Source: an uncultured Amphritea sp. | GTDB lineage: Bacteria > Pseudomonadota > Gammaproteobacteria > Pseudomonadales > Balneatricaceae | Direction: 5' to 3' | Assembly: GCA_963669425.2 (NCBI GenBank) | Contig: CAXXNC010000002.1 | Location: 2,074,618-2,138,617 of the forward strand | DNA length: 64,000 nucleotides | Shown: positions 1 through 64,000 of the stretch, piece after piece | Position numbering within the stretch: the first letter of the stretch is position 1 | Layout of the letters: each line of letters opens with the position of its first letter | The notes under the pieces: generated by a model | What the model was told of the DNA's origin: nothing | The model's database searches: none | Seen by the model: the letters and a program-made list of their open reading frames with translations, nothing else | Made by a program: the position numbers and the translations under genes

Positions 1-240
1 CTTGTTCTCGGCAAGACATCAGTGTGCCGGAGTAGTCATTCTACTGCCAACACTGATAACGCCGTCCGAGGACAAGCAAAGGCCGACCTTTCTTTTTAAA
101 AAACATAATGTTAGGGATAAGCTCAAAGCCGCATCTCTGCGTTACGGCTTTTGCCAATAGAACGACTATTACCTACAAGCCCTGCCTGGATATGCGGCTT
201 TGAGCTTATCCTGAATGAAGGTATTTGGGAGTCGGGTTAA
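1..240 (-). mobile_element. MITE-like structured repeat, copy 1 (runs off the left edge of the window)
   Basis: Inverted, diverged copy of 4116-4396. Ends in GGGTTAA at 234-240 followed by TA at 241-242, and contains the long hairpin GATAAGCTCAAAGCCGC...GCGGCTTTGAGCTTATC. Confidence 0.8.
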
Positions 241-544
241 TATCAGCCAGTGCTTTGGGCTCCAGCCCGGAACCAAAGTCATCAGCTAACTGCTGTTTCA
301 GATCGGCATCCCAGCGCATTCCTGCATTTCTGGGTAAACCATTCCGGATATTTTCTTACTGGCGCTGTGCCGGTGTTTTTCTGATCTTCGGAGGCGGGTT
401 TCTGATGTGCTGAACAGCGGTATAAAGTGATCTGATGACCTCAGGACTGTTGAACACAGACTCTGTCGGTAACAGCTCTCCGGTAGTAGGATTAATCCCG
501 TCGGCCAATGCCTCAAGATTTGCGGTAGCTTCATTGATATCCAT
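206..544 (-). pseudogene. Disrupted small conserved-type protein (nonsense codon plus MITE insertion)
   Basis: ORF MDINEATANLEALADGINPTTGE... stops at TAA 356-358. The same frame continues as ENIRNGLPRNAGMRWDADLKQQLADDFGSGLEPKALAD and then runs into the repeat terminus at 242. Confidence 0.65.
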
Positions 545-775
545 ATCATTGTCTCCTTTTGCTTAACACGTCAGGGCGTTAAAACGCACCATCAATCACA
601 GCTTCCATAATGATCGGAGCGCCACCCTACAAGGCCATTATTAAAAAGCTCCAACGGATTTTCCAGCGGTCTTTAAAGTCCCCTGAACATACAGAGCTTA
701 ATCATCCAGAGAATGATCGCCGCGAGGGCGCGCCTCCCACAGGGGTTTTCAGCCCCTGGCAATATCGACACAGAC

Positions 776-804
776 AAAAAAGGCGACCATTTGGTCGCCT
801 TTTC
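776..804. terminator. Intrinsic terminator after htpG
   Basis: AAAAAAGGCGACC-ATTT-GGTCGCCTTTT hairpin just past the htpG stop. Confidence 0.8.
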
Positions 805-818
805 TATTGGTATTCTGC

Positions 819-2726
819 TTAGCCAATCAGGTTCAGCAGCAGTTTGTTCAGCCGGCCGACATAGGCAGCCGGATCATCCAGCTGGCCACCCGCTGCCAGT
901 TGTGCCTGTTCAAACACCACTAGCGCCAGTTCCTTGAAGCGATCTTCATCCGCTTCGTTGTCCAGCTTGCTGATCAGTGGGTGCTCAGGGTTGATCTCGA
1001 AGATCGGCTTGCTGTCCGGCACTGCCTGACCCGCCGCTTCCATGATCTTACGCATCTGCATACCCATATCGTAGGCACCCAGCACTACACAGGCCGGAGA
1101 ATCAGTCAGACGGTGAGTGACGCGTACTTCGCTCACCTGCTCTTCCAGGCTGCTTTGTAGACGCTCAGTCAGGCCTTCCAGCTCTTTAGCCGTCTCTTCC
1201 TGTGCTTTCTTCTCTTCTTCGTTCTCGGTTTCACCCAGATCCAGTTCACCTTTGCTGACATCCTGGAACGACTTACCGTCGAAGTCGAACAGCTGGCTCA
1301 TCATCCACTCATCAACGCGGTCAGACATCAGCAGCACTTCGATACCTTTCTTGCGGAAGATCTCCAGGTGCGGGCTATTCTTAGCGGTGTTGTGGTTTTC
1401 AGCCACGGTGAAGTAGATCTTCTCCTGACCTTCCTGCATCCGGCTGATGTAGTCTTCCAGCGATACAGTCTGCTCAGCAGAATCGTTATGAGTAGAGGCG
1501 AAGCGCATCAGCTTCAGAATCTTCTCACGGTTGGCCATATCTTCAGCCGGACCTTCTTTCAGTACTTCACCGAACTGCTTCCAGAAGTCGTTGTACTTCT
1601 CGGCATCGTTCTTAGCCAGCTTCGCCAGCATATCCAGCGCACGCTTGGTCAGTTGAGTACGCAGCTTATCGACTACAGGATCTTTCTGCAGAATCTCACG
1701 GGATACGTTCAGGGACAGGTCGCTGGTATCCACTACACCCTTGATAAAGCGCAGGTACATCGGCAGGAACTGATCCGCTTCATCCATGATGAAGACACGC
1801 TGTACGTACAGCTTCAGGCCACGTGGAGTATCACGATTCCACATGTCATAAGGGGCATGTGCAGGCAGATACAGCAGGCTGGTGTATTCCAGGTTACCTT
1901 CAACACGGTTGTGGCTCCACTTCAGTGGCTCCTGGAAGTCGTGGGATACGTGCTTATAAAACTCGTTGTACTCGTCGTCAGAGATCTCGCTCTTGCTGCG
2001 AGTCCACAGAGCAGTCGCGGTGTTTACGGTTTCATCTTCCGCTGCCGCTGGCTCTTCGCCCTCTTCAGCCGGCATCGGCTCTTTTTCCATGACCACTGGC
2101 AGAGAGATATGATCCGAGTACTTTCGCACCAGACCGCGCAGACGGAAACCGTCGGCGAACTCCAGCTCATCATCTTTCAGGTGCAGAACGATCTGAGTAC
2201 CACGCTGAGCTTTCTCAACGGTACCGACGGTGAACTCACCTTCGCCTTCAGATACCCAGTGCACACCTTCACCGACCGCAGCACCAGCCTTACGAGTCAG
2301 TACTTCCACTTTATGCGCGACGATAAACGCAGAGTAGAAACCAACACCGAACTGACCGATCAGCTGTGAATCTTTCTTCTGATCACCGCTCAGCTGAGAC
2401 AGGAACTGAGACGTACCGGACTTAGCAATAGTACCCAGGTGGTCGATAACGTCCTGACGGTTCATACCGATGCCGTTGTCATCGATAGTGATGGTCTTGG
2501 CATCTTTGTCGAACGCGATACGGATGCGCAGATCACCATCGCCTTCATACAGTTCATTGTTGGACAACGCTTCAAAACGCAACTTATCAGCCGCATCCGA
2601 GGCGTTGGAGATCAGTTCCCGCAGGAAGATCTCTTTGTTGGAATACAGTGAGTGGATCATCAGGTGAAGCAGTTGCTTCACTTCGGTTTGAAAGCCAAGA
2701 GTTTCCTGTTGAGTTTCAGCGCTCAT
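819..2726 (-). CDS. htpG: Molecular chaperone HtpG (Hsp90)
   Basis: [40 protein letters not shown] and [16 protein letters not shown] motifs; 635 aa. Confidence 0.98.
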
Positions 2727-2812
2727 CTATCATTTCCCAATCTGAAAAAACAAATATTGCTCCCCGACGCTCTCATACCGGACAAAAGCGCGGGGTTTTC
2801 TGTGTTGTCAGA

Positions 2813-2845
2813 TTAGATGGGGACACCCTTGAGGTTTTCAAGAGG
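2813..2845 (-). promoter_or_regulatory. Sigma32 (RpoH) promoter of htpG
   Basis: The minus strand reads CTTGAA-14 nt-CCCCATCTAA, matching the heat-shock consensus CTTGAA N13-14 CCCCATnT. Confidence 0.85.
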
Positions 2846-2856
2846 TGGTACTGAAA

Positions 2857-3570
2857 TTAATCCGTCCGGCTGATCACCAGTTGGCGCAATGTGCTGGAGT
2901 TGAATTCCCGGCGGTAAAGAATTACGACAACTCCGGAGGTCAGCACGATAAACAGCCAGGGATTGATAAACCAACCCAATACCGAGAGACTGAAATAGTA
3001 TGTACGCAGGCCCAGGTTAAAGTTATTGGCGGCCATTGAGCTCATAATCGCCAACCGGCGCACATGGGCTTTCTGCTCTTTTTCGCTGGTATCGTCACCC
3101 GGCATCGGCGCGCCTCCCATCATTACTGAGGTAAAGCCGTACTGACGCAGACTCCAGGTGAACTTAAAAAAGGCGTAGATGAAAAGACCGATCAATAGCA
3201 GGATTTTCAATTCCCATTCAGCCTTGGTGGCATGTGTGGCAAATGGAATATCACCCACCACATCGATGGCTTTCTCGGTAGCGCTCAGCACAGTCATAAG
3301 GCCTGCCAGAATCAGCATCGTTGAGGAAGCAAAGAAGGATACACTGCGTTCAAGGTTCGCTATCGCAGTGGTATCCGCGATACGGACATCGCGAGTCAGC
3401 ATCTGCGACATCCATTCCAACCGGTAACTGTGCATTACACTGGCCAGACAGTGCGTATCTTTCGCCCGGCGCTTGGTATAGGCGTTATATCCCTTGAAGC
3501 AGATCAGAAACCAGATCAGCGCCAGCAGATTAAGCCAGTTGTCAGTCACAAAAGCGGTAAGCTGTTCCAT
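2857..3570 (-). CDS. DUF599-like integral membrane protein
   Basis: 237 aa with several TM segments; R..W...M..RD.RI.D, FFASSTML and FNLGLRTYYF motifs. Confidence 0.8.
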   Translation of the reverse strand: MEQLTAFVTDNWLNLLALIWFLICFKGYNAYTKRRAKDTHCLASVMHSYRLEWMSQMLTRDVRIADTTAIANLERSVSFFASSTMLILAGLMTVLSATEKAIDVVGDIPFATHATKAEWELKILLLIGLFIYAFFKFTWSLRQYGFTSVMMGGAPMPGDDTSEKEQKAHVRRLAIMSSMAANNFNLGLRTYYFSLSVLGWFINPWLFIVLTSGVVVILYRREFNSSTLRQLVISRTD

Positions 3571-3736
3571 ATTGGTATCCGGTCCGGTCAGTGTTCATAA
3601 GTCATTGTAATTAAATATGATGCACAGACAACCTTGGTCGCCGGATCAGCTGCAGATAACCCGCCAGCAAAGGCAGATATCTGTTCTGAGTGCTAACCTT
3701 TCACTGTGATAAACCCGCACTGTGGGAGAAAAACCT

Positions 3737-4081
3737 ATGAATACCTTAACCATCGACTCCTGGTGTAAGCCGGAGGGCGCCGAAAGATCGATGCCTATGG
3801 GCGAGATCTCATTCCGGGTCAGTGAAGGATATCATCTGGAAATGGAGTCCCTCGGAGAACGCCTGGCGACCAATACCGATACCAGCCAGGGGGAAATACC
3901 GGTCGATATGAGCACACTTGAACTGAAGACACCGAATGAATGTGGCACTCTGCTGGATTGCAGTTTTCATGTCTATGTCAGTAAAAAGGACCACCGCAAT
4001 CACTTCTTTCTGAAGGGGCACCGGGCTCAGGATAACGCGCTGGTTTACACCAACGCCGTTATGGTGGATGAGCTGGGCTAA
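3737..4081 (+). CDS. Hypothetical protein
   Basis: GGGAGA RBS before ATG 3737 (MNTLTIDSWCKP...); 114 aa; fills the gap between neighbouring genes. Confidence 0.7.
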   Translation: MNTLTIDSWCKPEGAERSMPMGEISFRVSEGYHLEMESLGERLATNTDTSQGEIPVDMSTLELKTPNECGTLLDCSFHVYVSKKDHRNHFFLKGHRAQDNALVYTNAVMVDELG

Positions 4082-4115
4082 CGCAAACAGCCGCATAAGA
4101 GTGAACGCTCTCTTA

Positions 4116-4396
4116 TTAACCCTGCACCTAAATACCAGCCATTCAGGGCAAACTCAAAGCCGCATATCAAGGCAGGGCTTGCAGATAATAGTGGTTCTAT
4201 TAGCAAAAGCAGTAACGCAGAGAGGCGGTTTTGAGTTTGTCCCTAACAATATGTTTTAAAAAAGAAAGGTCGCCCTTTGCTTGCCCTCGGACGGCGTTAT
4301 CAGTGTTGGAAGTAGAATGACTACTCCGGCACACTGATGTCTTGCCGAGAACAAGCAAAGGACGACTGAATAACCGGTATTTAGGTGCAGGGTTAA
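4116..4396 (+). mobile_element. MITE-like element, 281 bp, about 30-bp terminal inverted repeats, TA on both sides
   Basis: TA|TTAACCCTGCACCTAAATACC...GGTATTTAGGTGCAGGGTTAA|TA; two internal long hairpins (4145-4244, 4269-4366); second copy at 1-240; no plausible gene inside. Confidence 0.8.
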
Positions 4397-4539
4397 TATT
4401 ACCTCTGACATTATCAGAGAGCGTTTTTCGCAACATTTCTGATCTCTGTTGCTGCATTGCAGTAGCATCATTTTTGTCACCCTGTATCATCGTCCAACGA
4501 TTGCCCCCTCCAGATTGACAAGCGACAGGACCGATAAGC

Positions 4540-5403
4540 TTGAACAGCCATACTTCGCCACTGCTGCTCGGTGCAGGCCTTGCACTGGCAACATCACTGA
4601 TCATGAGTATTGCCGCAGCCGCGATTAAATACACCGCCAGCTATGTTTCCATCGAGCAAATAGTTCTGGTGCAGTACATGGTCTGTGTTGCAGTGATGCT
4701 ACCCTGGCTGATGCGCAAAGGACTCTATACCCTGAAAACAGAAAAGCCCGGCCTGCATCTTATCCGGGGACTGTGTGGCTGGCTCTGTTTCTACACTTAC
4801 TATCTGGCACTGGACCGGATTCCGATGGTTGAAGCAGCGCTGTTACGTAACTCCGCTCCTCTCTGTGTCCCGTTATTGGTTTTAATCTGGTTGGGCTACC
4901 GAATGCCGAATCGCCAGTGGCTGCCAGTGATTGTCGGCTTTATCGGCATCGCGCTGGTACTGAAACCTCAGGGTGACAGTCTGAGCCTTTGGCACCTGGT
5001 GGCTTTTGCGTCGGCGCTGACGCTGGCAGGCTCCATCGTCAGTACCCGGGTACTCACCGGTTCAGAGCCCACTAACCGGATTCTGTTCTACTATTTCGGG
5101 CTCTCTGCGCTATTCAGTCTGCCCTTGGCGCTACAAAACTGGGAACCTATTCCCCTGTTCAGCATCCCACTGATGGCAGGTATCGGGTTATCGGTCTGGG
5201 TAATTATGTGGCTCTATACCCGGGCCTATAGTTATGCCAAAGCGACTGTAATCGCACCGATCAGCTATTTCGGTGTATTGTTCACCGGACTGTTGGGCTG
5301 GCTTTTCTGGCAGCAGGTTCCTGATATGATGGCAGTTATAGGTGCCGCACTGATTATCAGCGGCGGCATTTCATCGGTCTGGCTTGGACGGGAAGCACAC
5401 TGA
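4540..5403 (+). CDS. DMT/EamA family transporter
   Basis: 287 aa with about 10 TM segments in two EamA-like halves. Confidence 0.9.
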   Translation: MNSHTSPLLLGAGLALATSLIMSIAAAAIKYTASYVSIEQIVLVQYMVCVAVMLPWLMRKGLYTLKTEKPGLHLIRGLCGWLCFYTYYLALDRIPMVEAALLRNSAPLCVPLLVLIWLGYRMPNRQWLPVIVGFIGIALVLKPQGDSLSLWHLVAFASALTLAGSIVSTRVLTGSEPTNRILFYYFGLSALFSLPLALQNWEPIPLFSIPLMAGIGLSVWVIMWLYTRAYSYAKATVIAPISYFGVLFTGLLGWLFWQQVPDMMAVIGAALIISGGISSVWLGREAH

Positions 5404-5721
5404 ATGTATATCGAACTCAACGATCTTTTCTGGCTCACTCTGGTAGGACTGCTGCTGATGCACTGGTGGCGCGGTCAGAAAGCTAAAGAGGTCGCCCTGA
5501 AAGCCGCTCGCCAATACTGCAAGGAGATGGATATCCAGTTGCTGGACCAGAGCATCTACCTGCGCGGCCTCTGGCTGAAACGTGATGACAGCGGCAAGAT
5601 CCGCGTCTGGCGTTCCTACCTGTTTGATTTTACTGCAACCGGTGAAGACCGGGCCCGGGGACGAGTGATTATGCTGGGCTACAACATCACCAACATCCAG
5701 CTGGATGCCCACCGGATCTGA
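5404..5721 (+). CDS. DUF3301-like protein
   Basis: N-terminal TM followed by CKEMDIQLLDQS...Y.FDF...GEDR..G..IMLG; starts directly after the EamA stop. Confidence 0.8.
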   Translation: MYIELNDLFWLTLVGLLLMHWWRGQKAKEVALKAARQYCKEMDIQLLDQSIYLRGLWLKRDDSGKIRVWRSYLFDFTATGEDRARGRVIMLGYNITNIQLDAHRI

Positions 5722-5831
5722 GCTTTTTTTGTAGCACAATGCTGCCCCAGATCAGATCAATCGCTTACTGAACAGGCGTAGCATAAAGTTATCAGGAAGG
5801 TTCTGTGTAACAAGACAACAGGTATAACACT

Positions 5832-6836
5832 ATGGCTGTATTGGATGACCTGCTTGAAAAGATCGACCAGCAAGAATTCGAACAACTGAGTGCCGAGGTG
5901 CGTGCGGTTATACCCCAGCATCAGCACTGGCTCAACAAGCTAAATATCGCTCTGCTCACAAAAACACCAGTCAGTTCCGAAGACGCCTGGTGCTGCTGCT
6001 CTCACAGCCACTGCCAGTTTGGTCAGTGGATCGAACAGGTACTGAAGAAAAGCGTGTTTCAGCATAATTTCTTCTATCACCTGGATGATCTGCATCGTGA
6101 GTTTCATGGTCTGGCCAATCAACTGATCATCAACCTCAATGAACAGCAACCTTTCGACCTTGCAGTCTATGAGCAGCTTCTGAATATTCAGCACAGTTTC
6201 TCTGCGCAGCTACTCCATCTGCTCGAGTTCAGTGCGGTAAGTAAGCACCAGTTTGATATTACTACCGGCCTGATGAACCGGCGCAGCGTGGATTCTGTAC
6301 TGGCATACGAAAAGTACCGCCTGCACCGAAATCTCCAGTTCCGCTGTTTTATTGCGCTGCTGGATATTGATCACTTCAAACTAATCAACGATCAGTATGG
6401 TCATGATATCGGGGATCAGGTACTGAATCAGATCGCAACAGTGCTGCAATCAATGACCCGGCAGAGCGATGTCATCGCCCGTTATGGTGGCGAGGAATTT
6501 CTGTTTGTGCTGCCGGAGATGAAGCTGGAAGAAGCACTGGAAGGCATCGAACGGGTGCGCCGGCGACTGGCAGAAACTCCTTTGCGAATTAATGATCTTC
6601 AGATCAATGTCACTGCATCCTTTGGTGTCACAGAGTTATGCCGTGAATGCGATGTCGAGAAATCACTGAAGCGAGCCGACGTGGCGCTCTATCAGTCAAA
6701 ACAAGAAGGCCGTAACCGCACTGCTTACATCGATATCAATGAATTTGATGAGCAGGAACGCCAGATCGGCATCGGCCCGATCAATGATGAGTTTACCTAC
6801 CTGATGTCGCAGTACAGCCGTCTGGTAAACGCTTAA
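5832..6836 (+). CDS. Diguanylate cyclase with N-terminal CZB domain (DgcZ-like)
   Basis: HQHWL, CQFGQW and LHREFH CZB motifs; RQSD I-site and GGEEF active site. Confidence 0.88.
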   Translation: MAVLDDLLEKIDQQEFEQLSAEVRAVIPQHQHWLNKLNIALLTKTPVSSEDAWCCCSHSHCQFGQWIEQVLKKSVFQHNFFYHLDDLHREFHGLANQLIINLNEQQPFDLAVYEQLLNIQHSFSAQLLHLLEFSAVSKHQFDITTGLMNRRSVDSVLAYEKYRLHRNLQFRCFIALLDIDHFKLINDQYGHDIGDQVLNQIATVLQSMTRQSDVIARYGGEEFLFVLPEMKLEEALEGIERVRRRLAETPLRINDLQINVTASFGVTELCRECDVEKSLKRADVALYQSKQEGRNRTAYIDINEFDEQERQIGIGPINDEFTYLMSQYSRLVNA

Positions 6837-6845
6837 TTCCAGACT

Positions 6846-7844
6846 TTACAGCTGCAATACGACAAGTTTCAGCGGATGCTGGCCATCCGGAGAGGGAAAG
6901 TCAGTTTCCGGTTCTATCCGCTGAATATCCTGCACCGGCCTACCCGCTTTTGCGGCACAACGCTGTACAACATCCAGCCATTCCTCATAGGGCACACTGG
7001 CAACATTGTTAGCGCATACCAACTGACCGCCAGGCTTTGTCGCCAGCAGTGAGGGCTTGAGAACGCTGGGGTAATCGCGAATCAGATCGACGGTACCAAA
7101 AGGGCTTTTCGCCCAGCGCGGCGGATCAAGAAACACCAGATCAAACTGCTCTTTATCGATCCGGGGAAATGGCTTTGGCTTACGACCCCGGCCGACGCGC
7201 TGACGAATCGGAATACCGGCCAGTTGCTTGGCTGCGGTAAAGAAATCACTCTGGAAGAAACTGATCTGTTCACCGGTCAGGTTATTCAGCTCAGCATTGC
7301 GCTCTCCTACCTGCAAAGACCGCGTAGAAAAATCAACGTTCAGCACCCTGGTGGCTTGCGCAGCTGCGGCAACCACACCAACACCGCAGGTATATGAAAA
7401 CAGGTTCAGTACTGATTTGCCTACGGCATTTTGCTGAATCCAGCGACGTCCGGCGCGCATATCCAGAAACAGCAAAGGATCCTGTCCCTGATGCTTACCC
7501 TTCACCTGATAACTGACGCCCAGTTCATGGCCGACATATTCAGTATCGTCCAGCTGATGCTCGTCACTTCGACGGGAATTACGGGCACTGCGATCATTGT
7601 AAACAGGTTCAAGGTCCGCAGAGAGAAAGCTATTCACCACCGCTGTAATCTCAGACACCTGAGCCTGATCAATCGGACTATGGAACGTCTGAATAAGCAG
7701 TTGTGGGCCGTAACGATCAACCGTAAGACCTGCTGCACCTTCATTGGTACCATGAAACAGGCGGTAACAATCAGTGTATTCAGCAGCCAGTTGCTGCAGT
7801 AAGTCAGTGCGTCGCTCAAGAGCCTGCTGGAGCAGATCGATCAT
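6846..7844 (-). CDS. Class I SAM-dependent methyltransferase (RlmI/RlmK-like)
   Basis: GLTVDRYG, VLNLFSYTCG and FLDPP motifs. Confidence 0.85.
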   Translation of the reverse strand: MIDLLQQALERRTDLLQQLAAEYTDCYRLFHGTNEGAAGLTVDRYGPQLLIQTFHSPIDQAQVSEITAVVNSFLSADLEPVYNDRSARNSRRSDEHQLDDTEYVGHELGVSYQVKGKHQGQDPLLFLDMRAGRRWIQQNAVGKSVLNLFSYTCGVGVVAAAAQATRVLNVDFSTRSLQVGERNAELNNLTGEQISFFQSDFFTAAKQLAGIPIRQRVGRGRKPKPFPRIDKEQFDLVFLDPPRWAKSPFGTVDLIRDYPSVLKPSLLATKPGGQLVCANNVASVPYEEWLDVVQRCAAKAGRPVQDIQRIEPETDFPSPDGQHPLKLVVLQL

Positions 7845-7922
7845 CGGATATCCTTTATGAAAGCCACAGACACGGGGTACTCTGTCCCCGGTATCAGAGA
7901 GGCGGCTACTATAACACGGATA

Positions 7923-10900
7923 CTACACCATAGAGCTATGAATACAGTGCTGCAATTCAGTGCTGACGGCTTGTAAGTGAGTCAGCTCTTTCTCTATCTC
8001 TGATCGGGTTCCCGAGGGCCGTAACTCGACCAACTTCTTGCCCAACTGATGAATCTGTTGATGCAGATTGAGTATCTGGACCATCGCATCATTAGCCAAC
8101 CGATTCTTAACTGTAGAATTCTGTAGCCAGAAACCAAACCGGCAATCAGTATGCTCAAGCTCCGGGGGAGTTGGCCGGTTACCACGCATATAATCCCGCA
8201 TCGCCTGTACCCAGGCACGGTGTTCCACTGCTGCAAACAGAAAAGACAGATCATCACGATTGATCCGAGTCTGCTGGGACCAGCTTGCCGGTGGAGTCCA
8301 GTCCTGAATCCAGCCCGGAAGTTCTTTAGCAGGCATAGGTCTGGCAATGGCATATCCTTGCGCCCGGGTACAACCCAGCTGGAGCAGGATCTGCCCCTGT
8401 TTCTCATCTTCCACACCTTCGGCAATAATGTGACGACGGAACGCAGAAGACATACCGATCACACCATCCAGAATCGCCAGATCATCAGCGTCTTCAAGCA
8501 TATCCCGAACAAAGGAGCGATCAATTTTCATGGTTTTAGCCGGCAGATGCTTGAGATAGTTCAGCGACGAATAGCCGGTCCCGAAATCATCCAGCGCAAA
8601 GCTGATACCCATATCCTCACACTGACGCATAACCTGGGATACCCGGGTAATATCCTGCAGGGCACTGGTTTCAAGAATTTCCAACTCAATCAGGGAGTGG
8701 TCAAGATCCGGATAGACGTCCAGCATCGCCTTAAGGCTGGCGACAAAGTCCGGCGTTAACATCTGTTGAGCACTGATATTGATACTGACCGGTATGCAGC
8801 AACCATCTTGAAGCCACTGATTCACCTGGGCCAGCGCGTCACTGATAACCCAGTTACCCAATTCAACAGCCAGAGGATGATCTTCTACAACTGGCAAAAA
8901 CTCTGCTGGAGATAACAAACCACGCTGTGGATGATTCCAGCGAATCAGCGCTTCAGCACCCAGAATTTCACCGCTGTGCATATCCACTTTCGGCTGGTAA
9001 TAGAGTTCAAACTCCTCACCCTGCAGCGCCTTCTGAACACTCTGGATAATATCCCGCTGACCGATAAGGCTGTTTTCATGCTCGGTATCAAACAGGTGAT
9101 AGCCGTTTTTACCCGCCATCTTGGCCTGATACATCGCCTGATCGGCTTGCCGGATCAACTGATCGGCCTCGACTTTGTCCTCCTGTGGACAGAAGGTCAC
9201 CCCCATACTGGCCGAAACCGTCAGCACCTTATCATCAACAGATATTGGCTGAGTAATCTCCCGTTGAATCCGGTTCAACATCGGCAGTGCTGCGGTCTTA
9301 TCCTTAAGATCAATCAGGACCGCAACAAATTCATCACCGCCCAGACGGGCAATGGTATCCCCTTCACGCAGCACTTCCCGGAAACGATGGGCAATAGTGA
9401 CAAGTAACTGATCCCCGACATCGTGACCAAACTGATCGTTAATCTCTTTAAAGCCGTCCAGATCGATATAGACCACCGCCAGCATCTGCTCACGACGCTG
9501 TTGCTGACTGATAGCCTGATGCAGACGATCTGCCAGTAGACCCCGGTTGGGCAACCCTGTGAGACGGTCATGGTAAGCGGCATGTTCCAGCTGATTCTGT
9601 TGTTCTTTCAGCACTGTGACATCGGCACACACTCCGATCCACTTATAAGGTTTACCCGTTTCATCCAACAGGGGCAGAGCCTGATCACTCCAGTAACGGT
9701 AATGACCATCTTTATGGCGCATCCGATACTGATAGCTGATCGGTGAAGTACTTGAGCGATGCAGCTCAACGGCATCACTTAACTGATCGACATCTTCAGG
9801 ATGGATCAGATCGAGCCAGGCTTCTATATTGCTGCTGATTTCACCTTTTTCAAAACCCAGTATGCCGTCGATATCACCAAACCAACTCAGGCCATTTGTC
9901 GCGACATCCCACTCATAGATCAGATCGTACGCAACTTTACCGGCCAGTTTGAAACGCTGTTCACTTTCCCGCAGAGCCTGCTCTGTTTCCTTATGCGCTG
10001 TAATATCAACGGAAATACCGCACAGCGCATAAATAGATCCATCTTCCCTGCGCAATGGCAGTTTTGTCGCTTTATAGATAGCCGATTTACCAGTCTGTCT
10101 GACCGTGCCGCGCTCCTCTTCTCGGAGAACTTCTCCCTGATCCAGAACCCGTCTGTCATTCGCCTGAATTTCAGCGGATGTCTCGGCATCAAAAAAGTCA
10201 TAATCGGTGTGACCGATGATTTTATCCTGGCCAACCTGCCAGAGATCGCATACCGGCTGATTCGCGAACAAATAACGGCCATCCATATCCTTCAGGAAGA
10301 TATAGGCATCAACATTATCCAGAATGGTTTGCAGTTTAGTTTCATTCTCAGCCAGCAGCTCCTGAGCCCGAACAATGTCAGTAATATCATGGGCGATCAC
10401 CAGAATCCGGGACCGCCCCTGCAGATCCTTATAAGGCGTTTTGGTAGATTTAAAGTGTCTTATCTCTCCGGTATTACCGTCGGTACTGTCCTCGAACACC
10501 ACCTCCGTCTCACCGCGGGCCATAATATCAAGCACATTGTTGCGCATCGCATCTGCCAGTTCAGCAGGCACCCCGAAGTCAGCATCATCTTTACCCACCA
10601 TCTGTTCAGGTGTGGTGTCGTAAAGCCTTGCCACAGTCTCATTACAAAGCAGGAACTTGCCCCGCTCATCTTTCAGGACCATCACATCCGGCAGGTTATT
10701 GATCAGAGACTGCATCAACTCCTGCTGCTGACCGAACTGTTTCTGCAACTGTTTCTTACTCTGTAGCAGTTTCAGGGTCACACCACAAAGAGCAACAACG
10801 AGCATGGTAAGCAAAGCCGTCAGATAGCCTGTCGGGCCTGATAAAACCGATTGCGAATCAGCCGCACTGGGCAGAGAGAAAGAACTGAGAAAAACGATCA

Positions 10901-10928
10901 GGGTGAAACAGCCAGCTCGGGGAACCAT
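7923..10928 (-). CDS. Membrane-anchored multi-PAS GGDEF-EAL protein with C-terminal CZB domain
   Basis: Signal/TM region, three PAS/PAC blocks, RLGGDEF, EALIRW, DDFGTG, EGVE; C-terminal EHRAW...CRFGFW...LHQQIH. Confidence 0.9.
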   Translation of the reverse strand: MVPRAGCFTLIVFLSSFSLPSAADSQSVLSGPTGYLTALLTMLVVALCGVTLKLLQSKKQLQKQFGQQQELMQSLINNLPDVMVLKDERGKFLLCNETVARLYDTTPEQMVGKDDADFGVPAELADAMRNNVLDIMARGETEVVFEDSTDGNTGEIRHFKSTKTPYKDLQGRSRILVIAHDITDIVRAQELLAENETKLQTILDNVDAYIFLKDMDGRYLFANQPVCDLWQVGQDKIIGHTDYDFFDAETSAEIQANDRRVLDQGEVLREEERGTVRQTGKSAIYKATKLPLRREDGSIYALCGISVDITAHKETEQALRESEQRFKLAGKVAYDLIYEWDVATNGLSWFGDIDGILGFEKGEISSNIEAWLDLIHPEDVDQLSDAVELHRSSTSPISYQYRMRHKDGHYRYWSDQALPLLDETGKPYKWIGVCADVTVLKEQQNQLEHAAYHDRLTGLPNRGLLADRLHQAISQQQRREQMLAVVYIDLDGFKEINDQFGHDVGDQLLVTIAHRFREVLREGDTIARLGGDEFVAVLIDLKDKTAALPMLNRIQREITQPISVDDKVLTVSASMGVTFCPQEDKVEADQLIRQADQAMYQAKMAGKNGYHLFDTEHENSLIGQRDIIQSVQKALQGEEFELYYQPKVDMHSGEILGAEALIRWNHPQRGLLSPAEFLPVVEDHPLAVELGNWVISDALAQVNQWLQDGCCIPVSINISAQQMLTPDFVASLKAMLDVYPDLDHSLIELEILETSALQDITRVSQVMRQCEDMGISFALDDFGTGYSSLNYLKHLPAKTMKIDRSFVRDMLEDADDLAILDGVIGMSSAFRRHIIAEGVEDEKQGQILLQLGCTRAQGYAIARPMPAKELPGWIQDWTPPASWSQQTRINRDDLSFLFAAVEHRAWVQAMRDYMRGNRPTPPELEHTDCRFGFWLQNSTVKNRLANDAMVQILNLHQQIHQLGKKLVELRPSGTRSEIEKELTHLQAVSTELQHCIHSSMV

Positions 10929-11029
10929 AGACCTTCCTGAAAATGACTACTATAAGCGACACTTTACTCCAGTATTGGACCGAGAGCTAAGACTTCGGTC
11001 AATCAATCCCCCACTTCGGGGAGTGAAAT

Positions 11030-11064
11030 AAAAAAGGCGTGATACCCGCAGATATCACGCCTTT
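11030..11064 (-). terminator. Intrinsic terminator
   Basis: AAAAAAGGCGTGATA...TATCACGCCTTT downstream of the DsrE-like gene. Confidence 0.7.
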
Positions 11065-11085
11065 CAGCATTCAGAAATACGTTCC

Positions 11086-11514
11086 TCAGAAACTGAATAC
11101 GCGGGTACCGGTATCAGTCAGTGCTTTTGCCATAACCGGCGGTTTTGCCGCAGTTACACCGTCCAGTAACGCATCAGTCTGCACGCCTTTATTGGGCAGA
11201 TAAAGAGCACAAACCTGTACATTTCCGCCGCCGGCCATCAACTTCTGCATCAACTGCTCGGGGGTCACATTTTTGGGCTTGAGTGGAGCTGACTGCTGCT
11301 CCTTCAGTGCCATATCACCAGCCGAATCACACAGCAGTACACTGACTTCAGCGCCCTGTGCCTGCATAGTATTCCCCAGCACCATTGCCATACCACGGGT
11401 CTGCTGCTCGGCACTGGTCAGGGTGATCAGTACCTTATCTACCGCTTCCGCCTGCGCCAGCGCAGGAACCGCCAGTGCCGCTGCCAACAATACCGCTTTA
11501 AGACTCTTTTGCAT
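11086..11514 (-). CDS. Exported DsrE/DsrF-like protein
   Basis: Signal peptide ending ALAQA; V.VLLC..AGD.AL and VQVCALY motifs. Confidence 0.75.
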   Translation of the reverse strand: MQKSLKAVLLAAALAVPALAQAEAVDKVLITLTSAEQQTRGMAMVLGNTMQAQGAEVSVLLCDSAGDMALKEQQSAPLKPKNVTPEQLMQKLMAGGGNVQVCALYLPNKGVQTDALLDGVTAAKPPVMAKALTDTGTRVFSF

Positions 11515-11525
11515 TATTCACTCCC

Positions 11526-12131
11526 TTATTCTGATGGCTGCCAGGCGACAGCCGGATCGACTTTATAACTCCACGGCAGGCCTGAATTACGCCAGCCATT
11601 CACCGCTCTCACCCCTTTAGAATCACCTTGTTTCAGGGTACTGCCCTCAAAACCATCCACCACGGTCCAGACATTGCTATATCCCTGAGCAGCCAGCATA
11701 TTCACGGCCGGTGCACTTCGGGTAGAGCCTGACCGGCACATGATGATTATCGGTGCATTCTTAGCGACGGCCAGTGCCGCCAGCTTGTCTGACAGTTGCT
11801 GCTCAAATACCGGGTTCTTAGCCATCGCCCAGCTGCTTTTCTTATCACTCCAGCCAGACAGATCTGCCAGCATCCACGGTACATGGATCCGGGTCGGGGT
11901 AGCGAAGCCTGTAAACTTAATTTCAACCGGGTCCCGGACATCGACCAGAACGGCATCACTGTTTTCCTGCAACATTTGCCAGGCTTCAGTAGCCGTCACA
12001 TACAGATCAAGTTCAGTCTGAGCGGATTTTTTTTCAGGCTTTTCAGCAGCGCCAGCGGACACTGTCAGAAGACAAGCCAGCATGACTGAAATAACAGAAC
12101 GGAATTCTGGGCGGGACATTATCAACTCCAT
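11526..12131 (-). CDS. Exported rhodanese-like sulfurtransferase
   Basis: Signal peptide; LVDVRDP.E, active-site loop CRSGSTRS, VVDGFEG and GW...GLPW. Confidence 0.88.
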   Translation of the reverse strand: MELIMSRPEFRSVISVMLACLLTVSAGAAEKPEKKSAQTELDLYVTATEAWQMLQENSDAVLVDVRDPVEIKFTGFATPTRIHVPWMLADLSGWSDKKSSWAMAKNPVFEQQLSDKLAALAVAKNAPIIIMCRSGSTRSAPAVNMLAAQGYSNVWTVVDGFEGSTLKQGDSKGVRAVNGWRNSGLPWSYKVDPAVAWQPSE

Positions 12132-12220
12132 TAGTAAATCCTAATGAAGCAATAATATTAGATTTTGCTAATAAAGTGAATATTAATTTATTTCTGGATG
12201 TGACTCCCTGATTCAGGCAC

Positions 12221-12246
12221 AAAAAAGCCCGCTATATGCGGGCTTC
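12221..12246 (-). terminator. Intrinsic terminator after slyB-like gene
   Basis: AAAAAAGCCCGC-TATAT-GCGGGCTT. Confidence 0.75.
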
Positions 12247-12260
12247 TGGTCCGGTTATCA

Positions 12261-12722
12261 TTAGCGGGTAATTCGTGCTGTTCCGCCCTGACGTAAAACT
12301 CTTACTCTTTCTCCTGGCTGGAAGAAGCCCTGAGAACCGACCTCCTGAACAACGGAGATCACCTGACCGTTTTCCAGTGAAACGGTCACCTCCTGTCCCT
12401 GCTTGCGAGTAGCACTTTCCTCGATCTTCTGACCGGCAATACCACCTGCCACTGCACCCAGTACTGCGGCAATCTGACTACCCTTACCACCGCCGATCTC
12501 ACTGCCTGCAATACCACCGACAATCGCACCGGCACCGGCTCCCAGAGGACTATCCGTACGCCCTTCTATCACAACCGGAGTAACAGTTTCGACCCAGCCA
12601 AACTCTACATTCTGGACCCGACGGGCCTCTGACTGGGAATAGGTTTCACCCGTCAGTGATGAAGCACATCCCTGAAGTAACAATACAACTGCAACAAACA
12701 ATGCCGAGGTAACTTTATACAT
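12261..12722 (-). CDS. slyB: Glycine-zipper 2TM outer-membrane lipoprotein (SlyB/Pcp-like)
   Basis: Lipobox LQGC and GAGAGAIVGGIAG/GAVAGGIAG glycine zipper. Confidence 0.85.
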   Translation of the reverse strand: MYKVTSALFVAVVLLLQGCASSLTGETYSQSEARRVQNVEFGWVETVTPVVIEGRTDSPLGAGAGAIVGGIAGSEIGGGKGSQIAAVLGAVAGGIAGQKIEESATRKQGQEVTVSLENGQVISVVQEVGSQGFFQPGERVRVLRQGGTARITR

Positions 12723-12831
12723 AATCTTTTCCTATTGGCGGCCTGCCTGGCCTTTTTTCAAACTATCGGGTCCGCAATTATCAGAGAATACAATCTCACT
12801 GGCAATCGCAAACAGTATAACCCAACCAAGC

Positions 12832-13956
12832 TTAACGGATTTTTAACAACAGCTGACAAATCAGTGACCAGAGCACTTCCCGGGCCTTTTGCTTCAGAGG
12901 CCTTTTCTGCCATTGCTCGTAGGTCACCTCCTGACAGCGCTCCATATCACTCAGTAACAATGCTTCGACATCACTGCATAGTCCAGGTTCCACCACTTCC
13001 AGATTCGCTTCCAGATTCCAGCGTAAATTCCAGTGATCCAGATTACAGGAACCTACCGAAACCCAGTTATCACAAATACCGATTTTGGTGTGAAGAAAAG
13101 ACGGCTGATATTCGTAGATCCTGACACCGGCTCTCAATAAGCGCCGGTAGTAACGCTTAGAGGCATAATAGATCCAACGATGGTCGGTGCAGGGTCCGGC
13201 AACAATAATCCGAACATCCACACCGCGTTGAGCGGCCTGGCGCAGACTTCGCCTGACCGAAAAAGATGGCAGAAAATAAGCAGTCGCCAGCCACACCCGT
13301 TGCTGAACCTCCCGGACATGACGGACGAAACTGAGTTTAATATCCTGCTGCTGTAACCCTTTTACCACTGAAACCTTCGCTAACCCGGTTCCGGGATAAC
13401 CGCAGGCAACCGCATCGGGAAGAGAAAAGCCGGGCTCATAGCGACACCACTGCCGGGTAAACATAACCAGCAGATCATTCACCACTGGACCGGTTACCCG
13501 AACCATCACCTCATGCCAGGCAGCCTGCTCGGCGTCATTTCGATCAGCACCATACTCATCACTGATACCGGTACCACCGATAAAACCCTGCTGCTGATCC
13601 ACCAGCAAAAGCTTGCGATGATCCCGGGCGAAGTTTTTCTGTAATTTCAGAATCCGCAGGCGATTGTAGCGGTGTAACTTTACCCCCGCAGTGCGCAAGG
13701 CAGAGATATCACTGTCACGCAGCCTCCTGGCACCGAAGTCATCCACCAGCCAGCACACCTGAACACCTCGCATCGCAGCGTCTGTCAGTGCGGAAATAAA
13801 CTGATCAGCGATAATGCCAGAACTGACCATATAGAATTCCAGCAACACGGATGAACGGGCGCTCTCAATGGCCTGCAGCATGGCAGGAAAGAACTGCTCA
13901 CCATCGATCAGCAGTTCAACCTGATTATCACTTCGCCAGTGATAGCGCTCCTGCAT
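12832..13956 (-). CDS. Phospholipase D family cardiolipin synthase (ClsB-like)
   Basis: Two HKD motifs (HRKLLLVD, HTKIGICD); no N-terminal TM. Confidence 0.88.
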   Translation of the reverse strand: MQERYHWRSDNQVELLIDGEQFFPAMLQAIESARSSVLLEFYMVSSGIIADQFISALTDAAMRGVQVCWLVDDFGARRLRDSDISALRTAGVKLHRYNRLRILKLQKNFARDHRKLLLVDQQQGFIGGTGISDEYGADRNDAEQAAWHEVMVRVTGPVVNDLLVMFTRQWCRYEPGFSLPDAVACGYPGTGLAKVSVVKGLQQQDIKLSFVRHVREVQQRVWLATAYFLPSFSVRRSLRQAAQRGVDVRIIVAGPCTDHRWIYYASKRYYRRLLRAGVRIYEYQPSFLHTKIGICDNWVSVGSCNLDHWNLRWNLEANLEVVEPGLCSDVEALLLSDMERCQEVTYEQWQKRPLKQKAREVLWSLICQLLLKIR

Positions 13957-13981
13957 TCAGTCCTCCCGAACTACTCCCCGG

Positions 13982-15772
13982 TCAGTGCTGCCGGGCACCG
14001 TATAATCGTGCATAGAGACCATCCTGCTGTAACAGCTGTTCATGACCGCCCTCTTCTGCAACCTGGCCGTCTTCAAACACGTAAACATGATCCGCCTGTT
14101 TAACCGCACTCAGACGATGCGCCACGATAATGGTCGTCCGTCCTTCAAGAAACTCTCCCAGGTCATGCAACAGATGAAACTCGGTTTCGGCATCCAGCGC
14201 CGAAGTAGCCTCATCCAGAATCACTACCTTCGGATCTGACAATACCATTCTGGCAATCGCCAGACGCTGTCGCTGGCCACCGGATAACCTTACCCCCTGA
14301 CGACCAACAACGGTCTCCAGCCCGTCGTCGAGCTGTTCAACAAAGTCCTTCAGCTGCGCGACCTGCAGCGCGTGCCAGAGCTGCTGGTCTGAATATTCCC
14401 GGCCCAGTGTCATATTGCCCCGGACCGAATCATTGAACAGCGCCGGATGCTGCAGTACCGTGGCAACGTTTTCCCTGACCAGGTCGAGCCCGATGCGCTC
14501 GACCGGCACCCCATCAAACAACACCTTACCCTCGCTGGCCTGATAGAGTCCCAGCAGTACCTGCACCAGGGTCGACTTGCCACCACCACTGGCTCCCACC
14601 AGCGCAATTTTCTGCCCGCCTTCAATTTTCAAACTCAGTCCTTTCAGCACTTCCTGCCCGGGCACATAGCTGAAATGGATATTACGCAGTTCAATCTCAA
14701 TACTGTTGTGTTGTTTAAACGGATTTTCCAGATGCGGATAGTCCGGCTCCTCTTCCAGATCAGCCAGACGATTGATTCTCTGCAGCGCCGCTTTCGCGCC
14801 ATAGTAGGCGTACTGAATACCCAGCACCTCCTGCACCGGCCCCATCATGAACCATAGATAACCGAATACCGCCATCATCTGCCCCAGTGACAGATCAGAG
14901 AACACCACCATCAGCATCGACAACGCCCGGAACAGGTCAAACCCCACCAGAAACACCATAAAACTGAACCGGTTAGCGGCTTCGCTACGCCACTCAAACG
15001 CGGTCGCATGATCCCGCACCTCCCGTGCTGAACCAATCAGACCTTTCAGATAGTGCTTCTCGCGGCTGGCCGCCCGGATCTGATAGATCGCTTCCAGCAC
15101 CTCAGTCAATGAGCCCTGAAACACCTCATAGGCACGGTTTTCCCGTTTTTTCAATTCCTTGACGTGTTTACCGATCACCATGGTCAGGTACACCACCAGC
15201 GGATTCAGAAGCAGGATGAACAGCGCCAGTTGCCAGTGCATCCAGATCAGTACAACCGCGGTGCCACAGATGGTCAGTATGGCGATCAGGGCCTTACTGA
15301 CCGAAGCCCCGACGAAGCGATCAACGGTATCGAGGTCGGTAATAAAATGAGAACCTACCGCACCGCTGCCCAGGGTTTCGTATTCAGCCATTGAGATACG
15401 TTTCAGGCGCTGCAATAAGCCTTCCCGGATACGGAAAATCACCTCTTTTGAAATAATTGAAAACTGCCGCCCCTGCCAGACGTTCAGACACAACGCGATG
15501 CTTCGCAGTACCACCGTGACAAACAGTACCGCCATGATATAGAGCACCGGCCCGTGCCAGTGGTCTGGAAACAGTTGATTACACCAGGCAACCAGTTGTG
15601 CCGGCTGATCCAGCAGCACCTCATCCACCAGCAGAGGCATCAGCAACGGCAGAGGCACACTGGCAACCGTCGCCAACAGCGCGATAACATTTGCCTTGAT
15701 CAGCCGGGGTTTGTACTCCCAGGCCACTCTGAGAATATAGCGCCAGTTGTAGTGTATTCTTTCCATAACCAC
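13982..15772 (-). CDS. ABC transporter permease/ATP-binding fusion (exporter type)
   Basis: N-terminal TMD, Walker A GASGGGKS, LSGGQ signature, ILDEATSALD. Confidence 0.93.
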   Translation of the reverse strand: MVMERIHYNWRYILRVAWEYKPRLIKANVIALLATVASVPLPLLMPLLVDEVLLDQPAQLVAWCNQLFPDHWHGPVLYIMAVLFVTVVLRSIALCLNVWQGRQFSIISKEVIFRIREGLLQRLKRISMAEYETLGSGAVGSHFITDLDTVDRFVGASVSKALIAILTICGTAVVLIWMHWQLALFILLLNPLVVYLTMVIGKHVKELKKRENRAYEVFQGSLTEVLEAIYQIRAASREKHYLKGLIGSAREVRDHATAFEWRSEAANRFSFMVFLVGFDLFRALSMLMVVFSDLSLGQMMAVFGYLWFMMGPVQEVLGIQYAYYGAKAALQRINRLADLEEEPDYPHLENPFKQHNSIEIELRNIHFSYVPGQEVLKGLSLKIEGGQKIALVGASGGGKSTLVQVLLGLYQASEGKVLFDGVPVERIGLDLVRENVATVLQHPALFNDSVRGNMTLGREYSDQQLWHALQVAQLKDFVEQLDDGLETVVGRQGVRLSGGQRQRLAIARMVLSDPKVVILDEATSALDAETEFHLLHDLGEFLEGRTTIIVAHRLSAVKQADHVYVFEDGQVAEEGGHEQLLQQDGLYARLYGARQH

Positions 15773-15875
15773 TTAATGTCCAGACTAAAAACCAAGCTAT
15801 CTTAATAACTTACATTTACGCTAGTAAGTCTCGTTTAGACCGCAGGGTTTAGCAATAACTCTGTCCGACAGGTAT

Positions 15876-15902
15876 AAAAAAACCCGCACTCGGCGGGTTT
15901 TA
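15876..15902 (-). terminator. Intrinsic terminator
   Basis: AAAAAAACCCGC-ACTCG-GCGGGTTTT. Confidence 0.7.
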
Positions 15903-15917
15903 GAAATTTCTGGGCTA

Positions 15918-16157
15918 TCAGGCTTGCTGAAGCATTGAGAACAGCTGATCTTTCAACTGCAGACGCTTCAGCTTAAGCGTCTCTTCCGTTTGCGTGCATA
16001 CAGGCTCTGTCAGAGTTTCCATCCGTTCAACCTGTTTGGTGACATCGTGATACTCATCAAACAGTTTGGCAAAACGGTTATTACTGATTTTCAGATCGTG
16101 AATGCGTTCACGGTGTTCAGGTAACTCATGGATCAGATCGTGATGCTCAATAGACAT
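15918..16157 (-). CDS. YdcH/DUF465 family small protein
   Basis: MSIEHHDL.HE.PE..E.IH.LK....F..LFDEY...LK.KRL.LKD pattern; an alternative TTG start is at 16166. Confidence 0.85.
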   Translation of the reverse strand: MSIEHHDLIHELPEHRERIHDLKISNNRFAKLFDEYHDVTKQVERMETLTEPVCTQTEETLKLKRLQLKDQLFSMLQQA

Positions 16158-16270
16158 AGAGTGCAATCGCTCCTTTCAGCAGATTCCGTTAGATAAAAAA
16201 CCTTTCAAAACCTTGTGGTTACTGGCTTTTCTGGTTAACTACAGTCTCTGCCTGTTTGCCTTACCGAACA

Positions 16271-16284
16271 TTGATCCGCATCAG
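16271..16284. promoter_or_regulatory. Candidate FNR/DNR box
   Basis: TTGAT-CCGC-ATCAG, one mismatch from TTGAT-N4-ATCAA, upstream of the YdcH-like gene. Confidence 0.5.
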
Positions 16285-16351
16285 TTTTTTAACTGCTTTT
16301 TGAACCGCCCATGCGCATCAGTTTTTTAACCGCTTTTTGAACCGCCCATGC
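16278..16351. repeat. Tandem 37-bp duplication covering the bolA 3' end
   Basis: GCATCAGTTTTTTAAC(T/C)GCTTTTTGAACCGCCCATGC occurs twice, at 16278-16314 and 16315-16351. Confidence 0.9.
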
Positions 16352-16640
16352 AATTGGGTGATTGAGGAATTGCGCCGTTCTGTTGCTGCCACTCTTCCGG
16401 TGTATACAGATGCAGCGCCAGCGCGTGAATCGGGTTATTCATCAGTTCAGAAACGGCGGCGTATACCATCTGATGCCGTGCGACCGGACGCTTACCAGCA
16501 AAGTCATCAGCCACAACTGCCAGCTTGAAATGACTGTCAGTCGCCGGGCCACTGTGCATGTGGCTCTCATTTTCACACACGTAGTGATGTACAGTCAGCG
16601 CTGCCCGCACCCGGTTTTCAATCTCTACCGCTATTGTCAT
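16326..16640 (-). CDS. bolA: BolA family protein
   Basis: ENESHMHS, SHFKL.VV...F.GK..VARHQMVY and IHALALH motifs. Confidence 0.92.
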   Translation of the reverse strand: MTIAVEIENRVRAALTVHHYVCENESHMHSGPATDSHFKLAVVADDFAGKRPVARHQMVYAAVSELMNNPIHALALHLYTPEEWQQQNGAIPQSPNCMGGSKSG

Positions 16641-16647
16641 GTTCTAC

Positions 16648-17994
16648 CTACTTCTTATCCGCCTCTTCGGCGGCCAGCTTATTAAATTTTGAATGGATGC
16701 GGCGGGTAATCAGTGCCACCGCCACAATGACCAACGGCATAGAGATACCCAGCGCCAGACTCTTATCAATTTCGAGCCCCTGATCATACAGAACGCCGAT
16801 AAAGATCTTCACCAGACCGATGGTGTAATAACTGATGGCCGCCACCGAAAGACCTTCCACGGTATGCTGCATCATCAGCTGAATTTTAGACCGACGATCC
16901 ATGGAGCTGAGCAGCTCCTGATTCTGTTCCTGAATCGACAGCTCAACCTGTGTACGCAGCATATCGCTGACCCGGTCAATTCGTCGTGACAGATCTTCCA
17001 GCCGATCGGCCACTGCACGACAGGTTTTAACCGCAGGGATCATCCGCCGGGTGATAAATTCATTCAGCGTCAGGTGTCCGGAAACCTCATCTTCCCGTAG
17101 CTCACTGAGCCGGGCCAGCACCAGATCCTGATAGGCATTGGTAGCATTAAAACGGAATGTCGAACGGGCCCGGTATGCCTCCACCTGTGCTGCCAACTCT
17201 GTCAGTCGGCCCAGCAGCTCCTGCTCATCTTTACAGCCTTCACCATCAGCAGACAGGATTTGTGTCAGTTCAGCCAGTTGTTGATCCATACTCTGTAACT
17301 GCGGCGAGATCGAGCGGGCCAGTGGCAGACCCAGCAACGTCATCAGACGGTAGGATTCAATCTCAAGCAGTCGCTGTACCAGTCGACCCTGCTGACTGTC
17401 GCTGAGATCGCGGTTATAGATCAGAAACCGACCATAGCCGTCATCATGAATCCTGAACGAGGTCCAGACCTGGGCACAGCCCTGATTCGGCTGGCTGCCC
17501 ACCAAACGCATATCATCGAAGTACTGTTTCACCTCAGGGATACTTGGCTCAGGATTTTCCCGGGCATCTTCGATAGACAGATGGAAGCCGGCTACCACCT
17601 GACCCGCAATCCCTTCCAGCCAACCCGCAGGCAGATGGCTGATACCAGTTTCAGCAAAAGGGTCAGTATGCTCGCCGCCCAGCCAGATAAAGGTGTAGGA
17701 GACAAACTCCATATGCTTTTCACGCCGCACCTGTAACTGGCCGAACTGCTGCTGAAAGCAGGGCTGGTCATATTCCGGAACATCGCCACCGAGCAGTTCG
17801 CAGAGCTGCTGCAGATGTCCAAACTGGCTGCGCTTATCGGCTTCGTCGCACTGAACAGAAAGATGTGAAATTCGCGCCGGACTTGGAATGACCTGGAAAG
17901 GTCTGGAGTGCATCTCTTCATAGAGCGACTCACGCAGCGGATGCATATCGAGCGACGGTGATACAACAGAATCCATTATCTGATCCTTATTCAT
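16648..17994 (-). CDS. DUF3422-like membrane-anchored protein
   Basis: HPLR..L..EMHSRP start, GRLVQRLLEIESYR, LQ..VEGLSVAAISYY and two C-terminal TMs. Confidence 0.85.
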   Translation of the reverse strand: MNKDQIMDSVVSPSLDMHPLRESLYEEMHSRPFQVIPSPARISHLSVQCDEADKRSQFGHLQQLCELLGGDVPEYDQPCFQQQFGQLQVRREKHMEFVSYTFIWLGGEHTDPFAETGISHLPAGWLEGIAGQVVAGFHLSIEDARENPEPSIPEVKQYFDDMRLVGSQPNQGCAQVWTSFRIHDDGYGRFLIYNRDLSDSQQGRLVQRLLEIESYRLMTLLGLPLARSISPQLQSMDQQLAELTQILSADGEGCKDEQELLGRLTELAAQVEAYRARSTFRFNATNAYQDLVLARLSELREDEVSGHLTLNEFITRRMIPAVKTCRAVADRLEDLSRRIDRVSDMLRTQVELSIQEQNQELLSSMDRRSKIQLMMQHTVEGLSVAAISYYTIGLVKIFIGVLYDQGLEIDKSLALGISMPLVIVAVALITRRIHSKFNKLAAEEADKK

Positions 17995-18340
17995 CCAGCG
18001 CAGCCATTAACAAGGGCTGTGGCGACAGATCCACAGCCATCACCTGTGGTGTAACTTCGAACCATGCCAGAAACAGTTCCATGGTCCGAGGCTCTGGCCA
18101 GTGATCACCAAATTCATCCCAGGCCGCCAGCTCATTAGCAAAAATAGCCTCGAACTGCGTCGCCAGCTGTTGCTCAATATCCGCTTCGCTGGCGAACTCT
18201 TCGGTCAGATAGACACTGCCTTCCGCGCGATGCTCCTCAAGCGTCATTGGCTGATTCAGTTCATCCTGCTGTTGGTTAGCCCATTCAGCGAACGGCTCTT
18301 TTGGCAGTACAGCAAATGCGGAACGGTTAATCAGTTTCAT
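17987..18340 (-). CDS. Conserved acidic hypothetical protein
   Basis: MKLINRSAFAVLPKEPFAEWAN...WP.PRT..LF..WF; its stop overlaps the start of the next gene. Confidence 0.75.
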   Translation of the reverse strand: MKLINRSAFAVLPKEPFAEWANQQQDELNQPMTLEEHRAEGSVYLTEEFASEADIEQQLATQFEAIFANELAAWDEFGDHWPEPRTMELFLAWFEVTPQVMAVDLSPQPLLMAALDE

Positions 18341-18438
18341 AGAGGCAGATCCCAACTTCAGATACACTATTCACTTATGTTTAAGGCTTATATTAAGCAT
18401 TCTGGCTTTGCATTATAACGTCCGCTTAAGGGAAGTGA

Positions 18439-19164
18439 ATGAATATCCGCTGTCTGCCACACCTGAATACCCGGGAAGCCTGGCTGGCCTTCTGCCAGCG
18501 TGAGGTACCCTACTGCTTCATTGAGCAGCCGGAGTGTCTGGTAGATTTTCAGACCACCTATCTGATGATTACCCTGCTGGATGGCAATACCCGTGACGGT
18601 AAGCAGGCCACTAAATACAGTCTGGGATCACGCAGCTCGCTGGAACCGGCCTGGCACTTTATCAAAGCCTGTAGTTTCGATCTGGGGCTGATGATCGACG
18701 GCCTGAATCAGGTTAACTTCGACAGTAACGTACGGGATAACTCTTTCCTTAAAGCCCATACCGATCTGACAGTGCGAAAATTCTTTTCCAAAGAGCGTTC
18801 CATCATATCACCGTCACACCTTGGCCGACTGATGCCTCTGGGCCAGGCACCTTCACACTGGGATCTTTACAGCGCCTGCGCACTACTGGCGAATAACCAG
18901 TTTCGGGAGCTGCGTTCAGAGCAACTGGCTCTGCCGGGCAATGATGAGTTTATGGTGGAGTTTAAAGGTATTCCTGCGCCTGAAGTCCAGCCGATGCTGA
19001 ACAGTATGATCTCGTCACCTGAGCGCTGGCAGGCTCTGCCTCATCCCAACGACAGCAGCAGAGTGATCTTAAGACAGGATCAGGCACCTCTGTGCAGTTT
19101 CGAGCCGGTTTACCAGCCCCCTGAACCTAAAATGGCCCAACGGGTTCCCCGCTGGGCCATCTGA
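18439..19164 (+). CDS. Hypothetical protein, convergent with jetC
   Basis: 241-aa ORF after a GGGAAG RBS-like site; no recognised motif. Confidence 0.7.
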   Translation: MNIRCLPHLNTREAWLAFCQREVPYCFIEQPECLVDFQTTYLMITLLDGNTRDGKQATKYSLGSRSSLEPAWHFIKACSFDLGLMIDGLNQVNFDSNVRDNSFLKAHTDLTVRKFFSKERSIISPSHLGRLMPLGQAPSHWDLYSACALLANNQFRELRSEQLALPGNDEFMVEFKGIPAPEVQPMLNSMISSPERWQALPHPNDSSRVILRQDQAPLCSFEPVYQPPEPKMAQRVPRWAI

Positions 19165-19201
19165 GCAACAGTCTTAATGACTACCTGCTTAGAACATCAG
19201 A

Positions 19202-22200
19202 TCAGGCAGGTAGCAGATCCTCTGCATCCTCAGTGGAAACGCCATTCTCATCTTCGGTCTCTTTCATCAGACGATAAGGGTTATCCGAGTTCAGTAGCGC
19301 TTTACCGTTTGGTGTCGGGAACTCCACATCGATATCCACGATACGGCCATCACGACAGACGTTGATGATGGTATCCATGGTGGTCGCCATCAGTGAGTAC
19401 TTATCGTCCGGTGCGGCGATCAGCGTCTGCAGACCCAGATCACTCATAAAGCCCAGTGAGGTTACAGTGTTCTCCGCATCCAGTTTGTTGAATGCTTCGT
19501 CGAATACCGACAGGCTGATACCGCCCTGAATCACACCATCAGTGGTATCACGCAGACGATAGGTAGCGCCCATTGCTGCCGCGATCGCTACGTAGAACGG
19601 TACCTGGTGCTCACCACCGGAACCGGTCTTGATACGCTGAGTCAGGGTAGTCTTGCGATTACCTTCCAGATCCTTCACCACCAGTTCGAAGTTGTAGAAG
19701 TTACGGTAATCCTGCAGCAGGCTGCTCTCACCTTCATCTTTCAGCACATCGTGGATCTTCGCCAGTGCATCCTGGTGCGGACGATTCTCGTCATACTGCA
19801 GATCGAACAGTGAACCGACATTGGCCTGATCCATCCGGGTGTATGCTTCCACCAGTTCCAGAATGTCTTTCAGTTCCGGGTTCGGCATCATTTCGAAGCT
19901 GTACATCTCGCGATGGAATGGACGGTTCTTCAGGTGTGCATTCAGCTCACGGATCAGCTCTTTGATCTTGTCGATCTGATCTTTCAGGTGCGCAACAAAG
20001 TCAGAACGGAATGAAGTTTCCGCTTCCAGACGGGCACGTTCCGCCTGCTGGGTGTAAGTCGCCAGCTCAGTTTCGCGCAGCTTGAGAATGGTATCTTCAA
20101 CGAATGCCGCCAGCTCTTCATGAGAGGAGCTCTCGTTCACCTTATCCAGATCCTGATGACTCAGACCAGAGCCATGGTGACGGGCTTTATACTGCGCCAC
20201 GCCATCACGGACAATGTTTTTCTTACGCTCTACCAGACCCAGTTCAGACTGAGCCTTCTTAGCAGATTCAAAGATGATGCGATCCAGATCACCGGAACAG
20301 GACTCATCCATATAGTCCCGCTTCTCCTGCGCTGACTGAGCATCGAAGTTGCTGTCTGCTTCGCACTTGGTACGTGCCGCAGCGTGTTCTTCCAATTCCT
20401 GATCCAGCACTTCCAGGGAAGCATTGTCTTTGATCAGGCTGGTACGGGTGGACTGCAGCTTATCCATCAGCTTCTTCTGATTATCCTGCGCCGCTTTCTG
20501 CGCTTCTACCAGATCGGTAATACGCTGCTGAACGCCGGTATCATCCTGATTACGCAGATCCACAATACCCTGACGGTAACCTTCCACTTCGGTCTGCAGC
20601 ATCTCCCGCTGATTGACCAGATCGAAGGTACGCTCAGTCACGCCGGTAAGCGCTGCGGTCATACGAATAAGGTTCTCTTTCAGATTATCCAGCGCTTCGT
20701 GATCTTTATTCAGGGCACTGAATTCCGCCATCATCTGATCAACCTGACGATCCTGCTGTTGCAGCTGATGCTGACGACGGCCACCGCCAGTGCCCATCAT
20801 CGGCGCTTCTTCACGGATCGAGGTGGTGGTACCTTCGGTCTGCAGCATGCAGTCGTAGGTCAGTGCCCGCTCCTGACGGATCAGCTCACTTTCAGTTTCC
20901 ACCGCCATCACACCGCCCAGAGCACGGTTCATATAACCCAGCGCATCATCGCTGCTGCAGTCGATAAACTGCGCCAGCGAGCCTGGCTTGCTGCGGTTAA
21001 TCCATTCATGGGTCTTCGTCGTGTTGACGATCCGGCAACCTTTCAGATGACGGCCTTTACGACGGTACAGGGTAATCGCTTCTTTAACACGATCCTGATC
21101 AACGATCAGCGCCTCACGACGGGCCCCCAGGAAACTCTCAATGGCGATACGCCACTTGTCATCGTTGATATCCACCAGCTCACAGATCGGCGTGGATTCG
21201 ATGCCATAGTCACGCAGCAGCTGCATCAACTCACGGGTATTACGGCGCAGCGGCGCGCGACCCTCTTTCAGTTGTTCAACCGCGCTTTTCTGGTTCTGAA
21301 TCTCGGTGCGTAGTTCGTTCATACGAATCACTGACGCTTCAAAGCGACGGGCGATCTCACGACGAACCTCATCGACAGAACCTTTCAGGCGATCCAGATT
21401 GTTATCCACATCCACCGGCGCCATCGGCCAGGCTTCCGCCATCATATCTTCACCGGAGCGCCACAGCTCGACGGAATCTTTCACTACCGGGATGAAGTTC
21501 TCCGGCAGATACTGCTGATAGTTGGCAAAGCTGACTGCCGAACGCAACAGAGTGTAGACGTGCTGAATCTTCTCTTTCACCACGTTCAGCTCATGCTGCT
21601 TGGCATCGATGGAGTTCTCCAGCGCTTTCACTTTGTGAGCGCTGTCGGTGTTATTCAGTTCGGCACGGGCTTCAGCCAGATCCTGCATCACCTGGTTAAG
21701 GTTATCGCTACTGTTCTCCAGTGCCTGCTGAAGCTCGGTTTCTTTATCCTGGTTTTTCTCCAGTCGCTCTTCCGCTTCCTCTTTTTTCAGGTCTGCCTGC
21801 TCGAAACGGGTCTCATGCACCACCCACTCGTATTCAACCGAGTTCTTGACGTTGCGGTCGATCCCTTTGCATTGCTCCTGAACCTTTTCCAGTTCCTCAA
21901 TGCGGTTAGCAACTTCACGGGTTTTCTGCTCCATCGCCCGGTATTCATCCAGGGATTTACGGAACGCACCGACATGGACAATGTTCTCATCCAGCACGAA
22001 TTCACGGATAAAGCGAGTCGGGCTGTTGATCGGTACAAACTTCAGTGCGTTTTTGAAGTTTTTGACGAATTTCTCGTCATCATTCGGCATCTGTGGATCA
22101 AAGCTAAGCTCTGTGACCAATTCACGGATGTAACGGCCAGCACGCTTCTCCAACTTCATATCCGGGCACTGCTTAAGCAGATTCTCTCGTACTTCCGGCC

Positions 22201-22657
22201 AGGCTTTCGGGATACGACCGCCATCCTGCTTATCGGTAAAGTCTTCCAGGCTTACGGAAAAATCCGGCAGGATAAACCGACCCAGTACTTCCTCCTCTGG
22301 AGAGGACAGGGATGCACTGATCGATACGCCGACACAGCTCTCTTTGCCGGTTTCAGTGTCATAGAAGCTCAACGCCACATAGGTCACAGAATCCTGACGG
22401 GCGTTATCTTTGCTGCCACCGTCATCCATAAAACCCAGACAGTATGTGCGCAGGCTACGCTCACTCTTATCACCGGCACTGGCGTTAAAACTGAGATTCT
22501 TTTTGTTGCCGCCCATCAGGACGGTCTGAATCGCATCCAGCAGGGAGGATTTACCGGAACCGTTCGGGCCGACAATCGCCACATTGCCCTTGATTGGAAT
22601 TTCTACCGCGCCCAGAACATACCAGTTCACCAGCACCATACGATTAAGCTGTTTCAT
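19202..22657 (-). CDS. jetC: SMC-like ATPase, JetC/MksB family
   Basis: 1151 aa; Walker A GPNGSGKS, long coiled coils, GSGGE signature, VFDEAF Walker B and KLD D-loop. Confidence 0.88.
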   Translation of the reverse strand: MKQLNRMVLVNWYVLGAVEIPIKGNVAIVGPNGSGKSSLLDAIQTVLMGGNKKNLSFNASAGDKSERSLRTYCLGFMDDGGSKDNARQDSVTYVALSFYDTETGKESCVGVSISASLSSPEEEVLGRFILPDFSVSLEDFTDKQDGGRIPKAWPEVRENLLKQCPDMKLEKRAGRYIRELVTELSFDPQMPNDDEKFVKNFKNALKFVPINSPTRFIREFVLDENIVHVGAFRKSLDEYRAMEQKTREVANRIEELEKVQEQCKGIDRNVKNSVEYEWVVHETRFEQADLKKEEAEERLEKNQDKETELQQALENSSDNLNQVMQDLAEARAELNNTDSAHKVKALENSIDAKQHELNVVKEKIQHVYTLLRSAVSFANYQQYLPENFIPVVKDSVELWRSGEDMMAEAWPMAPVDVDNNLDRLKGSVDEVRREIARRFEASVIRMNELRTEIQNQKSAVEQLKEGRAPLRRNTRELMQLLRDYGIESTPICELVDINDDKWRIAIESFLGARREALIVDQDRVKEAITLYRRKGRHLKGCRIVNTTKTHEWINRSKPGSLAQFIDCSSDDALGYMNRALGGVMAVETESELIRQERALTYDCMLQTEGTTTSIREEAPMMGTGGGRRQHQLQQQDRQVDQMMAEFSALNKDHEALDNLKENLIRMTAALTGVTERTFDLVNQREMLQTEVEGYRQGIVDLRNQDDTGVQQRITDLVEAQKAAQDNQKKLMDKLQSTRTSLIKDNASLEVLDQELEEHAAARTKCEADSNFDAQSAQEKRDYMDESCSGDLDRIIFESAKKAQSELGLVERKKNIVRDGVAQYKARHHGSGLSHQDLDKVNESSSHEELAAFVEDTILKLRETELATYTQQAERARLEAETSFRSDFVAHLKDQIDKIKELIRELNAHLKNRPFHREMYSFEMMPNPELKDILELVEAYTRMDQANVGSLFDLQYDENRPHQDALAKIHDVLKDEGESSLLQDYRNFYNFELVVKDLEGNRKTTLTQRIKTGSGGEHQVPFYVAIAAAMGATYRLRDTTDGVIQGGISLSVFDEAFNKLDAENTVTSLGFMSDLGLQTLIAAPDDKYSLMATTMDTIINVCRDGRIVDIDVEFPTPNGKALLNSDNPYRLMKETEDENGVSTEDAEDLLPA

Positions 22658-23397
22658 CAGTGGGTTTCCTCAGTGCTGGCGGTTTCAGATGCAATTTCCG
22701 GTTCGGTCTGATCGGTTTCGTCAGACTCAGTAGCGTCAGATGAAGGCACCTCTTCAGCCTCCTCTTCCTCTTCCACCACAACCTTGGCAGGTTCTTCCTG
22801 CGGATCATCCTCTTCACGCTCTTCACACAGCGCTTCCAGCTGACCGATAAAGTCCTCAACCACCACCTGACGGATGGTTGGATTAATGGTCAGAGGAATG
22901 TTCTTCGGATCAGTCTCGTGGGGCTTACCACGCTCGATCACACCGTGCCGGGAAAACAGCGCCAGAATCTCTTTCAGACGGGTCTCGTTCGGAATTTCCC
23001 GGCCGGTCAGGTTTTCATAGAGCGTCAGCAGCTCATCGGAGGTGATATAAGCACGACCCGCTTCTACTTCGAACGACTCAAGCTTCTGCTCATATTGCTG
23101 ACGCAGGCAGAGCAGGAACAGTGACTCATCCAGTTTAAGGCGCATAAAGCGCTCTTCGCCTTTCGGCAGGATACCCAGATAGGCCTCATCCGGCTGGTAA
23201 ATCAACGACCAGCCGATCGCCGCAAACAGGTTGGTGAAGTAGTCCACGTGAGATGCCACCAGAAAGTAGCTGTCACGGTGGCCGGAACGTTCAGAATAGA
23301 GGAACTGGTGCACCAGCAACATATTGGCGGCGTGAACAAAGTCCTCCTCCTGGTACTGATCACTCCGGCTGATAATTTTCTGCAAATCGCCCAGCAT
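22657..23397 (-). CDS. jetB: JetB/MksE-like kite subunit (DUF4194-like) with acidic tail
   Basis: Winged-helix-like pattern ([26 protein letters not shown]). ATG 23397 overlaps the jetA stop (TAATG) and its stop overlaps the jetC start (TGATG). Confidence 0.78.
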
Positions 23398-24803
23398 TAT
23401 GCTTTCCTCTGGATACTGAAGTCGCGACATTCAACCATGTCGGCGACGTTGACATATTGATCTTCAAACGTAATTTCGTACTTACTGGCCGTGCCCCGGC
23501 CCTTCTTGCCCAGTGAGCGCATATGACGCAGGTAACTGAAGCAGATGTAATCTTCGATGCACTCAATGGTGAAGTCCCGGGCGCAGATCTTGTCCTTATC
23601 TAACAGATGACGCTCGACATAGAGCTCAATCTTCTCCGGTTTCACCTCACGGCGGGCTTTATACTCTTTAAACAGCTGACGCAGTTCGAGTACCCGCGGA
23701 TCGATCTCCTGCTGACGGATCACCCGAGGCTTGGTCTCAACCCGACGACGTACCGGTGCACGGACACTGCCCGGTGCAATAAAGGCCACTGAATCCAGCG
23801 TATCGATATGCGGAATCGAGCGACTATCGAGTTTCGATACATCCGAAATAACCCGCGACAGTCGTGCGCTCATACCTGGTGTGGTTTTATCCATGTAACG
23901 AACGGTATCTGCTACACGTTTTTCCAGGCGATAACGGAAATCATCGATGGTCGCCAGACGCTGATCCACCGAATCGAAGATACGGATAATCCGGTTGATA
24001 TGCTGATGCACCATCCCTTCAGCATCGGCGTAGCTGACTTCGAACTGCTCCTGATAGTGCTTGGACAGCTGCTCCAGTTTCAGCGGATCAAACTGCAGAT
24101 CGCGCAGCATCGACAATATCTGACGGCGGAACCGGAACGGGTTATTTTTGGTCTTCAGCGTCTTATAGTCAGACACCAGAATATGAGCAACGAAGCGATC
24201 AAAGAAGCTGCGGACAATCTCCTGTGGATTGTTGGTCGCAGCCAGACTGATCTTCAGCTCACGCAGGCCCAGCATCATATCGGTCAGATGGGCACTGAAA
24301 TCCGCTGCGGTCTGAGCCGCTTCCTGCAGGGTGATACCCCGGCCAGCCGGATCTTTAACAGCGGCTTCCAGGGAGCTCAGTACGTTAAGTACCGCGCCAC
24401 CGTAGCTGCGTTTTTCCAATTCATTGATTGATACCAGCGTACGCAACAAGTAGCTGATGGCCGGCGACAGCAGCACAAAGGTACGGTAAATCCGCTGTTC
24501 CTCTTCGAGCCAGCCTGTGGCGACCAGTCGACGGTAGATACGACTGGTATATTCTGCGGTGGAACGGGGCAGTTCCTGCCCTTCTGCTTCTTCATCGCCC
24601 TCTTCCGGTTCCCAGCGGCGTACACCCAACCGCACGACCGTATCTTCTATAGAAGAACGGATCAGGTCTTTTGGAACAAATGGATCAACCAGATCTTCAT
24701 CGAAGAACTGATTTGAAAGATCCAGCAGAACGGCCTCGTATATATGACGGTTCTGGCCGGAAAAAGGGATAAAAATATCTTCAGGAAGCTTATTAAAAAG
24801 CAT
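23397..24803 (-). CDS. jetA: JetA/MksF-like kleisin (resembles the DUF5716 type)
   Basis: 468 aa, MLF.KLPE..F.PFSG.NR.IY N-terminus; first gene of the coupled three-gene operon that ends in the SMC gene. Confidence 0.72.
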
Positions 24804-25165
24804 CTGTTATCTGCTCTCCGGGAGCACTGTTTCCAGCGCAAAAAGAATGATGAACTGGGGATGATAACGGAAATAACCACACTGACCAAGTCGGAAAATT
24901 TCATCCACACAAAGCGTTTAAGACAGCAACCGGAATTGATCTGAAAAGCCCTGTGATATCCATACCTGTCAACCTGTTTATGTACCTTTTTGTTAACCAT
25001 GAATCATCGGCATAACCAACATTTAACTTATAAGCTGGTGATATTCCGGGACTAATAGACTGATTATTACTCGCCATCGGCCCGAGTTAAGCGCCAACGT
25101 TCCAAGCCTTTGATTGAACAGGATTTAACCACTTTAAAAAACAATGATTTTTTTCTCTTTTCTGC

Positions 25166-25194
25166 TTGACGCCTCTGGGAGTGATCATTAATAT
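25166..25194 (+). promoter_or_regulatory. Sigma70 stable-RNA promoter of the tRNA cluster
   Basis: TTGACG-17 nt-TAATAT followed by the GC-rich discriminator ACGCCGCC. Confidence 0.85.
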
Positions 25195-25215
25195 ACGCCG
25201 CCACGGTTGAGGTGT

Positions 25216-25291
25216 TCCTCGATAGCTCAGTTGGTAGAGCAGTAGACTGTTAATCTATTGGTCGCTGGTTCGAGTCCAGCTCGAGGAGCCA
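25216..25291 (+). tRNA. tRNA-Asn(GTT)
   Basis: 76-nt cloverleaf, anticodon loop CT-GTT-AA, TTCGA T-loop, CCA end. Confidence 0.96.
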
Positions 25292-25319
25292 ACATCAGAA
25301 ACCGTGAATTTGGATATAT

Positions 25320-25395
25320 TCCTCGATAGCTCAGTTGGTAGAGCAGTAGACTGTTAATCTATTGGTCGCTGGTTCGAGTCCAGCTCGAGGAGCCA
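25320..25395 (+). tRNA. tRNA-Asn(GTT)
   Basis: Identical copy of 25216-25291. Confidence 0.96.
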
Positions 25396-25406
25396 TCCAC
25401 TCAGGA

Positions 25407-25483
<77 letters not shown>

Positions 25484-25564
25484 CTTTCTCTGACTATAGA
25501 GAATAAACAGTGGTAAAATTCTGAGACACGCATGAACAACTCGTGTATAAATACTGTTCTTCGT

Positions 25565-25641
25565 CGGGGCATAGCGCAGCCTGGTAGCGCATCTGCTTTG
25601 GGAGCAGAGGGTCGTAGGTTCGAATCCTGCTGCCCCGACCA
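25565..25641 (+). tRNA. tRNA-Pro(TGG)
   Basis: Same body with anticodon arm TCTGC-TTTGGGA-GCAGA. Confidence 0.96.
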
Positions 25642-25661
25642 CTTAAAAGTCGTAAGAAATT

Positions 25662-25723
25662 GCGCATCTGCTTTGGGAACAATTCAGATAGGGTCATAGG
25701 CTAAAAACCTGCTGCCCGACCAC
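25662..25723 (+). pseudogene. Decayed tRNA-Pro fragment
   Basis: GCGCATCTGCTTTGGGA...GGGTCATAGGCTAAAAACCTGCTGCCCGACCA: no 5' acceptor strand, broken anticodon stem and T-loop. Confidence 0.75.
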
Positions 25724-25781
25724 TTTCTTAAGTGAAAAAAGACACATACCATCCAATGTGTATAAACATAAGGATTTTAGT

Positions 25782-25858
25782 CGGGGCATAGCGCAGCCTG
25801 GTAGCGCATCTGCTTTGGGAGCAGAGGGTCGTAGGTTCGAATCCTGCTGCCCCGACCA
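25782..25858 (+). tRNA. tRNA-Pro(TGG)
   Basis: Identical to 25565-25641. Confidence 0.96.
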
Positions 25859-26095
25859 CTTCTCATCAAGTGAAAAGCATTCCGTTAGTAAATCTGTCAA
25901 TTCATTAGCACTACTAACACCGCCGAACGATCCGAATCCCCCTTTGACAATTATTATTTGCTCTAAGCAAGTAAATAGCGTTTTTTCAGCACTCCCCTTT
26001 GCTGATCCTAACGAAGAAATTCGTTATCGACCGGGGCCTCTACATCGCCTGTTCCATCCTATATACAGCAGCCCCGGATTTTTTCTCCAGAAGTA

Positions 26096-26705
26096 AAAAT
26101 CCACCTTCTAAAGAAGGTGGCTTTGATGAAGCCCCCTCGAAGGGGGCTGACTTCTATAGCAGGTTCAGTTGGCTTCGTTCCATCTCTTTTTCAACCTTTT
26201 CCTGATGTCTTACATAACGCCTGATTATTTCCTCATTGATTCCAACCGAATCAACAAAATACCCCCTCCACCAAAAGTGATTTCCCCACAACTTGTTCTT
26301 TCTCAAATAGGGATATTTACTGAATAGCTTCAGAGCTATCTTGCCCTTGAGTGCACCAATCAGCTTAGATATTGCCAACTTAGGCGGTATCTTTACCACC
26401 AGATGCACATGATCTATTTGGACATTCAGTTCTAAAACTGTACAGCCTAGCTGCGCACAATATACATGGATACTTCGGTAAACATCCCTACCCACCTTAT
26501 TCTTCAGTATCCGAAATCGATATTTCGGCGTCCAGACTATGTGATATTGACAGCGCCAGTAGACATGCGATGCTTGCTCATACTTACTCATGTTAGTTTC
26601 CTCACGACTTCGCTAAAAATCGCTGCGGCTTCTAACATGGGTAGGTATTCGGGCAAAGCCCAAATTGCTGATAACCACCTACTGAAGTAGGTGGTTTAGG
26701 GCTGA
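26096..26705 (-). mobile_element. IS200/IS605 family element (tnpA only, IS200-like); ends approximate
   Basis: Subterminal hairpins AACCACCTACTGAAGTAGGTGGTT (26673-26696), CCACCTTCTAAAGAAGGTGG (26101-26120) and AGCCCCCTCGAAGGGGGCT (26130-26148) flank tnpA; AT-richer than its neighbours. Confidence 0.85.
26154..26591 (-). CDS. tnpA: IS200-type Y1 (HUH) transposase
   Basis: YHIVWTPKYR, DHVHL (HUH), LWGNHFW.RGYFVDSVG and IRRYV..Q (catalytic Tyr). Confidence 0.95.
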   Translation of the reverse strand: MSKYEQASHVYWRCQYHIVWTPKYRFRILKNKVGRDVYRSIHVYCAQLGCTVLELNVQIDHVHLVVKIPPKLAISKLIGALKGKIALKLFSKYPYLRKNKLWGNHFWWRGYFVDSVGINEEIIRRYVRHQEKVEKEMERSQLNLL

Positions 26706-26709
26706 AAAC

Positions 26710-26739
26710 AAAAAAAGCGCTGCAAGAGCAGCGCTTTTT
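26710..26739 (-). terminator. Intrinsic terminator of the aminopeptidase gene
   Basis: AAAAAAAGCGCTGC-AAGA-GCAGCGCTTTTT. Confidence 0.8.
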
Positions 26740-26750
26740 ATGGGTTCAAA

Positions 26751-28046
26751 TCAAACTTGCGTCTGACGGTAGAAACGACTCAACACCTTTGACAGATTAA
26801 CAGCATCATCGCTACCTGCCAGCTCGCGAATAGAATGCATACCCAACTGTGGCACACCGATATCCAGCGTTTTTACCCCAATCTCCGCCGCAGTAATCGG
26901 ACCGATAGTACTGCCACACCCCATATCACTACGCACCACAAAGGTCTGCAACTCAACCTCTTCCTGAGCAGCGATATGCCGGAATAATGATGCCGTCTCG
27001 CTATTCGTTGCATAACGCTGATTTGCATTCACCTTGATCACAGCTCCTTCGTTCATTTTCGGACCATGATTACCATCGTGCTTATCAGCAAAATTCGGAT
27101 GTACCGCATGCGCATTATCAGCCGATACCATCATGGATTTTGCGATCATCCGATGGCGCGCCTCAGGCTCTGGCACCAGACGCTCCAGCAAGTGCTTGAG
27201 CATTGGTCCCTGAGCACCGGCTGCGCTCATACTGCCAACCTCTTCATGATCATTACAAACCAGAAGCGCACCTTCTGAACTGTCAGAATCAATCAACGCC
27301 TGCATACCGATAAAACAGCTCAACAAATTATCCAAACGGGCGGAAGCAAAGAACTCATCATTCAGACCAATATAAGCCGGCTTCTGCAAGTCATAAAAGC
27401 TGATTTCATAGTCCAGAATCTTCTCTGCATCATCGATATCCTGCTTCAGCAACTGAGCCTTAAGCAGCTCACGGAAATCCGGTTTATCATCACCGGAAAC
27501 CTGAGCCAGAATAGGCGGCAGATCAGTCTGAGGATTAACCGTACGGTCTTTATTTGCTTCCTTATCAAGATGGATAGCCAGACTCGGAATAACCGCAACC
27601 GCTTTTTCAAAATTAACCAGACCGCTCTTTACAGTACCGTCAGCGGCAACGTAGTTAACCCGGCCCGCCATAGAAAGATCCCGATCAAACCAGGGATTCA
27701 GCAGCACACCACCGTAAGTTTCCACCCCAAGACGCAAACACCCCTGACGTACTGTTTCCGGTGTTGGCTTGACCTTCAGACAAGGACTGTCCGTGTGCGC
27801 TCCAACCATCCGCATTCCGGAGTCTGTAAGCTCACGATTAAGTGGCATATTCCAGGCGATGATGGACGACTCATTACGAACAATAAAATAGCGACCACCA
27901 GGCCTTACCTGCCAGTTCTGCGCTTCATATAACTCGATATAACCGGCTTCCTGTAACCGGGTGCGCATCTCGTACACAGCATGAAATGGCGTAGGCGACG
28001 CCGCCAGGAACTCAAACAACTGCTGATTAAATTCTTCTTTTAACAT
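26751..28046 (-). CDS. M18 family (aspartyl) aminopeptidase
   Basis: [37 protein letters not shown] and MHSIRE motifs; likely start MLKEEF at 28046. Confidence 0.93.
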
Positions 28047-28053
28047 AGGGTAT

Positions 28054-28578
28054 TCAGCCTTCTTTCTCTGGCACAACTTCAATTAACTCAATCTCAAACA
28101 CCAGCGCGGAGTTCGCCGGTATAGCTACAGTGGGACTCTTCGCACCATAAGCAAGCTCTGATGGCAAATAAATCTTCCAGACATCCCCTTCGGACATCAT
28201 CATCAGAGCTTCACGCCAACCTTTTACAACCCCGTTAACCGGAAATATCGGTTTTTCCATCTGCTCACGGGAACTCTCAAACTGATCCCCGGAAACCAGC
28301 CAGCCAGTATAATCAACTTTAACACTATCGAGCAGCTCAGGCGTTTTACCCTCGCCCTTACGAATAACCTCATACTGCAAGCCAGTCCCGGTAACCTTAA
28401 CACCATCCCGCTGTCTATTTTCAGCAAGATAGGCCTCACCGGCCTGCTTCACTTCATCATTCAGCGCTTTATCCAACAACTGCTGACGAAACTGCTTTTC
28501 CTCTTCAGATTCACCACAACCGCTGCCCATGACAGTAAACAGCGACAAACACACAACACCCAGCCACTTAGCTTTCAC
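28054..28578 (-). CDS. FKBP-type peptidyl-prolyl isomerase (probable lipoprotein)
   Basis: [25 protein letters not shown] and [13 protein letters not shown]. Confidence 0.9.
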
Positions 28579-28733
28579 TTATATTTCACCTTTACCACTA
28601 TAATCATCGGGGTAAGCTATTGATTTTACATCAGCAGTACAGCCGACTACACTCAGGAAATCTGAGTTAGGGAACCGAGCTGGCTGATTATCTGTCTCAG
28701 AATATACGTTGTAGCAAAACAGGAACAAACGGC

Positions 28734-30818
28734 TTGATCCACACGGCATACTTACATCGCATTCTCACCACCACTCTCCTGAGTGGCCTGTTATTCAGTG
28801 CACCGGTATCAGCGAACCTCGCCGACACACTAAAACCGGAGCCGATCCATCAACAGACAATTCAGGATATTGTTTCATCCCTGAATCGCGATCATTACAA
28901 CGACATCGTACTGAATGACGAGCTATCGGGCAAAGTCCTTGACCAGTTTATTGAAACACTGGATCCATCCCGGGCTTATTTTTACGCGTCAGATATCGAA
29001 AGCTTTGAACAGTATCGCGACCAACTGGACGACGGTATCAGAACCGGTGACCTGAGTGCAGCCTATCAGATATTCAACCTGTACCAGCTACGCACCATCG
29101 AGCGACTCGAAAAGCTGATCAGTACCCTGGAAAATCCGGACTATAAAGTCAGTTTCAACATTGATGAAACTCTCGAAACAGATCGCAGCGAAAGCAACTG
29201 GCTGAACTCACCTGCCGAGATGAACGAGTTCTGGCGCAAGCGCCTGAAAAGCGCCCTGCTCAGCCTCAAGCTGGCAGACAAAACGGTTGAAGAAGCCCGC
29301 AAGACTTTACTTAAGCGCTACAGAAGCCAACTGAGTCGCGCCAGACAAACCAACAGCGAAGATGTATTCCAGAGTTATGCCAATGCAATAACCCAGCAGT
29401 TTGATCCGCACACTCAATACTTCTCGCCACGTCGCTCTGAAAACTTCAACATCAATATGAGCCTGTCTCTGGAAGGTATCGGCGCTGTACTTCAAAGCGA
29501 AAACGAGAACACCAAAGTTGTTCGACTGGTACCCGCAGGCCCTGCCGATAAAGCAGGGCAACTGAAACCCGCCGACCTGATTGTCGGCGTTGGTCAGGGC
29601 GAAGAAGGCATCATCGAAGATGTAGTCGGATGGCGCCTTGATGAGGTCGTTGCCCTGATTCGCGGCCCCAAAGGTACCACTGTTCGCCTGGAAGTCATCC
29701 CTGCGGACGGTGAAGAAAGCCAGCGCAAAATCATCAGGATCGTTCGCAACAAAGTCAAACTCGAAGAACAGGCAGCTCAGAGCAAGATCATTGAACTGAA
29801 TCAGAATGGCCGCCCACAGAAAATCGGCGTAATCAGCATTCCTGCCTTCTATATAGACTTTGCAGCACTGCAACGAGGCGAACAGAACTACAAGAGCACC
29901 ACTCGCGATACCGCTAAACTTCTTCAGGAACTGCAGGCCGAGAACATTGATGGCCTGATTATCGACCTGCGTAACAACGGTGGCGGTTCGCTTCGGGAAG
30001 CAAACGAACTGGTCGGACTGTTTATCAGCCGGGGCCCTACCGTACAGATTCAGGATCCTGAAGGCCGGGTCAACATTATGGGCGACTCGGACCCACGGGT
30101 AGCCTATGACGGCCCGCTGGCAGTGCTGGTTAATCGCCTCAGCGCATCAGCATCGGAAATTTTTGCCGGCGCGATCCAGGATTATCAACGCGGTATTATT
30201 GTCGGCAGCCAGACCTTCGGTAAAGGCACGGTCCAGACCCTTTCGCCACTGCGCCACGGCCAGATCAAGCTGACCCATGCTAAGTTTTACCGGATTTCGG
30301 GCGACAGCACCCAGCACAAAGGGGTTATTCCGGATATCTCACTGCCAACACTCTATGATACGGATGAGATTGGAGAAAGCGCACTGGATGGTGCACTACC
30401 ATGGGACAAAGTGCATGAGATTCCACATAAGCGATTCCTGAGCTTCCGCTCTATTCTGCCTGAGCTTAGCGACCGCCATCAGGAACGCCAGCGACTCAAT
30501 CCAGACTTCATGTTTATGCAAGCCCAGGCTCAGCGCCTGGAAGAGAATAAGCTCGACAAAGAGCTTACCCTGCATGAAGAAAAACTGCAGGCAAAACGTG
30601 ACGCCTCAGAACAGTGGCTTCTGGATCAGGAGAACAAACGTCGCGAAGCTAAAAAGCAACCGCTTCTGAGCAAACTGTCTGAACTCGACGATCTACTGGA
30701 AAAAGATGCACAGGGCAACACAATCAGCCCTGAAGAGGAAGCCCTACTGACCGAAACGGGGAACATCCTGCTTGATTTGATTGAGCTGTCTGATAAGTAT
30801 ATTGCTATCAAGAACTGA
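28734..30818 (+). CDS. prc: Tail-specific (carboxy-terminal processing) protease
   Basis: DPHTQYFSP, SLEGIGA, PDZ region, DLRNNGGGSL, SASASEIFAGAIQDY and FGKGTVQ. Confidence 0.93.
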   Translation: MIHTAYLHRILTTTLLSGLLFSAPVSANLADTLKPEPIHQQTIQDIVSSLNRDHYNDIVLNDELSGKVLDQFIETLDPSRAYFYASDIESFEQYRDQLDDGIRTGDLSAAYQIFNLYQLRTIERLEKLISTLENPDYKVSFNIDETLETDRSESNWLNSPAEMNEFWRKRLKSALLSLKLADKTVEEARKTLLKRYRSQLSRARQTNSEDVFQSYANAITQQFDPHTQYFSPRRSENFNINMSLSLEGIGAVLQSENENTKVVRLVPAGPADKAGQLKPADLIVGVGQGEEGIIEDVVGWRLDEVVALIRGPKGTTVRLEVIPADGEESQRKIIRIVRNKVKLEEQAAQSKIIELNQNGRPQKIGVISIPAFYIDFAALQRGEQNYKSTTRDTAKLLQELQAENIDGLIIDLRNNGGGSLREANELVGLFISRGPTVQIQDPEGRVNIMGDSDPRVAYDGPLAVLVNRLSASASEIFAGAIQDYQRGIIVGSQTFGKGTVQTLSPLRHGQIKLTHAKFYRISGDSTQHKGVIPDISLPTLYDTDEIGESALDGALPWDKVHEIPHKRFLSFRSILPELSDRHQERQRLNPDFMFMQAQAQRLEENKLDKELTLHEEKLQAKRDASEQWLLDQENKRREAKKQPLLSKLSELDDLLEKDAQGNTISPEEEALLTETGNILLDLIELSDKYIAIKN

Positions 30819-30882
30819 TAACGCAGCCGCCGGATAATGGGGATCCGGTGACTGCGCTCAGATAGCACCCGGGATCAACAGC

Positions 30883-31650
30883 ATGCAGATAGGTAAACTC
30901 AAGCTTGCCCTTTTAATCGGCGGCCCACTCCTACTCATTATACTCAGCGTAGCCGGATACTTTATCTATACCAGCCTGATGGAACAGCATCGGGAGAATA
31001 CTGAACGAGTTGAAGGCTTCGGAGAGCTGGTTATTCCGGGAGATATTAAATCCGAGCTACTCAATCCGGACAGCACTCTGACGCCATCCATTCCTGAATC
31101 AAGATTGTCGCCCAGCGAACGGGTAATCCTGACCCTGAAGCTGGAACGCGCCAAACTGGTTGAAGAAGCGGTACAGATGCGCGCCCAGATCAGCGAACTT
31201 CAGGACAAAGTTGTCACGCTCGAGGAATACAAACGCACCAACGAGCGCTACTCCCCACACTCCTTTGATGAAGAAGTCTCCCAGGTTCACACCCGGATTA
31301 AACAATTACTGGCAACTCTGGAAGAGTCCAAACGCTTCACCCGCAACCAGCTCAAGGGTATGTCAGCGGCAGCCGCGAAAGAATATCGCCGCTATCTGAA
31401 ACAATACAAACTGGTACTTGAGCCGGGCGACATCGATACAGTGGTGAATGAACACCTGCCGGTATATGCATATTGTATTGGCGATGGTATGGATATCGCA
31501 GCCAACAACCGCGCTGAAGAACTGTTTATTATTGAGTATTTTAAAACTGATAAAACTGAACTCATGAGCAGCCGCCTCAGAAGCGATCTGAAAGCGATCA
31601 TGGAACCTTGTCAGGAGATGTTCAACAAGCGGATGGCCTATCTGCTTTAG
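30883..31650 (+). CDS. Hypothetical single-pass membrane protein with coiled coil
   Basis: N-terminal TM (LALLIGGPLLLIILSVAGYFIY) then heptad-rich helix; followed by a terminator at 31683-31707. Confidence 0.7.
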   Translation: MQIGKLKLALLIGGPLLLIILSVAGYFIYTSLMEQHRENTERVEGFGELVIPGDIKSELLNPDSTLTPSIPESRLSPSERVILTLKLERAKLVEEAVQMRAQISELQDKVVTLEEYKRTNERYSPHSFDEEVSQVHTRIKQLLATLEESKRFTRNQLKGMSAAAAKEYRRYLKQYKLVLEPGDIDTVVNEHLPVYAYCIGDGMDIAANNRAEELFIIEYFKTDKTELMSSRLRSDLKAIMEPCQEMFNKRMAYLL

Positions 31651-31747
31651 CCTTTCTGGACAGACTCCCCTACCCTCCAGATAAAAGCCGGTTTATTCCG
31701 GCTTTTTCTTTCACCTATTGAATTAAATCTGTATAATTTCGCCTCCT

Positions 31748-31886
31748 GTCTGTCCGCCCGTCGTTTAACAGTCAGCCAATACGGCAGCCGACAGATACTA
31801 AAACTGACCCTGTATAAGGCTGACGATACAGGCGTGACCACGGCCGATTATCCGATTTTTTCGGAGTCCGCCGGATAGGAATAAAC
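31748..31886 (+). promoter_or_regulatory. Structured rpsA 5' leader (candidate autoregulatory translation-initiation region)
   Basis: Three inverted repeats (TCTGTC/GACAGA, CCTGTAT/ATACAGG, TATCCG/CGGATA) between a TATAAT at 31732-31737 and the ATG; weak SD. Confidence 0.4.
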
Positions 31887-33566
31887 ATGTCCGAAAGCTT
31901 TGCTGAACTATTTGAAGAATCCCTGCAACATATCGATATGACTCCAGGCACCCTGGTAATGGGTGAAGTCATCGACATCGATAGCGACTGGGTTACTGTA
32001 AACGCTGGCCTGAAATCTGAAGCTGTTATCGCTCGCAACCAGTTCCTGAACGATGCTAACGAACTTGAAATTCAAGTTGGTGACATGGTTAAGGTTGCTC
32101 TGGAAAGCGTAGAAGACGGTAGCGGTGAGACACGTCTGTCTCGTGAAAAAGCTAAGCGTTCTGAAGCCTGGGAAGTACTGCAGAGTGCATTCGATGCTGA
32201 AGAAACTGTTAAAGGTTACATCAGCGGCAAGGTTAAAGGTGGTTTCACCGTTAACGTTAACAACATTCAGGGCTTCCTGCCTGGTTCTCTGGTAGACGTG
32301 CGTCCAGTACGCGACGTTGACCACCTGGAAGGTAAAGAACTGGAATTCAAACTGATCAAACTGGATCCTAAGCGCAACAACATCGTTGTATCTCGTCGCG
32401 CGGTTCTGCAGGAAGCTAACAGCGTTCAGCGTGATGAACTGCTGGCTACCCTGGAAGAAGGTCAGGAAGTGAAAGGCTACGTTAAGAACCTGACCAACTA
32501 CGGTGCATTCGTAGATCTGGGCGGTGTTGACGGCCTGCTGCACATCACCGACATGGCTTGGAAGCGTATCTCTCACCCAAGCGACATGCTGACTCCAGGT
32601 GATGAAATCACTGTTAAGATCATCAAGTTCGACAAAGAGAACAACCGTCTGTCTCTGGGCCTGAAGCAGCTGAGCGAAGACCCATGGGCGTCTATCAAAG
32701 CTCGCTACCCAGCTGGCACTAAGGTTGAAGCTCGCGTAACTAACCTGACTGACTACGGCTGCTTCGCTTCTATCGAAGACGGTGTTGAAGGTCTGGTACA
32801 CGTTTCTGAAATGTCCTGGACTAACAAAAACATCCACCCATCTAAAGTTGTACAGGTAGGTGATGCTGTTGAAGTTATGATCCTGGATGTTGATGAAGAG
32901 CGTCGTCGTATTTCTCTGGGTATCAAGCAGTGCACTGCTAACCCATGGACTACTTTCGCTGAGCAGTACGCTGCGGGCGACAAAGTAACCGGTTCTATCA
33001 AAACTATTACTGACTTCGGTATCTTCGTTGGTCTGGAAAACGATCTGGACGGCCTGGTACACATGTCTGACATCTCCTGGGATGCTGACAACGAAGCAGC
33101 TCTGCGCCAGTACAAGAAAGGCGAAGAAGTTGAAGCGGTTATTCTGTCTATCGACGCAGAAAAAGAGCGTATCTCTCTGGGCATCAAACAGCTGGAAAGC
33201 GACCCATTCTCTGAGTACGCTGCTGCAAACGAAAAAGGCGCTATCGTTAAAGGTATCGTTAAGTCTGTAGACGCTAAAGGTGCTAACGTTGAGCTGGCTG
33301 AAGGTATCGAAGGTTACCTGAAAGTTTCTGACATCAGCATCGATCGTATCGAAGATGCTTCTTCTGTCCTGAAAGAGGGCGACGAAGTTGAAGCGAAGAT
33401 CGTTAACCTGGATCGTCGTAACCGTTCTATCGCTCTGTCTATCAAAGCGAAGGATCAGGCTGAAGAGAAAGCAGCAATCAAAGCTGTTTCTGAGCAGACT
33501 GTTGAGACTGCAGGTCCAACCACTATCGGTGACCTGATCAAGGCTCAGATGGAAGCTAAGAAGTAA
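31887..33566 (+). CDS. rpsA: 30S ribosomal protein S1
   Basis: [12 protein letters not shown] start, six S1 repeats ([26 protein letters not shown]), strong high-expression codon bias. Confidence 0.95.
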
Positions 33567-33586
33567 TATTCTTTAGCTGATCGATG

Positions 33587-33615
33587 AAAAAGGAGCGCAT
33601 TGCGCTCCTTTTTTT
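33587..33615 (+). terminator. Intrinsic terminator after rpsA
   Basis: AAAAAGGAGCGCA-T-TGCGCTCCTTTTTTT. Confidence 0.85.
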
Positions 33616-33733
33616 GTATCCACTTCCCCTCTTTTTATACCCAAAAACGGGTATAACACTTTGTTCTGCGTGCCTTTTCAGATTAATGACTGCTAGAATC
33701 AGGCAATCTTAATCTGCTAACAGGACCAATAAC

Positions 33734-34258
33734 ATGCGCCGCTTATCCCTGTTTTTCTCAGTTATTCTTCTGAATCTGACACTGATCAGCCCTACTCATG
33801 CAGCAACGGAAGCTGAAATTGCCGAAGCCATCAGACTGCTCAGCGAAGGCAAGTCCGGCCTCAGCGAAAGTTACAGCGATACCGAAGTAAAGCAGATGCT
33901 ACGTGACGAAGGCTATGGCTCTGTCAGAATTGTGGAAAGCGATCAGATCCGCTTTAAAGCCAATGGCAGCGTATTTGTACTCTACATTCACGAAGATGGT
34001 GATATGCATCTGTACTATGGCGCAACCGGCTATGCGCTGGATTTTGAGGATATGAACGAGTGGAACCGTACCAGCCGTCTGTCCCGCGCCTACATCGATG
34101 AAGAGGGCGATATCGCCCTGGAAACCGACCTGCTGGCCAATGCCGGCCTGAATCAGGATATGGTAACGGAAACTGTTAAAGTGTTTGTCCAGACCTCTGT
34201 GCCACGCTTTGTGAATTTCGCCCAGGAGCGTGAAGGTCAGCCCGAGTCAGCCGAGTAA
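33734..34258 (+). CDS. Exported YbjN-domain-like protein
   Basis: Signal peptide; MNEWN...RLSRAYID.EGD..LE.D....G motif. Confidence 0.7.
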   Translation: MRRLSLFFSVILLNLTLISPTHAATEAEIAEAIRLLSEGKSGLSESYSDTEVKQMLRDEGYGSVRIVESDQIRFKANGSVFVLYIHEDGDMHLYYGATGYALDFEDMNEWNRTSRLSRAYIDEEGDIALETDLLANAGLNQDMVTETVKVFVQTSVPRFVNFAQEREGQPESAE

Positions 34259-35641
34259 TCAGGCTGCACGCTTTATTTCAGAACCGGGCTCTGACCGCTC
34301 CAGCGGATACGCCCGGTTCTGACCCACTGCTGCACTTTGACGGGACTTGGAACGAAGCATCCGCACAACAGTGAATGCAAGCAGCCCGAAGAGCAGCAAC
34401 GCAACCAGACCCAGAACAACAGCGTAATCGCTTTCAAGCAATGAAGACTGCCCCTCTTTCCCGGAAGCACCTCCTGTAACCGGCACATCAACGTCTTTCA
34501 CGCCCAGACCAGTCTTCGAGTCTGATACAGCCGAAACAGATCCCGGTGCCGCCAGATTCTCAGCCCCAGGCTCCTGAACAGAGGCCTTAGCAACTTCTGA
34601 AGCCTGCTCCCGTGATCTATCATCACCAGCAGAACCACCAGATTCAGAGCCTGAACCTCCTGCAGCTGCCCCCGAACCTCCGCTACCGGAAGCACCTGCA
34701 AGCCCTTCACCGCCAGAATACCCTCCGGAAGAACCGCCTGAAGAACCGCCTGAACCTGATCCACCTGAACCTGATCCACCTGAACCCGACCCACCTGAAC
34801 CCGACCCACCTGAACCTGTTCCACCTGAACCTGTTCCACCTGAGCCTGATCCTCCTGTGCCTGATCCACCTGTGCCTGATCCACCTGTGCCTGATCCACC
34901 TGAGCCTGATCCACCTGAGCCTGATCCACCTGTGCCTGATCCACCTGTGCCTGATCCACCTGTGCCTGACCCACCTGTGCCAGATCCACCTGCGCCTGAC
35001 CCACCTGCGCCTGACCCACCTGTGCCAGATCCACCTGAACCACTACCACCCGAAGAGCCGCCTGAACCTGATCCACCTGTACCCGATCCACCTGAACCAC
35101 TACCACCCGAAGAGCCGCCTGAACCTGATCCACCTGAGCCTGATCCACCTGCGCCTGACCCACCTGTGCCAGATCCACCTGCGCCTGACCCACCTGCGCC
35201 TGACCCACCTGTGCCTGACCCACCTGTGCCTGACCCACCTGTGCCAGATCCACCTGCGCCTGACCCACCTGTGCCAGATCCATCTGAACCACTGCCACCT
35301 GAGGAGCCGCCTGAACCACTACCACCTGAAGAGCCGCCTGAACCACTACCACCTGAAGAGCCGCCTGAACCACTACCACCTGAAGAGCCGCCTGAACCAC
35401 TACCACCTGAAGAGCCACCTGAACCACTGCCACCTAAGGAGCTGCCATCTCCGGATGAACCGCCGGAACCTGTGGGGAAGACCGCTGCAATATCACCGAC
35501 AGAACCCCCGACAGATGAGCCCAAAGACGAGAAAGCACCCACCACCGAGGCAGACACCAGCGCACCCGCCAGGGCGTACTCGACGGTAGTCAGGCCTCTC
35601 TGTTTTCTTCGGTGCGATATCATTGTCTTTTTCCATGACAA
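34259..35641 (-). CDS. Flp/TadE prepilin-like N-terminus fused to a Gly/Ser-rich repeat and a C-terminal TM
   Basis: RRKQRG|LTTVEYALAGALV class III signal, (GGSG[T/A/S])n and GSGGSSGGS repeats, then YAVVLGLVALLLFGLLAFTVV-RMLRSK. The start may be 35623. Confidence 0.75.
   Translation of the reverse strand: MSWKKTMISHRRKQRGLTTVEYALAGALVSASVVGAFSSLGSSVGGSVGDIAAVFPTGSGGSSGDGSSLGGSGSGGSSGGSGSGGSSGGSGSGGSSGGSGSGGSSGGSGSGGSSGGSGSDGSGTGGSGAGGSGTGGSGTGGSGTGGSGAGGSGAGGSGTGGSGAGGSGSGGSGSGGSSGGSGSGGSGTGGSGSGGSSGGSGSGGSGTGGSGAGGSGAGGSGTGGSGTGGSGTGGSGTGGSGSGGSGSGGSGTGGSGTGGSGTGGSGSGGTGSGGTGSGGSGSGGSGSGGSGSGGSGSGGSSGGSSGGYSGGEGLAGASGSGGSGAAAGGSGSESGGSAGDDRSREQASEVAKASVQEPGAENLAAPGSVSAVSDSKTGLGVKDVDVPVTGGASGKEGQSSLLESDYAVVLGLVALLLFGLLAFTVVRMLRSKSRQSAAVGQNRAYPLERSEPGSEIKRAA
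34728..35440. repeat. Coding tandem repeats, 15-bp and 27-bp units
   Basis: CCTGATCCACCTG(T/C/A)G 15-mers and CCACCTGAAGAGCCGCCTGAACCACTA 27-mers. Confidence 0.92.
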
Positions 35642-35736
35642 CAGACTGTAAATACAGCCTAGTCACGCAGAGCCCGTCAGGCAAAATTACAGGCCTGAAG
35701 AAGGTGAAAATTCCTAATACTGCCAATCACAGACAC

Positions 35737-35760
35737 AAAAAAACCGCCTGCGGCGGTTTC
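35737..35760 (-). terminator. Intrinsic terminator after ycgN
   Basis: AAAAAAACCGCC-TGC-GGCGGTTT. Confidence 0.7.
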
Positions 35761-35781
35761 TGTATAGATTCTGGTACAAAC

Positions 35782-36219
35782 TTACTCGATCACATAATCG
35801 ATATAATCGTCTTCATCCAGCTGATCATCAGTGATTTCAAACCAATCCAGAACCGATGCTCCGGCCTCTTTCACCGAAGCCCGATCACCACTGACCAGTG
35901 GATGCCAGTCCGGCAGGTCCTTCCCCTCATGGATCAGCCGATACGCACAGCTGGGTGGCAACCAGTGAAACTCTTCTACATCTTCAGGATGCAGCTTTAC
36001 ACACTGGGGTACCAGCGAACAGCGCTTCTCGTATTGCGTACAGAACAGGGTTTCAAAATCCAGCAGATGACAAACCACGCTGGTGTAATAAACCTTTCCG
36101 GTGTCTTCATCTTCCAGCTTATGAAGACAACATAACGAACAGCCATCACAGAGCGACTCCCACTCTGTAGCTGTCATTTCCGGCAGCGTTTTACTGCGCC
36201 AGAAAACTTCCTGAGCCAC
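35782..36219 (-). CDS. ycgN: YcgN family cysteine-cluster protein
   Basis: FW..K.L.EM...[20 protein letters not shown] and WLP.SCAYR. Confidence 0.92.
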
Positions 36220-36221
36220 GC

Positions 36222-36512
36222 TTATCGCACTCCGGTTTCCGGACGATCCTGATGCAGATCCAGCATGTAATCATCTTTTGGCGGTGGCATCTGCAGGAAG
36301 AAGCCTTTTTCCAGGATATCATTCAGTACTTTATCGGCTTCCACCCTGGCCAGCTCTTTTTCCGGCGTAAGCAGCATATCAAACACATGCACTGGCTGAC
36401 CGAACATATCCAGCAAGGCTTCTGGCACGCGTTTCAGCTGATCCATCTTATCCACGTAAAGGTACATCTCATCCTTACGAGGGCTCTTAAACACACTGCA
36501 AATCTTTTTCAT
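36222..36512 (-). CDS. ycgL: YcgL domain protein
   Basis: CSVFKS.RK.EMYLYV...D...RVPEAL...FG.P and GFFLQMPPP. Confidence 0.92.
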
Positions 36513-36521
36513 AATATCTCT

Positions 36522-37694
36522 TTAAATTTTCAGGGCGGCTAATTCCGCCAGCAGCGACTCACCAATCACCGCTTTACGCCAACCGGACAGCGCCGGTGGC
36601 AGAGAGAACTGACCATTCTCTTCGGTCCGGATCAGAGCATCCAGATCCTTTTTCTTCAGCAGAATCTCGGGAGCCATTCCCAGCTCTTCTGCTTTCTTAC
36701 GCGCCATCGCTTTCAGACTCTTAAGCGGCTTATTCCACTTATAGCTTAGCGGTCGCTGAATCGGCAGTGGCGGCTTTTCCAGAGCTGAATGAGGAGCCAT
36801 TCTGAGATAGCCCAGAATCACATCCCCATCCTGACGGACAATTCTCGCTTTCAGATCCGGCACCCGGGACAGCTCATGCATATTCTTTGGCCAGATATTG
36901 ATAATCTCCAACAGCGCCTGATTCCTCAATACACGATTGCGAGGCAGATCCCGCTGTCGGCAGATCCGTTCACGCCAGGCAGTCAGATCTCTCAGGGCTG
37001 CGATTCGCTCAGGCGGCAGCTTCCAGGCCTGACTAAAACGCTGGTAGTATTTTACACCATCCGGATCATCATCCGGGGTCTGATCGAGCAACTGTTGCGC
37101 CTCTTCCTGCAGCCAGGCATACATGCCACGCTGCTTCAGCTCACTGATCTGCTGCTGACAAAGCGCCGGTAAATAAGCAACATCCAGCGTTGCATAATGC
37201 TCCTGAGACGCGGTCAGTGGCCGCTGCAACCAGTCAGAGGTTGTCTCACCTTTATCCAGCTGCACACCAAGGGCATGCTCAACAATGCGCTGATAGCCCA
37301 TTGAGAACCCCCAGCCCAGAAAACCTGCGGCCAGCTGAGTATCAAAGATCGGTTCGGGTAGAACGCCAAGCATGTACTGGAAAAGCTCCAGGTCCTCATT
37401 ACCCGCGTGCAGTACTTTAAGCACCTGAGGATTCTGAAACAACTGCACCAAAGGCGCATAGTTCTCAATTTCCAGCGGATCAATCAGGTAACAGGCGCGA
37501 TCATCGGCGATCTGAATCAATCCGGGAATCGGGTAAAACGTATCTACCCGGATAAACTCGGTATCCAGCGCAATCAATGGCAGCGTCTGCCAATGCTGAC
37601 AATGTTCTGCCAGTGTACTGTCGTCAGTAATCCAGACCGGCTGTTTTGCGGCCTGCTCCAGTGCCTGCCAGCTATACTGTTCTGTCATATCCAT
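36522..37694 (-). CDS. rnd: Ribonuclease D
   Basis: ALDTEF.R..TFYP..GLIQ, KVLHA..EDLE, FDTQLAA, DW..RPL and YA.LDV; HRDC region. The start may be 37688. Confidence 0.93.
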   Translation of the reverse strand: MDMTEQYSWQALEQAAKQPVWITDDSTLAEHCQHWQTLPLIALDTEFIRVDTFYPIPGLIQIADDRACYLIDPLEIENYAPLVQLFQNPQVLKVLHAGNEDLELFQYMLGVLPEPIFDTQLAAGFLGWGFSMGYQRIVEHALGVQLDKGETTSDWLQRPLTASQEHYATLDVAYLPALCQQQISELKQRGMYAWLQEEAQQLLDQTPDDDPDGVKYYQRFSQAWKLPPERIAALRDLTAWRERICRQRDLPRNRVLRNQALLEIINIWPKNMHELSRVPDLKARIVRQDGDVILGYLRMAPHSALEKPPLPIQRPLSYKWNKPLKSLKAMARKKAEELGMAPEILLKKKDLDALIRTEENGQFSLPPALSGWRKAVIGESLLAELAALKI

Positions 37695-37695
37695 T

Positions 37696-38292
37696 TCAGC
37701 CTATTGCCCGACGACCGGCCAGCGCGTGAGCCAGCGTACCACCATCAACAAATTCCAACTCACCGCCAACGGGCACACCGTGGGCGATACGAGTAACTCT
37801 GATACCAGAATCCTTCACCTGCTCGGCAATATAGTGAGCGGTCGCTTCCCCCTCCACCGTCGGATTGGTAGCAAGGATTAACTCATCAACGCCATCGTTT
37901 ATCTGCTCGAACAGCAGATCCAGCCCCAGATCATCAGGACCAATCCCATCGATTGGTGACAGATGCCCCATCAGGACAAAATAGCGCCCGTTAAAGCCAC
38001 CGGTTTGCTCAATCGCCAGCATATCCACCGGTGACTCGAGCACACAGATCTGATGAGTATCACGACTGCTATCAGAACAGATCTCACAAAGCTCCGTTTC
38101 AGAAAGGGTTCTGCAGCTTTTACAATGCCCGACCTCAGCAACCGCCCTGTTAATCGCTTCAGCCAGCTGAGACGCACCATCCCGCTCACGCTCCAGCAGA
38201 TGAAACGCCATCCGCTGAGCGGTTTTAGGACCCACTCCCGGAAGACAACGAAAAGCATCGATCAGTTGCTGGATAAGAGGACTGAATGACAT
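37696..38292 (-). CDS. recR: Recombination mediator RecR
   Basis: [18 protein letters not shown]4 zinc finger, Toprim ([12 protein letters not shown]) and [15 protein letters not shown]. Confidence 0.97.
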
Positions 38293-38376
38293 AACAAACC
38301 TGTAAAACGGATAAAACCACTACCGCCGCACAATGCAGCGATAATGGTTATTAAGAAAGTGAAAAAAGATTCAGTA

Positions 38377-38703
38377 TCAGAATGGCATGTTAAAGCCAGG
38401 TGGCATACCCATGCCGCCTGTCACTTTAGACATCCGCTCCTGTGTATTGCTTTCAACCTTGCGAACAGCATCGTTCACAGCTGCTGCGATCAGGTCTTCC
38501 AGGATCTCTTTATCTTCTTCCATCAGAGTGTCATCAATAGCCACACTCTTCACATCGTGACGACCGTTCATCACGATTTTAACCATACCGGCACCGGACT
38601 CACCGGTAACCTCTGCCTGAGCAATCTCTTCCTGAGCTTTCTGTAGCTCAGCCTGCATTTTCTGGGCCTGCTTCATCAGGTTGCCCATGCCGCCTTTCAT
38701 CAT
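38377..38703 (-). CDS. ybaB: YbaB/EbfC nucleoid-associated protein
   Basis: [14 protein letters not shown] and [11 protein letters not shown]; lies between dnaX and recR. Confidence 0.95.
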
Positions 38704-38726
38704 TGCTATCTCTCTTACGTTGTAAT

Positions 38727-40760
38727 TCAATCGATCGGCTGGACTGAGTCCAGATCGATCCGTCCGGAAAAACGCTCAACCAGTGTCTGTACCACCGGGT
38801 CATTCTGAATCGACTCGACCGCCATCACCTGGCGCTCAGCCCGCTTACGGGCGCGGTACTGACTCGGCGTTTCCCGACTGTAGTCGCCTAAAGCAAATTC
38901 TACCTCAATCGGCGTCGCAAAATAATCACCGATCGCATTCCGTATCCGCTCAATATGCACATCACCCAGCATCGCCTGTTGCTGCTGGGTATAGTGAAAC
39001 AACCAGCCACCTGCGGTTTTCTCCAGTGATGTATTTGCAGCGATACTGTAGGTCATACCGGTCAGACCGATCAGATCCACCAGCAGTACCCACTGCTCTT
39101 CCGTAAAGTCCGCCAGCGACTGGCTTACCTGCTGTTTATCATCAACGTTAGCTATCGCGACAGATGCGGGTAATACAGGCGGGGTAACCGCTGCTGATGG
39201 AATATCAGCCCGTTCTGGCTCAGCAACCGGTTCAGGAATAACACTTTCCTGAGAAACAGCCGGAGCAGCGGGCTCCTCCCATGGCAGATCAGGTACCGCA
39301 GAATTAACAATAGCCGGCGGCGCCGCGACTTCTGGCGGCGCAACATCAGCTTCAGACTTTTTTGCGTCCGGGCCCTCATCGAAGCCGGCAGGTTCACCCA
39401 TGCCAGCATGCAGATAAGAATCATCATACGCTGCAGCAGGTGGAGCAGATTCCATCATCGGCGGGGCTGCAGGAGCGATCGCCGGCTGAGTTGGCTCTGC
39501 TGCTGGCTGAACCGGTGCAGGAGCATCAGACTGCGGTTCCGGTTCTGCCGCAACGGCTTGTGCAGGTGCTGCTTCTACCGCCTGCGACATCTGAGAAGTC
39601 CCAGACGAATCATCAGCAGGCGCTGCTGACCCACTCTGAGCTGCAGACTGCTGGCTGAGACCCGTCGTTGGTACCGATGCCGGACGGAATGCCAGCATCC
39701 GCAACAGGATCATCTCCACACCTTCGCGGGCGTCAGGTACAAATGGCAGGTCTTTACGGCCAACCAGTGCTGTCTGATAGAACAGTTGCACATCTTCGGC
39801 AGTCAGCTTACCCGCCAGATCCAGCACCTGCTCACGATCACCGAGCCCATTATCCACCGCATCCGGAACGATCTGTGCCAGAGCGATGCGATGCAGCAGG
39901 CTGATCAGGTCACCCAACACCGTGTTGTAATCAGGCGAGAAGCGCGAAAGATCTTCAACCGCTTTCAGCAATTCAGCTGCATTATGGACAGCCAGACAAT
40001 CCACCAGACGATATACCAGGCGCTGGTCGATTGTACCCAGCATCGCCCTTACGTCGGCTTCATTCACCTCACCGGCACCAAATGCGATCGCCTGATCGGT
40101 CAGACTCATCGCATCACGCATCGAGCCATCGGCTGAGCGAGCCAGTAACCAGAGCGCCGGTTCTTCAAAGGAAATCGATTCCTGAGTCAGTACATGGCTC
40201 AGATGGTCAACGATCCGCTCAGGGATCATATTCTTAAGGTTAAACTGCAGACAGCGGGACAAAATAGTCACCGGCAGTTTCTGCGGATCGGTCGTTGCCA
40301 ACAGGAATTTCACGTGCGGTGGCGGCTCTTCCAGCGTTTTCAGCAACGCATTGAAAGAGTGAGTCGACAGCATGTGCACCTCGTCAATGAGGTAAACCTT
40401 AAAGCGGCCATGAGTGGGCGCATACTGTACGTTCTCGAGCAGCTCGCGGGTATCCTCAACCTTGGTCCGGGATGCCGCATCCACCTCGATCAGATCAACA
40501 AACCGACCTTCGCTGATCTCCCGGCAGGCAGAACACTCACCACAAGGTGATGAGGACACTCCGGTTTCACAGTTCAGTGATTTCGCAAACAGGCGAGCGA
40601 TAGAGGTTTTACCCACACCCCGGGTGCCGGTAAACAGATAAGCATGGTGCAGACGGTCATCATCCAGTGCATTCACCAGGGCCTTGAGCACATGCTCCTG
40701 ACCAACCATCTCCTGAAAACGTGCAGGGCGCCATTTACGCGCCAGAACCTGATAACTCAT
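38727..40760 (-). CDS. dnaX: DNA polymerase III subunit tau/gamma
   Basis: [27 protein letters not shown] and SRC motifs; Pro/Ala-rich linker; C-terminal tau domain. Confidence 0.97.
39313..39377 (-). promoter_or_regulatory. Programmed -1 ribosomal frameshift cassette in dnaX
   Basis: Minus strand: GAGGG, 9 nt, in-frame A-AAA-AAG (39363-39357), 6-nt spacer, stem-loop with GCGCCGC/GCGGCGC core; the -1 frame reads AAA AAA GTC TGA. Confidence 0.75.
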
Positions 40761-41259
40761 CGCAGACAATCTAAATCAGAGGGGTATCTATTCATGGCTA
40801 CCAATGCTAACGGTAACCGCCTGATATCGCCAGTAAAACAATGATTTTGGGTACAACAATTACTGGTATTCATCCGCTCACTTAGAAATATCCTGAATCC
40901 TGGTCTACCTTTCCCTCTTAATGGCAGCGAAAAATGAGCTCTGCCCGGGCATAACCGGTTAAAGCCTTCTGCTCGCTGTCACTGACTCTCCGGACAGATA
41001 ACAAGGCGAGGATAGCCCAATGCAAAAAGCAACCAGTGCCCTGCAATTGAAAGCTCAGCATCATCGACTGATCAGACAACAGGAGATGATTCAGTTCAAA
41101 GACCCACACTGCCCCAGCAATCAGATGCTGGAATCCGGTTCTTGCTGGATTCGCAACGAAGCACTGATACTTGAGTTAGGTGAAGAACAACAACGCCATC
41201 AGCACTGACGGCAAAACAGCTTTCCGACCTGCAGAGCCAGAATAGCGATATTCTGGCTT

Positions 41260-42738
41260 TTATTTTTGCTTCTGAATCAGCGGCAGACACAGATTTGTTT
41301 GCTGGGCGAACAGCGTAAACGCCATAAAGTCATTCTGATTCAGCGGTTCCTGCTCATCATCCAGTGGATGCTGCGGCAGACGATCAGCATAAAAAACCCC
41401 GACACAACGCTGCCCTAATAGAATTGGTGCAATAAAGAAGCCCTGATGGTCAACAACACGTCTGATCGATCCGGTCAGGTGCTGATGCCAGCGCTGCTCA
41501 TTGATATCCGTCACCCAGACAGGGTTACCGCTCTCCATCACATGACTGAACAGGTTTGGTTGTTCTGTCAGATCAATCCTGAAGGTTTGCTTTATCTGCT
41601 CGAAATCGGCTGCAGAAATAAAACGCGGTAGCAGACGGGTATGATCACGGGATCGGAGCAAGACCAGAGTCCGTGACATACGGATTCCCCGATGAATCCC
41701 CTCAATCGCAGTCTGAACCACCATATTAAAGTCAGCTTTTTCATTCGGCAGAAAAGCCAGTTCGCGCAGTATACGTAATTGCAGCTCCTGATCAGAAATT
41801 GCCTCTTCAGCGGAGCTCTCCGTCGCTAACTGGGCATTATCCTGATGAATAAACTGCGCCAGTACACCCACCCCATAGGATTCCAGCAATTCAGCAGTTT
41901 GCTCAGTGCATCGCTCAACCCGCGCTCTGACAGCCTCTTCTTCCAGCTTCATCAGACCCGCCATCTCGGAAAACAACCTGTCTGATTCAGCCCGGGAGTG
42001 ATTTGGATTCGCCAGAACCCGGCTCAACCGGACAGACAGATTAACCGAGCGCAACTCAGGGGTACGCAGCTCTGGATCCTTTAACGAGCTTATCAGCACC
42101 TCACCCAGATTCCATGAAGATGCCAGTCCCAGGCTCATCTGATGAAAAGTCGTCCCCAGCTTGTCATACACCAGTGTATTCACCTGTTGTGGCGTTGACC
42201 GTTTTCTGGCCCGCAGCTCCTGATCCAGCTCAACCGTTAACGGCCCTCCCATGCTCCAGAAAGCACTCTCTCCGAACTGATTCAGCAGAGCGGCAATAAA
42301 CGCCTCCTCCTGAATCTCTTCACCGTATTCCCGGAGCATCATGCGACTGATCATTGCCCCATGAAATGATTGCGCCATCAGCTTTAACAGCCGTTCATGA
42401 ACGGTTGCCGTCAGCTTATTGTTCTCCAACAAACTATTAAGCAGTTTGGCTGTAAGGCAGATATTTTTGATGGTATTCAGGCCTAATACCACCGCTGCGC
42501 GGCTGACTGTGGTTACCGGCATCCGCCCCATATACGTGGCACTGTTAGCCACTTTCAGCACAGCAGAAGTCAGGGCATGATCATGGAGTACTGCCTGCCC
42601 GAGCGAAGCCAGAGACGAAGTATCATCCATCGATAACTTCTCGATCGCTCTGATGGTTGAACACAGAGCTGGCAGCTCATGTTCGCTGATCCGCGCAACC
42701 CACTCTTCGGTTCCCTGGGGAATATTCTCGGCCAACAC
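41260..42738 (-). CDS. HDOD domain protein with C-terminal GAF-like domain
   Basis: ELPAL, D.ALTSAVLKVANS, VSRAAVVLG and AALL...G HDOD pattern; C-terminal FFIAPI...CVGVFYADR. GTG start chosen from the GAGG RBS. Confidence 0.82.
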   Translation of the reverse strand: MLAENIPQGTEEWVARISEHELPALCSTIRAIEKLSMDDTSSLASLGQAVLHDHALTSAVLKVANSATYMGRMPVTTVSRAAVVLGLNTIKNICLTAKLLNSLLENNKLTATVHERLLKLMAQSFHGAMISRMMLREYGEEIQEEAFIAALLNQFGESAFWSMGGPLTVELDQELRARKRSTPQQVNTLVYDKLGTTFHQMSLGLASSWNLGEVLISSLKDPELRTPELRSVNLSVRLSRVLANPNHSRAESDRLFSEMAGLMKLEEEAVRARVERCTEQTAELLESYGVGVLAQFIHQDNAQLATESSAEEAISDQELQLRILRELAFLPNEKADFNMVVQTAIEGIHRGIRMSRTLVLLRSRDHTRLLPRFISAADFEQIKQTFRIDLTEQPNLFSHVMESGNPVWVTDINEQRWHQHLTGSIRRVVDHQGFFIAPILLGQRCVGVFYADRLPQHPLDDEQEPLNQNDFMAFTLFAQQTNLCLPLIQKQK

Positions 42739-43105
42739 AGCACCTCTTCTGACAGCCTGAAATTTAGGTACATCATACTGAAGCACGATAAAAACAAGCT
42801 GCAAATGTTCCCATAACGGGCATAGATCCCCACCATAATTCTAAAAATCAGCTCTATGAAAATAGGAGTTTTTCTTATATGCGGCTGGAACATTCCCCTG
42901 CTACCTTTAATCAAAGACGCCAGAGCAGTACGTCGGAAAAGTACGTCGGTAGAAGGGATTGCAGGCCGCTGTAAGAAAAAGCACCGCTGTCTGCCGAATA
43001 GGACCGCAAACTCTGAAACGTCACCCGCTAAGAATCCAAAGCTGTAACGTCAAATACGTCTGGAATTTACGCCTGGAAAAGGGAGACTTCTGTAGGGAGA
43101 CAGCC

Positions 43106-43336
43106 ATGCAGACATCGACAGCCAGCTCATTGGAATACGCGGATGAACAAGACCTCTGCATCGAGTGCAGCTTTGCCAAAGCGAAGCAGTGTCGATGGGC
43201 ATCAATCAACAAAATAGCCGAAATGGGCGCTGACAATATCTATCAGTGCGAACCCTGTGGCATCTCATTCTGTTTACGCACAAACGATGATAACAACAGC
43301 TATACAGAAGTCATTGCCTGCGCTGAATTCGACTGA
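43106..43336 (+). CDS. Small cysteine-rich hypothetical protein
   Basis: GGGAGA RBS; 76 aa with CIEC, C, CEPC, C, C. Confidence 0.55.
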   Translation: MQTSTASSLEYADEQDLCIECSFAKAKQCRWASINKIAEMGADNIYQCEPCGISFCLRTNDDNNSYTEVIACAEFD

Positions 43337-43374
43337 AAAGATTTCTGAAAATATTGGAGATAGGAAGATCTGGG

Positions 43375-43484
43375 GGTGACCCTACCAGCCACATCCCGGC
43401 ACACGAATCCACCGCTGTGGCTGCTCCCTTCCGGGCCTGACCAGATTCACGGCTTATCGTTGCGGGAGGACCAATAGGGTCACC
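43375..43484 (-). ncRNA. ffs: Signal recognition particle RNA (4.5S)
   Basis: The minus strand contains the helix-8 motif GGTCAGGCCCGGAAGGGAGCAGCC inside a long hairpin closed by GGTGACCCT/AGGGTCACC. Confidence 0.93.
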
Positions 43485-43526
43485 ATAACGTGACCGCGAG
43501 GGTCGCCTCGAACGAGACAGGCGCGC

Positions 43527-43554
43527 AGTATAACAGCCTGCCGGGCAGATGCAA
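43527..43554 (-). promoter_or_regulatory. Sigma70 promoter of ffs
   Basis: TTGCAT-16 nt-TATACT then the GC-rich discriminator GCGCGCC. Confidence 0.65.
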
Positions 43555-43652
43555 CAGGATCATCGTCCTATCGTCATAAGCAAGCTGATTTCTCCTGCAA
43601 CCGATCAAAACCTGTATATAAAACAGGCAATTAATCGTTACCTTGTCTCTGG

Positions 43653-44930
43653 CTACTCGTCCGATTTAAATTCTTTGGTGACTTTTCGGACATACCACCA
43701 GACCAATAGCACAATGCCCGGTAGTGAATAACTGAGCCAGTTAATCGCCAGCTCTTCCGGCTCGCCTGATGTCATATGGCGGATGGTGCGTTCCACCAGA
43801 TCGAACAGATAGTAAGTCACGACGATGATCGAGAATGTTTCCAGCTTGGCCTGCAGAGTCAGCTGACGCCGGGTCCGTTTATTCATCGACGTCAGCAGTC
43901 CGTGGATCTGTTGTTCTGTCGAGAGATCGATATTCGAGCGAAGCAGATTACTGGCACGGGCTATACGTTCAGAAATTCTTTCCAGACGGGCCGCTGCTGA
44001 TCGCCAGGTACGCATCGCCGGGTCTACCCGTCGCTCGATGAACTGCTCCATGGTCTGCAGACCTTCAACCCGCTGCTCTTCCAGTTCAGAGATCCGCATC
44101 CGTACCAGTGCATAATAGGCATCGGATGCCGAGAAGCGATTCACCGTCAGCGCCGAGATCTCTTCCGCCTGCGCTGCCAGCGCCATCAGGGCATCCAGTG
44201 TGTCAGCCTCTTTGCCTTTCTCCAGATCACTGAGACGCCGGGTCAGCGTCGCCAGCTCCTGATCCAGGGCTGATACTTTACGCATTGTTTCCCGCGCGGG
44301 TTCAAGCCCCAACAGAGCCACAGCACGGTATGTATCGATTTCACACAGGCGTTGCAGCAAGCGCCCGCACTGGTAATCGTGGAGTCGGTTATCCTGCACC
44401 AGAATACGGTCCAGCCCGAACTCCCCTTCTGCCCGGAAGTCGGTCCAGATAGTTGCTGCACCCCGCATAACCTGCGAACCGATAACCTGATGATTGCCAA
44501 AGACTCCCTGGGGCACCTTGCCATTGATCATCTCCATCGGCTCACCTTCTGGTGCGCGCACATGAATCTGAACCCCGGTGATCAGCTCACCGGGCAGACT
44601 GTCGCTCCAGTCCACCGGCAGCCCACGAAGATCCTGCTGCCAGTCCGGCTGATCAGTTTGCTGATACAACGTCAGCGTATAAAACTCAGTGTGAGCCTCC
44701 CAGCGTAATGCCAGAGGCGCAATCTCCTGGTAGGCGAAACTGGCATCATCATCCAGTGGCCGCCCGCCACAACGGATAAAGAATGCGGAGACCGACAACC
44801 GCACCTCCTCCATACTCAGATCCCCTGACATCATGGCGAAGTGCAAAACCTTCAGAGGCGAGCTGAGCTGTTGAAACGGCCGGGCATGTACCTCGTTAGC
44901 GATCATCTGACGCTGGGAATGAAATTGCAC
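43653..44930 (-). CDS. DUF3422-like membrane-anchored protein (second paralogue)
   Basis: EVHARP, LRWEAHTEFYT, GRLLQRLCEIDTYR..ALLGL, and C-terminal LQ..LE.FS..VVTYY plus TMs. Confidence 0.85.
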   Translation of the reverse strand: MQFHSQRQMIANEVHARPFQQLSSPLKVLHFAMMSGDLSMEEVRLSVSAFFIRCGGRPLDDDASFAYQEIAPLALRWEAHTEFYTLTLYQQTDQPDWQQDLRGLPVDWSDSLPGELITGVQIHVRAPEGEPMEMINGKVPQGVFGNHQVIGSQVMRGAATIWTDFRAEGEFGLDRILVQDNRLHDYQCGRLLQRLCEIDTYRAVALLGLEPARETMRKVSALDQELATLTRRLSDLEKGKEADTLDALMALAAQAEEISALTVNRFSASDAYYALVRMRISELEEQRVEGLQTMEQFIERRVDPAMRTWRSAAARLERISERIARASNLLRSNIDLSTEQQIHGLLTSMNKRTRRQLTLQAKLETFSIIVVTYYLFDLVERTIRHMTSGEPEELAINWLSYSLPGIVLLVWWYVRKVTKEFKSDE

Positions 44931-45129
44931 TCGTAAGTTCTCCTGATGCAGCTTATGAAACCAGACTTAAGTATGGAGCCCATACTTTGCAATAAAGTGA
45001 TAACGATGCAAATACCGGAATCCACTTATTTAATAAGGATATTGAACCGTTCACAACGGCTGAACTTATTCCATGAACTACCTGTCTCCTGATATAACAA
45101 TTCTTTGATTTCTATATCGGGATCGATAC

Positions 45130-45636
45130 ATGAGCGCTGATCAGAGCCGCCGGTTTGTTGGCCGGCTTTTTACTCACATGACCTGGATCGTGATTCTGGG
45201 CCTGTTTTATCTGCTGTTTGAAGATCAGCTGTTACAGCGTGAGAATCCAAACCATAACCTCACAGTAGTAAGCGCCGGAGAACCAGTCGTACTGCAGCGC
45301 AACCGCCAGGGGCACTATGTCGCACCCGGTGAGATCAATGGTGTTCCGGTGACCTTCCTGCTGGATACCGGCGCAACCGATATCAGCATACCGGGCGCAC
45401 TGAGCAAAAAGCTCAGACTTAAAGCGGGACAACCGTTTTATGCCCGCACAGCCAATGGCACGATTGAGGTATACAGCACGGTACTGGACAGAGTCTCACT
45501 GGGTGGTATCGAGCAGCGTAATGTCAGAGCCAGTATCAACCCGCACATGGATAGCCGGACTATTTTGCTGGGAATGAGTTTTATGCAGCATCTGGAAATG
45601 ATCCAGCGAGGCGATACACTGACGCTTAAGCCATAA
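45130..45636 (+). CDS. Clan AA (retropepsin-like) aspartic protease
   Basis: N-terminal TM, GHY...GEING, FLLDTGAT and LLGMSF. Confidence 0.92.
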   Translation: MSADQSRRFVGRLFTHMTWIVILGLFYLLFEDQLLQRENPNHNLTVVSAGEPVVLQRNRQGHYVAPGEINGVPVTFLLDTGATDISIPGALSKKLRLKAGQPFYARTANGTIEVYSTVLDRVSLGGIEQRNVRASINPHMDSRTILLGMSFMQHLEMIQRGDTLTLKP

Positions 45637-45686
45637 AAAAGAGTTCTGAAGCAATCAGCCCTGAGAACAGATCAAGGAGTCAGCCA

Positions 45687-46112
45687 ATGCAACTACCGGA
45701 ACGGTTCAAGGTTTATCAGGCCACCGCCATTTTCAGTATGCTCTTTGCTCTGCTCGGTTTCAGTTACAACGTCTGGCGGATGGAGGTAACCGAGCATAAC
45801 AGCAATGTCCGGACCGCTAGCTTTGAGATTTTACTGGAGCTGTCGCAGCTCGAGCAGATGATCTACAGCTTACATTACGATAAGGATCAGATTAACGGTA
45901 GTCCCCGCCGGGGCTGGGTCAAAGTAGGCCTGGTTGAAGATCTGAGTATGCTGACCAGCCCGACCATCAGCGCAGAAGCAATTACTCTGAAACAAACCTG
46001 GGGCCGGAACTGGGATAGCATTGAAACTCATCGCGATTCCGTTGACGAGGTGATCGGTCAGATCGACAATGTTCGCAGTGAAATTAAAGCGACGCTGAAA
46101 ACCCTGCGCTAG
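45687..46112 (+). CDS. Hypothetical membrane-anchored helical protein
   Basis: AGGAG RBS; N-terminal TM; 141 aa. Confidence 0.72.
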   Translation: MQLPERFKVYQATAIFSMLFALLGFSYNVWRMEVTEHNSNVRTASFEILLELSQLEQMIYSLHYDKDQINGSPRRGWVKVGLVEDLSMLTSPTISAEAITLKQTWGRNWDSIETHRDSVDEVIGQIDNVRSEIKATLKTLR

Positions 46113-46162
46113 CATATTGCATCCACCAGGCTTTCTGGCGTAGAATCCAGCTGTTCAAAAAT

Positions 46163-46364
46163 ACATCAAGAGAGGGACTGACGTCCTCGCCAACCTGCCA
46201 ACCTGGGCAAGGTGGTTTCTCGGATAGCCGGACTGCTTACATTAAGCAGCGACTATCAGAAGATGTGGTCATTACCGACAACCAAGCAGGACGCTGGATA
46301 CCCCATCCGGCATACAGGCTTTCCCAAGGTATTCCACGCACGTCAGTTCTCATGAAAATGGGAG
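46163..46364 (+). ncRNA. SAM-I superfamily (SAM-I/IV-like) riboswitch with translational expression platform
   Basis: P1 ACAUC/GAUGU, J1/2 AAGAG, P2 GAGGGAC-UGAC-GUCCUC, P3 GCCAACCUGCC/GGCAAGGUGGU with the AA/U asymmetric loop, long P4; hairpin UUCUCAU-GAAA-AUGGGAG buries the SD. Confidence 0.75.
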
Positions 46365-46371
46365 CATTGTC

Positions 46372-46692
46372 ATGTTTGAAGCACATGTTTATAACGAGCA
46401 GGATTCAGCAGCCTTTGAATTCAGCGATCCGATTCTGACAGCAGGCCAGCACTACCGTTGCTGGCATCCACTGTATCAGTGCAATGTCCGGGTCTGGTTG
46501 GCAGCAGGTAAGCGTCAGAACAACAACCAGCATTTTCTCTATGTCGAGTACCGTAATCAGGATAATAGCCATGGCTACCGGTCAGTTGAGATTCCTCAAC
46601 AGACTCTGCGGCGTTCTGCCTTGCAGGAATTACTCAGCAATCTACCTCTGAGCAGAGAGCTTGATCCGACCCGCACCGAACGCTGGAGCTGA
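46372..46692 (+). CDS. Hypothetical protein downstream of the SAM-type riboswitch
   Basis: GGGAG SD 7 nt before the ATG; 106 aa; no recognised motif. Confidence 0.65.
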   Translation: MFEAHVYNEQDSAAFEFSDPILTAGQHYRCWHPLYQCNVRVWLAAGKRQNNNQHFLYVEYRNQDNSHGYRSVEIPQQTLRRSALQELLSNLPLSRELDPTRTERWS

Positions 46693-46809
46693 GATCTATC
46701 CCCCGCCCTGGATAGGCGGGGCTGGGTAATTATTTGATCTGCCTCCTTAAAAACCTGCGGGGATGCCGATATATTAGGGATACATTCTCTGCACAGGGCC
46801 GGATACGGC

Positions 46810-47844
46810 ATGATCAGCATTCGCAAGCGTACCTTCGAAATACTCGATATTGGTAAAAAGCAGGATCGGCTCAGCCGGGTTATCGATATTTTCCTGGTAG
46901 TGCTGATTTCACTGAATGTGTTATCAGTCATTCTGGAAACCCTGCCCGCGCTCAGCGACCGATACCATGGTTATTTCCAGGCATTCGAGCTGTTTTCGGT
47001 GCTGATCTTTACCGTTGAGTATCTGGCACGGGTCTGGTGTTCGGTTGAAGATGATGAACTGAAACGCCATTCGCCTCTGATGGCTCGGATTCGTTACATG
47101 CTTACCCCGATGGCACTGATCGATCTGATCGTTATCCTGCCGTTTTATCTGAGCATGTTCGTCACGGTGGATCTGCGCTTTATGCGGGTACTGCGACTGT
47201 TGCGGGTGTTCAAGCTGACCCGTTACTCGTCTTCAATGACACTGCTGCTGCAGGTCCTGCAACGGGAGTCCCGATCCATAGCTGCGGCCATGTTTGTGTT
47301 GTTTATGCTGATTATCGTGGCTTCAAGCCTGACCTACTTTGCTGAACATGACGCCCAGCCTGAAGCGTTCAGCAGCATTCCCGCTGCCATGTGGTGGGCG
47401 ATCATCACCATGACCACTATCGGTTACGGCGATGTTGTGCCAGTTACAGTTATGGGCAAGATTCTGGCAGCGATCATCGGCATTATGAGCCTCGGCATTG
47501 TCGCCCTGCCCGCCGGTTTGCTGGCATCCGGCTTCAGTGAAGCCCTGCGCCAACGCCGCCGGACTTACGAAAAGATGGTCGATCAGGTACTGCAGGATGG
47601 CTACGTGGATGATTATGAGCAAAAAGCCCTGAATCAGATGCGCGAATCATTGGGCATTACCCAGGAGGAAGCCGCCCATATTCTGCATACTAACCAGACC
47701 CGTAAGCAGGAGCAGGACTTCGAACGGGACCTGCAGGCACTCAGAAAAGAGATAGAGGCGGTCAAAGAGGATCGCTGTCCGCACTGCAATCATACTGTTC
47801 ATTGGCTGGAGCGACGTAAAGATCGCAACGAAGAAACAGAATGA
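46810..47844 (+). CDS. Voltage-gated-type potassium channel (6TM ion transporter)
   Basis: S4 RFMRVLRLLRVFKLTR, pore helix AMWWAIITMT and filter TIGYGD. Confidence 0.92.
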   Translation: MISIRKRTFEILDIGKKQDRLSRVIDIFLVVLISLNVLSVILETLPALSDRYHGYFQAFELFSVLIFTVEYLARVWCSVEDDELKRHSPLMARIRYMLTPMALIDLIVILPFYLSMFVTVDLRFMRVLRLLRVFKLTRYSSSMTLLLQVLQRESRSIAAAMFVLFMLIIVASSLTYFAEHDAQPEAFSSIPAAMWWAIITMTTIGYGDVVPVTVMGKILAAIIGIMSLGIVALPAGLLASGFSEALRQRRRTYEKMVDQVLQDGYVDDYEQKALNQMRESLGITQEEAAHILHTNQTRKQEQDFERDLQALRKEIEAVKEDRCPHCNHTVHWLERRKDRNEETE

Positions 47845-47869
47845 GCTAGAATGAACCAGAATCAAACAC

Positions 47870-47900
47870 AAAAAAGCCTGTCATTGAGACAGGCTTTTTT
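47870..47900. terminator. Bidirectional intrinsic terminator
   Basis: AAAAAAGCCTGTC-ATTGA-GACAGGCTTTTTT between convergent genes. Confidence 0.82.
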
Positions 47901-47914
47901 AGTTCCGGTAAGAA

Positions 47915-48460
47915 TCAGTCCAGACCGTTAAACTCTTCTTCATGCAGCCATGCTGCATGCTTAGGTGCTTTCTTGGTGCGGGACCACTCTTCCAGCATCT
48001 CCGGTGCCACACGCTTCAGTTCTGCCATCTGCGCATCGGTACCTTTCACATAAGTCAGCTCCAAACGATGGCCGTTAGGATCGAAGAAGTAGATTGAGCG
48101 GATAATACCGTGCTCGGTCGGACCCACAACTTTGATGCCTTTACCTTCGATCTCTTCTTTAGCAGCCATCAACGCCGCTTCATCCTTAACCCGGAAAGCA
48201 ATGTGCTGAACCCACTCCGGCGTGTTGCGATCACGGTCCATCTTCTCTTTGGTCGGCAACTCAAAGAACGCCAGGATATTGCCATTACCGGCATCCAGGA
48301 ACAGGTGCATATATGGATCAGGTTCTTTGGTTGAAGGCACCCGGTCTTCAGCAATCGCCACCAGAAAATCCATATTCAGGACATCCTGATAAAACTCAAC
48401 GGTCTCTTTGGCATCGTTACAACGGTAAGCCACATGGTGAATCTGTTCTAGCTGGATCAT
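47915..48460 (-). CDS. VOC/glyoxalase family protein
   Basis: IHHVAYRC, HIAF and SIYFFDPNGHRLEL; likely start MIQLEQ at 48460. Confidence 0.9.
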   Translation of the reverse strand: MIQLEQIHHVAYRCNDAKETVEFYQDVLNMDFLVAIAEDRVPSTKEPDPYMHLFLDAGNGNILAFFELPTKEKMDRDRNTPEWVQHIAFRVKDEAALMAAKEEIEGKGIKVVGPTEHGIIRSIYFFDPNGHRLELTYVKGTDAQMAELKRVAPEMLEEWSRTKKAPKHAAWLHEEEFNGLD

Positions 48461-48728
48461 CTGATTAGCCTCTTGTCGGGTGTTGTTATTGTAGTCACTC
48501 ATCGGTGCAGACTGATATTCAGCCACACCCGGACTGTATGAAGCCATATTAGTAACACAGGTTACTATTGTCAAAGATCAATACTTTTGACCTAACCCAC
48601 TGTTATATAAAGACATTAAACTTTTTATATCGATTATTCAGTAACTGGAAATTGTCTTTTTCTCAATTACACGTATAAAATAAAGGGCATTAAAATCATG
48701 TTATTAGCGATTCTGAGAAGAGAACAGC

Positions 48729-49211
48729 ATGAGTGGCTCCTCCACTGCCCCGAAAAATCATGAAGGCCAACTGGATCTGAACCGGTTTTTTCCATACCGA
48801 CTATCGACGCTTGATATGGCCGTCAGCCAGGCGGTCGCGCAACTGTATAGCGGCCGCTTCAATCTCAGCCGACAGGAATGGCGCATTATTGCCGCCCTGG
48901 GAAATCATGAGTCAATGTCAGCGAAAGAGCTGGCCGCCTATAGCAGCCTGGAGAAAATGCAGGTCAGCCGGGCCATATCCCGCCTGAAAGAAGCCGATCT
49001 GATTCTTCAACAGGAAGACCGGGATGACCGCCGCTACACCCGTCTGAGCCTTTCTGATCAAGGACGCAGCGTGTACAGGAAGATAGTGCCGCTGGTACTG
49101 GCACGGGAAGAATTTATTCTCTCCGCTCTGTCGGAGGAAGAACAGGAACAACTGATGCAGTTGATGGATAAGGTGTACCAGAAAGCTCTGGAATTGCAGA
49201 AGTGGGGCTGA
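48729..49211 (+). CDS. MarR family transcriptional regulator
   Basis: FFPYRLS, EWRIIAALG, VSRAI.RL and DRDDRR..RLSL; divergent from the VOC gene. Confidence 0.92.
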   Translation: MSGSSTAPKNHEGQLDLNRFFPYRLSTLDMAVSQAVAQLYSGRFNLSRQEWRIIAALGNHESMSAKELAAYSSLEKMQVSRAISRLKEADLILQQEDRDDRRYTRLSLSDQGRSVYRKIVPLVLAREEFILSALSEEEQEQLMQLMDKVYQKALELQKWG

Positions 49212-50159
49212 TCAGCTGGTCTGATCGTCGACAAAGATAAAATCGCCCCCCACCTGCTTTCCTCTCTGCAAGGCGCTATCAACCCGTTCAATCAGCGCCT
49301 CGCCCTGATCTCCCGGCCTGTATGTGGTAATCCCCATGGTCATCGTCATTGCAAACGAATGCCCCTCCCAGTCAAAACTATGGGTTCGCAACGTCTGCCA
49401 GGCCTTCTCTACCAGCCTGCGGGCTATTTCAGCATTGTCTTCTCGCATCAGGATCAGGAAATCAGCGCCATTCCAACGCGCAACACAATCCATGCCTGTG
49501 AGCGCATTACGTAACAGTTCAGCGGTCTTCACTAATACGTAATCGCCGCAGTTATGGCCGTAGCGGTCATTCACTGACTTAAAGAAATCAAGATCACACA
49601 TCACCAGCGAAAAGCCGGTTGCGGTATTCAGCGCCCGGTCAATCTCCTGCTCTATCCGCTGAATTATATAGTGCTGATTATAGGTGCCGGTGAGCTGGTC
49701 TACAGAAGACAGATGTTTAAGACCTTCCATCTCACGGGTCAGATCCGTGATATCGATAAACGTCATAATGTAATAGCCGGGGCGGATAGTACAGCGCAGT
49801 TCACTGAACACTTCAAACCAGCGGTCCTGACCACTTTTACACCGCACCTTTACCTTGGCCCGGGCCACAGCTTCATCATTTTCCAGCGCCTCTGCGGCAC
49901 GTTCTTTCCACAGTTGTGAAATCTCCCGACAATACTCCGGATCAGGATAGGCCGTCTGCATCCAGCGCCAGGAATCAGGAATATCGTCGGCGGTATAGCC
50001 GATCAGATCCAGAAACTTCTGATTCACAAAGCGGATCTTCTGCTCACTCAGTTTCTCTGTCTGATCCGGACGGAACGACAACACCAGCGCAGCGATAGGC
50101 AGATGGTTAAGAAAATCAAAAAAAGGCTGTGTATCAGCTTGTCGCACAACGTCCCCCAA
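49212..50159 (-). CDS. PAS plus degenerate GGDEF domain protein
   Basis: PAS/PAC N-terminus; DLDFFKSVND.YGH..GD is present but the signature reads RWNGADF. Confidence 0.85.
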   Translation of the reverse strand: MGDVVRQADTQPFFDFLNHLPIAALVLSFRPDQTEKLSEQKIRFVNQKFLDLIGYTADDIPDSWRWMQTAYPDPEYCREISQLWKERAAEALENDEAVARAKVKVRCKSGQDRWFEVFSELRCTIRPGYYIMTFIDITDLTREMEGLKHLSSVDQLTGTYNQHYIIQRIEQEIDRALNTATGFSLVMCDLDFFKSVNDRYGHNCGDYVLVKTAELLRNALTGMDCVARWNGADFLILMREDNAEIARRLVEKAWQTLRTHSFDWEGHSFAMTMTMGITTYRPGDQGEALIERVDSALQRGKQVGGDFIFVDDQTS

Positions 50160-50243
50160 CTCGACATACTGTGAACTGCCGGCTCCGGAAAGAGCCGACA
50201 GAATTCAGTTTAGCCAAACATCGGGAAAACCACAGATACCTAT

Positions 50244-51458
50244 TTAGTCTGATTCAGTAACAATATCGATCTCACCTTCCAGAGTCCGGTGTACCGGACA
50301 GCGATCAGCGATCTCCAGCAACCGCTGTTTCTGCTCCGGCTGCAGATCCCCGACCAGAGTGATATGACGGACAAACCGATCTACCTTACCGCCGTTCTGA
50401 ATGCAGCTTTCGCAATCTTCGGCATGCACCTTGTCATGACTGACATCCACCTGTACGTGCTCCAATGGCAGTTTTTTCTGCCGTGCGTACATCCGTATCG
50501 TCATAGAGGTACAGGCACCCAGCCCTGCTGCAACCAGCTGATAAGGAGTAGGCCCCAGATAACTACCACCATAACTGGCCGGTTCATCGGCGATCAGATG
50601 ATGACCTGCCGCACTGATATCCTGAGTAAAGCTATCAGGATCAGCCTCACTGACCCGGGTAATCCCTTCCGGTGCCGTCATCAGCTTCGGTAACAGCGTG
50701 ACATCGATATAGCGTTGCACCCAGGCAGAGATCATCTCAGCAGCGTATTCAGCATCCTCAGCACGGGTAAGAAGATGGTCTGCAGAATCAAGAGTGATAA
50801 AGCTCTTAGGATGCTTCGCCATCTGGAACAGACGGGCTGCGTTATCCAGCTCAACAGTATCATCCAGCGGTGCATGCATCACCAGAAGCGCTTTCTTCAG
50901 ACCCGCCACATGGGATTGCAGAGATACCGCTGAGATATCATCTATGAACTGACGTTTAATGGTGAACGGTCGTCCACCCAGCTGTACTTCAGCTTTGCCC
51001 TGTTCACAGATCTCTCCAAGCTGATGGCCGAAATTATGCAGCACATGCTCAGGCTCCGCAGGTGCACCGATAGTGACGACCGCTTTGGCTTCAGGCACCT
51101 GACCCGCTGCAGCCAGAACCGCCGCTCCCCCCAGCGAATGCCCGATAAGTAACTGCGGCGCTGCATGGTTCTGTCGCAGATACTCCACCGCCTGCAACAG
51201 GTCCTCAACATTAGAACTAAACCCTGTATTGGCAAACTCACCACCGGAGTGACCAAGACCGGTAAAATCAAAACGCAACACGGCGATCCCCAGTGACGCC
51301 AATCGCTGTGCAATCCGTCTTGCTGCAGGAATATCTTTCGAACAGGTGAAACAGTGAGCAAACAGTGCATACGCAGCAGGCTTACCTACCGGCAGATCGA
51401 GCCGGGCAGCCAGGGTCGCACCATCATAGCCAGTGAATTCCAGGCGCTGGGTTTTCAT
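50244..51458 (-). CDS. Bifunctional alpha/beta hydrolase - OsmC family protein
   Basis: FAHCFTCSK, GHSLGG nucleophile elbow; C-terminal OsmC with LGACTSMT and CPVHRTL. Confidence 0.92.
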   Translation of the reverse strand: MKTQRLEFTGYDGATLAARLDLPVGKPAAYALFAHCFTCSKDIPAARRIAQRLASLGIAVLRFDFTGLGHSGGEFANTGFSSNVEDLLQAVEYLRQNHAAPQLLIGHSLGGAAVLAAAGQVPEAKAVVTIGAPAEPEHVLHNFGHQLGEICEQGKAEVQLGGRPFTIKRQFIDDISAVSLQSHVAGLKKALLVMHAPLDDTVELDNAARLFQMAKHPKSFITLDSADHLLTRAEDAEYAAEMISAWVQRYIDVTLLPKLMTAPEGITRVSEADPDSFTQDISAAGHHLIADEPASYGGSYLGPTPYQLVAAGLGACTSMTIRMYARQKKLPLEHVQVDVSHDKVHAEDCESCIQNGGKVDRFVRHITLVGDLQPEQKQRLLEIADRCPVHRTLEGEIDIVTESD

Positions 51459-51656
51459 ATCTGAACTCCTGAGCAATTAATTTCCTTCATTGTTCAGGTT
51501 GAGACAGCGGAACACCATTTAGATTTCACTATGAAGTGTATTGATCAGATAAATCACTTGACCAATAACAAGTTTCTGTAATTAAAAATCATTATTATTT
51601 ACAGCGATGATTTTGCAGGACTGACTATTTGCAAGATGAATAACGGAGATCAGCAG

Positions 51657-52142
51657 ATGGATGAGATGGCGATGTTCACACTGGCACGGGTATTACACGT
51701 TGCCGGTGTGGTGTTATGGATCGGTGGGGTCGCCTTTGTGACCACCGTACTGATTCCGGCGCTGCACCGTCTGCCAGAAGCAGACCAGCGCATGGACCTG
51801 TTTGAACAGCTGGAAGGACGCTTTGCCCTGCAAGCCCGCATCGTTACGGTGATTACCGGCGCATCAGGATTCTATCTGCTGCATGTACTGGAGGCCTGGG
51901 ATCGTTATCAGAGCCTGCAGTTCTGGTGGATGCATCTGATGACAGCGATCTGGGGAATTTTCACGCTGGTACTGTTCGTGCTGGAACCTCTGTTCCTGCA
52001 TCGCTGGTTTCACGAGCAGGCAAAGATCGACAGCGAAAAGACCTTTGCCCGCGTGCACCGGATGCATAAAGTACTGCTGAGTCTGAGCCTGCTGGCCGTG
52101 GCAGGTGCCGTAGCAGGCTCCCACGGTTATAGTTTTCTGTAA
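51657..52142 (+). CDS. Four-TM membrane protein of unknown function
   Basis: GGAGA RBS; ARVLHV..VVLWIGG, WWMHLM and R.H.MH..LL patterns. Confidence 0.78.
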   Translation: MDEMAMFTLARVLHVAGVVLWIGGVAFVTTVLIPALHRLPEADQRMDLFEQLEGRFALQARIVTVITGASGFYLLHVLEAWDRYQSLQFWWMHLMTAIWGIFTLVLFVLEPLFLHRWFHEQAKIDSEKTFARVHRMHKVLLSLSLLAVAGAVAGSHGYSFL

Positions 52143-52146
52143 CTGC

Positions 52147-53250
52147 TTACTCCGTTATAGCCTGTTGCAAAGAAAGCAACATCTTCTCCCACCACAGCAG
52201 GTTCTGACGCGGCGCGCCAACCACCATACGCTCGCCAATTTCAGGGGTCGCCAGCGCTACCGAATTATCCCATGCCAGATCACTGATCCGCTCCAGCGGT
52301 TCATACCAGGCGTGCATAGCCAGATCAAAGGTACCGTTATGTACAGGCATCATTACCTTTCCTCTAACATCCAGATGCGCTTGCAGACTGTCCTCTGGAC
52401 TCATATGGATATTTGACCACAGCGGGTTGTAGGCGCCATTTTCCATAATGGTCAGATCAAAGGGTCCGAACCGTTCGCCGATCTTCTTAAAGCCATCAAA
52501 ATAGCCGGTGTCGCCGCTGTAAAAGATTTTCTGCTCCGCGGTCTGAATAACCCAGGAAGCCCAGAGTGTGCGGTTGCCTCCGGTAATACCCCGACCGGAA
52601 AAGTGCTGTGCCGGCGTTGCAGTCAGACTCACGCCAGCCACTTCGGTACCCTGCCACCAGTCCAGCTCAGTAACCTGCGTTTCTGATGCGCCCCACTCCC
52701 TAACATATCGGCCAACCCCTAACGGCACGACAAACTGCTCTACCTTCGGTACCAGCTGTCGGATACTCTCTTTATCCAGGTGGTCGTAATGGTCATGGGA
52801 AATAATGACGCCAGCCAGATCCGGCAGCTCTGCAATACTCACAGGGGGAGCATGAAAACGCTTCGGTCCGGCCCAGCTGACCGGCGATGCCCGCTCGCCG
52901 AATACCGGATCGATCAGCCAGTACTGCCCTTCAAGACGCAATAACAGGGTTGAATGACCGAGTCGGTAAATCACGCCGTTCTCGGTTTCCTGCTCCAATT
53001 GCTCACGACTGATCGGGTGCACAGGGATAGCACGGTCAGGCACTGACAATGCGTGCTTTTCGGTCAGAAACTTCCAGGTGATTTTTACAGTTTCAGCAAA
53101 GCCGCCCATTTCAAATGATTCGTCATTACGAAACTCACCATCGCGAAACTGTGCTGATTCACTGAAATCCTGTTTTGTCTGATTCACAGAACAACTGACA
53201 ATACTCGCCACAAGCACACCTCCTAACAGAATTAAAAGCCGTTTTTTCAT
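52147..53250 (-). CDS. Exported MBL-fold metallo-hydrolase (NAPE-PLD/RomA-like)
   Basis: Lipoprotein-like signal (IVSC), LGHST, ISHDHYDHLD, PAQHFSGR, SGDTGY and PVH.GTF.L..H.W. Confidence 0.9.
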   Translation of the reverse strand: MKKRLLILLGGVLVASIVSCSVNQTKQDFSESAQFRDGEFRNDESFEMGGFAETVKITWKFLTEKHALSVPDRAIPVHPISREQLEQETENGVIYRLGHSTLLLRLEGQYWLIDPVFGERASPVSWAGPKRFHAPPVSIAELPDLAGVIISHDHYDHLDKESIRQLVPKVEQFVVPLGVGRYVREWGASETQVTELDWWQGTEVAGVSLTATPAQHFSGRGITGGNRTLWASWVIQTAEQKIFYSGDTGYFDGFKKIGERFGPFDLTIMENGAYNPLWSNIHMSPEDSLQAHLDVRGKVMMPVHNGTFDLAMHAWYEPLERISDLAWDNSVALATPEIGERMVVGAPRQNLLWWEKMLLSLQQAITE

Positions 53251-53273
53251 TACTGACCTCAATCAGCCAAAAG

Positions 53274-53335
53274 TAAACTATACGGTGTAGTTTATATCGA
53301 AAATTCCAAAAGTAAACTAATCAGTGTAAAATTTA
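53274..53335. promoter_or_regulatory. Two palindromic TetR operator candidates
   Basis: TAAACTA-TACGGTG-TAGTTTA (53274-53294) and an imperfect copy TAAACTAATCAGTGTAAAATTTA (53313-53335) in the divergent intergenic region. Confidence 0.65.
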
Positions 53336-53372
53336 GTCTTAGTAAAACAGCGCAGGCTAAACAGGACAGTTA

Positions 53373-53969
53373 ATGAATCAGAGTGAACGTAAGCGACAGG
53401 CAATACTGAATGCTGCCATCAGTGAGTTTCTGGCCAATGGCTTCAGGGGCAGCAGTATGGATGCCATCTCCACCCGGGCTGAGGTTTCCAAACGCACCGT
53501 CTACAATCACTTTGAAAATAAGGAAGCGCTGTTTCAGGCGATCGTGATGGAGATGTTCCGTTACGTGCAGGATGAGCAATCATTCGGCTATAACACCGAG
53601 CAACCTTTGGATGAACAGTTAAAAGCGATCGCCCGCCACAAAATCAACACGATGTCAGATCCCCATGTACAGAATCTGGTACGGGTTATTTTTGCCGAAG
53701 CCATTCACTCGCCCCACCTGATTGCCCAGGCACTGGAACAGTATCAACAAAGCGAGCAGGCGTTAGACGGCTGGATAAAAGCCGCTATCGCCGATGGTCG
53801 GTTGCGTGAGGTGGATCCACACTATGCTGCGGAGCAACTGATGGGGCTGATTAAAGGCAGTGCTTTCTGGCCGCAACTGATTATGGGAAGACCCACTCCG
53901 GATTCAGAGCAATCGGAGCAGATTATTGAAGACAGCGTGGCGATGTTTCTGAATTACTACAGTGCCTGA
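53373..53969 (+). CDS. TetR/AcrR family transcriptional regulator
   Basis: AAISEF...GF..SSMD.I...A.VSKRTVYNHF.NKE.LF helix-turn-helix. Confidence 0.93.
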   Translation: MNQSERKRQAILNAAISEFLANGFRGSSMDAISTRAEVSKRTVYNHFENKEALFQAIVMEMFRYVQDEQSFGYNTEQPLDEQLKAIARHKINTMSDPHVQNLVRVIFAEAIHSPHLIAQALEQYQQSEQALDGWIKAAIADGRLREVDPHYAAEQLMGLIKGSAFWPQLIMGRPTPDSEQSEQIIEDSVAMFLNYYSA

Positions 53970-53978
53970 ACCGGATCA

Positions 53979-54461
53979 TTAGTGCTGATGACCACCCTCA
54001 CCGTGGGCATGGCCATGAGCGATCTCTTCGGCTGTCGCATCACGCAGATCAACGATCTCAATATCAAAGGTCAGAGTCTTACCCGCCAGCGGGTGGTTGT
54101 TATCAACCGTGACCATAAATTTACCAACTTTAACGACCGTCACCTGACGCAGCCCCTGCTCAGTGTTCACGGTCCCGACCATACCTTTTTGCCACTTTTT
54201 GGCACCCTGCAGATGCTTAACCGGAATCCGCTGTTCACAATCAGGCAGGAACTCACCGTAGGCGTCTTTCGGCTCAAGCGTCACCGAAAACGTGTCGCCA
54301 ACAGCCTTACCGTCCATCGCCTTTTCCAACCCTTCAATCATATTGTTGTGGCCATGCAGATACGCCATCGGCGCACCACCGCGGGTGGTCTCTTCTACAG
54401 TGCTTTCAGCGTCGGTCAGGTTATAGTGAAAGCGTACAACTTTATCTTTTGCTACGGTCAT
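53979..54461 (-). CDS. slyD: FKBP-type PPIase SlyD with His-rich tail
   Basis: YLHG..NMI.GLE.A..GK, NHPLAGKTL.FD.EI and HGHAHGEGGHQH. Confidence 0.92.
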   Translation of the reverse strand: MTVAKDKVVRFHYNLTDAESTVEETTRGGAPMAYLHGHNNMIEGLEKAMDGKAVGDTFSVTLEPKDAYGEFLPDCEQRIPVKHLQGAKKWQKGMVGTVNTEQGLRQVTVVKVGKFMVTVDNNHPLAGKTLTFDIEIVDLRDATAEEIAHGHAHGEGGHQH

Positions 54462-54573
54462 AATTGTTCCAAAAGCTAATCGATTAGAGGCAGATTATCA
54501 GCCTCATCTGAATACAATGGTGATTATATTCGGGATTGACTAACAAAGTCCCGTGCCGTGACCGAAACCGCAT

Positions 54574-55572
54574 TCAGCGATCAGAATAAGCCCTGATCCG
54601 TTCCAGCAACGCGGTAGGGACCTCAACACCTTCAGGTTGTTGCTGTAAGCGTCCGGCTCCGGGAATTCGTCCACCAAACTCATGCTGGTAACGCTTCAGA
54701 TATTCATCCACGCGATCCGCAAAACCGTTGTCACACACCATGTCAGGATTGATGGCGATCAGGAAGAAACCAATATCCAGAGGCTCGTTCCCGGCATTGA
54801 ATGCCGGCGCATCACAGGACCAGTTTGAGCCGGTCAGCCCCGCCGACAACATCTCCACCATCAGCGCCACATTGGTGCCTTTATAGCCACCGAATGCTAA
54901 CAGTGCTCCCGACAGCGCAGCAGCCGGATCCTGAGTAGGATTACCTTCAGCATCGACAGCCCAGCCCTGCGGCAATTGTTCGCCGGCTTCATGCGCCGCT
55001 CTGACATTGACAAAGGCGGTCGCGCTGGAAGACTGATCAATAACCATTGCCGCCCCAGCTCTGTCCGGCACCGCAAACGCCATCGGGTTAGTACCGAACA
55101 CCGGCTTACTGCCTCCGGGAACGGTGACTTTTGCAGGCCCGGCGTTGGAAGCTGCCATCGCGATCAGCCCGTCATCAGCAAGACGACGGACAAAGTACCC
55201 GACCACCCCGCAGGTAAAAGCATGACTGACAGAAAAAGCAGCAATACCGTAGGTTTTAGCGGCTGTCATAAAAGCAGCATAGTGCTGGTCGAAGGCCGGA
55301 TGAACCAGACCGGAATGCGCATTAAGACGGAACATTACCGGTGTGGGCTGTTCAAAGGTCGCGGCGGCCTTGCCATTGATACGGCCCGCCAGCATCCCTT
55401 CACAGTAGTCAGGCAGATGTCCCAGCCCGACATTACGGATACCTTCCCCTTCTGCCGCCACAATCGATGCTGCCAGAGCAGCAGCATTCTCAGTGCTCGC
55501 GCCGCACGCTTCTGCCGCCTGTCGGGCGACATGGTAGACTTCATCCAGAGTCAGCCAGCTATTCTGTTCCAT
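54574..55572 (-). CDS. Ldh_2 family (malate/L-lactate/sulfolactate-type) oxidoreductase
   Basis: A...G....GL..LP.Y, FGTNPMAFA, IDQSSS and FGGYKG...ALMVE.L.A.LTG. Confidence 0.85.
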   Translation of the reverse strand: MEQNSWLTLDEVYHVARQAAEACGASTENAAALAASIVAAEGEGIRNVGLGHLPDYCEGMLAGRINGKAAATFEQPTPVMFRLNAHSGLVHPAFDQHYAAFMTAAKTYGIAAFSVSHAFTCGVVGYFVRRLADDGLIAMAASNAGPAKVTVPGGSKPVFGTNPMAFAVPDRAGAAMVIDQSSSATAFVNVRAAHEAGEQLPQGWAVDAEGNPTQDPAAALSGALLAFGGYKGTNVALMVEMLSAGLTGSNWSCDAPAFNAGNEPLDIGFFLIAINPDMVCDNGFADRVDEYLKRYQHEFGGRIPGAGRLQQQPEGVEVPTALLERIRAYSDR

Positions 55573-55649
55573 CTGTTTTCCTTTCTTTCCCCGGTCTGGC
55601 CCACGTTGTCAGAAAACACTTCATCAAAACTGTATAAATACGACGTGAA

Positions 55650-56123
55650 TCAGCAGATTTCGACAATCTCATACTCGCCCTGAGGCAGGGTTACCGTGTC
55701 GCCACAAAACTGGCCAACCAGGGCCCGCCCCATCGGGGCATCCGGGGTTATCACCGTCACCAGAATACCATCCGTATTGATCTGCACACCGCCTCCGGCA
55801 ACACCGATGAAAAGGTGTTTCTGCTCACCCTGCGGCTTCTCCAGTGTCACCAGTGCGGACAATCCTACCGGTGTATCCTGATCGAATATCCGCACCGGCA
55901 TGCTGCGATAGTCAGCCAGATTCATCTCCAGCTCCTGCACCCGTTTGGACTGCCCGTGGGCCAGATAGGATGCTTCCAGTCCCAGGGTGTCATATTGCGT
56001 TTCAGGCACACTTTCATCGTGAATGGCCGCTTCCCGGGCTTCATTGGCTGCATCAATATTCACCTGCAGATCGTCCTCCAGGTGGCGGATTATCTCTGCG
56101 ATCAGTTCCGTTTTATCCATCAT
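55650..56123 (-). CDS. GreA/GreB-like protein
   Basis: N-terminal coiled coil with YDT.GLEASYLAHGQ; C-terminal VITP..PMG.AL.G...GD.V. Confidence 0.8.
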   Translation of the reverse strand: MMDKTELIAEIIRHLEDDLQVNIDAANEAREAAIHDESVPETQYDTLGLEASYLAHGQSKRVQELEMNLADYRSMPVRIFDQDTPVGLSALVTLEKPQGEQKHLFIGVAGGGVQINTDGILVTVITPDAPMGRALVGQFCGDTVTLPQGEYEIVEIC

Positions 56124-56271
56124 CTACTGCCTTTCTTACACTGGGTTTCAGTATCCCCCCGGATTGGGCTAAATGAAACCACTATTTCACATACATCGCC
56201 GGCGTTTTGTGGGACAATGCGCGGCCTGTTTTATCACACTACTCTCAAACCAGTTCGGGAAGATCTTAAAC

Positions 56272-57867
56272 GTGCTGACGACCGCTAATATCACAATGCA
56301 GTTTGGCTCCAAGCCACTGTTTGAAAATATCTCCGTTAAATTTGGCGAAGGTAACCGCTACGGCCTGATCGGCGCCAATGGCTGCGGTAAATCCACCCTG
56401 ATGAAGATTCTGGGCGGCGATCTGGAACCAAGCTCCGGTAATGTCAGCAAAGATCCTAATGAGCGCATCGGTAAGCTGCGTCAGGACCAGTTTGGTTTTG
56501 AAGAGTTCTCCGTCATCGATACGGTCATTATGGGCCATAGCGAACTGTGGGAAGTGAAAAAAGAGCGGGACCGCATCTACAGCCTGCCGGAAATGAGCGA
56601 AGAAGACGGCATCAAAGTCGCGGAACTGGAAGTGGAATTTGCCGAGCTTGATGGCTACACCGCTGAGTCCCGTGCCGGTGAACTGCTGCTGGGTCTCGAT
56701 ATTCCGATCGAACAACACTTCGGTCCGATGAGCGAAGTAGCTCCAGGCTGGAAACTGCGTGTACTGCTGGCCCAGGCCCTGTTTGCAGATCCCGATATCA
56801 TGCTGCTGGACGAACCGACCAACAACCTGGATATCAACACTATCCGTTGGCTGGAAGGCGTCCTCAACGCCCGTAACAGCACCATGATTATCATCTCCCA
56901 CGACCGTCATTTCCTGAACAGCGTCTGCACCCATATGGCAGATCTGGACTACGGTGAGCTGCGAGTCTATCCGGGCAACTACGATGATTACATGATCGCC
57001 TCCACTCAGTTGCAGGAACGCCTGCAATCTGAAAACGCCAAGAAGAAAGCTCAGATCGCCGAGCTGCGTAGCTTCGTAAGCCGCTTCTCTGCCAACGCAT
57101 CGAAAGCTAAACAGGCTACTTCCCGGGCCCGTCAGATCGAAAAAATTGAGCTGAACGATATCAAACCGTCCAGCCGTCAGAGCCCGTACATCCGCTTTGA
57201 CCAAGAGAAGAAGCTGCATCGTCTGGCACTGGAAGTTGAAGGTCTGAGCAAAGGCTACGGCGAAGAGCCACTGATTAAAGACCTCGATCTGATGGTCGAA
57301 GTCGGCGAACGCATCGCCATTATCGGCCCGAACGGTATCGGTAAAACTACCCTGCTGCGCAGCCTGTTCGGGGATCTGGATATCGATTCCGGCACCGTCA
57401 AATGGTCCGAGAACAACAACATCGGTTACTACGCTCAGGATCACGCCCACGAGTTCGCCGAAGATATGAACCTGTTCGACTGGATGGCCCAGTGGACCCA
57501 GTCCGGTGCTGATGAACAGGTTATTCGTGGTTCTCTGGGGCGGATGCTGTTCTCCCAGAACGAAATCAAAAAGTCCGTACAGGTACTTTCCGGTGGTGAA
57601 AAAGGCCGGATGTTGCTGGGTAAACTGATTCTGCAACAGCCAAACATTCTGCTGATGGACGAGCCGACCAACCACATGGATATGGAATCCATCGAGTCGC
57701 TCAACCTGGCACTGGAAAACTTTGAAGGCACGCTGATCTTCGTCAGCCACGACCGGGAATTCGTATCCTCGCTGGCGACACGGGTTATCGAATTGAATGA
57801 AAGCGGCCTGACCGACTTCCGCGGCGGTTACGAAGAGTACCTGAAGAGTCAGGGTATCGAAGGTTAA
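56272..57867 (+). CDS. ybiT: ABC-F family ATPase (YbiT-like)
   Basis: GTG start ([17 protein letters not shown]); two NBDs ([23 protein letters not shown] twice); no TMD. Confidence 0.88.
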
Positions 57868-57879
57868 GATTAACGACTT

Positions 57880-57907
57880 AAAAAGCCAGCATCCGCTGGC
57901 TTTTTTT
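57880..57907. terminator. Bidirectional intrinsic terminator between ybiT and nosL
   Basis: AAAAAGCCAGC-ATCC-GCTGGCTTTTTTT. Confidence 0.82.
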
Positions 57908-57918
57908 ATTTCTCAGAA

Positions 57919-58437
57919 TCAATGTACCTGCTGATGGTTGAGGCTGATCAATACCTCCAGCGTAATCTCGTCAAACGTCAGTACCTGCCCTCCCTGAGAC
58001 TGAGCAAACAGCTCCGCATGACTCTGCTTGGAAAAGCTTGCCAGCGTCGGCCCCATTGCCCCTTTCTTACCGTGGCCGATCACGTAATAAGCCTGCTTGG
58101 CATCGATATAGGTTTCTTCATCAGGATTCTCCCAGGGGTTCACCGCCATGTCATGAACGTAAGCTTCCTGAATATTGTGCTGATTCTCAGGATCAACAAT
58201 AAAAGCGAACATATCCCGGGTTGAACAGAAACGCAGGTTGCCCTGAATTCCCTTCGAATAAAGCTGTCCTTTCGGGCCCGGATAGTTGGTAATGATCATG
58301 CCGCACAGGTGACACTCATCAGAGCTCTCCAGAGCCACTGCCTGTCGGATCATCGCCTGCTGAGGATCTTCATCACCGCAGCCGCTTAACAATCCAAGCG
58401 TCATTACTAACAAAGTCAGTCGAATATATGTCGCCAT
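57919..58437 (-). CDS. nosL: Copper chaperone lipoprotein NosL
   Basis: Lipobox LSGC; C.LCGMII..YPGPKGQ, FCS.RD and MG..L..F. Confidence 0.93.
   Translation of the reverse strand: MATYIRLTLLVMTLGLLSGCGDEDPQQAMIRQAVALESSDECHLCGMIITNYPGPKGQLYSKGIQGNLRFCSTRDMFAFIVDPENQHNIQEAYVHDMAVNPWENPDEETYIDAKQAYYVIGHGKKGAMGPTLASFSKQSHAELFAQSQGGQVLTFDEITLEVLISLNHQQVH

Positions 58438-64000: not shown

Follow-up and report, generated by a model that had tools for sequence, protein, structure and literature searches.

The stretch of DNA analysed here (64,000 nucleotides from an uncultured Amphritea sp., referred to as the window) harbors an operon that closely resembles a type I Wadjet system, but in its source genome there is no JetD, the Toprim nuclease (DUF3322 plus DUF2220) that type I Wadjet possesses. 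The question is therefore what the remaining three genes do. The initial annotation had offered three answers: a housekeeping condensin without nuclease, a system that employs a JetD encoded elsewhere, or one with a different effector.

Organization of the jetABC locus

The operon consists of three minus-strand ORFs at positions 19202..24803 of the window, in the order jetA, jetB, jetC, and these coordinates agree exactly with the initial annotation. The 1-nt overlaps described there were found at both junctions (TAATG at jetA/jetB, TGATG at jetB/jetC). Stop and start codons overlap, and the genes are translationally coupled. A longer 257-aa ORF was considered for jetB and rejected in favor of a start at the ATG of TAATG.

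Upstream, where some 400 bp of non-coding DNA and a divergent tRNA promoter had been described, 412 bp separate jetA from five clustered, divergently oriented tRNA genes (two Asn, three Pro). On the jetA strand, this intergenic region holds just two promoter-like sites. One of them (TGGTCA, 16 nt, TATCAT; 24861..24888, minus strand), about 58 nt 5′ of the jetA ATG, is a candidate sigma-70-type promoter of the operon, as suggested by its consensus match and by its location within the sole nearly invariant upstream block of six Amphritea species (CTTGGTCAGTGTGGTTATTTCCGTTATCATC). Past the tRNA cluster lies an IS200-family transposase gene (26154..26591), which is missing at the loci of relatives and is not part of the jetABC system. 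At the other end, the convergent gene of the initial annotation proved to be a 241-aa ORF (orf241), 37 bp 3′ of jetC; it has no match in Pfam or PADLOC, and a nuclease-like fold was not seen.

JetA, JetB and JetC are type I Wadjet proteins

The kleisin subunit JetA (468 aa; 23397..24803, minus strand) matches the Pfam family JetA/DUF5716 (PF18982, E=2e-96, residues 37-467) as well as the PADLOC model JetA1 (PDLC00443, E=2e-215, residues 1-467). The earlier assignment of its N-terminus to the DUF5716 kleisins thus stands, whereas the label "type III-like" does not, as PADLOC places the protein in type I. In an AF2 model of low confidence (pLDDT 65), a helical N-terminal part is followed by a disordered linker (residues 330-365) and a C-terminal winged-helix domain. 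The top Foldseek matches of this low-confidence model are the kleisins JetA (8q72_E, E=9.9e-4) and MukF (7nz2).

JetB (246 aa; 22657..23397, minus strand) is a MukE-like KITE subunit that is recognized by Pfam DUF4194 (E=3.9e-21) and PADLOC JetB1 (PDLC00489, E=2e-104). A profile built from 13 JetB sequences recovers two solved JetB chains, 8as8_C (E=1.5e-15) and 8dk1_E (E=3e-12). Searches with single sequences retrieved no solved JetA or JetB; their one match, a short one, was to the JetC chain of PA14 (8dk1_C). The kleisin and KITE identity of the two upstream genes, on which the initial reading depended, is borne out by Pfam, PADLOC, profile and structure matches. JetB ends in an acidic low-complexity tail (residues 196-246; 22660..22812, minus strand; translation verified). 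In orthologues this tail is acidic throughout, varies in length from 14 to 191 aa and contains short tandem repeats in some cases.

JetC (1151 aa; 19202..22657, minus strand) is an SMC-like ABC ATPase that matches PADLOC JetC1 (PDLC00503) with 1732 bits over residues 1-1137; Pfam detects AAA_29 and SbcC_Walker_B, and SMC_hinge is borderline. The ATPase motifs reported as intact were all verified: Walker A (GPNGSGKS, residues 30-37; 22547..22570, minus strand), the ABC signature (GSGGE, residues 1012-1016; 19610..19624, minus strand), and Walker B (VFDEAF, residues 1051-1056 with the catalytic E1054; 19490..19507, minus strand). Walker A is invariant across the family clade and reads GPTGSGKS in Marinomonas; the signature and the FDEAF of Walker B do not vary, either in the core clade or in Marinomonas. 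Some of the jetABC genes already bear the name "chromosome segregation protein SMC" at NCBI.

JetA, JetB and JetC are type I Wadjet family proteins (JetA1, JetB1 and JetC1 by PADLOC). The operon shares with type I Wadjet (JetABCD = MksBEFG = EptABCD; E. coli GF4-3, P. aeruginosa PA14, C. glutamicum) the kleisin-KITE-SMC gene order, the coupling of the genes and the protein families (PF18982 JetA, DUF4194 JetB, PADLOC JetC1). With Smc-ScpAB it would share the presumed role of compacting and segregating the chromosome through loop extrusion, but there is no family-level homology: JetC reaches 70.8 bits (rounded, 71) against the bacterial SMC model TIGR02168, far under the cut-off of 567, and the kleisin and KITE families differ.

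JetD is missing from the locus, the genome and the orthologous loci

In agreement with the initial annotation, which had noted no Toprim-type ORF beside the operon, we found no JetD-type ORF on either flank. Across the whole 4.39-Mb genome, neither the Pfam models JetD_C and DUF3322 nor tblastn with six JetD proteins of relatives and an HMM built from these gave a match; DUF2399, searched without a positive control, gave none either. In relatives, too, this position is free of jetD: at about 78 orthologous loci from seven or more genera, a JetD-sized same-strand ORF after jetC was never found. Those orthologous loci that are atypical carry HD-GYP/GGDEF, TetR, two-component or methyltransferase genes after jetC, not JetD.

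JetD of any kind occurs in just 9 of 151 genomes of the family. Four of these loci were inspected (three fetched, one inferred from coordinates), and in each case JetD resides in or beside a separate Wadjet operon. Three represent complete four-gene Wadjet operons, and their JetC does not exceed 26% identity with the core JetC. A JetD encoded elsewhere can be rejected, for the genome by the lack of Pfam, tblastn and HMM matches, and for the family by the rarity of JetD and, at the four loci inspected, its location in or beside separate operons. The third proposal, a different effector, found no support, as no gene but the housekeeping gene bolA is co-conserved with jetABC in both lineages, and orf241 is missing from the Marinomonas loci. 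From a phylogenetic perspective, jetD was lost before the family diverged and probably also before its split from Marinomonas.

jetABC is a core operon under strong purifying selection

A full-length JetC orthologue (62-90% identity) is present in 134 of the 151 sampled genomes and 14 of the 16 genera of the family. In these genomes (Amphritea, Neptuniibacter, Neptunomonas, Nitrincola, Marinobacterium, Pontibacterium) the operon occurs as a single copy, is syntenic and has been inherited vertically, and the order jetABC, orf241, orf126, DUF3422, bolA, ABC transporter is kept across genera. A sister JetABC clade with about 41% identity adjoins bolA in 13 of 13 sampled Marinomonas genomes. In the JetC tree, the family forms a clade with a support of 100/99, within which each named genus except Marinobacterium is a clade of its own. 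The Nitrincolaceae plus Marinomonas clade is nested within JetD-linked type I JetC sequences; the core JetC shares no more than about 28% identity with any JetD-linked JetC examined.

With a mean identity of 77%, JetC is better conserved than the flanking housekeeping genes, which reach 65% (DUF3422), 63% (BolA) and 73% (ABC transporter). The dN/dS ratios of jetA, jetB and jetC range from 0.006 to 0.06 (eight species pairs), and it is clear that jetABC is under strong purifying selection. Plasmids carry no close relative, their best match reaching 31% identity at most, and no other family of the order has a JetC match above 29% identity. Elsewhere in the order JetC is sporadic (24-29% identity); four of these are confirmed to be JetD-linked, and all occur in genomes that retain Smc. 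Type I Wadjet is patchy or island-borne. jetABC, with its high occupancy, its conserved synteny and a tree that tracks the genera, is not scattered by horizontal transfer as defence systems typically are, and it is not a mobile defence island.

JetABC and Smc-ScpAB have mutually exclusive distributions

A search of the source genome with the Smc of a relative (tblastn) gave no match, and JetC is the sole ORF of more than 1000 aa with an N-terminal Walker A. The MukB N-terminal domain (PF04310) was found neither in the source genome nor in family members, and in the order true MukB is limited to one unrelated family. Smc was detected in 366 of 401 genomes of the order, and it is absent from all 11 sampled JetC-bearing family members in this survey. 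It is also absent from every Marinomonas genome among those listed in a single genome-filter search. ScpA was searched in the Nitrincolaceae, where it is absent from the bearers of JetABC, the source genome included. Within the family, Smc and ScpA are confined to one genus (g2, probably Candidatus Njordibacter/ASP10-02a), and this is exactly the genus without JetC.

JetABC and Smc-ScpA are therefore mutually exclusive in the family and in the order surveyed. The anticorrelation is numerically extreme, but it may trace back to just two or three evolutionary events and is thus not statistically independent. Four family genomes, mostly small or incomplete (G009, G072, G097, G106), have neither JetC nor Smc, so that a lack of both may be viable. 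ParB persists together with three canonical parS sites in spite of the loss of Smc, their usual client. One order member (locus L092) combines a JetD-less JetABC with Smc, a state that looks like an intermediate of a replacement. Since the genomes are devoid of Smc and MukB (and, in Nitrincolaceae, of ScpA), JetABC is most likely the sole bacterial condensin. Hence, the evidence strongly favors the initial proposal of a housekeeping condensin without nuclease and allows it to be stated more precisely: JetABC is the only SMC-kleisin complex that the genome encodes. As some bacteria tolerate the loss of all condensins, a sole condensin need not be essential.

A probable domesticated Wadjet motor in place of Smc-ScpAB

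We consider it likely that a domesticated, nuclease-free Wadjet motor has replaced Smc-ScpAB in these bacteria, as MukBEF did in enterobacteria. The ancestor would have been a type I Wadjet system directed against plasmids, from which JetD disappeared long ago. jetABC would then have joined the core housekeeping genes that the Nitrincolaceae inherit vertically, with a sister form in Marinomonas. JetABC would act as an ATP-driven, DNA loop-extruding motor that compacts the chromosome and helps its segregation, a role parallel to that which MukBEF took over in enterobacteria. From the genomic record we infer chromosomal loop extrusion, functional replacement of Smc-ScpAB and loss of plasmid cleavage; cleavage is not expected in view of the differences from type I Wadjet, including the lack of JetD in the genome. 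As to the course of events, we lean towards a scenario in which nuclease loss was followed, after a period of coexistence, by the displacement of Smc-ScpAB, probably in the common ancestor of Marinomonas and most Nitrincolaceae; genus g2 would have gone the opposite way, keeping Smc-ScpAB and losing JetABC. These ideas are in line with the current hypothesis that Wadjet motors have been domesticated for genome maintenance, where nuclease loss can make Wadjet a chromosome segregation module and "locks" this role (PMC10586767; bioRxiv 10.1101/2025.03.10.642339).

Two known complexes invite comparison. The MksBEF of Pseudomonas aeruginosa (PA4684-4686) is likewise encoded by three genes, lacks MksG/JetD and is fixed in its lineage; its presumed origin is a Wadjet system that lost the nuclease, and its presumed substrate is the chromosome (PMC10586767; Lioy et al. 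2020, bioRxiv 10.1101/2020.05.18.101659). Yet Pseudomonas retains Smc-ScpAB beside MksBEF, whereas here Smc and, in Nitrincolaceae, ScpA are gone. JetB scores 23.4 bits against Pfam MksE (cut-off 27), and JetABC appears to belong to a different subfamily, so that nuclease loss here would be an independent event. The P. aeruginosa complex is a secondary, back-up system. The MukBEF of Enterobacterales and relatives is likewise built from a kleisin, a KITE and an SMC-like subunit and is also the sole SMC complex where Smc-ScpAB is absent, but this latter likeness is by analogy only. JetC lacks the MukB N-terminal domain, and the Jet proteins are far shorter (JetC 1151 aa versus about 1470-1490 aa) and still score as Wadjet type I. 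It is important to note that type I JetABC need not act on chromosomes automatically; for the MksBEFG of C. glutamicum, a role in chromosome organization was reportedly not found.

An unlikely alternative, though the strongest, is that JetABC remains an anti-plasmid or anti-MGE system without JetD, acting through an unrecognized effector elsewhere or by non-cutting silencing or sequestering of small circular DNA, like Smc5/6 on viral DNA. In its favor, JetA, JetB and JetC all genuinely belong to the type I Wadjet families, the total-extrusion model places the recognition of DNA shape in JetABC rather than in JetD (PMC10586767), and a conserved gene of unassigned function and fold, orf241, is convergent to jetC throughout the family. 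However, the core, single-copy and syntenic distribution, the housekeeping-level selection and the lack of a defence-island context argue against such a role, as does the want of a candidate effector co-conserved in both lineages, the Marinomonas loci being without orf241. Furthermore, the complete extra Wadjet systems of some family members would be redundant, and pure defence would leave the exclusivity with Smc-ScpA unexplained.

Marginally less probable is a dual role, in which JetABC would be the principal loop extruder of the chromosome and would also keep small plasmids in check without a nuclease. The evidence for a domesticated motor applies equally here, and JetABCD may aid chromosome organization while scanning DNA (Liu et al., bioRxiv 10.1101/2022.10.04.510915); the sequence data, however, are silent on plasmid activity, and computation cannot part the two readings. 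That jetABC is the drifting remnant of a recently decayed Wadjet system, its jetD newly deleted or located elsewhere, is refuted: nothing beyond the jetD-free locus speaks for it, and against it stand the jetD-free orthologous loci in seven or more genera and the jetD-free genome, a loss that came before the family diverged and probably before it split from Marinomonas, the low dN/dS values and the invariant catalytic motifs.

A domesticated, nuclease-free motor would represent a second MukBEF-like takeover, with proteins that are still recognizably Wadjet, in culturable marine bacteria. To our knowledge, MukBEF is the sole case in which a Muk/Wadjet-like complex has replaced Smc-ScpAB as the only condensin of a gammaproteobacterial lineage, and it is too diverged to reveal how the takeover happened; the only nuclease-less Mks complex that we know to have been studied, that of Pseudomonas, coexists with Smc. 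Most of a culturable marine gammaproteobacterial family, together with Marinomonas, has a clear type I JetABC and no JetD, Smc or MukBEF, a lineage that bears on the open question of the origin of MukBEF and MksBEF. Defence-system annotators, it should be cautioned, will call these housekeeping genes a partial Wadjet. Because these bacteria can be cultured, a Wadjet origin of MukBEF-type condensins becomes directly testable. The JetABC-only lineages, the reciprocal genus g2 and L092 form a natural series for asking whether a Wadjet core alone can organize and segregate a chromosome, which changes accompany domestication, such as the acidic tail of JetB or the loss of the JetD interface, and how ParABS operates without Smc.

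Architecture of the operon and identity of its products

The three coupled minus-strand reading frames reported at 19202-24803 in the initial annotation match exactly in their coordinates. The gene jetA (24803..23397) encodes the kleisin JetA (468 aa), jetB (23397..22657) the KITE protein JetB (246 aa), and jetC (22657..19202) the SMC-like ATPase JetC (1151 aa). The start codon of jetB is the ATG inside TAATG and not that of a longer 257-aa ORF, and the start of jetC overlaps the jetB stop in TGATG. JetC bears a Walker A motif (GPNGSGKS), a signature motif (GSGGE) and a Walker B motif (VFDEAF). The G+C content of the region is unremarkable.

Upstream of jetA, 412 bp lead to a divergent tRNA cluster (two tRNA-Asn and three tRNA-Pro), next to or beyond which an IS200-family transposase gene is located on the minus strand (26154-26591). 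This gene is specific to the window's own genome (assembly GCA_963669425.2). In other Amphritea (loci L049, L013 and L006, at about 5800-7640) the tRNA cluster is separated from jetA by a 576-aa gene that the own genome lacks. The upstream flank has thus been remodelled while a promoter-like block was kept. This block, which consists of TGGTCA, 16 nt and TATCAT (24861-24888, minus strand, about 58 nt upstream of jetA), is the sole nearly invariant upstream stretch among the six Amphritea species compared and represents a plausible promoter of jetABC.

JetA matches the Pfam family PF18982 (JetA, formerly DUF5716) with E=2e-96, and JetB matches DUF4194 with E=3.9e-21. For JetC, Pfam recognizes the head halves AAA_29 and SbcC_Walker_B, and the SMC hinge match is borderline. 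With PADLOC, all three proteins match type I Wadjet models along their entire length (JetA1, 714 bits; JetB1, 346 bits; JetC1, 1732 bits), so that the earlier "type III-like" label of the kleisin was wrong. Against the NCBIfam model of bacterial Smc, JetC reaches 71 bits, the cut-off being 567. Single-sequence searches of the PDB with JetA and JetB gave no match, nor did a JetA profile, and JetC gave only a short N-terminal match. A profile of 13 JetB sequences matched the solved JetB proteins of E. coli GF4-3 (8as8, E=1.5e-15) and P. aeruginosa PA14 (8dk1, E=3e-12). In the AF2 model of JetA, which is of low confidence (pLDDT 65), the N-terminal part is helical and a disordered linker leads to a C-terminal winged helix; the closest folds are those of the kleisins JetA (8q72_E, E=9.9e-4), MukF (7nz2) and JetA (9qxt_E and 8dk2_A). 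The solved JetABC complexes were reached only by profile search with JetB and by fold comparison. The assignment of the two upstream genes as kleisin and KITE, on which the initial annotation had staked its reading, is borne out by the JetA- and JetB-family matches.

An "IFDR" motif in JetB has been described as the contact to the Toprim nuclease JetD (PMC10586767). This motif is not evident in the JetB sequences of the core clade, i.e. the nuclease-free JetABC lineage of the window's family, nor in the JetD-linked JetB sequences compared. A feature of the clade is the acidic tail of JetB, which is hypervariable among the orthologues (14-191 aa) and sometimes carries short tandem repeats; the ribosome-binding site of jetC overlaps with the codons at its end. 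In some species among loci L001-L078 (e.g. L050, L060, L044, L045 and L015) the repeats read STESTE..., DADADA... or TAETAE..., and such repeats in a disordered acidic segment suggest rapid evolution driven by slippage.

Conservation and vertical inheritance of the core operon

A locus scan with one genome per species yielded 78 loci with a full-length JetC. Sequence identity to the JetC of the window amounts to 88-90% in Amphritea, 84-85% in Aliamphritea and a related MAG, and 71-77% in Pontibacterium, Neptuniibacter, Neptunomonas, Nitrincola and several Marinobacterium lineages. Most of the 78 loci have kept the gene order jetA, jetB, jetC, convergent orf241, orf126, DUF3422, bolA and ABC transporter. 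When 151 genomes were sampled evenly across the family (Nitrincolaceae), 134 of them, from 14 of 16 genera, proved to encode a full-length JetC orthologue (62-90% identity), with hardly any carrying more than one copy.

In a maximum-likelihood tree of JetC the family forms a clade with a support of 100/99, within which Pontibacterium, Neptuniibacter, Neptunomonas and Nitrincola are fully supported and Amphritea receives 85/91. The divergence of JetC tracks that of the flanking genes (Spearman rho 0.41-0.94), and its mean identity is 77% versus 73% for the ABC transporter, 65% for DUF3422, 63% for BolA and 51% for orf241. For eight species pairs, dN/dS of jetA, jetB and jetC ranges from 0.006 to 0.06, and in nearly every pair dN of jetABC is lower than that of the flanking genes. 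The Walker A, signature and Walker B motifs are invariant across the orthologues.

At the locus of Aliamphritea spongicola JCM 16668 (AP025283.1, L071 7835-13445), the coding sequence of jetA is distributed over two frames and that of jetC over three, with each piece still 79-87% identical to the proteins of the window. These splits are either indel errors of the assembly or a very recent pseudogenization of the only condensin.

Absence of JetD and the candidate for an alternative effector

A recent deletion of jetD has to be rejected, since no relative carries jetD at this site: none of the 78 orthologous loci has a JetD-sized ORF on the same strand after jetC. In the atypical loci, jetC is followed by ORFs for HD-GYP/GGDEF or TetR proteins, a histidine kinase with a response regulator, a methyltransferase or DUF6602.

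The proposal that the system uses a JetD encoded elsewhere did not hold either. The own assembly comprises 4.39 Mb in 2 contigs and is 96.7% complete. Pfam scans of this genome for JetD_C and DUF3322 gave no match, and the control, C. glutamicum, matched in both. When its ORFs of at least 60 aa were searched by tblastn with six JetD proteins of relatives and with an HMM built from them, the best match only reached E=0.1. Together, these scans and searches rule out a JetD elsewhere in the own genome. A scan for DUF2399 was likewise without match; it had no positive control and therefore carries little weight.

JetD_C is found in only 9 of the 151 family genomes. The three JetD loci that were fetched are complete four-gene Wadjet operons, and their JetC proteins share at most 26% identity with the core JetC (genome G044) or can barely be aligned with it (G098 and G023). 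They are located far from the core locus, for instance at 3.43 Mb versus 2.76 Mb in G098. The core JetABC thus exists side by side with, and separately from, ordinary mobile Wadjet systems.

As a candidate for a different effector, the third option raised initially, the convergent orf241 (241 aa, 18439-19164, plus strand) fared poorly. Its end is separated from the jetC stop by 37 bp, and most family members have the gene at this position (37-72% identity). Neither Pfam nor PADLOC recognizes its product, the confident AF2 model of which (pLDDT 81) gave no PDB fold match at E<=0.001, and orf241 is absent from the jetABC loci of Marinomonas. Judging from the model, orf241 may adopt a new fold. 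The acidic orf126 (about 118-126 aa, 17987-18367, minus strand), which lies between orf241 and the DUF3422 gene, has no family match; it is kept in many genera, but not at several loci of Marinobacterium and Nitrincola. Nitrincola loci carry an additional gene of about 890 aa that separates jetC from orf241 (L026 12700-15354, L075 13441-16125, L046 13443-16136, L028 and L056). The copy in L026, the only one scanned, encodes a periplasmic-binding, GAF, HD-GYP and GGDEF protein.

Distribution of canonical condensins

According to Lioy et al. (2020, bioRxiv 10.1101/2020.05.18.101659), the majority of bacteria possess one condensin only, "either Smc-ScpAB or MukBEF", and Pseudomonas is remarkable in having two. 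A relative's Smc, used as tblastn query, had no counterpart in the own genome (best E=0.012), from which the N-terminal domain of MukB is absent as well. The only ORFs of this genome longer than 700 aa with an N-terminal Walker A motif are JetC and a 940-aa ORF of UvrA size. Three canonical parS sites, two of which are perfect (TGTTTCACGTGAAACA), lie within 9 kb (C1:1003207-1012098), and a ParB-like ORF is located about 30 kb from this cluster (C1:1041911-1042792). Since ParB and parS are kept in this Smc-less genome, ParABS presumably segregates the origin without needing the Smc that was lost.

Smc (TIGR02168) occurs in 13 of the 151 family genomes, all of which belong to genus g2, and g2 is exactly the genus without JetC. 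By its protein names, g2 is probably Candidatus Njordibacter/ASP10-02a. ScpA is likewise limited to g2 (11 genomes), apart from a stop-riddled remnant in genome G009. The DUF3422 gene is absent from the genomes of this Smc-bearing genus, which leaves no "empty site" for comparison by way of this neighbour. Four small or incomplete genomes (G009, G072, G097 and G106) have neither JetC nor Smc. In G009 (genus g10, 2.3 Mb) there is only the ScpA fragment (C1:314739-315005), which is broken by four TAA stops; this lineage may have been stripped of all SMC complexes, or it may use an unusual genetic code.

Across the order, Smc is present in 366 of 401 genomes and 147 of 158 genera. It is missing from all 11 JetABC-bearing members of the window's family in this sample. 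Members of the order with a sporadic, distant JetC (24-29% identity) all keep Smc, and in four of five such loci inspected JetD lies directly downstream of jetC. True MukB (PF04310, E ~1e-55, ORFs of about 1471-1497 aa) is confined to one other family, f12 (G161, G262, G300, G367 and G453; 4.5-7.4 Mb), where it accompanies Smc, which is an unusual combination. Contingency tests of JetABC against Smc gave p=1e-15 within the family and p=2e-30 across the order, values that reflect only a few evolutionary events.

A second JetABC lineage in Marinomonas

A JetC with 40-42% identity to that of the window was found in all 13 sampled genomes of f22/g37, which by protein names comprise Marinomonas and Maribrevibacterium. 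Smc is missing from every f22/g37 genome among the matches listed. The Marinomonas gene order is CbiX, jetA (463 aa), jetB (215 aa), jetC (1138 aa), bolA and a response-regulator PP2C phosphatase; these loci are without JetD, and their JetABC proteins have the same best PADLOC models as those of the window. A collection of 5.8 billion proteins contained nothing between the Marinomonas clade (72-93% mutual identity) and the Nitrincolaceae clade (41%). In a FastTree phylogeny the two JetC clades join and are nested among JetD-linked type I JetC sequences.

In genome G158, from another family of the order, a third JetD-less jetABC (L092 5775-11951; JetC 28% identity) is directly followed by epmC, and Smc is kept. 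This looks like the coexistence state of Pseudomonas and may represent the coexistence stage of a domestication.

Evolution and presumed role of JetABC

The simplest history would involve three steps. A type I Wadjet system would have lost JetD, and the nuclease-free JetABC would have coexisted with Smc-ScpAB for some time. Most descendants would then have lost Smc-ScpAB, whereas the g2 lineage would have lost JetABC instead. Alternatively, the nuclease-free operon may have passed from the ancestor of one family to that of the other, with Smc then lost twice independently. With respect to the genomic position, bolA is a conserved neighbour common to Marinomonas and the window's family, and for three more Marinomonas neighbours the best homologues in the own genome lie on the same contig as jetABC, at a distance of 85-115 kb; an orthologous position is therefore favoured.

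Under either the three-step history or the transfer, JetABC is today most likely the only SMC-kleisin machine in the cells of these two clades, and of the options initially put forward it is that of a housekeeping condensin which stands. Our literature search retrieved no description of a lineage with a recognizable type I JetABC as its only condensin, although Petrushenko et al. (2011), in their original survey of MksBEF, may have mentioned one earlier; searches on the Marinomonas condensin, on MksBEF as sole condensin and on Smc loss found no prior description. By homology, JetABC would be expected to extrude DNA loops at the expense of ATP, with two JetC dimers bridged by the kleisin into a dimer of dimers, and it presumably acts on the chromosome. 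A nuclease-less condensin of the Wadjet/Mks type appears to have replaced Smc-ScpAB in a culturable family of marine gammaproteobacteria and in Marinomonas.

Follow-up and report, generated by a model that had tools for sequence, protein, structure and literature searches.

A long Flp-pilin paralogue with a predicted disordered spacer and a C-terminal membrane anchor in Tad-positive Amphritea

Locus and gene structure

The gene studied here lies on the minus strand of the window, as the whole 64-kb stretch of DNA that was analysed is called below. A preliminary description had delimited the ORF as 34259..35641, which corresponds to 460 codons counted from a TTG at position 35641. The ORF was found to be real, and all the elements that had been named in it are present. 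Its start was revised. The ATG at 35623 is most likely used rather than the in-frame upstream TTG, because the encoded leader then measures exactly 10 residues in ten of the ten family members that were compared. The resulting protein of 454 aa is referred to as the long Flp, and the coordinates of its parts are given in Table 1.

The immediate neighbours in the window are ycgN and a convergent YbjN-like gene (33734..34258), the stop codon of which abuts that of the long-Flp gene. An intrinsic terminator of ycgN is predicted 5' of the long-Flp gene, which therefore forms a separate transcription unit; no sigma-70-like promoter was found upstream of it. In most congeners, ycgN directly follows either rpsA or a gene for a coiled-coil protein, with no long Flp in between, so the long-Flp gene is regarded as an accessory insertion. 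The YbjN-like neighbour was considered as a functional partner and rejected, since its distribution in the genus does not track that of the long form. The statement in the preliminary description that no tad or pil gene is adjacent could be extended, as tad homologues are absent across the whole window.

Table 1. Features of the long-Flp gene and its upstream region (positions in the window)
Feature	Residues	Position	Strand	Basis
Long-Flp coding sequence, monocistronic, 454 aa plus stop codon (34259..34261)		34259..35623	-	ORF list; start from homologue leaders
Prepilin-type (class III) leader MISHRRKQRG, 10 aa, net charge +4, ending in Gly-1	1-10	35594..35623	-	family leader alignment
Flp module LTTVEYALAGALVSASVVGAFSSLG..., predicted single alpha-helix	11-50	35474..35593	-	sequence similarity and AF2
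Gly/Ser(/Thr/Ala) repeat leash, 283 aa	51-333	34625..35473	-	tandem repeats; AF2 pLDDT ~35
Polar, acidic, non-repetitive disordered stretch, 66 aa	334-399	34427..34624	-	sequence and AF2
C-terminal TM helix YAVVLGLVALLLFGLLAFTVV, 21 aa	400-420	34364..34426	-	hydropathy and AF2
Basic stop-transfer RMLRSKSR and 34-aa predicted cytoplasmic tail		34262..34363	-	sequence
Intrinsic terminator of ycgN, 5' of the long-Flp gene		35739..35761	-	terminator prediction

Protein organization

The N-terminus displays the features of a class III leader: at the junction RKQRG|LTTVEYALAGALV... the basic leader ends in Gly, and Glu5 and Tyr6 of the mature part (mature numbering) precede a hydrophobic helix. The leash that follows is composed of 158 Gly, 89 Ser, 17 Thr and 12 Ala residues, and Gly and Ser together account for 64% of the whole protein. 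In the DNA, as assembled, the leash is encoded by in-frame tandem repeats of 15 nt (36 copies, 84% match) and 27 nt (6 copies, 94%). Together with the polar stretch it forms a spacer of 349 aa. The C-terminal TM segment reaches a Kyte-Doolittle peak of 2.91 in a 19-residue window. By the positive-inside rule, the leash would be periplasmic and both termini cytoplasmic.

The fold was predicted with AlphaFold2 (AF2) using a shallow alignment of five sequences. The model contains a helix at residues 9-48 (pLDDT 80-88) and a C-terminal helix at residues 393-437 (pLDDT ~90), and residues 53-388 were left without structure (pLDDT ~35). The predicted picture is thus one of two confident helices linked by about 340 disordered residues.

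Homology with Flp pilins

The preliminary description had recognized an Flp-type N-terminus, and the sequence comparisons support a genuine Flp-family module. Over its first 52 residues the protein shares 53% identity with the Flp encoded in the tad locus of the same genome (E 1.8e-10 in a search of that one genome). A phmmer search of the N-terminus against 1.84 billion representative proteins gave 129 matches at E <= 1e-3, mostly of 50-90 aa, and those that were retrieved bear the Flp motif G|xTxxEY. When nine long and four short Flp forms were aligned, Gly-1, Val4, Glu5, Tyr6, Phe21, Leu24 and Gly25 were invariant in all 13 sequences. The Pfam family Flp_Fap (PF04964) scored 16 bits with the whole protein and 21.5 bits with the N-terminus alone, below its cut-off of 32.2; the Flp of the genome's own tad locus also remained under this cut-off, with 27.3 bits. 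The TadE domain (PF07811) did not match the N-terminus at E <= 10, and the TadE/TadF proteins of the genome score 54-59 bits.

The tad operon and co-occurrence

The preliminary description had counted the lack of a tad system in the genome, along with absent prepilin-peptidase processing, as a refutation of its reading, and a search for such a system revealed a complete operon at C2:1036108-1047936, located 1.06 Mb from the long-Flp gene (C2:2108876-2110240 in the same coordinates). It comprises flp (78 aa), tadV, a gene for an AAA protein, rcpC, rcpA (secretin), tadG, tadE, tadF, tadZ, tadA, tadB and tadC. The tadV product (213 aa; Peptidase_A24, 59.5 bits) is a prepilin peptidase of the TadV type. 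A second Tad-like locus, which carries TadE-HINT-toxin/immunity arrays, was observed elsewhere in the genome.

Taking RcpC as the marker of a tad locus, 10 of 24 genomes of the genus were positive. The long form was present in seven of these ten and in none of the 14 Tad-negative congeners (Fisher P = 3.5e-4, phylogeny not corrected for). This restriction to Tad-positive congeners strengthens the link between the long form and Tad. Three Tad-positive congeners have no long form, one of them being represented by a very fragmented assembly. At no site, however, do tad genes adjoin the long-Flp gene, and neither this gene nor any homologue locus is found in or beside a tad/cpa operon.

Distribution of the long forms

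Homologues sharing the architecture, the search for which had been suggested in the preliminary description, were found at three chromosomal sites in six other Amphritea/Aliamphritea genomes, of which three are complete; three metagenome proteins have it as well (Table 2). Amphritea balenae JAMM 1525, Aliamphritea spongicola JCM 16668, Amphritea sp. HPY and an Amphritea MAG are among the related genomes. The assemblies G001 to G004 consist of a single contig each, and G002 and G003 are labelled complete genomes.

Table 2. Other long forms of Flp
Long form	Length or state	Location
G010	397 aa	same locus as the window gene
G007	contig end within the repeat	same locus as the window gene
G001	337 aa	second locus
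G002	280 aa	second locus
G003	385 aa	second locus
G004	299 aa	third locus
P0010	288 aa	metagenome
P0020	279 aa	metagenome
L138	214 aa	metagenome

The shared architecture consists of a 10-aa leader, the Flp helix, 100-300 aa of Gly/Ser repeats, a polar stretch, a TM helix capped by Trp/Phe and a basic tail. Gly-1, Glu5 and Tyr6 are invariant in all ten long-form members, and a TM helix occupies the C-terminal position in every complete homologue. The spacer varies between about 130 and 350 residues, never falling below ~130 aa, and the tails after the TM helix measure 6-34 aa. The C-terminus is kept in architecture and not in sequence, as judged from the comparison of the homologues: a tblastn search of 40 relatives with the last 121 aa produced nothing above noise, and neither the C-terminal part (340-460) nor the N-terminal part (1-58) had a match in word-indexed protein searches.

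In wider surveys the long form was rare. No other example was detected among 300 genomes from 135 genera of the order. A scan of 185,579 species genomes confirmed 40 loci, none of them a long form outside Amphritea/Aliamphritea; the wide scans relied on one narrow peptide pattern, here covering the leader and the mature end, and would miss long forms with other Flp motifs. Among 85 motif-bearing ORFs from a metagenome scan, 83 had a mature length of <=82 aa and one was a long, TM-anchored form. The genes next to the metagenome protein P0020 have no homologues in the genome of the window, which indicates that the design is not strictly confined to the Amphritea lineage. A description of a TM-anchored or Gly/Ser-extended Flp was not found in the literature searched.

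Sequence evolution

The short Flps cluster tightly, in a clade of 77% mean identity supported at 100/99. The long forms are 47% identical to one another and 46% identical to the short forms. The residues shared by both groups are unevenly distributed: long and short forms are 58% identical over mature residues 1-25 and 27% identical over residues 26-41. In Flp fibres, residues 1-25 constitute the buried half and the rest is exposed. The dN/dS ratio between G001 and G002 was 0.27 over the first 50 codons and 0.53 over the last 103.

The leaders also differ. Those of the long forms have 10 aa and a net charge between 0 and +4 (positive in eight of nine, zero in G003), and they resemble the leaders of the genome's TadE/TadF proteins (KRQQG|, NRQSG|). 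The leaders of the short, tad-locus Flps have 17-21 aa and end in DEEG or EEEG.

The nearest relative, G007, has a ycgN protein 98% identical to that of the window. Directly past the ycgN stop codon the DNA identity collapses, in the intergenic region and in the long-Flp gene, and the locus is therefore hypervariable or has been replaced by recombination. These comparisons show the long Flp to be an accessory paralogue of Flp, the Tad-pilus subunit, that evolves fast and is fused to a disordered spacer and a TM anchor. The Flp module, the spacer and the second TM helix are held together by selection in Tad-positive genomes.

Comparison with known systems

The major pilins of type IVc (Tad) pili belong to the Flp/Fap family; Flp1 of Aggregatibacter actinomycetemcomitans and PilA of Caulobacter are examples. 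Like them, the long Flp has a leader that closes with Gly before xTxxEY and one helix of some 40 residues; its homology with them is detectable, and its genome also encodes a complete tad operon with a TadV-type peptidase. It differs from them in size, since Flp pilins have 50-90 aa and end soon after the helix, in having a short basic leader instead of a longer one with an acidic end, in carrying the spacer and the C-terminal TM helix, in its distance from the tad operon and in its much faster evolution.

Two further groups resemble the long Flp in part. Like TadE/TadF pseudopilins (PF07811), it has a leader that is short, basic and of the (K/R)xQxG type, which is probably processed by the same peptidase, and a presumed accessory role instead of that of a bulk subunit. 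In contrast to them, it reads VEY, as in Flp, and not VEF; it gives no TadE match, has no globular domain and possesses a C-terminal TM helix. Proteins with tripartite sorting signals (LPXTG/sortase, PEP-CTERM/exosortase and GlyGly-CTERM/rhombosortase) combine a TM helix with basic residues. In the long Flp, likewise, a low-complexity region precedes a hydrophobic C-terminal helix and basic residues come after it, but the protein bears no signature motif, its pre-TM sequence is variable, its predicted cytoplasmic tail measures up to 34 aa, and the NCBIfam C-terminal sorting-signal families gave no match to it even at E <= 1. The long Flp descends from Flp pilins, and is neither a TadE/TadF pseudopilin nor a known sorting-signal protein.

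A modular design has been described for the type IV pilins PilB and PilC of Streptococcus sanguinis, in which a folded adhesin domain is carried on a type IVa pilus (bioRxiv 10.1101/2021.01.27.428410 = PMC8179133; PMC9934059). The long Flp also unites a pilin module and a distinct C-terminal module in one polypeptide. Its graft is, however, a disordered leash with an anchor on a type IVc module and not a folded domain, and the likeness to modular pilins is a resemblance of design, not of shared ancestry.

Possible function

Several roles may be envisaged for the protein: a tether, a cap or a brake, a product released by an intramembrane protease, or a scaffold for glycosylation. The version involving proteolytic release, contained in the preliminary description, is weakened by the polar pre-TM stretch, whose sequence differs among homologues. 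The reading favoured here is put forward tentatively, as a possibility that we do not hold with confidence: the long Flp would be an Flp paralogue that TadV processes and that, still leashed to the inner membrane, docks either at the base of the filament or at the Tad platform, so tethering or terminating the fibre. Inserted in the inner membrane, the protein would form a hairpin whose two ends face the cytoplasm and whose leash lies in the periplasm, and the TadV of the tad locus would cut the leader after Gly10. The mature Flp helix would then dock on the TadB/TadC platform like a pilin, and its conserved N-terminal half and Glu5 would pack against the basal Flp subunits of the growing fibre. 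The C-terminal anchor would stay in the membrane, limiting the reach of the subunit to the length of the leash (contour ~125 nm here). As a result, the fibre would be tied to the inner membrane or its extension stalled, and the long Flp would serve as a leash or chain terminator instead of a building block.

In type IV pilins, Glu5 serves assembly and not cleavage. The invariance of Glu5 and Tyr6 within a membrane helix, together with the retention of the core-packing half, suggests that the module still does something pilin-like; it can be argued from these residues that this may be cleavage by TadV, docking at the platform or packing against Flp. A generic anchor would not be expected to retain a charged Glu in its membrane helix, and this counts for the leash. 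The length of the spacer points in the same direction. At 0.36 nm per residue its contour is 47-126 nm across the family, and because the spacer always has at least ~130 aa this contour always exceeds the width of the cell envelope. A membrane-bound hairpin would need no such spacer, an indication that the Flp end travels away from the anchor. The leashed subunit is further favoured by the homology to Flp over the whole module, the constant 10-aa leader, the complete tad operon, the occurrence in Tad-positive genomes only, the architecture kept in ten proteins despite sequence turnover, a dN/dS below 1 and the helix-disorder-helix prediction of AF2. It is weakened by the position of the gene, never beside tad genes, by the Flp_Fap score below cut-off, by the lack of a sigma-70-like promoter and by the three Tad-positive congeners without the long form. 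The Flp module evolves much faster than the structural Flp, which would be odd if it had to fit the same filament lattice. No precedent for a pilin retained by a C-terminal TM helix was found in the literature searched, and the mechanism is therefore an extrapolation. A more elaborate version is doubtful: the leashed pilin might be a molecular ruler, brake or mechanical sensor of the Tad pilus, in which the Gly/Ser region would act as an entropic spring drawn taut at the fibre base, limiting extension to ~50-125 nm or relaying tension to the membrane, possibly to c-di-GMP signalling.

The conserved processing and assembly residues and the co-occurrence with Tad would equally suit a decoy or regulator that resides in the membrane and never enters the fibre, its Flp module binding TadV, the platform or a pilin-sensing partner in order to tune piliation or to signal, possibly through c-di-GMP. 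Fast evolution suits a regulator better than a lattice subunit, and a c-di-GMP gene adjoins the long form in three of five contexts (GGDEF in G004, GGDEF-EAL in G003 and a PilZ protein beside P0020). With 73-84 GGDEF genes per genome, however, this adjacency is only a hint, and the gene of the window has no such neighbour. A hairpin remaining in the membrane could dispense with the 130-350-aa spacer, yet every member has a long one, which counts against this explanation. It is considered unlikely. A comparable degree of doubt attaches to a role independent of the pilus, in which a disordered Gly/Ser "brush" or spacer would be held in the periplasm by two membrane helices, the N-terminus having been recruited from a duplicated flp as a signal-anchor. 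The high content of Gly and Ser is in line with such an envelope protein, as are other long Gly-rich repeat ORFs in the genome (e.g. at C2:2196898), the placement of the gene amid housekeeping genes and the hypervariability of the locus between close relatives. Invariant Gly-1, Glu5 and Tyr6 and a constant leader in ten diverged members argue against it, and so does the restriction to Tad-positive genomes.

It is rather improbable that the long Flp is the precursor of a decorated pilin, with the TM helix and basic tail acting as a removable sorting signal and the Flp with its Gly/Ser tail being polymerised after cleavage, so that a fringe, disordered and possibly glycosylated, covers the pilus. 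Flp pilins that combine a basic leader with a Gly/Ser/Pro/Asn-rich tail and lack a TM helix do occur (P0005, P0011, P0021, P0063 and P0096), the genome's own Flp has a short Gly/Asp/Pro tail, and the layout of TM helix and basic cluster recalls the sortase, exosortase and rhombosortase signals. The absence of NCBIfam sorting-signal matches, the lack of conservation before the TM helix and post-TM tails longer than those of typical sorting signals speak against this precursor. Least probable by far, and hardly credible in our view, is a non-functional or artefactual ORF, either an open frame made by the repeat or a misassembly in which a small flp and an unrelated C-terminal segment were joined. 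The repeat reads open in all six frames, short-read assemblies of relatives are interrupted within it (G007 certainly, G011 possibly), and the exact sequences of the long Flp and its orthologues are absent from the protein collection. The preliminary description had itself raised the possibility of an assembly artefact; against it, the fusion recurs in complete genomes of other species, with the N-terminus, the repeat and the C-terminal TM helix in one frame in three complete genomes and others at three loci, and dN/dS is below 1.

How Tad (type IVc) pili start, stop, are held in the envelope and retract without a dedicated motor is still poorly understood. If the leashed subunit is real, an Flp naturally fastened to the inner membrane would offer a ready means of probing these processes; pilus length would be expected to scale with leash length, and the effect to be lost without the C-terminal anchor. 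The idea of modular pilins would also be extended from type IVa to type IVc. If the long Flp is instead a generic envelope protein, Flp N-termini would be recruitable as anchors, which matters for annotation, as rules based on small ORFs and on domains would mislabel the long Flp.

The long-Flp locus and its neighbours

The locus was compared with L056, a locus of the nearest relative genome, G007. Along window 35624-35781, nucleotide identity fell from about 95% to near-random precisely at the stop codon of ycgN, the gene upstream of the long-Flp gene. Because of this collapse, the entire long-Flp locus, including its upstream region, is taken to be either hypervariable or recombinationally replaced. 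At the other end (34256-34261), the YbjN-like gene, ending at 34258, and the long-Flp gene, ending at 34259, abut with convergent stop codons and zero spacer. No terminator lies between the two genes, and their transcripts should overlap.

Other extended or fused Flp and Flp-like proteins

Five Flp pilins found by phmmer (P0005, P0011, P0021, P0063 and P0096) were 100-130 aa long. Their leaders were basic and of the RKQRG type, and their tails, rich in Gly/Ser/Pro/Asn, ended in KKP/PRR without a second TM helix. Two others, P0002 and P0066, were head-to-tail Flp-Flp fusions of 136-138 aa. In locus L110, from a Polyangiaceae MAG, a Flp-like N-terminus (RQRG/LTTVEYVIL) was joined to about 280 aa comprising a Pro/Thr/Ser linker and, at the C-terminus, a domain that looks globular and likewise lacks a TM helix. 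The product may represent a different type of modular Flp pilin.

Other features of the source genome

A second long Gly-rich repeat protein is encoded about 58 kb past the window end. The N-terminus of the frame resembled a signal peptide; it was followed by some 290 residues of repeats, first (GGGS)n and then (GGGN)n, and by a non-repetitive C-terminal part. Elsewhere, on contig C1, an ORF with a pilin-like leader (KWLRG/ASTSEFLPILAFVVIAAIVGFTALG) continued into a sequence judged by eye to comprise a Hint-like domain and a C-terminal domain of unknown type.

The c-di-GMP repertoire is unusually large, with 76 GGDEF matches in the 4.39-Mb genome; the window itself contains two genes with a GGDEF domain.

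Features in and outside the window (C1 and C2, contigs of the source genome)
Feature	Location	Strand	Size or remark
GGDEF-domain gene	window 6252-6719	+
GGDEF-domain gene	window 9105-9578	-
Gly-rich repeat frame	C2:2196898-2198350	+	485 codons
Pilin-like-leader/Hint-like ORF	C1:~1051750-1053130	+	~440 aa
Flp-like fusion	L110:3019-3870	+
Second Tad-like locus	C1:1578500-1607024 (L118); C2:1-16725 (L117, L007, L012)
Pilin-like gene of this locus			110 aa; leader/mature junction KKQLG/QGMSEYIII
T2SSE ATPase of this locus			FHA-like N-terminus
Further genes of this locus			RcpC, secretin, four unknown ORFs

A second Tad-like locus with a putative toxin array

Outside the window, the genes of a second Tad-like locus are followed by an array of about nine ORFs, 719-815 aa long except for one of 301 aa; both contigs break within this array. 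Every array ORF opens with a TadE pseudopilin N-terminus, with equal scores. Both of the two ORFs scanned with Pfam carried a pretoxin HINT domain. In one of these two, an AHH nuclease domain formed the C-terminus, and an Imm11 immunity gene came directly after it. Literature searches returned no description of TadE-HINT-toxin fusions. The locus and its array together are a candidate Tad-dependent delivery system for polymorphic toxins.

Follow-up and report, generated by a model that had tools for sequence, protein, structure and literature searches.

Introduction

The DNA analysed here, a 64,000-nucleotide stretch from an uncultured Amphritea sp. (hereafter, the window), carries a SAM-I/IV riboswitch aptamer ahead of a short orphan gene. 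The question that this locus raises is how such an aptamer could act on a Shine-Dalgarno (SD) sequence further downstream. Based on the analyses below, we consider it likely that this RNA is a strand-exchange OFF switch acting on translation initiation at the 106-aa gene (46372).

The leader contains a SAM-I/IV aptamer

A cmscan search matched positions 46158-46295 of the forward strand to the SAM-I/IV aptamer (RF01725) over the whole model (1-99 of 99), with 64.4 bits and an E-value of 1.5e-10; the Rfam gathering score for this family is 41.1 bits. This is the one RF01725 copy in the genome. The family corresponds to the 'SAM-I/SAM-IV variant' of Weinberg et al. 2010 (PMC2864571). The following elements were assigned:

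46158..46295, + strand: SAM-I/IV riboswitch aptamer (RF01725), cmscan, full-length model
46163..46167, + strand: P1 5′ strand, ACAUC, pairing with GAUGU at 46262-46266, cmscan structure line
46262..46266, + strand: P1 3′ strand, GAUGU, cmscan structure line
46172..46188, + strand: P2 hairpin, G46172-C46188 and 46174-78 with 46183-87, cmscan alignment
46189..46216, + strand: P3 with the conserved internal loop CCAACC / AAGGUGG, cmscan alignment
46223..46257, + strand: P4 hairpin inside the junction, from minimum free energy (MFE) folds
46268..46279, + strand: external hairpin after P1 (P5 in SAM-IV numbering), GUC(A)/(C)GAC with loop UUAC, cmscan alignment
46287..46290, + strand: PK-2 3′ strand, CAGG, complementary to CCUG (46202-05) in L3

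The SAM-I-type core, i.e., P1, J1/2 (AAGAG) and P3 with CCAACC / AAGGUGG, is present; every upper-case consensus position was matched in the cmscan alignment, and the core positions are invariant across the relatives described below. In the same alignment, P2 is an unsplit stem of 6 bp with a bulged A46173 and a 4-nt loop, L2 (UGAC, 46179-82); it has neither an internal loop nor a kink-turn, and no PK-1 forms at its tip. The PK-1 pseudoknot occupies the P2 tip in SAM-I and SAM-IV and is absent from SAM-I/IV (Weinberg 2010 supplement; PMC6890682). Because the class lacks PK-1, L2 should be available, without a tertiary partner.

P4 is part of the SAM-I/IV description (PMC6890682). It is treated as an insertion by the Rfam model and is unusually long here (35 nt); a hairpin with a variable tip is found at this position in all related leaders. 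The external hairpin, in which the cmscan alignment flags one non-canonical A-C pair, is followed by the 3′ tail that forms PK-2 with the L3 loop of P3 (AACCUG, 46200-05). PK-2 covaries in the relatives, with at least five variants (CCUG/CAGG, CCUAG/CUAGG, CCCG/CGGG, CCCGG/CCGGG and GACUUG/CAAGUC). Judged by its sequence and predicted structure, the window RNA is a member of the SAM-I/IV class in all the defining features that can be computed, and it would be expected to bind SAM.

Two mutually exclusive helices link P2 to the Shine-Dalgarno sequence

Downstream of the aptamer, the leader carries the following elements:

46174..46184, + strand: aptamer partner in the 'on'-state helix ('anti-anti-SD'), GGGACUGACGU, 11 bp with 46340-50, with covariation
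46340..46350, + strand: switch segment (anti-SD strand), ACGUCAGUUCU, with alternative partners 46174-84 (ON) or the SD arm via 46346-50 (OFF)
46346..46365, + strand: SD-sequestering hairpin, 8 bp, GNRA loop GAAA (46354-57), -8.2 kcal/mol
46360..46364, + strand: Shine-Dalgarno sequence GGGAG, 7 nt ahead of the ATG at 46372
46293..46311, + strand: linker hairpin GCUGGAU-ACCCC-AUCCGGC, from MFE folds, sub-clade-specific

The earlier note on this DNA had proposed that a hairpin at 46347-46364 hides the GGGAG of the gene starting at 46372, and both its pairing and its coordinates agree with the sequence: UUCUCAU (46347-53) and AUGGGAG (46358-64) form seven pairs, to which the closing pair G46346-C46365 adds an eighth. 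A GGAG-type motif is aligned at the SD position in all relatives. The same note had described an 11-bp complementarity, nine Watson-Crick and two G-U pairs, between 46174-84 and 46340-50. This is exactly what the sequence contains, with GGGACUGACGU and ACGUCAGUUCU pairing in antiparallel orientation and G46174-U46350 and G46176-U46348 as the two wobbles; RNAduplex gives the helix -15.4 kcal/mol. The aptamer side of this long-range helix comprises the P2 5′ strand (46174-78), L2 (46179-82) and two bases of the P2 3′ strand (46183-84).

As had been claimed, the long-range helix overlaps the 5′ arm of the SD hairpin. Since nucleotides 46346-50 are common to both, the two helices are mutually exclusive. 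The long-range helix also clashes directly with P2, at 46174-78 and 46183-84, and it rules out P1 on topological grounds, as the span of the helix contains the P1 3′ strand but not the P1 5′ strand. The 'on' state thus takes apart P1 as well as P2.

The switch segment lies 155 nt downstream of P2 in the window, and in the relatives it starts approximately 100-180 nt after P2. The distance of about 160 nt given in the earlier note therefore holds for the window and not as a general trait: the span is peculiar to the sub-clade and results from the long P4 and the linker hairpin at 46293-311. The latter is found in the four closest relatives, with one compensatory A-U to G-C change, and is absent from other genera; it is probably a spacer.

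Taken alone, the window sequence gives only moderate evidence against a chance complementarity, too weak a signal to decide the matter: 15 of 2000 dinucleotide shuffles of the leader reached equal or better duplex stability, and another aptamer 11-mer (starting at 46227) scores -16.0 against the leader. These two results are what speaks for a chance match, in which the SD hairpin would be unrelated to the aptamer. What argues against chance is the conservation and covariation seen in the relatives.

The two competing helices are conserved and covary in relatives

The genome is close to Amphritea. RF01725 was found in 43 of the 101 genomes sampled from the same family, in 28 of 201 from the same order and in 1 of approximately 397 other genomes of the class, so the aptamer is almost confined to the order. 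A segment that can pair with the P2 5′ strand and L2 of the same leader is present in all 43 RF01725-bearing genomes of the family and in 17 of the 29 order-level loci. In these loci, the segment is placed just 5′ of the SD-containing hairpin and overlaps it.

For the covariation analysis, 56 distinct leaders were aligned (alignment A1), each composed of the P1-P2 region and a second part that begins 10 nt ahead of the switch and ends at the start codon; for the most divergent leaders, cutting at the site of the best duplex helped to set the register. In A1, 95.3% pairing is seen for the long-range helix, and double (compensatory) changes occur at 7 of its 11 pairs; because many of the 56 sequences are closely related, the cell counts overstate how many events are independent. 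None of 500 shuffles matched the observed values on four of five measures; on the fifth, further pair types, 29 of 500 did. Controls slid by 1-3 columns were just 28-45% paired. The competing structures are maintained as well: pairing reaches 97% in P2, where all six pairs show double changes, and 84% in the SD sequestor, where six of eight do. RNAalifold, run unguided, returned the long-range helix as the consensus structure.

Independent compensatory events illustrate the pattern. A G-C to A-U change at 46177:46347 is found in the window sub-clade and in the L007-type leaders, and compensatory changes from U-A to C-G and from C-G to U-A are seen in L034 and L070, respectively. Compensated variants pair UAAC with GUUA in L006 and GAGG with CCUC in L013, and in L018 and L025 the sequences are largely rewritten with the complementarity kept. 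The loop of the SD hairpin varies within the genus among GAAA, GAGA and GUAA, all of the GNRA type. The platform at 46326-46380, which includes the switch segment, is 100% identical in the four closest relatives, whose encoded proteins are only 72-76% identical; this difference points to purifying selection on the platform RNA. With position and pairing of the long-range helix kept in 56 leaders from several families, a chance match is hardly credible and, as far as computation reaches, already refuted by the comparative data.

Folding models are consistent with a switch locked by P2

The ON fold (-73.0 kcal/mol) and the fold combining P2 with the sequestor (-70.7 kcal/mol) are nearly isoenergetic in the window, and the MFE structure switches between ON and OFF folds with growing transcript length. 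With proper P1 enforced, the OFF fold of the window is 11 kcal/mol less stable than the ON fold. In a partition-function model, locking P2 lowered the SD accessibility of the window from 0.61 to 0.01, and the lock reduced the modelled accessibility in 50 of 53 relatives. This result, the covariation across 56 leaders and the RNAalifold consensus together back the three-element logic of the earlier note, i.e., an aptamer segment, a switch segment and an SD sequence sharing two exclusive helices.

In approximately 30 of 53 relatives, the nearest-neighbour model has the SD more than 90% paired even without the P2 lock. Many relatives are thus predicted to be OFF without ligand, so that equilibrium modelling cannot separate kinetic from thermodynamic control; the balance between ON and OFF would depend on tertiary and ligand energies beyond computation, or on kinetic control. 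Either nearest-neighbour energies do not suffice for this RNA, or the fold is chosen kinetically, transcription reaching the switch segment approximately 10-20 nt ahead of the SD arm. A candidate 'on'-state hairpin at 46351-74, with GGAG in its loop and AUG in its stem, is weak; the relatives retain only a 4-bp CAUG/CAUG remnant, and we treated it as chance.

An SD that stays paired in the unconstrained equilibrium model of so many relatives is also what would be expected if the long-range helix were a constitutive architecture or a folding trap, independent of ligand, with the SD hairpin setting a fixed low level of translation or answering to temperature or to a protein. We regard this as very improbable. 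The helix cannot coexist with P2, nor, for topological reasons, with P1, within a SAM aptamer that is well conserved, and it has five nucleotides in common with the sequestor; compensatory changes in both alternatives are difficult to account for if the RNA does not alternate between the two, and the same invading strand is coupled to terminators elsewhere (see below). A SAM-responsive exchange between the two folds is the reading that we prefer.

A second 'on'-state helix may involve P1

A further strand adjacent to the switch segment was seen in the 'on'-state MFE structure:

46334..46338, + strand: candidate second 'on'-state strand, CCACG, pairing with UGUGG at 46264-68

The partner, UGUGG, consists of P1 3′-strand bases and the first P5 base. 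Since the linker is not alignable in register, the column-wise covariation test was replaced here by a contingency count of GAUG[U/C]GG against CC[A/G]C. It gave 15 leaders with U and CCAC, 13 with C and CCGC, 3 with U and CCGC (a wobble) and none with C and CCAC, the sole combination that does not pair (Fisher p = 3e-6, without correction for phylogeny); 25 of 58 leaders lack the motif. Based on this count, the second helix (46334-38:46264-68) appears to exist. The invader of the window is thus a contiguous 17-nt strand (46334-50), complementary to P1 and P2 strands.

The same invader is coupled to other outputs in the order

Two relatives, L010 and L025, carry an intrinsic terminator, a hairpin with a U-tract behind it, and it is the 5′ arm of this hairpin that the same invader overlaps. 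The leader sequences therefore suggest that the invader is modular, coupled to SD sequestors and, in these two relatives, to intrinsic terminators. Other designs coexist in the order. In L003-5 and L023, CUUGAUGC pairs against the P1 5′ strand, and in L008 and L021 the SD, judged by eye, apparently falls within PK-2, which resembles the arrangement of the Rfam consensus and of the marine metK examples.

Coupling of the invader to termination in L010 and L025 implies that this aptamer and invader can serve a transcriptional output. The same two folds might thus act in the window mainly through Rho-dependent termination, or through faster mRNA decay, after an untranslated leader or ORF start. 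Dual control of translation and Rho is known in other riboswitches (PMC10907184), and most relatives have a linker rich in C and poor in G ahead of the switch (e.g., CCCCCAC), a type of sequence that Rho favours. As for intrinsic termination, a scan of 45600-47000 returned no terminator-like site, and the hairpin at 46346-65 is directly followed by AUUGUCAUG, which is not of the terminator type. The element that covaries is, moreover, exactly an SD-containing hairpin, as selection for translational control predicts, and an effect of Rho would be secondary to it. We therefore hold a dominant Rho or decay output to be unlikely and favour translation initiation as the step controlled in the window.

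The regulated gene encodes an orphan protein

46117..46146, + strand: inferred sigma-70 promoter, -35 TTGCAT (46117-22), 18-nt spacer, -10 TAGAAT (46141-46), read from the sequence
46372..46692, + strand: regulated gene, 106-aa orphan protein starting MFEAH, from the ORF list

The putative promoter would place the transcription start a few bases ahead of the aptamer. Four close relatives keep TTGCA and TAGAAT unchanged between flanks that vary; the TTGCAT/TAGAAT pair is not among the sites listed by the consensus scan.

The MFEAH start is kept in 36 loci, and relatives of 100-140 aa lie behind the same riboswitch in several families. None of these is annotated; the homologues are all named 'hypothetical', and the 106-aa protein matched no Pfam or NCBIfam family. 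Its AF2 model, predicted with confidence (pLDDT 84.8), has a four-strand antiparallel sheet and two C-terminal helices and showed no fold match in the PDB (best E 0.47, TM at most 0.34). The neighbouring genes are not conserved, and because the downstream genes differ between genera, the 106-aa gene appears to be the sole gene under the switch. An upstream ORF, starting at the AUG within P1 (46263) and ending at UGA 46353-55, was considered and rejected: it has no SD, and its frame and length are not conserved, the L061 copy stopping after 9 codons.

Proposed mechanism

In the mechanism that we propose, SAM bound in the aptamer, at the P1-P2-P3-P4 junction supported by PK-2, would hold P1 and P2 closed and leave the switch segment (46340-50) without an aptamer partner. 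The 3′ half of this segment, together with 46351-53, would then zip onto 46358-65 to form the GNRA-capped hairpin, burying GGGAG and blocking ribosome loading. Without SAM, the loose apo aptamer would allow the switch segment to nucleate on the four unpaired bases of L2 (UGAC with GUCA), L2 serving as a putative toehold, and pairing would extend from there into the P2 stem to complete the 11-bp helix 46174-84:46340-50. The adjacent CCACG (46334-38) probably also takes the P1 3′ strand (46264-68). With the anti-SD strand withdrawn, the SD would be single-stranded and the gene translated. Selection of one fold over the other could be kinetic, in the course of transcription, or could take place at equilibrium. 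SAM binding and the OFF direction of the switch are part of this proposed mechanism.

Novelty and implications

The SAM-I/IV class itself is known. A crystal structure of one of its members, the env87 aptamer, is that of Trausch et al. 2014 (cited in PMC6890682). In the papers that we read, we found no description of a SAM-I/IV expression platform that invades P2. The platform variant, which covariation supports well, thus appears to be undescribed as far as we have found.

Across the Oceanospirillales-type order around Amphritea, the leaders can tentatively be given one joint reading, whose chances we put slightly below even. They may share a SAM-I/IV platform module in which a contiguous invader enters through the free P2 loop, opens up P2 and, in many lineages, pairs with the P1 3′ strand as well; the module would be wired to SD sequestors and intrinsic terminators and would coexist with P1-invading and SD-in-PK-2 designs. 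If so, it would be a natural hairpin-loop-toehold strand-displacement switch, and the orphan MFEAH family would be a candidate player in SAM or methionine physiology.

Strand-exchange riboswitches have been called the least understood mechanistic group (PMC10907184), and nearly all the studied cases invade P1. The lineage described here could serve as a comparative model of loop-entry hairpin invasion, with dozens of natural variants and both translational and transcriptional outputs, and might be used to study toeholds, branch migration and ligand locking in natural RNAs. The switch would also link the SAM level to an uncharacterised family of well-folded 100-140-aa proteins; in many genera the gene is the only one behind the switch, which offers a handle on the function of the family. 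For genome annotation, aptamer models alone miss the site and the mode of action of such a switch.

Comparison with known systems

The window RNA resembles the SAM-I/IV class in its full-length match, its SAM-I-type core, the unsplit P2, P4 in the junction, the external hairpin and PK-2. It differs from the class in regulating an orphan gene in place of a methionine or SAM gene and in its unusually long P4. In the Rfam consensus and in the marine metK examples of Weinberg et al., the SD (AaGGAG) lies in or next to the PK-2 tail, approximately 10 nt after the external hairpin. In the window, by contrast, the PK-2 strand CAGG is not an SD, and a separate strand-exchange platform follows 50-85 nt further on.

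The SAM-I(Xcc) riboswitch of Xanthomonas campestris (PMC7270179) is similar in having a SAM-clan aptamer in a gammaproteobacterium, a mainly translational output and an SD / anti-SD hairpin in a long platform. However, its aptamer is of the SAM-I type, with a kink-turn and PK-1, and it regulates a met operon (PMC7270179). Three hairpins make up its platform, to which uncharged initiator tRNA binds as well (PMC7270179), whereas the window gives no sign of tRNA sensing.

Among strand-exchange riboswitches, P1, the first helix, is the most common site of the switching sequence (PMC10907184). The window shares with the translational OFF members of this group (PMC10907184) the three elements, the two exclusive helices and an aptamer whose stabilisation by ligand would free the anti-SD strand. 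Compared with a typical member, it is an internal helix, P2, that would be invaded, through its loop, by a bipartite strand whose second short helix takes the P1 3′ strand, and over a distance of 155 nt. Anti-SD / anti-anti-SD strand exchange is exemplified by the thiM TPP riboswitch of E. coli and the add adenine riboswitch of Vibrio.

The S-box (SAM-I) terminator/antiterminator leaders of Firmicutes share the SAM-OFF logic, and their antiterminator is built from the 3′ side of P1. L010 and L025 resemble them, the invader acting as an antiterminator strand against an intrinsic terminator. In the lineage of the window, whose own leader is without a terminator, it is the P2 5′ strand and L2 that are used instead.

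The riboswitch-controlled protein family

The gene that follows the SAM-I/IV aptamer encodes a member of an orphan protein family, with homologues in the related leader loci L007-L071.

46372-46692 (+): riboswitch-controlled gene, orphan protein family

The window protein and these homologues are 100-140 aa long and share the conserved core H..C.l.vW.a.GKRKD...(w)FlYiEYr, which is followed late in the sequence by a TR.W motif. Every database relative of the protein is named 'hypothetical', and searches of Pfam and NCBIfam returned no match. The AF2 model, of high confidence (pLDDT 84.8), comprises a four-stranded sheet and two helices; its comparison with PDB folds gave no match. In many genera, this gene is apparently the only one under SAM control; thus, the family may be involved in SAM or methionine physiology.

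Two genes upstream of the riboswitch lies a gene whose 168-aa product carries a retropepsin-like aspartyl protease domain (PF13975/PF13650). The window also contains two RNA loci that look like ordinary housekeeping RNAs.

45130-45636 (+): retropepsin-like protein gene
25216-25855 (+): five-gene tRNA cluster, two repeated pairs and one further gene
43380-43476 (-): small SRP (4.5S) RNA gene

Additional elements of the leader

Beyond the P2-invading strand, the leader and its flank hold a linker hairpin and two candidate elements.

46334-46338 with 46264-46268: candidate second helix of the SAM-free 'on' state, CCACG with UGUGG, with covariation across relatives
46293-46311: linker hairpin, 7 bp, loop ACCCC, in the window's sub-clade only
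46117-46146: candidate promoter, TTGCAT-18 nt-TAGAAT, conserved without change in four close relatives

The CCACG/UGUGG helix could capture the P1 3' strand in the 'on' state. Among the relatives, U/C variation in P1 goes together with A/G variation in the linker (15/13/3/0; p = 3e-6, without phylogenetic correction). The linker hairpin shows one compensatory change, A-U to G-C, in the related leader L074, and together with the long P4 (46223-46257) it stretches the distance bridged by the switch to 155 nt. The candidate promoter was absent from the output of the consensus scan.

Comparison with related switch designs

Several platform designs for this one aptamer class were found inside a single order. 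The leaders L003, L004, L005 and L023 carry the invader CUUGAUGC, which has its complement in the P1 5' strand and J1/2. The SD of L008 and L021 comes directly after the external hairpin and, judged only by eye, apparently serves as the PK-2 strand. In L010 and L025, from other families of the same order, the P2-invading strand is coupled to an intrinsic terminator in place of an SD hairpin; their first gene encodes a different small protein, 132-142 aa long, and in L010 the product of the next gene starts like SAM synthetase (MetK).
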